A DNA stretch of 41,940 bases from Rhizaria sp. SCN 62-66 (lineage: Eukaryota). The stretch lies in contig MEDY01000184.1 in assembly GCA_001724265.1 (NCBI GenBank), positions 62,001-103,940 of the forward strand, read 5' to 3'. This document shows, in pieces, positions 1-41,940 of the stretch; within the stretch, counting starts at the first letter, position 1; every line of letters begins with the position of its first letter. The notes under the pieces are model-generated. The model made no database searches. It was not told where the DNA came from and saw only the letters and a program-made list of their open reading frames with translations. The translations under genes and the position numbers were made by a program.

Positions 1-1443
1 CGCCGCCTCGGCGCCGGCGGCCTCGCGGCCCCGCGCGGCCGACTCGGGCCGGCGCGCGCCCTTGGCGGTCCCCGGCCGCCCCCCCGCGACCGACGCAGCG
101 CCGCTGGCGCCCGCAGAAGCGGCGGAGGTGGCGGGCTCGGCCGGGAAGGGGTGCGCCTGGCGCGCGGCGGGCAGCTGGTCCAGCACGGCCCGCAGCGCCG
201 CGGAAAGCGTCGCCGCCGTCAGCGCGCCGTTGGCGGGGCCCAGCTCGAGCAGGAACGCGCTCTCCGGCTCCTCGCTCGCACCCGCACTCGCACTCGCGCT
301 GGCACCGGCACTGGCGCCAGTCTTGGCGGCCGCAGCAGCGGGGCTGGAGAGGACGGCGAGCGGGTAGCGCGCGCGGCGCTGCAGCGTGGCGAGCGCCTCG
401 GCGCTGTAGTCGCCCGCGCGCGACACGCCCGCAATCGCGCCGAACAGCTGCGGCGTGCCCGCGCTCGCCGCGGCAGAAGCGGCGGCGGCGAGGCACTGCT
501 GCGCGGAGCCGCGGAGGACGACGAGGACCTTGTTGGACTGCGGCAGCGCGGGGTGGAAGCGGACCGCGCGCGCGGGCACGCCGGCCGAGCCCAACGCAAC
601 GGCCGTCTCGCTCAGCAGCGCGCGCAGCGAGGCGGCGCGGCCGGCCAGCGCGCCCGAGTCGCCGCGCGCGCGCCATGCCGCCGCGGCCGCAAGCGCGGGC
701 GGCAGCGCCTGCGCGGGGGCGGGCGACGTGGCCGTGGCGGCCGCGATGGCGCGCGCGGTGGCGATGAAGTCGGCGTCGCCCAGCAGCAGCGCGCCGCCCA
801 GCGGGCAGCCCAGCCCGTGCGCGAAGTCCACCACGGCCGAGTCAAAGGGCGCGAGCAGTTGCGCGGGCCCCGCAAAGCCGTAGCGGCCCAGCGCCTCGTG
901 CGGACCCGTCGTGTCGAGGTGGAGGCGGATGCCGCTGTCAGAGCAGAACCCGCGGATGTCCTCGACGTCTTCCCACGGCACGCACTGCCCGCCCGCGCCC
1001 TGCAGCGGAATCTCGAGCGAAACCACGCCAGGGAGCTTCCAGTTGCTCTTGGCGGCGCCCACGACGTCCTTGTACGACGGGGGCGCGTCGAGGCGTGCGC
1101 CGGTAAAGACCTTGGAGAAGCCTAGCGTGGTGGAGAGCGCGTCGCCGTAGCCGGCCTCCATCAGCGACTGCTTGTGCAGCGCAACGACCTTGAAGCGATC
1201 GCGCGCGTTGACCGTCAGCGCGGTGATGTTGGCGGCCATGGCCGAGGTGAAGAAGAGCGCGCGCTCCTTGCCGCACGCCGTGGCGACCTCTTGCTCGAAC
1301 GATGCGATGAAGGCCGCCGCGTCATCGGTCCACGAGGGCGCGGCGGCGCCGCCGAACACGTTAACCAAAGGGGACGTGTGAAAAGAAGAGAACGAGGACG
1401 GGCAGGATGCCACGAGCGACTGCAGGACGGACTGAACGCTCAT
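1..1443 (-). CDS. Low-specificity L-threonine aldolase-like (PLP fold type I) protein, probably catalytically degenerate; 3' end lies outside the window
   Basis: Not in the ORF track because it runs off the edge. Manual translation from ATG 1443 is open to base 1. Motifs FEQEVATACGKERALFFTSAMAANITAL, VSLEIPLQGAGGQCVPWEDVEDIRGFCSDSGIRLHLD, FDSAVVDFAHGLGCPLGGALLLGDADFIATAR and PQSNKVLVVL parallel LtaE/GLY1-family motifs in order and spacing. Confidence 0.75.
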   Translation of the reverse strand, partial: MSVQSVLQSLVASCPSSFSSFHTSPLVNVFGGAAAPSWTDDAAAFIASFEQEVATACGKERALFFTSAMAANITALTVNARDRFKVVALHKQSLMEAGYGDALSTTLGFSKVFTGARLDAPPSYKDVVGAAKSNWKLPGVVSLEIPLQGAGGQCVPWEDVEDIRGFCSDSGIRLHLDTTGPHEALGRYGFAGPAQLLAPFDSAVVDFAHGLGCPLGGALLLGDADFIATARAIAAATATSPAPAQALPPALAAAAAWRARGDSGALAGRAASLRALLSETAVALGSAGVPARAVRFHPALPQSNKVLVVLRGSAQQCLAAAASAAASAGTPQLFGAIAGVSRAGDYSAEALATLQRRARYPLAVLSSPAAAAAKTGASAGASASASAGASEEPESAFLLELGPANGALTAATLSAALRAVLDQLPAARQAHPFPAEPATSAASAGASGAASVAGGRPGTAKGARRPESAARGREAAGAEAA

Positions 1444-3631
1444 GGAAGCCTCAGGCTCGTTTAAAAACACCTGACCAGATCCGTTTGGCATTGCTCTGTG
1501 CATAGTGCGCGACAGACACGTTAAGGTAGAGATACAAAATCAATTTGAAATAGAAAAACAATGAGTTAGTTAGGACATTCTGGCATAGTCGAAAAGACGG
1601 TCGTTTCACGATGTCATTTAAGACTTTCGATGTCGTCAATCGCTCAACGGCAGCCCCAAGATCTTTACCACGAACTGCTGTCATAATCAAAATCTACAGT
1701 TTTCCGACGATAACTCGACATAACCACGTTATTATTCTGAATCTACACCTTAATGCAATAGTACATGTTAATTTTGAGCGTAAATTATTGTTTTTCACTT
1801 GAAATCCTTTTGTTATACTACGAATTTCTCTTTGTAAAGACTATCCGTCATGTCGTCATCGTCTGCACCTAGAGACAACAAGCGAGAGATATCAGTGTCC
1901 TTGCACCCAGAACACGAGTAAAACAACGATATAACATTGTTGATCACACAGGTGATATGTATTGGTTTACGTTTGAGGAGGAGCGCGATAAGGCTGACGA
2001 CGACGACGTCACATTGTCACGCAGTGAAGGTTCGTAAATATTGTTGTTAGTGGTGTTGTTATTGTACAAGCGAAAGGCAGGCATACGGGTGCGCGTAGTA
2101 TTATTTACATTAAAGTTACATTACTTATGGTAATACCTAACATCGCTCCAATACGTCCACTTGTCTCGTTCTAGGCTTGTTTTTGCACTTGCTCGCCGAC
2201 TTGTTTGCGAACCAAGCGCGCGTGGTCTTCAGCCAACGTGACGCTGCGTTGAGCGGTGAAGCAGCGAGTGCAAGCGACAGAGGCACGGCAATGTGTCTCC
2301 CGTCTATCTAGCAACTCTTCATGTCCACACGCTGTTGTCGTCAAGATCAAGCTGCAAACCGCCGAAACGCCAATTTATACTAACGGAGCTTGGCTTGGTC
2401 CAAGGCGATACACAGTCGCACAAGAGCACAGCAGACCAAGACGAAAAGAAAGCATCGACATAACATACGTCGGCATACTTCGACAATAAAAACACGAACT
2501 AAAAGCAAACTAGCATAACATAACATAACACACGGCAGACACTCTAGCTAGCGTCTCTCAGCCTCACGTAACCATAGTAGGAGCACAAAACTTGAACAAA
2601 AGAAATTTCGACACTAACATCACAATAGCAACGTCAGCAACAGCAGCAACACACAGCAACTATGCTTGCTCCAGTCTGAATGACGAAATGTTGCGATGCT
2701 ACATGTGATACAGGTTTATATGCATGCAAAAACACACAACGAAAAGGGCCGTTTCAGTTCGTTAGATGCATACAGACACACTCAAAAAAAAGACGCGTCA
2801 CACGCTGCCATTCCACACACTTCGCGCTTCGTGCTTCGAATCGTAGGCACCGCGCATTGCTGTGGTAAGCAGCACTGCGCGCGAGTACGAACTGTGAGGA
2901 CAGCGGCGTGAGGGCGGTTGGTAACGATTAGAGGTGCAGAGATAGGCAGAGCACAGTGCGGCTGCTGATGTTTGAGTGACTGACTGTGGAAGCGGCGGCA
3001 GCAGACAGCAGAGCGTGAGACTAAGAGGGAGCTGTCTGTCTGAGCGAGGGAGTGAGCGTGCGGTGCGCAACAACGAAGCTTGCAACGGCAACTGCGACTG
3101 CAGCTGTCATTGCATTAGGACATGCGAAGACAAACGTGACCGCGACAGCGCAGCGGAAGAAACGTCAGAGGCCATGACGAACACAACGAATGGAGCTCCA
3201 AACTACGACTGAAGCAACACATTGATGCTTGCAGAGCCAGTACAACACGGTGGAGCTGAAACGGACAAAGCAGGACAGAAGCAAGCCAAAAAACGAATGA
3301 AAAAGACAAAAAAGATTACAAAGAGACAAAAACAGTTATTTTTAAAAAAAGAAAGCAGAAAAAGCTTGAGACCACTTTTAGAGCAGCCCAACAAAAATGT
3401 TCAAAACGCTTCGCGTTTCACGAGACTTTTTCGAGGTGACGCGGAGCTAGACAAGACAGCCCTCACAGCTTAACAGCGTAACAGCGTGACAAGGCCGTCG
3501 CAACAGCAAAACACGGCGAAAGCACAGGGCAAAGCAGAGCAGCCATTGACACTCTAGCTCTGGCTCAGGATTTAGTCGCCAGTGCTGTGCTGGTATGCAG
3601 ACAGTGCGTTCACAGCGCGTTCACCGCTAAT

Positions 3632-5798
3632 TTACCGCGCGTAGGGATCCGCGGCGCCGGGGCCCTGCTGGTACTGCGGCGGCTGCTGGTACTGCTGCTG
3701 CGCGTACTGCTGCTGCTGCTGCTGCTGCTGCTGCGGGGGATAGTAGGCCGCGGGGCCGCCGGCGGCGGCAGGGTTCTGGCCGGGGGCCGTGGCAGCGGCG
3801 CCGCCGGCGGCTTGGAGCTGCGCAGCCTTCTTGGCGTCCTTCTTGGCGCGCTCGGCTTCGGCGACCTCGAAGGCGCGTGCGAGGTTGCCGGGGGCCCACT
3901 TGCGCTCCTTGTCGGCGAGGAAGCACAGGAACATGGTGTCGAGCCCGGTCTCGAACACGGTCATGAAGAGCGACGCGATGACGAATGAGAGGATGAAGAT
4001 GACAACCATGGGCATGACCGTGGACGAGATGCGGTCCTCCCACACGTACATGATGACCATGGCCGAGATGCCCGTGGTGAGGAGCGCGACGCAGAGCTTG
4101 CCGAAGAAGACGACGAAGGTGCCCACGAGCGTCATGGCGGCAGCGCGGCCGACGTTCTGCATCAGCAGCCCGAAGGCCTGGAAGGCCGAGGAGCAGAAGT
4201 TGTCGCCCGTGATGGAGCACCACACGAGCGCGTTGCGCGAGATGTAGTCGAGACACTTCTGGCAGCACTTGAGGCAGCACTGCACGCAGCACAGCAGGCA
4301 CTTCATGCAGCGGTTCTGCGAGTTGCGCGTCTTCTTCTGGATGTACGTCACCACGGCGCGCACGAAGCGGATGATCGCGATAATCAGCGCGCCGAACGCG
4401 GCCGTGCCCGTGTGGTAGCGCAGCATGCGGCCCAGCGAGTTGAACACGGGCGTCAACGGCAGCTGGTCCTTGCCGGGGCCTTGCTGTGCACGAGGGAAGA
4501 AAACAAGAGTTTCGACACGAATAGAGATGATGCAAGATGAGCTCATATCACAATGAAGATGTGAACTATCACATCAAATCAAAAATTAAAAATAATGTCC
4601 AGCATATCATTCATAAATAACTGATGTTTTTACATACCTGGCGTTCGTCGGCGTCGGTGGGGGAGGGCAGCGAGAAATACCAGTTGGCGATGGCACCGGA
4701 CATGACCATGTAGGTGGCGTAAATGGTAAACTGGTAGACCCACAGCAAGTGCAGGAAGTGGTACGCAAAGAGCTTCTGGAACGTGTCATTCCACGAGTAC
4801 TCGTTGTACGTGGTGGAGCCGGCCATGTACGCGACGTCTTCGTAGCCCACATCCTCGGGCAGCGGGCGCACGGTAAGCTCCTTGACGGAGAAGAGGAAGA
4901 GCGCGGTGACGACCCAGTAGACCATCCAGCCGGCGACCCAGAGGAAGGGCAGGATGGGATACACCAGCAGCGTCTTGATCTGGTCCAGCGCGCACGCCGC
5001 GGCGCCGATCACGTGCAGCGACAGCGCGATGCGCTTGCGGAGGAAGAAGACGACGATGATAAAAATGGCCGTGAGTGCGACGGCAATCCAGCCCACGACG
5101 CGGGCCGCGAGCGCGCGGTTCGGGATCTGCACGTTGGCGTCTTCGGTGTATCGCGCGTACCGCAAGAGGCCGTAGCCGACGAGGAAGCCGCCGATGACGA
5201 TGAGCACGATCGTGCCCCAGACAAGGAGCATGCGGCACGCGGGAACCTTCATGCACTTGACGTAGGCGAAGGAGAAAATGAGCGCGATGAAGGCGGCGGC
5301 AACGAGCATAGGCCAGGTCATGTACAGGTCGCCGAAGACGCGCGAACTGGTTTCGCTGACGGAGCCGAGCTTGCTGGCGACCGTGTTAAAGCCGTCGGGC
5401 TTAGGCACGCAGTAGCGGAAAATCTGCCACGACTCGTACGTCTCGGGAAAGTTGCTCGCGTCGTTGAGCGTGGCGTTGCAGGCGTTGACGCAGATCTTGA
5501 TGTCGAAGATCTGGTCCGAAACGACGGCGTTGGTGACTGTGGGCAGGACGGGCCAGGCGGCGAACTTGGAGTCCTCCAGGCCGGCGGCGCGACCGCAGAC
5601 GCGGCCAATGTAGTCGACGCCGTAGACGACGCGGATGGGGTCGCCGCCGTTGTCGATGGCGTAGTTGAGCATGATGAAGGAGCCCACGAATGAGGCGATG
5701 AAGAGCAGGAGCATCAGGATGTCCGTGCAGGAGCGCTTGGAGCCATCGCGGAACTCAAGCACGTCCGGCTTGTCCTCGTCCGAGCCGCAGCAACACAT
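3632..5798 (-). CDS. Choline transporter-like protein (CTL/SLC44 family), 2 exons, ~670 aa
   Basis: Exons 5798-4638 and 4483-3632; intron 4637-4484 (GTATGT...TGCACAG, phase 0). N-terminal MCCCG; motifs RSCTDIL, YGVDYIGRVCG, GAIANWYF, RYHTGTAAFGALII, CCLKCCQKCLDYISRNA, GDNFCSSA, DTMFLCF; Q/Y/P-rich tail; TAA stop. Confidence 0.93.
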
Positions 5799-6485
5799 CT
5801 GCGGTCGAGCTGTGGGGCGGTTGGGAGACTTAAGGTAAAGTGGAATAGAGCGGGAAACGCGCGTGGCCGTTATGAGCAAGGAGTAGGCGGGAGGGCGAGG
5901 GTGAAGACGGGAAGGTGAGTTTAATACAAATGAGCATCGATTTTAGGCAAACTACGTTAACAATATAATGTAAGCACACGGATAATGTCAATATACAATA
6001 TCAAAATTTTGCTCACGTGCGATTTGAGAGCGGTCGCGAGGCTGGGAGCGAGCAGCGGCCGCATGGAGACGAAGCACGGCCAGGTAGCGAAAAAAAGAGG
6101 GGTCGAATTCGCTGATTCACCTACTGTTTCGCACAGTGCCTCAACAAAAATACTGCACAAACAAGGCTCACTCACCGAATTCCAGACTTTGAGCTTAAAC
6201 CTACGTATTGGCATCGCACACATTTACTTCTTCGGCGTGTCCACGCCTTCACCTCTCCTGGTCGCCGTCCGTCGAAGGACTGTCTGACTCCTCTGTCTGA
6301 CCACAAATCATAACCGAACATCTACCTTCTTCTACAAAGTGGCATAAAGTTCGGTATACGTTAATAAAAATAGTATATCATCATGAAAAAGACATGTTTA
6401 TGTATTATATCTAAACTTGGCACCACAGGGCCATCATCAAAGACGCCATATATCATCTTTACTAGTTTTGAGAGAGCGGCATGGT

Positions 6486-6959
6486 TCAAGTGAGGATGTC
6501 CTCGAAGGGCAGCGTGTCGGGCAGCGTGTACTGGCAGTCGGTGCCGACGGGACACATCTGCTCCGCAACGCGGCGGCGCAGCTGGTCCTTGGTCATCGCG
6601 CGCGCGCCCTTGCCGCCGAGCCCGAGCAGCGGCATGGCGTAGTGGTGCAGCACAACGAAGAGCAGGAAGATGAGCACGGCCCGCAGCACCAGCAGCCGCG
6701 CGTCGCGGTACATCGGGTGCCGCGCGCTCACCATGCTCTCCCACACTGAAATATCGGCATCGTCCGCGTCCGCGGGCGCAACCACGGTGGACCCAGACCC
6801 CAAACCAGCGCCAGCGCCAGCGCCATCGCCAGCGCGAGTGCGTGAACGAGAGTTAGAGCCAGCAGTGGGGGCAGGCGGAGCGGTCTTCTGCAGCGGCTGC
6901 TGCTTAGCGCGGGCGGTGGTCGCGTTCGCGGCCGCATTGCGCGCACGCAGGCCGTCCGC

Positions 6960-6990
<31 letters not shown>

Positions 6991-7307
6991 GCAGCAGCAG
7001 TGGCGGCGGTGGCAGCGGCGGCCTCGCGCTTGCGGCGGCGGTCGTGCCTGCTCCCGTCATCGCCATCGTTGCCATCATCACTGTCACTGCCCTTGGCGTC
7101 GAGACCACTGGCAGCGCCGGCAGCAGCAGGCGCGCTGTCGTTTTCACCGGATGTGTCGTTCCTGCTGGCGCTGACCTCAGACTTGGCAGCAGGTAGATCG
7201 GGCACCTTGGAGCCGCACGAGACGCAGAACCGCGCGGCGGGCACGAGCCCGGAGCCGCAGGAAAAGCAGAAACTCGGCGCGGGGGCCGGGAAAGCGTCGG
7301 AAGACAT
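6486..7307 (-). CDS. Hypothetical protein with N-terminal zinc ribbon (CxxC-x10-CxxC) and a C-terminal transmembrane helix, ~273 aa
   Basis: ATG 7307 (MSSDAFPAPAPSFCFSCGSGLVPAARFCVSCGSKV); GC-rich coding composition starts here; hydrophobic LLVLRAVLIFLLFVVLHHY; TGA stop. Confidence 0.7.
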
Positions 7308-7907
7308 AAAGAGCGGGGCAGAGCGCGACAGGCGCTGTGCGGTGGAGCTGGGCGGGGGAGACGGGGGCGTTGAGACCCGGTGCGCTGGGCTGTCGGTGTG
7401 CGAAGTGGCTGTGGATATGGGAGGATAAAGCAGGACTGATGAGAAGTGAATATTAAAAAATAAAAGAACTCTAAGAAGAAGTCTGTGTAGAGCCGAGAGT
7501 GAGGCTATTAACGGTTCTTTGCGTCCTAGGCACTGTGATTCGATCACCCTCTAATCGAGGCTATGGCGTTCGTCTTGGGTGGAGCTGTTTTGGAATGTTC
7601 TCCGCGCCTCACTCTTTCAGAGTACATTTCGCTCTCTAGAACCATCAGGATGTCCACTCATTGAAATTCGGAGTATTACTCTGACTTTTCTATTTGATTT
7701 TTATGTTATGTTTGAAATAATTCTCACCGACACTCGCTATTCTACTTTTACCATCACACTAGGTCTTCGTTCTCCTACTTCCCCCACTTGGCCCAACCTT
7801 CCCTACAAGTCACTCCCTTGCCCCGCAAACGAGGTTTATCCCGTTTTTCACGCGGTTAACTTGCACCTTCTTACTGATTCCACTCGCGATACAGAAGTGA
7901 CGCCGAG

Positions 7908-9728
7908 ATGTCCGCCTCCGCAGCCTCCGCTGCTCCCCTCCCCAGCTCGAGCGCCAGCTCCAGCTCTTCGAGCTCCAGTGCCAGCGCCAGCGCCAGCGCC
8001 GACCACAACATGAGCGCGGCCGAGTCCGCCGCGGTGGCGGCCGGGCTGGGCGCGGGCAGCCAGGGCGGCGACTCGCTCGTGCACGGCCCCAGCGACATCG
8101 CGCGCGCGCTGACCACCTCGAGCACCTACGTCTTCTCAGAGGGCTCCGCGCTGCCCCCCGCCAACACGAGCTCCGATGCAAGCGCCGACAACCGCGCGAA
8201 TTCCGCCTCTGCCTCCGCCGCTGGCGACTCATCGTCCGCGTCCGCTGGCACTGGCGCAGCTGCGCCTCCTAATCGGCGCGCGATGGTCCCGCTGGCGGCG
8301 GCGGGCGCGGCCTTCCCCTGCCCGTCGCCGCTGCTGCCGACGGCGGGGGCGGACCTGGCCCGGTACCCGCACGCCGAGGCGGCGCGGCTGCGCGAGCTGC
8401 GCGGCATGGTCGAGTTCCGTCTTGTTTGGAACAATGGGCTGCCCGAGCACATGATCGCGCTCATCGGCGCCAAGGACATCTTCGCCGCTCAGCTGCCCAA
8501 CATGCCCAAGGAGTACGTGGCACGGCACGTGCTGGACCGCAACCACCGCACGATCGTGCTCATCACCGAGCGCGGCGTCATCGGCGGCATCTGCTTCCGC
8601 CCCTTTTATTCGCAGCGCTTCGCCGAGATCGTCTTCTGCGCCATTACCTCGTCGGAGCAGGTCAAGGGCTACGGCTCACGTATCATGAACCACCTCAAGG
8701 AGCACGTCAAGACCGAGGGCATCGAGTTCTTCCTGACGTACGCGGACAACTTCGCGACAGAGTACTTCCGCAAGCAGGGCTTCACGAAGCACCTGTCGAT
8801 GCCTGTGGAGCGCTGGAAGGGCTGGATCAAGGACTACGATGGGTCCACGCTCATGGAGTGCCGCATCAATCGACGCGTTAACTACCTGGACGTGCCCTCG
8901 ATGGTCACGGCACAGCGCGAAGCTGTGTTCGCGCGCATCAAGCAGGTCTCCAACACGCACGCAATCTTCCCCGGCCTCACCTTCGGCCGCGACAAGCGCC
9001 CCTACCGGATCGAAGACATCCCCGGGGTTCTCGAGGCGGGCTGGCGGCCCGGCAACAACAACTGCGTCGTCGGGCTCGGCTACGGCGACAGCGGCGCGCA
9101 GGCCGGCGGCGGCAGTCAGCAGACTCCTCCCCAGCCGGGCTCTGGCTCTGGCTCCGCTGGCGCTGGCTCTGGCTCTGGCGCGGGCGCGTCTGGGACCGTG
9201 AGCTTGGGCCCGGCGGTGGCAAACCCGACGGCGGTGGACCCTGACACGGGCCTGACGCTGATCGAGCTGGTCGCGCGGCTGGGCGCGGTACTCAAGGGCA
9301 TCAAGGCCACAAAGGACGCCTGGCCCTTCGCCAAGCCGGTCGACGCGCGCGTGGTGACCGACTACTACACGCTCATCGCCGAGCCCATGGACCTGGCCGA
9401 GATGACGCGCCGCATGAACACCGGCTTCTACACGTCCAAGCAGCTGTTCGAGCGCGATATGGCGCTCGTGGTGGGCAACTGCCGTCGGTACAACGCACCC
9501 ATGACGACCTACTACCGCTGCGCCGACGCTGTCGAGGTCGCCTTCAAGCGGCTCATGGCGCAGCAGTTCACCGCCACCGCCTCCTCCGCGACTGACGCGG
9601 CGGCCGCGAACGGCGACGCCGACGGCGACAACAACAGCTTTAGCTCTAGCTCTTGCTCTAGCGCGAGTGCAAGTGCGGGTGCGGGCGGCGTCAGGGCGGG
9701 GACGGTGAGCCTCGTGATGGACGACTGA
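7908..9728 (+). CDS. GCN5: Histone acetyltransferase GCN5 (GNAT HAT domain + bromodomain), single exon
   Basis: QLPNMPKEYVAR, IGGICFRPF, FAEIVFCAITSSEQVKGYG (catalytic Glu present), FLTYADNFATEYFRKQGF, GWIKDYDGSTLMEC; bromodomain AWPFAKPVD...DYY..I..PMDL...NCRRYN. Confidence 0.96.
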   Translation: MSASAASAAPLPSSSASSSSSSSSASASASADHNMSAAESAAVAAGLGAGSQGGDSLVHGPSDIARALTTSSTYVFSEGSALPPANTSSDASADNRANSASASAAGDSSSASAGTGAAAPPNRRAMVPLAAAGAAFPCPSPLLPTAGADLARYPHAEAARLRELRGMVEFRLVWNNGLPEHMIALIGAKDIFAAQLPNMPKEYVARHVLDRNHRTIVLITERGVIGGICFRPFYSQRFAEIVFCAITSSEQVKGYGSRIMNHLKEHVKTEGIEFFLTYADNFATEYFRKQGFTKHLSMPVERWKGWIKDYDGSTLMECRINRRVNYLDVPSMVTAQREAVFARIKQVSNTHAIFPGLTFGRDKRPYRIEDIPGVLEAGWRPGNNNCVVGLGYGDSGAQAGGGSQQTPPQPGSGSGSAGAGSGSGAGASGTVSLGPAVANPTAVDPDTGLTLIELVARLGAVLKGIKATKDAWPFAKPVDARVVTDYYTLIAEPMDLAEMTRRMNTGFYTSKQLFERDMALVVGNCRRYNAPMTTYYRCADAVEVAFKRLMAQQFTATASSATDAAAANGDADGDNNSFSSSSCSSASASAGAGGVRAGTVSLVMDD

Positions 9729-10723
9729 GCGGCTGGGCTGGGCTACTGTGTTGTTTGGCAAACAGACGCGAACATAGACAGACAGTCAGAGAAGGGGTCA
9801 GTCCAACTGCATCTGTCTGTCTGACTCTGACCTGACAAGCATGCGCGATAATCTATCCTGAAGATGCTCGTCAGTCAGAGGACGTATGACTCGAAGGAGT
9901 CTCATTGATTGATGGTAGAATCTTTGTTTTGTATAAAATATGGCCATACATAAATGTATATTCGTCACACGCTTCTGGATTCGTGCATGCTCAAGTGTAC
10001 ATGCTCAACAAATTAGTTTCTGTGTGTCGAAGACGCAGCAGTGTGATTGAGTCGCCAGGTTCGCAAAAAATCGAAGCAGATGCGATTGTCGTCGTTGTTT
10101 TGAAGAGGAATCTCAGGATCAATTCACGGGATACTGCGCTGTTACGACCGAGGGGAGAGGTTTAATAGCAGTGACAGAATATGGATATGTATGATCTATC
10201 GTGTGTCATAATTCTGTTTTCTATGCCGATTGTCTAGGAGTCGCTTGAGCTGCCTATGCCATCGCTTTGCCTCGGATGACTCAGAGGAGGGTCTTGTCTC
10301 TCTGTCATTCCCAAGCTCTTCCCATACTCAATGTATCCCGACCTATTGACGCAGTCCATCTAGTAAACGAACTGATATATACTATATTCAACCCTGGTAC
10401 TCGCACTCATTGATCTACCTCTTCATATCTCTTTCTGAATCCCGGCTCCCTTCCTTCCCCCCCACGCCGCCTCGCCCAACCTCACACTTCACAGTCGCGC
10501 ACAGCCAAGCCTCACGCAGCACAGATACGCGTCCAATCCCGGCTTTGTTTCTTGCTTTGCTCTCCCCGAGCCCAACCGCAGCAGCAGGCCCTCTTGCCAG
10601 CAGCTCGCCAGCGCCAGCGTCTGACTGAGTCTTTCTGCTCAATCCCGCTTGCTAACAGCAACTGTCACATAACAACAGCCTCAGCCCCGTAAGCACCCCC
10701 GGCTTCGCTTCCCGCTCTCCACC

Positions 10724-13700
10724 ATGTCCACGTCGCGGTTTATCGAGACGGAGGCGACGGACGGCGTCCGCTTCTCGTGGAACATCCTGCCGATGACCAA
10801 GGCCGACGCGGCCGAGCTGCACGTGCCCATCACTGCCCTCTACACGCCCTTCAAGCCCATCGACGGGCTCGGCACGGTCCAGTACAAGCCGGTGCTGTGC
10901 GGCAGCTGCGGCGGAATTCTGAACCCGTTCTGCCGCGTCAACACGACGAACAAGACTTGGTCGTGCTCGCTCTGCAATTCCGGCAACCACTTCCCGGCCC
11001 ATTACGCTGGCATCACGGCCACCAACAAGCCCGCGGAGCTGATGTCGCAGTACACCACGCTCGAGTACACGCTTGACTCACGTCCGGCGCCGCCGCCGGT
11101 GTTCCTCTTCGTCGTCGACACGTTTCTGATCGCCGACGAACTCGCCGCGCTGGCCGACGCGCTCGCGCAAGCCGTGCTCATGGCACCCGCAGACGCCGTG
11201 GTGGGCCTCATCACCTTCGGCCGCCACGTCAGGCTGTACGAACTGGGCGCGCTCGCCGCCGCGGACACGCCCGCGCTCGCCGCCGCCATCGCCGCCATGG
11301 CCGGCGCCGACACCGCGACGGGCACGGGACCCGCGGGTTCCGCCGCTGATGGCGCGAGCGCCGCGCTGCTGCAGCGGTCGTACGTGTTCCACGGCGACAA
11401 GACCGTCACCAAGGCCGAGCTCATGGCCGCGCTGGGCATCTCGGACGCCGTCCCCGTCGCCCCCAGCGCCAGCGCCGGCGCCGCGGGGGCTGCGGGGGCG
11501 ACGGAGGCCAAGACTGCCGGCTCCCCTGCCGCCGCCGGCGGCGCCGCTGGCGCGGCCGGTGCCAACGGCTCCGCGGGCGTGCTGGGCGGGGCAGGCGCGG
11601 GGCTGGGCAACTTCCTCGCCCCGCTGGCCGACTGCGACTCGCACCTCACTTCGATCCTCTCGGCGCTCACCAAGGACCCGTTCCCCTACGACGACAAGCG
11701 CTGCGCGCCGCCGCGCTGCACGGGCGCCGCGCTCGCGCTTGCTGTGACGCTGCTCGACCTGGCAGCGGGCCGCGGCCGCAGCGGGCGCATCCTCGCCTTC
11801 CTCGGCGGTACGTCCGCCTTTACATAACCAAATTGCATAGATAAAGCATAAGATCGATATATACGAGACTAACACGAAGTCGTAATGCTAAAAAAAAGCT
11901 AAACCACATGTTACTCTATTTTTTCTTTTATTCTCACTCATTCATCCCATCTTTTGTATTCTATTTCCATATTTTTCCCTCTCGCACTCTCGCAGGCGCG
12001 TGCGCGACGCCCCCCGGGCAGATCGCGTCCACATCGCTCGAGACGCCGATCCGCTCGCATCACGACCTGCTCAAGAACAACCCTTCGGCGGCGTACCACA
12101 AGTCGGCCGTGGCTTTCTACCAGAAGCTCGCGTCGCAGGCCGCCGCCAACGGGCACACCATCGACCTCTACATCGGGTGCCTCGACCAGGTATGTCGCTC
12201 ACTTCGCGAAATGAGTATATATCACGTTCACTTTCTTATATTTCAGAATGAATTTGTGTTATCGAAATTTATTTTGTATTTTTATATCCTACTATGTCTC
12301 TTTATTCCATATCGCTCATATTACTTTCAATTCGTGTTCGTGTTGCAGGTCGGTCTGGCCGAGATGCGCACGCTGGTGTCCGAGACGGGCGGGCGCGTGG
12401 TCCTGGACGACTCGTTCACGCGCGGCGTCTTCAAGGGTTCTCTGCACCAGATGTTTACGTGCGACGAGGACGGTGCGCTGGCGCTGGGCTTCGGCGCCGA
12501 GCTGCACGTGCAGGTATCCCCCGAACTCACAGTCGTCGGCGCCATCGGCCCGCTGTCGTCGCAGAACCGCAAGGCGACGTACGTGGCGGCCAGCAACCCG
12601 CTCAACCAGGGCGTGGGCGGGACTTGCGCGTGGACGCTGGGCGGGCTCGACGAGAGCACCACGGTCGCCGTGTACCTGGACGTCACTAAGGCCGAGGCCG
12701 CGGTGGCAGGCGAGACTGTCAGCTCGTACGTGCAGTTCTCGACGCGGTACCGCCACAGCTCGGGCGCGACGCGGCTGCGCGTTACCACGCTGGCGCGCAT
12801 GCACGCAGACATCCGCAGGGACGTCGGTCACGCCGCCATCGTCGGCGGCTTCGACCAGGTGCGTAACGCGTTTCGCTAAAACAAATATATTTTGATGAGA
12901 TCCCACAATCTTATTATTGTGCTTTATTTTAATGAAGATATATTACAATCATATGTAAATTCATTTGTTTTACCCGATTTCACTTCAATACTGTGGATAC
13001 CTACTCATTCACATTGTTATCTTACCACTCACACTCACTCGCTTTGCCTCTCGTTGTTGTTTTCTCTCCCCGCCTGTCATAGGAGGCCGCCGTGGCCGCG
13101 GTGACCCGCTGGGCCGTGCACAAGACGCTCACAGAGTACACCCTCGACGTGCTGCGCTGGACCGAAAAAATGCTCGTCTCGTTCGTGTCCAACTTCGCGA
13201 CGTACCGGCCCGGTGATGTGAGCAGCTTCCGCCTCGCACAGAACATGGTCTTTTTCCCGCAGTTCATCTTCCACCTGCGGCGCAGCCAGTTCCTGCAGGT
13301 GTTCAACAACTCTCCCGACGAGACGGCCTTCTTCCGCACGATTTGCCTGCACGAGACGGTGACCAACACGCTGCTGATGGTGCAGCCGACGCTGACGGGG
13401 TACTCGCTCGAGGCGCCCACGGCGCCTCTCATGCTCGACGTGTCGTCCTGCGCGTCGAACCGCATCCTGCTGCTCGACACCTACTTCCACATTGTTGTGT
13501 GGTACGGCGATACGATTTCCCGCTGGCGCGCGGACAACGTGCAGGCGAACCCGCAGTACGCCTTCTTCGCGCAGCTGCTTAAGGCGCCCCTGCACGACGC
13601 CAAGGCACTAATGGCGACGCGCTTTCCCACGCCGCGCTTCATCGAGTGCGTTGAACGCGGCTCGCAGTCCCGCTTCCTGCTCGCCAAGCTCAACCCGTCG

Positions 13701-13934
13701 GTAACGCACAGCAGCAGCGCCGCGGGCGCGGGCGCCGGGGCGGCGGCCGCGGCGGCCGCGGCGGCGGCGGGCGTTGAGCCCGGGCAGCAGGAGCCGCTCA
13801 TCTTCACCGAAGACTCGAACCTCAAGGGCTTCATCGACATGCTTAAGAGCGTCGTCGTCAGCAAGGGCCGCCAGACCGCCGCGGCCGCCGCCGCCGCCAA
13901 CGCGGCCGCCATGCGCGTCAACGCCATCCGGTGA
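10724..13934 (+). CDS. SEC23: COPII coat protein Sec23, 4 exons, ~879 aa
   Basis: Exons 10724-11807, 11996-12189, 12349-12858, 13083-13934, joined by GT-AG introns that keep the frame. Motifs DGVRFSWN, zinc finger CxxC..LNPFC..WxCxLC..NHFP, FLFVVDT, PRCTGAAL, PIRSHHDL, LDQVGLAEM, GFDQEAA, FHLRRSQFLQVFNNSPDETAF, GSQSRFLLAKLNPS. Confidence 0.97.
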
Positions 13935-14445
13935 GCAGTGAGGCAGTCAGTGACTGTGAGTCAGCAAGTGACTGTGAGTCTGGATGCATGCCTGTGGGAT
14001 GTTGTGCGCAGCGCTGCTGAGAGGCCATTGGTCATCAAGAGCCTGGCCGCTGGCGTCGCTGGCGTCTTGATTGATTGATTAGTTCAAGAACGTAGTTTGT
14101 TTGTTTACGGTTATACTTTTATGGCTGATTTTCGATCTATCTGTTCATTTTGTTTTGCAGGAATAAATTATTTACAAGTCCACGATTTTAATATGTTATA
14201 TTGACTTGCATGTGTATTTGAGTAGTTGCGAGAATGCTGAGCAGAGTTTAAGCGCACACAAATATGGAGATGAGCAATCAGTAATACACAGAGGGATTGT
14301 ACGTTGGTGGTTTGAAATAATAAGAATACTAGGTAATTGTTGTTCTGTTGTCGCCATTCGAGGCGCAATAGCAGTCCAGTTGTCAGATCTAATGTTGAAT
14401 AGTGACCGCCTGCCACACTGTCTCTGTGAGTGTCGAGCAGCCGCC

Positions 14446-15318
14446 TTAAGGGATGGTGTAGAAGGGCGCGGTGTCCTGAAAGCAGCGCGCAAACACGCGT
14501 TCGATGGCCTCCTTGCTCTGCTCGGGCCCGTTGCAGTGCGGGTTGATGCGGCACGAGTTGAGGGCGCGGCGCTTCACGCACACGGGCAGATGCGCCATCT
14601 GCGGCAGGAAGGAGATGACGCCGCGGCGCATCTCTTCGTCGCGCGAGCACTCGCCCGACAGCAGCGACGCGCGGATCTCCATGCAAGCCAGTTGTTCGCA
14701 GCTCTTGGGGTCGATCTCGGCGCGTGCGAGGTCATAGACGTGGACGAGCTCGTGCGCGATGACGATGTTGATGTCGTCCTGCTTGAGCTTCTTGTCTTGG
14801 CACAGCACCAGTCCGATGTTGTCGTCCTGGTCGTGGATCACCGCCGCAGAGACGGGGATGTCGCACGGCACGCACTGCACGAAGCGCTCCGGCTCAGGCA
14901 CCAGCGCGCCGATGCGGGCGAGGTTCTCGAACAGGAAGCGCACCTTGCGCGTGCTCAGCGCCTTGTCCTTCATCTGCTCGCATTCCGCGAAGTCCTTCGC
15001 AATCTTCACGCGCTCCTCCGCAGTCAGGGGCACAATCGCGCTCAGCTCGGGCTTCGCGGCCGCGGGCTCCTCAGGCGCCGCGGCAGCCGAGGCGGCGGCG
15101 GCGACAGCAGCGTCGGTGGAGACAACGGCAGGGGTTGCGTCGACGGCGGCCGCTGCGGTGGACACGGCGGGGGTCTCGCCGGCCGCGGCCTTGACGGCGG
15201 AAGAAAGGGGGAAAAGCGGGGCAGCGTCCTTGGCGGCGGCAACGGTCACGGCAGCCGCGGTGCCTGAAAGACCGCCGATGAAGGCGAGCGCGGCGCGGCG
15301 CAGCAGGGACGCGGACAT
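14446..15318 (-). CDS. ATP23: Mitochondrial inner membrane metalloprotease ATP23 (peptidase M76)
   Basis: HELVHVYD (HExxH), CEQLACMEIRASLLSGEC, CVKRRALNS, VFARCFQDTAPF; N-terminal Arg/Ala-rich targeting-like segment; TAA stop. Confidence 0.92.
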   Translation of the reverse strand: MSASLLRRAALAFIGGLSGTAAAVTVAAAKDAAPLFPLSSAVKAAAGETPAVSTAAAAVDATPAVVSTDAAVAAAASAAAAPEEPAAAKPELSAIVPLTAEERVKIAKDFAECEQMKDKALSTRKVRFLFENLARIGALVPEPERFVQCVPCDIPVSAAVIHDQDDNIGLVLCQDKKLKQDDINIVIAHELVHVYDLARAEIDPKSCEQLACMEIRASLLSGECSRDEEMRRGVISFLPQMAHLPVCVKRRALNSCRINPHCNGPEQSKEAIERVFARCFQDTAPFYTIP

Positions 15319-15867
15319 GGGGAGCCGCGAGTGCTGCGTTTGAAGGTGATAAAATAAATGTGATAGTGTGAGAATATTGAAAATATATAATTTACTTAGA
15401 TTGATTATGCAAAATATAACCAGTCATGTTGTTGACGGACAACTCACTGCTGCAGACAATGCACAATTTGACCTAGCGAAGGGCCGAGCCCCACAGTCGC
15501 TGCAACCATGCCGCCGCGCCGTCGCTGTCGGTGGTAGTTGTTGCTGCTGCGAGAAGTCGCAGTGAATACCGAGCTGCATTTGAGGAGAACAACGATTTTG
15601 AGAAAGAATGTTACATTTCTGTGTATCCATAAAAGTGTTCTATATTATATTTTGTATTGCGCCAACTTGAGTACGATTCTGAAGTTATATCATGCTTTCA
15701 TCAAAGCTTCAAGTCGCAACTTGAACAAGCCTCCTATCACCATTCGCCTCTGCTGCCGTTCTATGAAATTGCGTTCAATGTGAACCAACGCCTGTTACCC
15801 AGTGTCTCAATTAACAAAACCGCTTAAATTCGTACGGTTCCCTTGTTTGTGTTTGTAGTGACGAGAG

Positions 15868-18800
15868 ATGTCGACGTCTCGTCCTGACCCCCGCGGGAGC
15901 CCAGCAGACCCACACTCAGTCGCGCATCTCCCCACATCAGGCTCTCACTCTGGCAGGACCACAAGCACGCACACGCCACCACGCCCTAAAGCCGCACCAG
16001 CGTTTGGCGCGCTTCCCAGCGGCCGCAGCGGCCCCGGCTCCGGGCGCAGCAGCAGCCGCTCCCGTCTGCCCGCCACGACCTCCGGCTCTGAAGGCTCTGT
16101 TCCCGGTTCTGGTCCCAGCTCCGGCTCAGCCTCTAGCAAGCCCCATGCAACTGGTGCGTCGGCCTCTATCCCCGCTGCAGCCGCCGCGGCTACTGGGGCT
16201 GCGACTGTGTCGTCCGGCAGCGAGAGCGACGACGAGGCCAGCGCTGGCACCGACGCGGCGAACGCCAATAGCCATGACATCAGCAACGACAACGGGGGCA
16301 GTGGCAAGGACAGCGCTAGATCCGAGCGCGAGCGCATTGCTGCTGCAACAGCGACTGCGGCGGGCAGAGCGGCTGATATCGACACAAAGCATGACGATGT
16401 TGAGGCCCACGCGCACAGCATCAACACGAACGCACACTCTACCAACACAACTCTCACTCACGCCAAGAGCAAGAGCAAGGGCCAAAGCCAGAGCGATGCC
16501 GCCGCGAGTAAAAGCACGGCTACTCACAAGACTGGCGACGCAAGCGCCCACAAGGCGACCGTGAGCGCCCACAAGGCGACTGCGAGCGCGGCGTCTGCGT
16601 TGAGTGGCGACAACAGCGACGACGAGGCGTCCGAGACCGCCGCTGCCGCCGCCGCTGGCGCTGGGCACGGCCACACCGCCGGCTACAGCCACCTCTCGGC
16701 GCACGGCCATGGTAACACGCACGATTTGGCTGCAACTCACGGTCACAGCGTGCACGGTCACGCCACGGCGCACGGAGCTGTGTCCACGCCCACTCCCAGT
16801 GCGGCCGGCGCCCGCGGAGGCACTCAGCGCAACAGCAGCGGCGCCGGCGGCGCTACTGGTGGCAAGGACAACAGCGGCGAGAGCAGCGGCAGCGTATTTT
16901 CCCGCCTGTATTCTGCGACGACCGCGTCTAGCCTGGCACATCAGCAGCACAGCAGCGACGACAGCGGCGACGGCCACCCCGCAGCCGCCGCCGCCGCTGC
17001 TACTGCACCGCACAGCAGCAGCAGCGGCGGCGGCGGCAGCGGCATTGGCATTGCCGCAAGCATGCGCGCAGGCGCGCCGGACCTTGGTGCAACCGCTCGC
17101 AGCAGCCACGGCCACAATGCGCGCAGCGCAGGAAGCAGCACCGCGAGCAGCAGACGCGGCAGCGCAGCCAATGTCACGCATGCTGACAAGAGCGACGGCA
17201 CGAGTGTACGCGCAAGTGAGAGCAAGGGTAAGATCGAAAGCGAAGCTCACAACTCTACTGCTAACAGTAAGCGCGGTGCTGCAAGCAGCAGCAGCGGTAG
17301 CAGTCGCCGCGGGAGTTTAACAGCTGGCACAGCCGTTGGCGCACAGTTAGCTTCAGCGCGCAACAGCACTCATTTCAGCAGCAAGATTGAGAACCGGAGT
17401 ACGACAGAAGACAAGGTCAAACCCGACAGCATTAAGATTGCGGACACCAGCGCGCGCACTCGCACGGACAGCAGGCATACCGCAACAAGTGCAGTGCAAA
17501 ACAGCAGCAGCAGTTTTAGCACGGGCGCGCACAAACTTAGCGCAACTGCGAATAAGACTGACACTGCTGGCGCTCGCACGCACTTCGACGCACGCGCAAC
17601 CTCTGGCACCGGCGCTGGCACTGGCAATGACGCTGACACGGGCTGTATTAGTAAAAGTGACGCAGTGCTGAGCCCGCGCACAAGCGGCGGCGCCCGCATC
17701 ATGAGCACTGGCGTGGCCGGCAAGCGAGTGATGACACTGTCCGCGACAATTACCCCGATTAGCGTTCGCTCGACCGTAAACAAGACGAACGTAACAAGCA
17801 CGCAAGCAAAGCCGCGTACAAGCGCCGGCATTGTCAGTCCGAGCAGTCGCGTACTAGCGCACAGCCGCAATGATTCAACAGCGAACGCTGCAACCGCGCG
17901 CCGCCCCATCGCGGTCAAATCGCTACGCACGACAGGACCGACACTGGCGCAGGCACATGCTCTTGCAGCAAGACCGGCCGCACCCAGCAAGCCAGACACT
18001 ACCGTCCCTGGCGCCAAGCCCGCTGCATCTGTTTCAAAGCACACTTTACTTCCCGCGACAACGCGCTCCGCTGCAAACGCGCGCCTTGCCGCAACAGCGC
18101 AACATGCGCCTGCTACACACACTGGTGCTCCCACTGGTACGCGCACTCTTTATGGCGCAACAGGCACCACTGTGCGCAAGAGTGCTGTTGCTCTTCTTGA
18201 CAGCGGTGCAAAGGGCGTGACAAAGCCGGCCGCTGCAGCTGCGGACAAGCGCAACGCGACTGCGCACACCGACAGGGAGGCCGCGAACAAGTCCACCAAG
18301 TCGGGTTTTGTCGGCGGCACAGTGAAAGCGCGCATTGCCACCACAACAGCAGGGAAAGGCACAGTTACTCACGCGCGCACTGCTGCTAACAAAGGCGTGA
18401 ACACGAAAAGCGCTGACAGTGCGAAGCCTCTGCGCAACACGCACTCACTGCCTGCGGCCGGCGTCGCCGTGGACCGGGGCAGTGGCAGCAGCAGTGACAA
18501 CGACAACAACACCGATAGCGACGGCGACGACGGCGACACGCACCGCAAGAACGGCAGCAGCAGCGACGGCGACGGCGGCTGCGGCTCCGGCACCGGCCTC
18601 GGCCTTGTCGGCCTTGCAGCTGACGCCGGCAGCACCAGCGCTGGCGCAGGCGACGATGCGGGCAGCTGCGTGGCGGCCGCTGCGTCGTCCCACTCGTCCG
18701 CGACAGGCCCGTACAACGGCGTGCTCACGTTCGTCATCTTCGGCGCGTCGGGCGACCTGGCGGCCAAGAAGACCTTCCCGGCGCTGGCCGCGCTCTGGGC

Positions 18801-21443
18801 GCGCGGACTGCTGCCCACGCAGTCCTGCGTCGTGGTTGGCGCCGCTCGGTCGGAGCTTTCGCGCGAGGCGTACATCGCTAAGATCTCCAAACACGTACGT
18901 CTACAGCACACATAACTATTAAACTATACGTTAAAACATGCAGCTATATGAGTGAATGTGTAATTGTTCAGTGTTTATTGACTTTTGCTAACCTTCACCG
19001 TGTTTCGGTTTAATTTGATTCGCTGCTTTCGTTTTGTTCGCAGCTCTCGCCTGACATCTCCGCTGCCGACCGCGAGTCTTTCCTGGCCAACTGCTACTAC
19101 CAGCCGTGCGCGGACTACGCCGACGACGCCAGCTACACCGGGCTGCTGGCGCGGCTGTGCGAGCTTGAGGGCGAGAAGGCCGCCGCGCTTGCGTCGCACA
19201 GCCCCAGTCGCAGCAGCAGCAAGAGCAACAAGAGCAATAACACAACCACCCAGGCAGGGGCTCACAGAGACGGCGCAGGCGGGCACATGCAAGGTAGTGG
19301 CGTAAACGGTCCGCACACGCGGCGGGTGCTGTATTTTGCTGTCCCACCCGAGGTCTTCGAGCCGATTGCAGAACGCTCGCATAAGTACGTGTTTTCATCA
19401 TGTCTAAGTATCGACATTCAAGTTGATCATGCAATATTTAACATCTGTTTTAATCAATCCTAGTAAAAACACGAACAAAGATACTTTTAGATATGATTAA
19501 CATTGAATTAAACTCATTTATATTGCTCGATTCTCTGTGCATCGCGTGATATCAACTTTGTCCAACCACAGGTTCCTGCGCTCCACCGCGCCCTTGACTC
19601 ACGGCCACGCAGGTGGCACGGAGCGCGGTAGCACCACCGGCGATCACATTGGTGCTCACGCGTCCGAGGCGTCGGTACACATCGTTGTGGAGAAGCCCTT
19701 CGGCCACGACTTGGCTTCGGCGAAGGCACTCAATGAGAACCTGCGCAAGCACTTCAAGGAGCGCGAGATCTACCGCATCGACCACTACCTTGCCAAGGAC
19801 ATGGTCCAGAACATGACCGTGGTGCGCTTTGCCAACAGGTGCTTTGAGCCGCTGTGGAACAATCAGCACATCCAGGTACGCACACGGGCTGCATTATAAG
19901 AGCAGCAATTTGAACGGGGATAATTGAAGCTCATATGTAGCTAGACTTTGTTCAACATATCAATGGTTATGAGATCATGATAAACCAACTTATATTAGAA
20001 TTGTGATAAATGTGATTCATTTTTTTCATCATTATAACTCCACTTTTGCGTGATATTATGTGAATTTCGTCCCAATCGCAGTCTGTGTCGATCACATTCA
20101 AGGAGGACATAGGCGCGGCGGGCCGCGCGGGCTACTTCGACTCGTACGGCATCCTGCTCGACGTGATGCAGAACCACCTCTGCCAGCTCCTTGCGCTGGC
20201 GGCGATGGAGCCCCCCGTGACGCTGCGTGCCGAGGACGTGCGCGACGAGAAGGTGAAACTGCTCAAGGCCGTGGCGCCGATCAAGCCCGAGAACGTGGTC
20301 GTGGGGCAGTACGTCTCGCGCAAGCAAACGCGCCCGCTGACTCTTAGTAAGGACACTAGCACAGACAAAAGTAGTGCTAGTGGCGACAGTAGCGGCAAGA
20401 GTACGAATGCGAGCAAGAGCAAGACTGACGACGCTGACTCGGACGCCAGCTACCGCTCCGAGCCCGGCGTGCCCGCGGACTCCGTAACGGCGACGTTCTG
20501 CTCCCTCGCGCTGTACATCGACAACGCGCGGTGGTCTGGCGTGCCGTTCCTGCTTAAGTGCGGCAAGGGCCTTAATGAGAGCAAGGCCGAGATCCGCGTG
20601 CAGTTCAAGCGGCCCGACAACAACTTGTACGCGTGCACGGCGCGCAACGAGCTCGTGATTAAAGTCAAGCCGGATGACTCGATCTACGTCAAGATGCTCA
20701 CCAAGGCGCCGGGGTTGTCGGACAAGCTGGTGATGACGGAGCTCGACTTCACCGTCGCCGACCGTCTGCCTCTCGCTCAGACGCATACTAAGACAGGCGA
20801 TAGCGCCCGCACGAGCACAGGCAGCGCGGGCAAGACTTCTGGCACAGCCGCTGCCGAGAGTGGCGTCAGCAAGAGCAACGGTGCCGCGGTCGCGAGCGCG
20901 ATCAGCAGCGCGCCGCCGGACGCGTACGAGCGGTTGCTGTGGGACGTGAGTACCGGGGACCGCAGTCTATTCGTGCGCAGCGACGAGCTCATGCAGTCAT
21001 GGAAGATCTTCACGCCCGTGGTGCAAGCCATCGAGCGCGACCTGCGCCAGGGCGTGGCCGCGGCAAAGCGCGACGGCAGCGGCGACGGGCTCTGCTACGA
21101 CGATATCGACGTCGTCAACACGGCCGCGAACGTGGCCGTCAACGCGCTCAGCAACTGCGGCTCGACCGGCGGCGCTGGCACAGGCAACAAAGGCAAGAAC
21201 ACCGCGGCCGCTGGCGCTAACGCTGTGCGCGGCCACAACGCTCACGGCCACGCTGCGCACGGTCACGCTGCCCACGATCACGACAACGGCGGCTCACGGG
21301 CCGCGAAGCTTTGGGCCTACAAGCGCGGATCGCGCGGCCCCGCGGAGGCGGACCGGCTGGCCGCGCGCGTTGGCTTTGTGTCGAGCGTGGACGTCTACCA
21401 GTGGGTCCCGCCGCAGCACAGGGCGGCGGGCAAGAAACAGTGA
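15868..21443 (+). CDS. G6PD: Glucose-6-phosphate 1-dehydrogenase with very long low-complexity N-terminal extension, 4 exons, ~1677 aa if ATG 15868 is used
   Basis: Exons 15868-18894, 19044-19384, 19572-19875, 20082-21443. Motifs [100 protein letters not shown]. The true start codon is uncertain. Confidence 0.92.
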
Positions 21444-22245
21444 GGCGCCGAGACTGGAGTGTTGGGTTAAGAGGTAAACGTTGTGTGTGATCTGGTGAGG
21501 GAATTGTGTAATTCAATCTATGTTTAAGTTGATCTATGTCTGTAAAATAAAGTTTAATTTGTCATATTGCGTTGTTACCATTTAATAGGGTTGTGTTGAA
21601 TGTTTGGAATTTTTATTTGTTGCATTGTGCATCATCATTTATCATAGGCGTTCGGGGTATCAAATGACCTCTTGTTGGCTGCTGCAGTACCAATACTACA
21701 GCGTGTCCAAAAAGAGAATTATATTCGTATCGACCATATGATGGGTGAGATGTTATTGCGGAAATTTATCATGTTTTGATCGAACATTGGCTCAAACTAG
21801 GTATTCATCATCATTTTGTGTCAAGAGCGACAAGTGCAAGTATGGCGACCATGAGAGAATGCACGTGCAGCCGTTATTGCTGTTACCATGCACTGCCCCG
21901 TGTCACACTGAAGAGTGCACTGACGGATTGCCTGTCCCGTAATCAACTCGTCCGTCTGCCGTTAGCGTCAGCGTCAACGTCAGCGTCAGTCGGCCAACCG
22001 TTGCTTGTCGTCCCTCAGCGCGACTGCAGAGGGTTACTCACGACGCTGCACTGTACTCTGCCGCACTGTACGGCGCTGCCTTGCAGCAGCGGCACAGCGC
22101 AGCGACTCGGGGGAGACAGACGGCGCGCGGCCTCGCAGCATGTTGCTGCGGTCTCGTAGGCGGCTGCGTCTCTGGACTGACTGAGTGGCTGAGGGGCTGA
22201 GTGGCCCAAAAGGCGCGAGGTAACAAGGTCAGCGGCGCACGCTCC

Positions 22246-22752
22246 TTACATGTCCTCGGCCCAGCGGTTCTCCGCGCGCACGGCCTCCTCCTCCTCAGGC
22301 GTGAAGTCGTTGGGGATGTTGAGCGCGCGGCGAATCTGCTCGGGCGTCTTGTTCTTGATGATGCTGGCGACCTTGGCGCAGGCCAGGTTGAGCAGCGGCT
22401 GGATGTGCATATAGTCGGCGGCAATAATGAGGTCAAAGAGTTGCTCGCGGTCGATGTCGACGAAGTCGGCGTCCCACTGCTCCACCACCTCGTTCATGAT
22501 GGGCGACTTGAGCGGCTTCTCGATCTCGCGCGCCGGGTTATCACTGTGGTACTTCATGTACATCACAACCTTGTGCAGCACGCTGCCCTTAACGTGGGGC
22601 AGCGGGACCTCCTTGTCCGACGGGTCCGAGTCCACGATCGTCTTGATCAGCTCGGACATAAGCGCCACGCGCTTGGACACGGCGTACTTCTCCTGCTCCT
22701 GCGACACCAGCACCAGCTTGTCGTCGTCCACGTCGTGCATCGCGTCAGCCAT
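22246..22752 (-). CDS. SKP1: Skp1-family SCF adaptor (somewhat divergent)
   Basis: ATG 22752; VPLPHVKGSVLHKVVMYMKYH, WDADFVDID..LFDLIIAADY, LACAKVASIIK.KTPEQIR..LNIPNDFTPEEEEAVRAENRW; TAA stop. Confidence 0.93.
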   Translation of the reverse strand: MADAMHDVDDDKLVLVSQEQEKYAVSKRVALMSELIKTIVDSDPSDKEVPLPHVKGSVLHKVVMYMKYHSDNPAREIEKPLKSPIMNEVVEQWDADFVDIDREQLFDLIIAADYMHIQPLLNLACAKVASIIKNKTPEQIRRALNIPNDFTPEEEEAVRAENRWAEDM

Positions 22753-23420
22753 CGGGATAGCTGCGCGGGATAGCGGCGGCAAGAGTGGGAAGGTATGTGC
22801 ACACGCGGGGTGAAATAGAACGATGCACGTGGTGGTGGGTGTGAACAGGGAAAGATGTGGTGGAGTTCGGTGAGCACGGTGAGCGTGGGTCCAGAGGAAG
22901 TGTGCGGAAAGTAAGCAAGATGACGCTCAGGCAATTTGTAAAAATAAGGACAAGGAGAAACACACTAATAAATCTCGGAAATCGAATCTAAAGGCGCACT
23001 GACAACTACTATCATCTCGAAAGGCGCGCTGAATATCTCTTCGTTTCAATCCACCACAAACCACAAACGAAAACGGCGCCATCCGCCGAATTTTTGCGAA
23101 CCAGCCACAACAACTCGGACAGAATTCCAGCAAAAATGACTATAAGCATTTCGCGCTCATATGTTCATCAGGTTCTACATAACGTGCACAGAAGACATAT
23201 CTTGTTGGATAAAACATTTCTTTCTTTTTATACTTCCCCAGACCCTGATCTTATCGTTTGGGGCGCACTCGTCGTTGTACGCTAAGCTCACACTCTCAGA
23301 TCCTCTTCCATTCTCCTTCGCCACCTCTCCAGTCCTGCGTCTTTCTTCTACGTCGACCAAATCACTCGAGCCACGTCACCACTGATTACCGACACTCCGT
23401 TGTCCTAGTTTTAACGCGCG

Positions 23421-24367
23421 ATGCTGCACCGGTCTGCGGGCCCGTCGTTCCGCGAGAAGGCGGCGGAGCAGACGGCCGAGGCGCGCTCGACGACCATCAT
23501 CCGCATCGTCGACCACCTTAGGGTCACGCGCCAAGCCATCTCCTTCAACGACCTCAAGCTTAAGTTCAGTCTCCCGCGCGACGACCGCACGCTGCAGCTG
23601 CTGATCGAGGAGCTCCAGCGGCACGAGGCCGTCGTGGCGGACCTCGTCTCCATCCCGCCAACCTTCGCGTACAAGTCGCGCGTGGCCATCAAGTACGGCC
23701 GCGTCGTCACCTCGGCGGCCACGCTCGAGGAGCTCTGCGGCGAACACCCCGAGGGCGTGCTGCGCAGTGACCTGGAGGACGCTTACCAGGTCGCGAAGGA
23801 CCACATCACTGAGCTGCTGACGCAGGGCCGCCTCCTCGAGTTCAAGGTACGTTCTTTGATAATACGCGAATCAGAGGAGATTTGGTGATACGGACGCGTA
23901 GCATTGTATCTTTAAAGCTATATGCAAGTTTTTCTTTGTTCTCAATCAGGTTACGCGATAGATATTTCATGTACTATTTTGGATCTCCCTCACCCATTTT
24001 TTTTTTACTTTGCTTTGCTCTGCTCACGTCTGCTTCCTGCTAACAGAACACGTCGAATCGCAACAACAGCGGTCCGGTGATCTTCCCCGCGGTCGTGGCC
24101 TCCGCGGGCACGGTGTTTCCGGCGCACATCCGCGACATGTGGAACAAGGTCGAGCTCCCGTCGTCGATGGCCGAGATCGAGAAGGCGCTCACCGACGCGG
24201 GGCACAGCGTGCTCGCGCGCGCCAGCGCCAGCGCCACGGCAGCCGCGCGCCAGGGACAGATCAAGCGCGGCTTTGGCGCCGGGCGCGGCGGCAAGAAGGA
24301 CGGCGGGCTGCTGGGCCGCAAGCTCGTCAACAAGCACATGGCGAACACACTCTTCAAGAAGGCGTGA
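23421..24367 (+). CDS. Transcription initiation factor IIE subunit beta-like, 2 exons, ~248 aa
   Basis: Exons 23421-23846 and 24047-24367; intron GTACGT...CTAACAG. Winged-helix-like IVDHLRVTRQAISF, then TFAYKS, GVLRSDLEDAY, IRDMWNKVELP..IEKAL..AG and a C-terminal KLVNKHM, matching the TFIIE-beta/Tfa2 layout. Confidence 0.78.
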
Positions 24368-24987
24368 GAGCAGAGCGAAGTCGTGGCGGCGCGTCCGACA
24401 TGTGTTTGTTGTACATGTGTGTGCTGTTATAAATGTTTGTGCTACACATGTTTGCTGTGGGTGAGTTTTGGCCAGCGCTGCTGTTCTGGCATCACTCTTG
24501 CCAGCGTAGCGTCATCAGCTATATTGTGAATCGCTGATTTCGCCGCGACGCGGGCCGCAAACGGCGAGGCAGCATTGTTGGTGATGGCAACGATTTATCG
24601 TGGCTTGACGTCCGCCGGTGTCACCGAGCTCTGCAACTTAGTTCACCGAGCGAGCCTCGAGTGCTACCCAACATCTTCATCGCAAGCTACATTGACCACT
24701 GGTGTGCGTTCAGATATCAGACGTTGATAAACGAGACATTTAAGATGTACAACGTACAATTTACAAAATGAATAAAGGAAGAAATTTAAACAGCGAATCA
24801 ACCCAATCTCAACAACGCAGTTGACACTCACTGATGTGACAATGCTTTTCACTTGTCTTACGAGATGTGTATTCAATATTATTAGTCGCTGTATTATTAA
24901 ATCCCAATTATGGGGATTGTAATGCACTATTGTAACAAAAGCTCGCTGTGTAATCAAGTCAGCAGTGCTCATTTGACGTGAAGATGA

Positions 24988-27900
24988 TTAGTTATGATAT
25001 TCTTCCTCCTCATTGTCTTCATCAGTGTCGTCACCTTCGTCTTCATCATCATCTCCAATCTCGTCCTCATCCTCATCTTCGAAGTCACTGTCGTCTTCAT
25101 CTCCTTCTTCGTCTTCATCTTCATCTTCATCTTCATCTTCATCTTCGTCGTCATCCTCGTCGTTTCCGTCATTGTCCTCGTCGCTGCCGCTGCTTTCTTC
25201 GTCGTCATCATCCTTGTCCTCATCTTCAGCGTCGTCGTCGTCGTCACCATCAACATCGGCATCGTCATCGTCATCCTCGTCTTCATCATCATCCTCGTCG
25301 TCATCATCGTCATTATGGTCACCGTCGCTGTCGTCGTCATCCTCCTCAGCATCAGCATCATGCTCATCTTCCTCTTCCTCATCGTCAACATGAACAGTAG
25401 CAGTAGCACCAGAAGCAGGAGTCCCAGCCAAACCCGCACTGCCACCCGCCGTACTCGCCGCCGCCCTGGTCTCCAAGTCGAGCTTCTTCGCGTACGCGAT
25501 CACGGCGTCCAGCGCCAGCGTCGCCGCGCCGAAGCTCACGTCCATCTTGCGCCCCACGGCGCTCGACACGGCCGCGCTCACGGCGGGCAGAGGCAGCGGC
25601 GCGGGCGGGGCGGGCTTAGCGGCGTCGGCGCTGCAGCTGCTGTTACTGCCGTTGCTGGTGGCAGCGCGCGACGTCGTGGCTGCAGCGGCGACAGCGGCCG
25701 CAGCGGCGGCGGCGACAGCACTGGTCTTGGCGGAGATTGACGGCACTAGCACAATGCTGCGCATGCGCGCCGTGCCACCAACCACGACAGACTGGCCTTG
25801 AGTCTGGCCCTGGCTCTGGCCCTGGCCTGGGTTCGCAGTTGCGGACAGAGGGCGAGACACAGAACCACTGCTTGCGCCAGTGCTCGTGCCATTGATCGTG
25901 ATCGTGGTTGAGTCGGCCACTGGGCGCGGGTACGGAGGCGGAGCCACAATGAGAGGTCGCTTAGACCCATCTAAGGATGATTTCTTGTCCGAGAGCGCAG
26001 CCCTGGGCAGCGGGGACCGCGTTGGCGTCGCGGCAGAGGAGACAGTGTCCGCCGTGTCCGCATCCGTATCAGCGTACACAGCCGCAGTCGCACTGTCAGC
26101 CGCGTTCTGGGTCTCCGCAGACTCAACATCTGCAGTATCATCTGTCTCGAGCTGTTCACTCTGATGCTTGGACTCGACCTTGATGGCCGGCTCCGAAGCA
26201 GCGATGGTGTTGGAGGCAGCGTCACGGAGACGGAGAACGAGTTTGAGGGGCTTCGGGGGTGTCTTGACGCTTGCAGCAACGGTAGCCGTCGCAGCTGCAT
26301 CGACAGCAACAGAGTTGTCGTTCGCCGTCGCGGCGTGCGTATCGTTGGCCTGGTTGTCATCGACAGCTTCAAGATTGTTGTTCGCAACAACGCCAGCATC
26401 GACACTCGCGTCAGCGCCATTGTCGTCAATGTTGACCTCACCATCAGCGCTGCCCACATCGACATTGTCGCAGCCGCCGTAGTCGTCGTAGACGCCGCTC
26501 GCGTAGATGTCGTAGTCGCCGTCGTCATCGTCACCGGGGACATCAACACGCGCACCATCACCATCGCCTTCAACAGGCTCAACGACGTCGCCGTCGCCGT
26601 CACCGTCAACAATATTTACACTGTCGCAATCGAGGTGCTTGGATGGCGAAGTGAGCGCCTGCGTGTACGCGTGGCTAAACGTGGGCGCAGTGACGTAGTA
26701 GCCACCAACCCCGTCCTCGTCCTCGGCAGCGATCTCAGCCACAGCGGTCTTGGTGGCAGAGCGAGACTCGGCGTCGACGCCGTTGTTGGCGCTCGTGTGG
26801 TGAGTGAGAGCAGAGAAGTCGTGTTCGTCGATGGAGATGGCCGCATACTCAAACGCAGATACCACGGCGTTCGCAGTCCCCGAAGTTGGAGAGTTGGCAA
26901 GAGTAGCGTTGTCATTCTTCGTCTCCGCGGGAGCAGCGAGCATAAGAGCAGCCGCATTGTTGGGATTATCGTTGATGCTAACACCGTTCGTGTCGACGAC
27001 TGTGGGAGCAGCTGAGTCAGCAAAATCGATGCTGTACTCCTCAACACCAGCACTCGCACCCGCCCCGACGCCAGTGTTGGTGTAAATAGCAGGAGCACTA
27101 GGAACAGGAACACCGTCAGTTCCATCAGCCACAACATCGGCGTCAGCAGGGGCAAGCGACTGAGAGTTCACCTTCTTTGCACTGTTGAAGCCCTTATTGA
27201 TGTTTGCCAGGCTGCAATCATCGTGCGCGTTGATGTTGACAGTGCCGCTGCTCGCGTTGTTGCTGCTGTTGGTGCGATAGTAGTGGTCGATCAGGATCTG
27301 CAGCCCCTTGGTCTGTCGCATCACGCGCAGACTCGCGAGTGTACTCACGCGCGTGTGGTATGCCTTGAGCGCCTGCGGCAGCACGCCCGGCGTCTGCGAC
27401 AGCGCCTCGGCGGTCGGCGGCACCCATTCGTCGTCGCTGCCGATCGCGCTAACATTGCTCCCGTTCGCTGCAGTGCTGTTGCTGCTGCCGTTGCCAACGC
27501 TGTTGCTGCCGTTGCTTGTGCTGCCGTTCGAGCCGCCGATGATGATGCCGCGCACGCCGAGGCCGGACTTGCCGCCTCCGGCGCGGCGGCCGTGCTCGCC
27601 CGTGCCGGACCCGGCGGCGGCCGCGGCGGCGGAGTCCGCGGCGAGCGCGGCGGCGCGCGGCACGGCGGGCTTGCGGCTCGTCCTGGCCGCGAGCTGCTTC
27701 CACTCCTGGTCCAGCTGCCGCGCGCGCTCGCGCTCGACCTCGCGCTCGCGCTGCAGGAACGACACCGCACTAGCGCTGCCCGCGCCCGCGCCGCTGCCGT
27801 GCGCGCCCGAGGCCGCGGTCGGGGTCGGGGCGGCGCTGGGGGCTCCTGGGAGACCGTGGGCCGGCGTGCCGGGAAGCGCCGCCGTCGCCGCCGTCGCCGC

Positions 27901-30900
27901 CACAGCTGCGGTCGCACCGTGGGCGGCGTGGCCGTGGCCGTGAGCGCTGTAGCGGTAAGGCTGCCCGCTGTGCACGCCGACCACGGCGCCCGCGCCCGGC
28001 TCGCAGTCGCCGGCGACGTGGTCGCACTCGCGGCGGCCGGTGCAGTTGCAGCAGCAGCAGCCACACGTGCTGCAGCCACCCGCCTTGGCGGCCTTGGACT
28101 TCGCCTTCTTGGACTTGGACTTAGATTTTGACTTGGTGTCGGATTTAGTCTTCTTGACTTTCCTCGTCATCGTCAAATTGACCGTTGACGTTGCAGTCTG
28201 AGGCGCCGTTGACGGGTCTGTGTTACCGCTGTTGTTGCTGGGCAGCCTGTGCTTCACAGAACGCGAACGCGTCTTCGAGTTCGTGTTGACGCCAGCGCTC
28301 GCATTGACGTTAGAGCTCGCGTTGCGGTTGTCCGCGACAGAGCCTTGACTGCTCGCGTCCTTGGGTTTTTTCTTCGTCTTGGCTTTGTCACTCTTTTCCA
28401 CAGTAGCACTCGCTGCGGCAGTGATCGCACCTGTGCTACTGCTGGTGCCAGGAGCCGCGGCGCCGTTGACAGCTAGCGCAGCACTGCTGCCCCTCTTGTC
28501 TTTCTTCGCTTTGCTGTTGCTACTGCGATTCGCCTCAGCACTGCTTGCTTTGTCCCCGCTGTCAGACTTGGCTTTCGCCTTGGTCTTAATCTTCTTTGTG
28601 CCGGTCTTCGTTGTCGCAGCATCGCCCTTGGACTGCTCTGCGCCACACTTGGAGTGCTCAGCAGAGCTCTTCGAGGCAGAGCTATTGGCGCACTTCATCG
28701 GCTTGCTGCACTTGCACGTGCACTTGGAGCACAGCACGACGACGCCGCTGCGGTTCACACTTGGGTTCGCATTCACATTAGAGTTGGTTTTGCTATTTCT
28801 ACGCGATGTACCTTCAGCACTCACACTGCTAGTATCTACGTTAGCCCTGGCAACGACGCCCGGCGGCGCGGCTGCTCCTGCGTCTGCGTCACTGCTCACG
28901 TGGCCGATCCGTGGCACGGCCCCACCGCTGGCCGCAGCGAGCGTGGCGGCCTGCGCGACGGCCCTCGCGGCGGCCGCGGCGCGGTCGAAGACGCGGACGA
29001 TCTCGGGCCGCAGCACGTCCGCAGCGAGGATCTGCTCCGCCGTGGGGCGCTCGCGCGGGTCCTTGGCGAGCAACGAGCGCAACAGGCGGCGAAGCGGCAG
29101 GGAGTACACAGCCGGCAGCGGCGGCGGTGCGGTGCGGATAATAGCGAGCACGACGGTGGCAATGTTGCTGCCCGCGAAGGGCCGCCGCAGACAGGCGACC
29201 TCGTGCATGACGACGCCGAGCGACCACACGTCGGCCTTGCCGCCGTAGGGATCGCCACGGCAGATCTCGGGCGGGAGGTAGAAGGGCGTGCCTACCTCTG
29301 TGCGCGCATGCTCGTTTGTCGCTGCGAGCGAGCGCGCCGAGCCCAGGTCCGCGAGCTTGAGCGCGCCCGAGCGCGTGAGCAGGATGTTGGGTGACTTGAC
29401 GTCGCGGTGCAGCGTCTTGCGGCTGTGCAGATAGTGCAGCGCGAGCGCTAGCTGCACCAGCCAGCGGACCACGGTGCGCTCAGGGAAGTAAAACGATGAC
29501 TCAGTCAGCGGCTTGGATGTGGCGCTGTGGCTGCTGCTGCTGTTGTTGTTGATGTTATTAGACACAGCCATGGATGTTGACGCATTGTCGCAAACGCGGC
29601 TGTTGCGACCTTCGGGGCCAGCAAGGAGGGCAGCAAGTGTTTCTGGTGCAGGCTCCTTCTTAGCCCCACTGCCCTTCTTGGCTTTGCCCTTCTTCGCAGC
29701 CTTGCCACTGCCACTGACACTGCTGCTGTTGTTCGAGCCAGCGCTGGCCTTGCTGCTTCCTGCCGTTGCCGTCGCCGTAGCAAGAACAGACATCGTGGCC
29801 GCGTGCTTGCTGCCGCTCAAGCTGCCCCTCACGCCCGCGCCAGCGCTGTCACTACCACCACCAGCCGCAGCAGCGGCAGCGGCGGCAGCGCTAAGTCCGC
29901 TGCCGTGGGACTTCTGGCGCCGGTGATGCTGCTTCTGCGGCGGCTTGTTTGCAGCGGCGGCGTCGCTGTCGATCACAGTAGGACACACACATGCACCTGC
30001 ACCGGCACCGGCCGCAGCGCCAACAGCGGCCGTGTCAAACACAATAGCATTCTCGCGTTCACGGTCACCGTCCCGCTCACGGTCGTGGTCGCGGTCTCGG
30101 GCGCTGGGGGCCTCTGCGTCGTTGTCGACGAGCGTGACACTCGCCCTGTCCCCGTTGCCGTCAGCCTCCGCCTGCGCGAGAGCCCTAGCGTCGTCGACGA
30201 AGCGCTTCTTCAGCGCGGCGCGCGTCTTGACCAGCGTGTCCAGGTCCGTCTCTGCGCGCTCCATCACGAGGTTGAGCCGCGCGGGCGAAGCGACCCAGCC
30301 GAGCAGCGCGACAAGGCGCGGGTGCTGCAGCCGCGAGAGCGCGAGAGCCTCGGCCAGCAGCGTCGCCGCCGCGGTCGGCGACGACGCGGCCGCGACGGCC
30401 GAGGTGACCGAGGCGACAGCGGCCGTCAGCGCGCTCGCGACCGCCGCGGCAGGGGTCGGGGCAGCTTGGTGCGAGACGTCGTTGCCGCCTCTCAGACCTC
30501 CGTCACCGTTCGCAGTGGCGTCGCGCTTGTTGCCGGCTTTGATGTCGTTGACGCCGTCGGAGGGCACTGTGAATGATGAGCCAAAGAGGCCTGGAATAGT
30601 GCGGGGGAAAATGACGTCCTTAACGACGAGTACACCGCCATTCGCGCTGTCAGGGCTGCTGGTAACAGCGTCAGTGTTGTTGAGAAAGCACATGCAGCCA
30701 ACCAGATCGTCGTCGTCGTCGTCGGCGTTTCCAGTGTTGCTGTTGCAGTTGCTTCCATTGCCAGTCTTTGGGTTGCCACAGCAGGCGCAGATACCGCTGC
30801 CAGTAACACTAGCGCTATCGCTGTCGCTGTTATCTACAGTCGCAAGCGGCTTGGCCAAGTACACCGCGCCCGCCGCGCCGTGCCCAATCTTCTGCGTCAG

Positions 30901-32796
30901 CGCCAGGCACGCGTGCAGCGGCGGCAGCAGCGGCGGAAAGTGTGCGCGCATGAAGTTAAGCCGCGCCTCCACATCGTCGCCGTCATTGTCCGCGCCACCA
31001 GCGCTGGGGCCGGTGCCTGTGGCAGAGTTGTTGTCGGCATTGATGTTGATCGGCGAGCGAATGGTGGCGTCAGGATCGGCGTCGTCGCTGCTATTGTTGT
31101 TATTGGCATTGGCGGTGACATTGTCGATAGAGCTTTCGTGCGCATTGTCATCATTTCTGATATTGTCATTGTTGTAGCTCCTGCCGTTGTTGTTATTGTC
31201 ACGATTCGCAGGCGAGAACCCGAGACAGTGCACGGGCCTATACGCACGATTCCCATCAGCACTGTTGTTGTTGGCTGTGGCTGCAATGGCCGCGCCGCTT
31301 GCGAATCCCTTGTCATCATTGCTGTCGTTCACGCCGCCGCCGTAGCCACTGTGCCTCTGGTTCGCACTCGCGTCACGCGCCACACCGTCGTTGCCGTTGG
31401 TATGAGCGCCGTGACACGCGGACGCGTCGCCCCCGGCAGCGCTGTTGTTGAGATACGACTGCGCAAACGCGGCGTCGTCGAGTGGCTTCGTGGGGTCAAA
31501 GGAACCGAAACAGAAGCCGCCCTGGTCGGAAGTCAGGCCGCCCTGCGCCGAAGTTAGGCCGCCACGCGCGGACGCCAGACGGCCGCGGTGTGACACAAAG
31601 CCCGACTCGTCAGCCGCATCGTCAACATCCTCATCCGCACGCGCGCTCGCACGCGCACCCGCCTCGTTGTGATGCGCACTCACTCTAGGGTGCGTCGCTG
31701 CAGTGATGTTGGCCGCGATGTCGCTGGGCAGCTCGAAGTACGCCCCGTCGAGCCCGCCCCGCGCGGCCACGCTGGCGGGACCGTCGAGCGCGGGGTCCAA
31801 GGGCGCCAGGTCGAGGATCGGCACGGAGTCTAAGGGGCTCCGAGGAGCGGGTAAGTGCGAGTGTAAGTGCCTGGTGGGCGACGCGGACGCACGGCTCGAA
31901 GGGGGGCGCTGTGGCTGCTGATGCTGCTGGTGTTGTGAAGGCAGCGGAGCGAGCCGCGCTGTGCCAGTCGGCAGCCCGGCTTGCGACTGCTGCGGTGCTT
32001 GGGTGTGCGACTGCGTGTGCGTGTGCGTGTGCGTGTGCGCAGGAGAGTGCTGCGGCCGGGGTGACTGCAGTGACAGCAGCTGCAAATGCGACTGTGTGCT
32101 GCTGGTGTAGTTATAGTACCCGCTGCTAAGTCCATTGCAGTTGTTGTTGTTGTTGTTGTTGCTGTTGTTGTTAGCAGCGCTGGCGTTGGGCTGGTAGAGA
32201 CCTTGATAGAGCATCTGCGTCTGCGTCAAGCCCTGGGTTTGCCGTCCCTGCCCCTGTTGCTGCTGTTGCTGCTGCTGCGCGGATGGGGTGCTGCGGCGCG
32301 CTGATACGGGCGGTAGCACGAACTGTGCGCAGCTCGCACTCGCATTCACACTCACACCAGCGTTTGCGCCAGACGTTGCATCAACAGTCGAGGAGGACGA
32401 CGAGGACGATGTCGCCTGAGCAGTGCTATTGTAGGGCCTGGTGGGGCTGTGCGGGGCGTACTGCGCGGGGCCCAGCACAATCGGCTCGACACCACTCTTG
32501 CTAGTGCCAGATGCCGTCGCCGCCGCCGTCAACTGCTGCTGATGCTCAAGCTGTTGCTGGAAGTGTGTGCCGTGGGTATTGGCGCTCTGGCGGCGCGGTG
32601 TAGTCAAGGGCGGTAAAAATGAGCCACTGTTAGCGTCTACAGGAGCCACCTGCCTGCCTGCACCCGCCGCGGAGCCGTTGGCAGAGCCGATGACGCCGGC
32701 GCCGGCGACCGGGTTCGCGGGGGTAGTGTTTGTGCTGTATCCGCCACCGACGCCACCGCTTCCGCTGCCGCGCGCGCTAGTCGGATGCGCAAACAT
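24988..32796 (-). CDS. Giant NIMA-related (NEK) Ser/Thr kinase, 2602 aa, with large inserts in the kinase domain and an acidic tail
   Basis: Single open frame. IGHGAAGAVYLA, LVVKDV, LAEALALSRLQHPRLV, LNLVMERAETDL, FPERTVVRWLVQLALALHYLHSRKTLHRDVKSPNILL, LKLADLGSAR, TEVGTPFYLPPEIC..PYGGKADVWSLG are NEK-type motifs. Confidence 0.88.
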   Translation of the reverse strand: MFAHPTSARGSGSGGVGGGYSTNTTPANPVAGAGVIGSANGSAAGAGRQVAPVDANSGSFLPPLTTPRRQSANTHGTHFQQQLEHQQQLTAAATASGTSKSGVEPIVLGPAQYAPHSPTRPYNSTAQATSSSSSSSTVDATSGANAGVSVNASASCAQFVLPPVSARRSTPSAQQQQQQQQGQGRQTQGLTQTQMLYQGLYQPNASAANNNSNNNNNNNCNGLSSGYYNYTSSTQSHLQLLSLQSPRPQHSPAHTHTHTHTQSHTQAPQQSQAGLPTGTARLAPLPSQHQQHQQPQRPPSSRASASPTRHLHSHLPAPRSPLDSVPILDLAPLDPALDGPASVAARGGLDGAYFELPSDIAANITAATHPRVSAHHNEAGARASARADEDVDDAADESGFVSHRGRLASARGGLTSAQGGLTSDQGGFCFGSFDPTKPLDDAAFAQSYLNNSAAGGDASACHGAHTNGNDGVARDASANQRHSGYGGGVNDSNDDKGFASGAAIAATANNNSADGNRAYRPVHCLGFSPANRDNNNNGRSYNNDNIRNDDNAHESSIDNVTANANNNNSSDDADPDATIRSPININADNNSATGTGPSAGGADNDGDDVEARLNFMRAHFPPLLPPLHACLALTQKIGHGAAGAVYLAKPLATVDNSDSDSASVTGSGICACCGNPKTGNGSNCNSNTGNADDDDDDLVGCMCFLNNTDAVTSSPDSANGGVLVVKDVIFPRTIPGLFGSSFTVPSDGVNDIKAGNKRDATANGDGGLRGGNDVSHQAAPTPAAAVASALTAAVASVTSAVAAASSPTAAATLLAEALALSRLQHPRLVALLGWVASPARLNLVMERAETDLDTLVKTRAALKKRFVDDARALAQAEADGNGDRASVTLVDNDAEAPSARDRDHDRERDGDRERENAIVFDTAAVGAAAGAGAGACVCPTVIDSDAAAANKPPQKQHHRRQKSHGSGLSAAAAAAAAAGGGSDSAGAGVRGSLSGSKHAATMSVLATATATAGSSKASAGSNNSSSVSGSGKAAKKGKAKKGSGAKKEPAPETLAALLAGPEGRNSRVCDNASTSMAVSNNINNNSSSSHSATSKPLTESSFYFPERTVVRWLVQLALALHYLHSRKTLHRDVKSPNILLTRSGALKLADLGSARSLAATNEHARTEVGTPFYLPPEICRGDPYGGKADVWSLGVVMHEVACLRRPFAGSNIATVVLAIIRTAPPPLPAVYSLPLRRLLRSLLAKDPRERPTAEQILAADVLRPEIVRVFDRAAAAARAVAQAATLAAASGGAVPRIGHVSSDADAGAAAPPGVVARANVDTSSVSAEGTSRRNSKTNSNVNANPSVNRSGVVVLCSKCTCKCSKPMKCANSSASKSSAEHSKCGAEQSKGDAATTKTGTKKIKTKAKAKSDSGDKASSAEANRSSNSKAKKDKRGSSAALAVNGAAAPGTSSSTGAITAAASATVEKSDKAKTKKKPKDASSQGSVADNRNASSNVNASAGVNTNSKTRSRSVKHRLPSNNSGNTDPSTAPQTATSTVNLTMTRKVKKTKSDTKSKSKSKSKKAKSKAAKAGGCSTCGCCCCNCTGRRECDHVAGDCEPGAGAVVGVHSGQPYRYSAHGHGHAAHGATAAVAATAATAALPGTPAHGLPGAPSAAPTPTAASGAHGSGAGAGSASAVSFLQREREVERERARQLDQEWKQLAARTSRKPAVPRAAALAADSAAAAAAGSGTGEHGRRAGGGKSGLGVRGIIIGGSNGSTSNGSNSVGNGSSNSTAANGSNVSAIGSDDEWVPPTAEALSQTPGVLPQALKAYHTRVSTLASLRVMRQTKGLQILIDHYYRTNSSNNASSGTVNINAHDDCSLANINKGFNSAKKVNSQSLAPADADVVADGTDGVPVPSAPAIYTNTGVGAGASAGVEEYSIDFADSAAPTVVDTNGVSINDNPNNAAALMLAAPAETKNDNATLANSPTSGTANAVVSAFEYAAISIDEHDFSALTHHTSANNGVDAESRSATKTAVAEIAAEDEDGVGGYYVTAPTFSHAYTQALTSPSKHLDCDSVNIVDGDGDGDVVEPVEGDGDGARVDVPGDDDDGDYDIYASGVYDDYGGCDNVDVGSADGEVNIDDNGADASVDAGVVANNNLEAVDDNQANDTHAATANDNSVAVDAAATATVAASVKTPPKPLKLVLRLRDAASNTIAASEPAIKVESKHQSEQLETDDTADVESAETQNAADSATAAVYADTDADTADTVSSAATPTRSPLPRAALSDKKSSLDGSKRPLIVAPPPYPRPVADSTTITINGTSTGASSGSVSRPLSATANPGQGQSQGQTQGQSVVVGGTARMRSIVLVPSISAKTSAVAAAAAAAVAAAATTSRAATSNGSNSSCSADAAKPAPPAPLPLPAVSAAVSSAVGRKMDVSFGAATLALDAVIAYAKKLDLETRAAASTAGGSAGLAGTPASGATATVHVDDEEEEDEHDADAEEDDDDSDGDHNDDDDDEDDDEDEDDDDDADVDGDDDDDAEDEDKDDDDEESSGSDEDNDGNDEDDDEDEDEDEDEDEDEEGDEDDSDFEDEDEDEIGDDDEDEGDDTDEDNEEEEYHN
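24995..25390 (-). repeat. Coding GAN/GAR trinucleotide-rich tract giving a ~130-residue Asp/Glu tail
   Basis: The plus strand shows dense TCATC/TCGTC/TCTTCA repeats, translating as DDEEEEDE...EEEEYHN at the end of the NEK ORF. Confidence 0.85.
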
Positions 32797-33376
32797 CCTG
32801 CGTCAGTGCAGCCGCGGACGTACCTACAGATCAGCACACTTGTGCCACTTGCAACCAAGAATCTGTGCGTGTGAGGGCCTGTGGGAGAATTGTTAGTTGG
32901 AGTTGTTTCTGCAAAGCTAAGGGTGTAGGAAGCGGTTTGTAAAGAGGACTGTGAGCGATGACCTTAAGATTGAGATGTATAAATAAAGGAAAATAACAAA
33001 ACCAAAGAGTTAACTCTCCTGCCAATACTCTTTGAGTCAGTGACGGTGAGTTTGACGACATGCAGCTGTGTTTTTGCATCCTACCACAAACTGAGCCGTT
33101 GCTGCAGTCCTCAATCTCGCAGAGCTTCGACTCGCCTAAGTTCCAAGCATACAAACGACGGCCACCTTCGTCAATGAACCAGATTTTTGTTTTCAGGACT
33201 ATAATGGCGTTATTAGATGCTATGTTCTTATATATGCGCTCAAGACTATCTTGGCCCTCCCCATATCTTCCTTTTCACTTTGCTGACCACGCTTCCTCCT
33301 CTTCACTTCCTTCCTTGTTCCTCGCAGCTCAAACCTCTCTCAGAACCGCTCGACTGACTGAGTCAGCTAGCGCGCC

Positions 33377-36279
33377 ATGCCGACTGACTTTACGGCCGCG
33401 TTCCGCGCCGCCGTCAAGGCTATCCCAGCTTCGCAAGCTGGCCCAGCTGCTGCTTCTGACTCAAGTTCAGCAGCTGCTGTCGTTGCATCTGCTGTTGCCA
33501 CCGCAGCTGATGGCTCTGTCGTGCCACTGCTTGCTACGCCATCAACGCACTTTGCCACCGCTGTGCGCGCTTTGGTACGTTCCCTTGCCCGCTCTTGCTA
33601 TTTTGAGTGACTGTCTCGAAGCTCAATCTAATCGTCAATGCTTAGCACACTCGCTCACACTCCCTCTCTCGCACATCCTTCTGTCACTCTCGTGCATTGC
33701 ACCATCGCTTTATCTACTCCAGGCCCGCGACCTCGTTGTGACGCGCGCCCTGTTGGCCATTCTCCGCACCGCGTACGTTACTCCCGCCTCGACCGCCGCC
33801 GCCGCCGCCGCCGACGCCGCCACGGCCGCCGCCTCTACAGCCGCCGCCGCCGCCTCTGTCTCTGCTGGCGGCGCCGCTGCCGCCGCTGGGGCCGGCGCGG
33901 GGCCGTCCGCGTCGTCGGTCGCCGCGGCCGCCGCGCTGGGCCACGGCGCCTCGCCCGCGGGCGTCGAGCTGGCCGCGTTCGTCCGGACCAGCGCCCCTTA
34001 CATCGCGCGGGCACTTACATCCGCGCTCACACCCCTTACCTTGACCCCGCAGAGCAGTGACGCCAGCAGCAGCAGTAGGACCGCCAGCGCGGGTGCGGGC
34101 GTGCTCGAGCGCGCGTTCTCCGCGTCCCTCTCTTCCTCGGCCTCGGCGGCGGCGGCGCTTGCCCCGCTGCTGCCGCTGCCATCGCTGCCGCCCGCGGCCG
34201 CCGCAGCCGCCGACGCCGCCACGGCCGCGGCCCTGCGCGCCGCTGCGGCCGCCGCGGGCGCGCTTAAGGGCAGCCTGGCCGCGGGCGCCGAGGCGCAGGC
34301 TATGTCGCGCGCGCAGCGCCGGGCCGGGCGGGACGCTCACCGTCACGCTGACGAAGGCAGCGGCAGCAGGCTGGGCCTGTTTGGCAGGCTGGCGGCCGCG
34401 GTCACGGGCTCGAGCGCCGCGGCGAAGCGAGACGAGCTGAGGGACAACGAGGATGACAGTGATAGGAGCGATTACGAGTTCGACGTGGACGCCGGCAGTG
34501 GCGCCACTTCGGCCGTCTACAACACGAGCGCAGCGACTGACAACGCGGGCGGCTCGGGCGCAACCAGCAGCAGTAGCAGCAGCAGCAACGGCAGCAGTGT
34601 TCGTACCAGCTATGATGCGAACTCGAAGTCGAAGTCGAAGTACCCGCTGAAGGGTAAGTACCTCAAGTACCGCCGTGCTCCGGTGCCCGACAACAGCGTC
34701 AACAAGAGCGCCCCCTCAACTCAGAGTGTTGTTGCTTTCGACGGCAGCTCTGCCGACCCGCGTGTTAGTCTCGGTCTCAGTCCCTCGTCATTAGCCCTCG
34801 AGCGCCTTCTAAGTGCCCCCTTAGTCTCGCCCGCTGACTACCGCCACCGCCACGCTGTCGTGGCCAGTCTCGAAGCCGCAATCGCGGCAGTCGCGGGCGC
34901 GCTCGACGCCATGCGCAAGGAACGCATCAGCGTCTCGCACATCGCCGCTCTCAGCGCCTCCACTGGCAGTGGTAGCCGCAGTCACAATGGCGGGGTCAGT
35001 GGCGGCGGCGGCGCGGCGAGCGCGAGTGCGGGCGCGGGCGCGGCGGGCGTGGCGGGCGGCGGCGGGCACAACAGGCGGCGGCAGCAGCTGCTCGTGAAGT
35101 TCGACCCTTCGAGTCCCATGGGGGCCACCACCGCTCGCACGGGCGCGGGCTCTCGTGTTGAGGGCAAGGACGACCGCGGCGGCCACGGCGACGACGTCAT
35201 GTCTGTGAGTCTGGACGACGTGCTCAGCGGGAAAGTCACGTCGCCTGATAACAAAGCTAAGCCGCAGAGCCCCAGCTCGAACGCGAGTGCGAACACGAGC
35301 CAGGGCAAGAGCAACGGCGGTGACAAAGGGGCGGCTCCAACTGAGGCGGACGCCGTGGCTGTTACAGCGGCCATGATGGCCGCGGGCTTGCTCCACTCGC
35401 AGCCGCAGGTCAAGACGGGGACGTTGTCTTCCTCCGGCTCCGGTGGAAGCGCTGTGGACGGTCTAAGTGTTGGTTTAAGTACCCCCGCGCTGGGCCGCGT
35501 GGCGAGCGTTGAGTGGGAACTGGTCCCGGGGCTGGACCACCACCTCGCCGGCACCAAAACCTCCATCCTGCACGCGCAGCCGCCGCGCCGCGGCTCCCTG
35601 GCCTCGTCTAAGGGCGTACTTAGCGAGGGCAACGAAGCGATCGAGCGGGCCCGCGCGCGCCAGTGGGCGCAGGCGGAGCGCGGGCCCACGGGGGGCAGCT
35701 ACAACGGGGACGATAACGACGCACTCTACATCAGCGACGACGGCGACGATGGCAGCGGCAGCGGCAGCGGCAGTGGCAGTGCTGGTGCTGATCTATACCG
35801 GGCGCGTATGCTGGCCCAGGTGACCGTGAGCAAGAGCATCGTCGACTACGACCTGCAGTCTGCACTTGAGGCCGAGCGCACGATGAGCACGATCAACGAC
35901 ATGCTGGGGCTGTTCAACACCAAGCTGGCCGAGCAGGGCGACATGGTCACCAACATCTGCGCCAACACCGTCGAGGTACGGACGATTTCGCATGATAGAT
36001 TTATGCCCATTGAGTCTATTAACACTATTGATCTTTTAATCTTTAAACAACATTGTATTGACTTACTTCTCCATGCATTGCAACATCGCCATTTGCTCAC
36101 ACACTATAATTTGTACATATTTTTGTCTCTCATCTTTGCAGACGACTTCGAACCTCAATGTGAGCAAATACCACCTCGAGCAGGCCCTGAACCGTGGCAA
36201 CAACTGGTCACGCTTCCTGGTCATCATCTTCGTTGCATTCACACTCATCATTATCCTCCTCGACTGGTCAAACAACTAA
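33377..36279 (+). CDS. STX18: Syntaxin-18/Ufe1/SYP81-like ER Qa-SNARE, 3 exons, ~862 aa
   Basis: Exons 33377-33574, 33723-35975, 36142-36279. N-peptide MPTDFTAAFRAAV; HRHAVVASL; SNARE heptads AERTMSTINDMLGLFNTKLAEQGDMVTNI...NLNVSKYHLEQA (central Gln); C-terminal TM FLVIIFVAFTLIIILLDW, typical of Syx18. Confidence 0.85.
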
Positions 36280-36525
36280 ACCCTGATTGTTGGGACAAGC
36301 ACAACAAATTGATGCTTGACTCTAGCAGCTTGCTTTTACCTAGTTTCAATACATGATTGGCAGTTGCTCTGGCATGTTTAGAAAAGTGATTGTGAGCAGT
36401 TCCACAGTTCTGGAAATCTCCGGAGGAAACCGATGGAATTGGCACAAAACATGTATGACAGTGAAACGAGGAATTCTGTGCTAGTTGCAGAGTCACCTTC
36501 GCTTTGGTCATGCAGTCTTCATCGG

Positions 36526-39281
36526 TTACTCGTGCCCCTGCGGCTTCTCTTGCTCCTGCTCCCCTTCTGACTGCTGTTCTTGCTTTTGTTTTTGCTCTTG
36601 CTTCTGTTCTCGTTGCTGCTCTTCATGATGCTCATCACACTCTTGCAGCTGAGGCGTCAACATTGGAGCCGTGGCGTACTGCTTCTGTGACGACGACTGT
36701 GGTTGCACATGCAGACTGCCATTAGCCTGCTGAAGTGATGGTGAATCTACGTGCTGTTGCTGCTGCTCTTGTTCTTGCTGTGCCTGTCGCCCTAACAAGT
36801 CTTGTTGCTGCTTTGAACCTTCATCCAGTTGCATATGTTCTTGTTGCTGCTGCGTTTGTTGATGCTCCGGGGACTGATACTGCTGCCGCTGCTGAGTCTG
36901 TGATGACGCGATTCCATGCTGGTGTTGCGGATAATGTACTATAATAGGCGCCGTAGCGGACTGCTGCTGATGTGATGACTGCGCTGAAATCTTAATTGCA
37001 GCAGTGGCATGCTGCTGCGAGAACGAGTGCATGTGTTGCTGTTGTTGCTGTTCGAGATATTGCGGCATGAGCTGCCCCGCAGCCATTTGCTGCTGCAATG
37101 ACGGTTGCGGAGGATACTGAGACATCTCCACAGACTGTTCCCATCCTTGACTCTGAGTTTGAAACAAATCTCCGCCAGGCATAGCCCCTGTGAAGCTCTG
37201 CGGAACAACAACCACGGACGTGGACGGAGGCGACTGAGGAGCCTCCACGTTGAAAAGACCCAGGGGCGCCGTGCCCGGAGTCCCAACGGCGCTGATGTAG
37301 ACAATGGGCGCGTTCTTCTGAGGTGAGACAAGAAGTTGCTTGCGTGAATACACAATCACAGAAGGCGTGCACCAGCGCCATAAACAGAGATAACATGGAA
37401 AGCACGCAGTCACGATTGAACAGCACACGCATGCGGGGGAAGTGATGCATTCGTGAATGCATGGCATGCTATCGTCCTGTGTCAAAAAACAACAACACAC
37501 ACACATTTATAAATGTGTAAGAATCAGCACTAAAACGTGTTCGTAACGTGATATAATGTAGTCGACAATCAATGCGAAAAAAACACTTCGCTGAATGCAT
37601 TATGAAACATTCATTTAATCATAAGCTGACTTCATGCATTGAGTTGTGTAGGGTTTTTGACTCGAAGTGTGAGATCATGTCACCGCATACATATCGTCTA
37701 TCATACGCTTTTCAAGTTGTTGTACCTCGCTCACAGTTTATTTGACCACACTGCAGTGAGGATTTGCGTACCTTGTGAACATACACGGACGAGACTTTTG
37801 CGACTTCCGGTGAGTACTCCGTCGAAGCGTCACACTTTTCGTCCATAGCACTTAACTTACGCTCAATGAGAGAAGGACGCGTGGCAGTCGTCTACTCGCT
37901 CCCAGGAGTGACCTTATGGTCGATGTCAAATTCGACTAAGAACCCACTGCCGATAACCTGGTTCACGGCGTCACGCAGTGCCTCTGATGAGTGCGAAATA
38001 TCGCGCGCGGCCGTAATGGTGTACGGGAAGACTGCACTGTTGGAGCGCGAAGATGCGATACGGAAACCAAGATCACATAAAAACGTGCGTACAAATAACA
38101 ATTAGCACACATTGCAGCAATAATAATAATAAATACGTATAGTGATTAAAAAGAGACTGAGATACAGGATCTCATGATAGTGCTCTTCCGTACCTGTAGG
38201 TGATGCTGACGTATGAATAGCTACATTTTTTCACAATATGACTGTTCATAACCCTAGTGGCAAGCTTAATGGGCGCAACGCGCATGCGGTCAAAGTGCGT
38301 CACAATGTCATCAATTGTTGCGCGCTCGGTGAATTGTGCCGATTGAAACACAGTGGGCATGGCCTTGTTCTTGCAGCGGAGACAACATAAAGAGTCCCTA
38401 AGCGTATCGAGATCCGGCACATCGGCCTTAGTGTTATCGCGCGTGAAATCCAAACTGCGCTTGAGTGAAACTGTTGGTGTCACGCACATCGGACAGTAGT
38501 CGAGGATTGCAATAAGGGGCAGACAGACCCAGAGGTAGGTCACTCCAACGATCACACTCAAGATGATGATGAGGGGTAGCGGACTAAACAGCGGAACGGC
38601 GTTACTCGGATATACAGCAATAACGTCAGAAACTAAAAGAGTTCCAAAAAGACAGACTAGAAGAAGGAAAATCACGATAACTTGTCCTCCGTTTGTCTAG
38701 CAACAGAACCCTGCGGCAGCCAGTGGCGAATAGTATTTTACTACCGGTGGTTTGACCGAGGCGTCCATGGTGTCAAAGTCTGCACATGTTGCACCGTTGG
38801 CGTACATAGTCTCAGCTGACTGGGTTGCCAAAGGGGGCGGCATGGAGGCCACCGCGGGGACGCCCGGAGTTGAAACGGGGATGTTGCTGTTAGCTGGAGC
38901 CGCGTTTACACCCACGCTGACAGTATTACCAGGTGAGACTGATCCACCACCCATCATCACAGTTCCCGTAGAAGAGGCCGGTACATAATACTGCGGCTGT
39001 GACAGCTGCGACTGAGATTCCGACACAAGACTGTGGGACTGCCATTGTGGAAATGGGGAAACTTGTGTCGTGCTGGCGAGGGACGTTGTATACAGATGTA
39101 GTGGTGATTGATGGCTGTCATCGTAGGCCGGGGGTAAGGGGCTCTTCTCTAAAGGTGTTGCTGATAAGTCCGGACGAACCAGCCAATGCGTCGTGCGCGC
39201 ATTGTGGTCAACGTAGTAGATGCGTCCCCAGTCGTCCGTTCGCTGCTCACAGCCTTCGGGCAGTGGACGAAGCTCTTTCAT
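36526..39281 (-). CDS. WW-domain + TMEM151-like membrane protein with Gln-rich tail, 3 exons, containing two in-frame TAG codons (readthrough gene or pseudogene)
   Basis: Exons 39281-38194, 38036-37772, 37476-36526; introns GTACGG..ACAG (phase 2) and GTACGC..ACAG (phase 0) keep one frame to TAA. WW domain PLPEGCEQRTDDWGRIYYVDHNARTTHW; two TM helices; TMEM151-like FDRMRVAPIKL..SH..ITYSAVFPY..ARDIS and a Cys-rich TM CFPCYLCLWRWC. TAG at 38699-38697 and 37894-37892. Confidence 0.65.
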
Positions 39282-40556
39282 TGCTGTGAGGAAGGTGGAG
39301 TACAAATACATCAGCACAACATATGAGTCATAGTTTTGCATAATATACATATTGGTATACCATGCCATTTGATATTGCACTGCTGTACAACATTTTATAC
39401 GGAGCGATGTGGGGGATAAGAGGCGAGTGCTTGCGAGCAACTGTCTGACGCAAGTGTTCAAAACTCTTTCTATATGCAACGCTTCGGGTCTAAATTGGCA
39501 CATCCCACAATACTCGCTGAGAGAAAAACATAGCTGACGCGGTCATTTGAACAGGCAGATGCTTGCATAGCGGTCATCGACTCAGACGACACCTTCAAAG
39601 TTTGCCCGTGATGTCGACCAAATCGAACCATTTATTGGACGGACTTAATAAAATACCCTGACGTTCTCAGCGGCAGCCAGACTATTTTATCGGTCCAGCT
39701 GCTGCCTTAACAGGACCAGCACAAGTCCGCCCCACGCCCTGATATTTTGAGAACCCCAACGGAAGGGACGGGGCAGGTGGTGTCGAAGAGTGCGCAACTA
39801 CAATGTGAGATTGCTTACCATTTGCGCACAAACACGACGGCGATTTTGTGTGATGATAGTGTTTATGGATTAAGTATGATGTATGATGAAGATTGTATCG
39901 AAAATTATTATGACAACGAGGTTAAAGGTAGTGAACATTCGGTTTGTTATTAATAGAACGAAGTGGTGGCAGTGGACAACATTTGGACTAACTGACCTAC
40001 TTTAAATGTGCATTTACGCAATTCTACGACTTGCTCTTCATGCAGAAACCTCGGACTTGCCCACAGGGGTTAAGTTTGTACTTTCCAAGATGGAGATTAG
40101 ATGTAGACTTAGAATTTAAAGAGATATATGAAGTTTATATGTAAGGATACCAAGGAATATGCTCAATTATGCTGTTTATTGAAGACTGTATTGATGGGAA
40201 AATAAAAATTAAGTTTGTACATGTATTATACCTTCCAAGACTAAGGGAGGTCCACTCTCATCTGACGGCATCTGGACAGTGAATAAATTTTGCTATTCTT
40301 AACGTAGTGACACTTTAGATAGTAAGTTAACTCGGTTATTTTTGTATATTTACAAATTTCTCAAATATATCCCTATGTTAAGGGCCCCAATTTGGGCTGT
40401 GAAGTTACGTCTTCAGAAACTGATTTCATGACAATTGGTTATCACTGAGGTGCTTGCAGAATCGAAATCTAAACACAGCAATTCAAATGTCAAAAACGAC
40501 CACAATCAAAAAACGACCCAAAAGTATATATACCGGGGTTTCTGCGATACAATATA

Positions 40557-40586
40557 CAGGGGAAACGCCGGGCGAGTCGAACGCTC
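40557..40586 (+). repeat. Left TIR of the Tc1-like element
   Basis: CAGGGGAAACGCCGGGCGAGTCGAACGCTC, preceded by TA. Confidence 0.93.
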
Positions 40587-40728
40587 AATTAGAAACTTTG
40601 TTTTTTCTTAATGTATAACTTGAAATACAATTATTATACCACGATCCGGGTTAATCTAACTTAAAGTTTTCAAATATAATATTTGTTCACTTAAAACCCA
40701 TCATTTTACGTGACATCTATCTAGGACC

Positions 40729-41709
40729 ATGAACGGCATCCGCCACTAGGAGGCCGTGAAGCGCGACATCTGCGAGCTGCGCGAACAAGGCACGAGCTTC
40801 CGCGCGATTGCAGTAATCACGGGCGTCTCTCTGAGTCTTACTCATTACTACGCTGGTCCGCTCGCGGGCGTTGGCCGTTGCCCGCGACACGGTCCGAAGC
40901 CTTCCCCGGTCTACCTCATCACTAACAACCGGCTCCCGGATTTCAAGGAGATCGTGCTTGCATAGCCCGGAGCGAGTCGCGATGTCATTTTCGCAAAGAT
41001 CCGTAACGAGATGGACATCTTGATCTCGACGACCACATTTTCGTCCTGCCTGCGTCGCGCCTACATTCGCTTTGGCAAGCCGGCTGTGCACATCGACATC
41101 TCGCAAGTCAACATCGACAACCGTCTCGCCTGGGCCGTGGCTAACCTCGGACGCGATCTCAGCAACTTTGTCCACAGCGACGAAAAGATCTTCATCGCTG
41201 GTGCTCGTGGCAACAAGATTTACTACGAGCTTCACCACCGCCCGATCATCCTCGCCAACCGCTGGTCAGCCAGGATCCACATCTGGTGGGCCATCTCTAA
41301 GTACGCGCGCTTCGAGTCCTTTGTCATTGAAGGGCGCCTCAACTCCGAGAGTTTTCAAGAGGTGCTTACGGAGAGCCTGCTGCCATGTACTCGCGAGGAG
41401 CAGATCTTCCAGCAAGACAGCGCGCCGGTCCATGTGTCTCGTTCTACCCTCGAGTTCCTTGCTCGCAACGACGTTCCTCTGCTCGAGGACTGGCCAGCGC
41501 AGTCCCCTGACCTGAACCCGATAAAGCATGCTTGGGCTCAGGCGCAGAAGATCGTTGCTGAGCGCAACCCTGCTAACGCAGCAGAGCTCAAGGCCGTTGT
41601 TCTAGACGTTCTTCGCACGTTCCCCCAGGACAGCATCAACAGGCTCATCGACAGCGTACCAGACAGGCTGCAAAAGGTTATCGAAAAGCAGGGTCGTTTT
41701 CTCGGTTAA
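40729..41709 (+). pseudogene. Tc1-like transposase (326 codons) with two in-frame TAGs and third catalytic residue E>K; likely inactive copy
   Basis: ATG 40729; HTH ICELREQGTSFRAIAVITGVS; FVHSDEK (D1), QQDSAPVH (D2), WPAQSPDLNPIKHAW (K at the E position, 35 residues after D2). TAG at 40747-49 and 40963-65, both in frame with the flanking ORFs; TAA at 41707-09. Confidence 0.8.
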
Positions 41710-41813
41710 GCGCATTATTAAAAATACATTCGTATATTACAACATAATATCACGTTATGAGTTTTAAATTTTCCTTGACTCCTTTCTTCAAACTATGTTT
41801 TAGAAGAAGCGTC

Positions 41814-41843
41814 GAGCGTTCTACTCGCCCGGCGTTTTCCCTG
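41814..41843 (-). repeat. Right TIR of the Tc1-like element
   Basis: Reverse complement CAGGGAAAACGCCGGGCGAGTAGAACGCTC, 2 mismatches to the left TIR, followed by TA. Confidence 0.93.
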
Positions 41844-41940
41844 TAAGGTAACTTTCAAAAAGTTCCGCCCCCTTTTTCGGAAAGTTTCGTCAGAAAATGT
41901 ATTAAAATCAGGAATGAATCAAAACAGCAGTGAATTGAAA

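Follow-up and report, generated by a model that had tools for sequence, protein, structure and literature searches.

A candidate nuclear genetic code with UAG as glutamate in a GC-rich rhizarian genome

In-frame TAG codons in a WW-domain gene and a transposase

The window, a 41,940-nucleotide stretch of contig MEDY01000184.1 from the assembly of Rhizaria sp. SCN 62-66, contains a gene for a WW-domain membrane protein and a Tc1/mariner element, and each of the two is traversed by two TAG codons in frame (Table 1). A preliminary description, made from the letters of the window alone, had reported these four TAGs, the lack of internal TAA or TGA in both genes and the absence of TAG from the gene ends of the window. 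Our analysis bears out all three points, with the TAGs of the WW gene on the minus strand, those of the transposase on the plus strand, and 7 gene ends on TAA and 5 on TGA.

Table 1. Features of the WW-domain gene and the Tc1/mariner element (window positions; the triplet in brackets marks the in-frame TAG)
Feature	Position	Strand	Remarks
WW-domain membrane-protein gene, exon 1	38194..39281	-	ATG at 39281; PF00397 match; spliced model; paralogue on contig C321
WW gene, exon 2	37772..38036	-	50% identity to C321 paralogue; splice-frame test
WW gene, exon 3	36526..37476	-	Cys-rich stretch, Gln-rich tail, TAA end
WW gene, in-frame TAG 1	38697..38699	-	context GFCC(TAG)TNG; Glu under the proposed code; Ser in paralogue
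WW gene, in-frame TAG 2	37892..37894	-	context PGSE(TAG)TTA; Arg in paralogue
Tc1/mariner left terminal inverted repeat	40555..40586	+	32 nt, 94% complementary to right arm
Tc1/mariner right terminal inverted repeat	41814..41845	-	pairs with left 32-nt arm
Tc1/mariner transposase frame	40729..41709	+	326 codons, two TAGs, TAA end; DDE_3 PF13358 E=6e-13; HTH_Tnp_Tc3_2 PF01498 E=2e-5
Transposase in-frame TAG 1	40747..40749	+	context IRH(TAG)EAV; codon covered by no other aligned copy
Transposase in-frame TAG 2	40963..40965	+	context VLA(TAG)PGA; GAG (Glu) in 85%-identical C78 copy (nucleotide alignment)
Transposase Lys at third catalytic Glu position	41524..41526	+	other aligned copies: 4/5 Glu, 1/5 Lys

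The three-exon model of the WW gene comprises 767 codons and ends on TAA; inside it lie two TAGs but neither TAA nor TGA, and only one of the four acceptor pairs tested for exon 2 yields a frame free of TAA and TGA. The paralogue is divergent, and its residues at the two TAG positions are uninformative about what UAG specifies; at one WW-domain position the paralogue itself carries a TAG opposite a Glu of the window gene. The substitution of a catalytic Glu by Lys in the transposase, also noted in the preliminary description, is present as described, and since most copies retain Glu at this third catalytic position, the window element is probably inactive irrespective of the meaning of UAG. 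At the second transposase TAG, the related copy has neither CAG nor TGG, the triplets that had been considered for intact paralogues. A second transposase, on C179, has a TAG opposite a Glu of the window transposase, a decayed transposase has one TAG aligned with Lys, and other transposase copies hold TAA and TGA stops.

Taken together, the four window sites say little about the residue, as they offer one Glu, a Ser and an Arg, and one position with no aligned homologue. Given equal odds for the three stops, four TAGs out of four would arise by chance in about 1% of cases, a simple calculation that, taken alone, is only suggestive.

TAG within genes and at gene ends

The host genome is GC-rich and measures 35 Mb, and we counted codons and gene ends in a sample of about 0.85 Mb (about 2.5%). 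Among 105,607 confidently coding codons of this sample there were 17 TAG, 0 TAA and 2 doubtful TGA, with three of the 17 TAGs located in domains that had been fetched for holding a TAG; where coding signal was present on both flanks, the counts were 15 TAG, 0 TAA and 0 TGA. As a triplet, TAG is less frequent in the sample (9,453) than either of the other two (11,774 and 22,087), and by these genome-wide counts its excess within genes is beyond chance. The earlier impression that TAG is nearly unused also holds, at about 0.3% of Glu codons or roughly 1 per 7,000 codons, which extrapolates to some thousand or more in-frame TAGs over the 35 Mb.

Gene ends give the complementary picture. Likely ends with no splice donor nearby, which are model-based and drawn from the same 2.5% of the genome, comprise 53 TAA, 40 TGA and 1 uncertain TAG, so that UAA is the commonest stop and TAG, with 1 uncertain case in 94, is not a common terminator. 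Three of four apparent TAG ends are preceded by a splice donor and are for that reason judged intronic, and the remaining candidate terminator lies at L154 minus 5399.

The internal TAGs are not confined to transposable elements or pseudogenes, since conserved genes, among them eRF1, a UBE2J-like enzyme and kinases, contain TAG without TAA or TGA. Raw counts in Pfam matches overstate this case because many such TAGs are splice acceptors. TAG alone was found in nine of 142 kinase matches, and five of the nine TAGs are exonic; the other four were dropped, those of L149 and L154 as acceptors with intron sequence upstream, that of L155 as an acceptor by its pyrimidine tract, and that of L150 as a likely acceptor solely from its location at the start of the match. 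The TAGs of kinesin, DEAD, myosin and SNF2 matches and of two further kinase matches, as well as two of three Ras TAGs, were likewise acceptors or intronic, and ABC, AAA and dynein N2 matches had zero TAG. TAA or TGA was present in five kinase matches, and the four that we examined, all except C178, run into introns.

A tRNA with a CUA anticodon

The search for a CUA-anticodon tRNA proposed in the preliminary description recovered one nuclear gene, at C84:76008-76080 (RF00005, 58 bits), with formin, Sld5 and Vps39 genes as neighbors. Its structure, taken from the covariance alignment, is a fully paired cloverleaf with ordinary D- and T-loops, a short variable loop and a five-pair anticodon stem, and the internal promoter boxes are intact and of Pol III type; the free-energy fold differs from the cloverleaf (z -1.5). 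The comparison set covers the 63 tRNA candidates scored out of 506, and within this incomplete set tRNA(CUA) is identical to tRNA-Glu(CUC) at 47 of 73 positions and to every other recovered tRNA at 38 or fewer. The first five acceptor pairs are shared only with the two tRNA-Glu types of the recovered set, the acceptor stem is unlike those of tRNA-Gln and tRNA-Lys of the same genome, and tRNA-Gln is absent from the ten closest entries. There is one copy of tRNA(CUA) and there are eight of tRNA-Glu(CUC). A UUA-anticodon tRNA gave zero matches in a pattern search that an intron-bearing or atypical gene would escape.

The 3' half of tRNA(CUA) has no exact match across prokaryote genomes. A metagenome scan for its D-arm plus anticodon returned 39 loci, and among the CUA tRNAs called there we found none with the acceptor stem of tRNA(CUA). 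The D-arm motif is therefore not Glu-specific. A looser tRNA pattern search was discarded because its matches were at control level.

The release factor gene

A PF03463 search of the genome yielded three matches, namely one eRF1 gene and two pieces of one Pelota-like gene. The sole eRF1 gene found carries a TAG that aligns with human Glu107, a position occupied by Glu in 106, Asp in 10 and Val in 1 of 117 homologues. The Val belongs to the closest homologue, P0004 (84%), and this column is thus not invariant in the lineage. The UAG is kept in RNA, both in a contig spliced across intron 1 (X5 record 10, 0 differences) and in a contig of a poly(A) library (X7 record 16, 0 differences), and the same TAG is present in runs of two other studies. 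A variant contig from a related strain (X4) has GAG at this codon at a depth of 4.9, which is below the depth-5 caution level, and the X8 contigs over eRF1 are short pieces, none of which, among those listed, spans the TAG codon. Inspection of the N-domain motifs, also proposed in the preliminary description, revealed Thr32Ser in GTS and Gly57Ser and Thr58Lys at TASNIKS. The release-factor gene of this organism thus appears, from its sequence, to depend on a code in which UAG is Glu.

These observations bear on nonsense decay, which the preliminary description had kept as a plausible cause. In that case the TAGs would have arisen by nonsense mutation in dead genes or by misassembly, under a standard code and with tRNA(CUA) as a pseudogene. 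The catalytic lesion of the window transposase, the TAA and TGA stops in its other copies and the many splice acceptors among the TAGs of Pfam matches would fit this account, but decay should yield TAA and TGA as well, whereas live-looking genes have 17 TAG versus 0 TAA. Moreover, the only eRF1 found would be cut off in its N domain by a TAG that recurs in the data of two other studies, and tRNA(CUA) has retained full pairing and intact promoter boxes. The codon counts and RNA contigs largely refute this explanation, which we regard as very improbable.

It is also unlikely, if somewhat less so, that UAG plays a dual role, in which eRF1 still recognizes UAG in competition with tRNA-Glu(CUA) as a weak suppressor, readthrough is partial and some genes end on UAG. 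A single tRNA(CUA) copy against eight of tRNA-Glu(CUC), the very low use of TAG, the hydroxyl that Thr32Ser retains and the one candidate TAG end are consistent with such a balance. Nevertheless, gene ends are nearly devoid of TAG while eRF1 has one inside, most apparent TAG ends lie behind a splice donor, and spliced eRF1 mRNA with the UAG upstream of two introns occurs in the data of a second study, in contigs that attest presence and not level. Decoding of UAG as an amino acid, as the preliminary description had suggested, is supported by the codon counts, tRNA(CUA) and the TAG of eRF1.

The residue specified by UAG

Pfam bit scores summed over 10 sites were 637.9 for Glu, 636.8 for Lys, 635.6 for Gln, 628.3 for Ser, 624.1 for Asp, 619.2 for Leu, 618.0 for Tyr and 605.4 for Trp, so that Glu leads by 1.1 bits over Lys, 2.3 over Gln, 18.7 over Leu and 32.5 over Trp. 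Two transposase sites add 51.5 bits for Glu, 50.4 for Lys and 51.6 for Gln, and by Pfam scores alone Glu is not separable from Lys or Gln. A site in an EFHB-like gene lies outside its own Pfam profile and gives no residue signal, three other TAG sites have no Pfam match, and PDB searches with two kinases gave no match at the thresholds used.

The position of Trp at the bottom of these sums bears on the possibility that mature mRNA lacks UAG, either through A-to-I editing into UGG (Trp) or through excision in tiny introns, or that UAG is read as pyrrolysine, which together we consider the least credible of all readings. Editing of stop codons to Trp is known from filamentous fungi; here, RNA-derived contigs equal the genome at the eRF1 codon, with the reservation that contigs cannot fully show base changes. 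ARAGORN labels tRNA(CUA) as Pyl from its anticodon, but the ordinary D- and T-loops and five-pair anticodon stem set it apart from tRNA-Pyl, and the genome, in an assembly that may be incomplete, has no match to PylS (TIGR02367).

The UBE2J-like column holds Asp 88, Asn 13, Glu 12, Ser 8, Gln 1 and Lys 0 (129 of 150 homologues aligned), and the two deepest columns, this one and that of eRF1, are acidic, with Gln in 1 of 129 and 0 of 117, respectively, and Lys in none. Other sites speak against Glu: the TAG of a MORN3-like gene is aligned with Lys and Arg (two homologues recovered), that of a ubiquitin-domain copy stands opposite Gln of the other copies in the genome, and one TAG is located within a Gln run. 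Both exchanges seen at the nucleotide level, in the eRF1 contig of X4 and in the C78 transposase, are TAG versus GAG.

We weighed whether the residue encoded by UAG is Gln or Lys instead, or whether UAG has a mixed readout, for example through partial mischarging of tRNA(CUA) or competition from a near-cognate tRNA-Gln(CUG). The close Pfam sums and the ubiquitin and MORN3 sites would favor it, as would the rank of Gln as the commonest UAG reassignment in the literature (PMC11687900). It conflicts with the tRNA-Glu acceptor stem of tRNA(CUA), with the acidic columns and with both TAG-GAG exchanges, and a single-base change from CAG or AAG to TAG would give a tolerated replacement of Gln or Lys by Glu; we hold it to be quite unlikely. 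The precedents named in the preliminary description specify Leu and Gln, whereas our data favor Glu.

The proposed code and its relation to known codes

We propose, at a probability of roughly 0.86 and from sequence evidence, a nuclear code with UAG as Glu and UAA and UGA as stops. A copy of tRNA-Glu(CUC) would have mutated its anticodon to CUA and would still be charged by glutamyl-tRNA synthetase; a C:A mismatch at the wobble position would let it read UAG and not UAA. Recognition of UAG by eRF1 would have been lost or reduced, most plausibly through Thr32Ser in GTS together with Gly57Ser and Thr58Lys at TASNIKS, and the vacated stop codon, still rare, would then have been captured. With UAG at about 1 per 7,000 codons, the genome looks to be at an early stage after codon capture, in a GC-rich and not an AT-rich background. 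Weakly biased genes, both genes of the window among them, carry UAG at higher density, as expected after capture of a vacated stop codon.

A search for the cercozoan polyubiquitin insertion recovered no polyubiquitin junction. In a quick single-gene tree of 52 rows, the p97 sequence falls inside a 10-row clade with Guttulinopsis vulgaris (SH-aLRT 100), whose branch is long, and the organism appears to be an uncultured relative of amoeba-flagellates, a cercozoan close to Sainouroidea.

UAA and UAG are mostly reassigned jointly. The UAG-only nuclear codes described in the sources cited here specify Leu or Gln (PMC5304391, PMC11687900). Among the closest systems is the rhizarian exLh of Sainouroidea, where UAG is Leu (Panek et al. 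2017, PMC5304391); it probably belongs to the same or a neighboring cercozoan clade and shares with our genome UAG as the only reassigned stop, and UAA and UGA as terminators. It differs in the residue, as Leu scores far below Glu here and the short variable loop of tRNA(CUA) contrasts with the long variable arm of tRNA-Leu. In that description (PMC5304391) the cognate tRNA is only predicted and the eRF1 motifs are intact, with L69A, whereas here the tRNA gene was found and GTS and TASNIKS are altered.

UAG is also decoupled from UAA in Iotanema spirale, Hartmannula sinica and Trochilia petrani, with UAG as Gln and UAA as stop, and in three phyllopharyngean MAGs, with UAG as Leu, but these codes concern other amino acids and lineages (PMC5304391, PMC11687900). 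Thr32 of eRF1 is changed in both Iotanema (T32G) and our genome (T32S), and the reported use of UAG is much denser than here: in Iotanema it accounts for about 8% of Gln codons, and 78-91% of the genes of these ciliates contain it (PMC5304391, PMC11687900). The derivation from tRNA-Gln expected of an Iotanema-type code is not seen in tRNA(CUA), which is closest to tRNA-Glu(CUC). UAG is Glu in Oligohymenophorea sp. PL0344, whose CUA tRNA genes are also most similar to tRNA-Glu, with UAA as Lys and UGA as sole stop (McGowan et al. 2023, PMC10553269); our genome differs in its frequent UAA stops, its lack of in-frame TAA and the absence of UUA tRNA matches in the pattern search. Blastocrithidia (UAR as Glu, UGA as Trp; PMC12153298) and peritrich ciliates (UAR as Glu; PMC11687900) share UAG as Glu but reassign UAA too, unlike our genome.

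Our literature searches found no description of a nuclear code with UAG as Glu and UAA and UGA as stops, and as far as they showed, the proposed code would be an addition. After exLh, Sainouroidea and their neighbors would have another reassigned code, this time to a different amino acid and with both the decoding tRNA gene and an altered eRF1 identified. Standard annotation cuts short the affected genes, including eRF1, and so sparse a code is easily overlooked, which suggests that further cases are hidden in protist assemblies. The eRF1 substitutions make the discrimination between UAG and UAA directly testable.

A more speculative extension, to which we attach little probability, is that the code change is midway, with the lone tRNA-Glu(CUA) set against a partly UAG-recognizing eRF1 whose output is governed by the UAG within its own stop-reading domain in a feedback loop, and that UAG termination weakened once in an ancestor and was then exploited by a separate tRNA in each lineage, for Leu in exLh and for Glu here. 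Autoregulation of bacterial RF2 is an analogue of such a loop, which would not be conserved, given that the related strain appears to have GAG.

In-frame TAG codons in the window and in the genome

The TAG anomaly in the window is a real feature. On re-inspection, the four in-frame TAGs reported in the preliminary description lie at the positions it gave, two in a WW-domain gene (spliced model of 3 exons and 767 codons, with no internal TAA or TGA and a TAA end) and two in a Tc1/mariner transposase of 326 codons flanked by 32-nt inverted repeats. The transposase also carries the E>K lesion noticed earlier, with Lys replacing the third catalytic Glu, so that it is probably inactive whatever TAG means. 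Around these two genes GC content is 42-49%, versus 52-70% across most of the remaining window, and GC3 of WW exon 1 is 0.55, versus 0.72-0.89 in three conserved genes. The right end of the Tc1 element adjoins another repeat, which breaks the assembly.

Coordinates of the features discussed
Feature	Sequence	Position	Strand	Remark
TAGs in WW-domain gene	window	38699-38697, 37894-37892	-	
TAGs in transposase	window	40747-40749, 40963-40965	+	
Low-GC region	window	36001-41000		
Repeat of ~480 nt	window	39740-40220		over 20 incomplete copies in the rest of the genome, often at the ends of contigs
Last 97-98 bases of contig	window	41843-41940		100% match to contigs C321, C139, C589 and C268
WW gene paralogue	L011 (C321)	2697-4700		own in-frame TAG within WW domain, at a site other than the window's two
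tRNA(CUA)	C84	76008-76080		
TAG in eRF1 exon 2	C63	103465-103463		gene ends in TAA
Remaining TAG gene end	L154	5399	-	
18S rRNA match	L177 (C706)	1501-5945 (4459-8903)		match of 4,445 nt; model of 1,831 positions

That UAG might be a sense codon was an inference in the preliminary description, and it is borne out in the genome sample, where 15-17 coding TAGs stand against 0 TAA; UAG is almost certainly read as sense. With a coding model trained on stop-free frames (~0.82 Mb of genome) and coding signal required on both sides, 15 TAG, 0 TAA and 0 TGA passed; TAG is the rarest of the three stop triplets in the sample, yet it alone passed this test. A stricter best-of-six-frames count gave 17 TAG, 0 TAA and 2 TGA, the latter looking off-frame, beside 4,342 GAG and 482 GAA among 105,607 codons. 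Three of these 17 TAGs came from domains fetched for containing TAG, and the unbiased rate is therefore about 14 per 105,000 codons, or 0.3% of Glu codons. Raw TAG counts within Pfam matches were too high because they included splice acceptors, and such cases were inspected and dropped.

Nor is TAG a usual terminator, as the lack of TAG ends in the window had hinted. Apparent gene ends in the sampled genome comprised 70 TAA, 56 TGA and 4 TAG, and once ends closely preceded by a splice donor had been removed, 53 TAA, 40 TGA and 1 TAG were left; this last one may itself be internal, because 16 codons and then a TGA come after it.

A putative decoding tRNA and an altered release factor

A pattern search for a tRNA with a CUA anticodon, as the preliminary description had proposed, found one gene, which appears to be single-copy and has formin, Sld5 and Vps39 genes as neighbours. 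Its RF00005 score is 58 bits and its cloverleaf is paired throughout; CCA is not encoded, and a T run follows the gene. Scoring covered 63 of 506 candidates, so the comparison set is incomplete; within it the closest match is tRNA-Glu(CUC), identical at 47 of 73 positions, followed by tRNA-Glu(UUC) with 38 identities and by the His and Asp tRNAs with 37. The first five acceptor pairs of tRNA(CUA) are shared with the two kinds of tRNA-Glu, whereas the Asp, Gln and Lys tRNAs differ there. The genome has eight tRNA-Glu(CUC) genes and one tRNA-Glu(UUC) gene, and the pattern search of the genome found no UUA-anticodon tRNA. Low-GC metagenome contigs (L202, L209, L212, L219, L225 and L228) also carry nearly identical tRNAs with a CUA anticodon, each with a T run after it, and with acceptor stems unlike that of the tRNA on C84 and unlike Gln-type ones (L230-L239).

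A PF03463 profile search recovered a single eRF1 gene, plus a Pelota-like gene in two pieces. The eRF1 gene, whose full-length product would require UAG to be decoded, has an in-frame TAG aligned with human Glu107, where homologues have Glu (106 of 117), Asp (10) or Val (1). Contigs of sequencing run X5 lack all three eRF1 introns, and the one across the TAG codon shows 0 differences; the run is automatically labelled as probably DNA, yet contigs without introns, joined at GT-AG sites, indicate RNA. A contig from X7, a poly(A) library of another study, likewise covers the codon with 0 differences, so this TAG is neither an assembly error nor edited in the assembled RNA. One X4 contig (depth 4.9) has GAG there amid many third-position variants, and TAG and GAG are probably exchanged between strains.

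Inspection of the eRF1 motifs, also proposed beforehand, revealed N-domain changes at three positions: Ser replaces Thr32 and Gly57, residues that all 117 homologues retain, and Lys replaces Thr58, which 116 homologues retain, the closest one alone having Lys. This closest homologue, P0004 (84% identical), has both T58K and M34V in common with our organism, keeps Thr32 and Gly57, and is the one with Val at 107; its source may represent a stage before or beside reassignment. Thr32 adjoins the third stop base (PMC4605324), and T32G in Iotanema has been tied, as a hypothesis, to loss of UAG recognition (PMC5304391).

These features lead us to propose that eRF1 would terminate at UAG weakly or no longer, that a tRNA-Glu(CUC) copy acquired a CUA anticodon, with expression and charging predicted, and that TAG may now be drifting in, chiefly where codon usage is only weakly biased.

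Probable assignment of UAG to glutamate

We put the probability of a full reassignment of UAG to Glu, with UAA and UGA as stops, at roughly 0.86. The assignment is carried by tRNA identity and by two deep alignment columns, that of eRF1 and the acidic one of a UBE2J-like protein, in which the 129 aligned homologues have D 88, N 13, E 12, Q 1 and K 0. Four exchanges also speak for Glu: the eRF1 codon is GAG in the X4 variant, window codon 40963 is GAG in the transposase copy on C78, TAG aligns with Glu in a second transposase family, and the WW paralogue has TAG where the window gene encodes Glu. Summed Pfam bits over ten sites (E 637.9, K 636.8, Q 635.6, S 628.3, D 624.1, L 619.2, Y 618.0, W 605.4) exclude Ser, Asp, Leu, Tyr and Trp and leave Glu, Lys and Gln unseparated. 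Against Glu, the TAG of a MORN3-like gene falls where homologues have Lys and Arg, one copy of ubiquitin pairs TAG with Gln, one TAG lies within a Gln run, and another, in a decayed transposase, stands opposite Lys. Such TAGs may each have arisen from AAG or CAG by one base change and would then be read as Glu.

Among the UAG-only nuclear codes that PMC11687900 describes, UAG is Leu in the rhizarian exLh and three ciliate MAGs, Gln in Iotanema, Hartmannula, Trochilia and Protocruzia, and Ser in Scotinosphaera, a case credited there to another study; here, in contrast to the Leu and Gln codes, it would be Glu. UAG does encode Glu in the ciliate PL0344 (PMC10553269), in peritrichs (PMC11687900) and in Blastocrithidia (PMC12153298), but there UAA is also reassigned, whereas here it is a stop. 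In the literature found, with subscription journals thinly covered, no nuclear code with UAG as Glu and UAA as stop is described; UAG as Glu is described solely alongside UAA reassignment, whereas in this genome, judging from sequence, UAG appears to be reassigned without UAA.

The source organism

The assembly that holds the window is eukaryotic (34.9 Mb, 714 contigs), and the runs bearing the eRF1 gene carry bioreactor, wastewater or activated-sludge labels. The best species-named homologues of its p97 are from chlorarachniophytes, except for a long arthropod protein whose domains are repeated. In a rapid maximum-likelihood tree built from 52 of 120 matches, the query groups with Guttulinopsis vulgaris in a 10-row clade (SH-aLRT 100). 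This one gene would therefore place the organism in Cercozoa, in or beside Sainouroidea.

Ubiquitin is encoded by monomer genes (L178, L179, L196 and L197), in which Met-Ser adds two residues ahead of the usual start and among which no polyubiquitin junction was recovered; those on L178 and L179 have a three-residue tail. The 18S rRNA match contains several long insertions resembling group I introns, the first of which seems to contain a His-Cys-rich reading frame, possibly that of a homing endonuclease.
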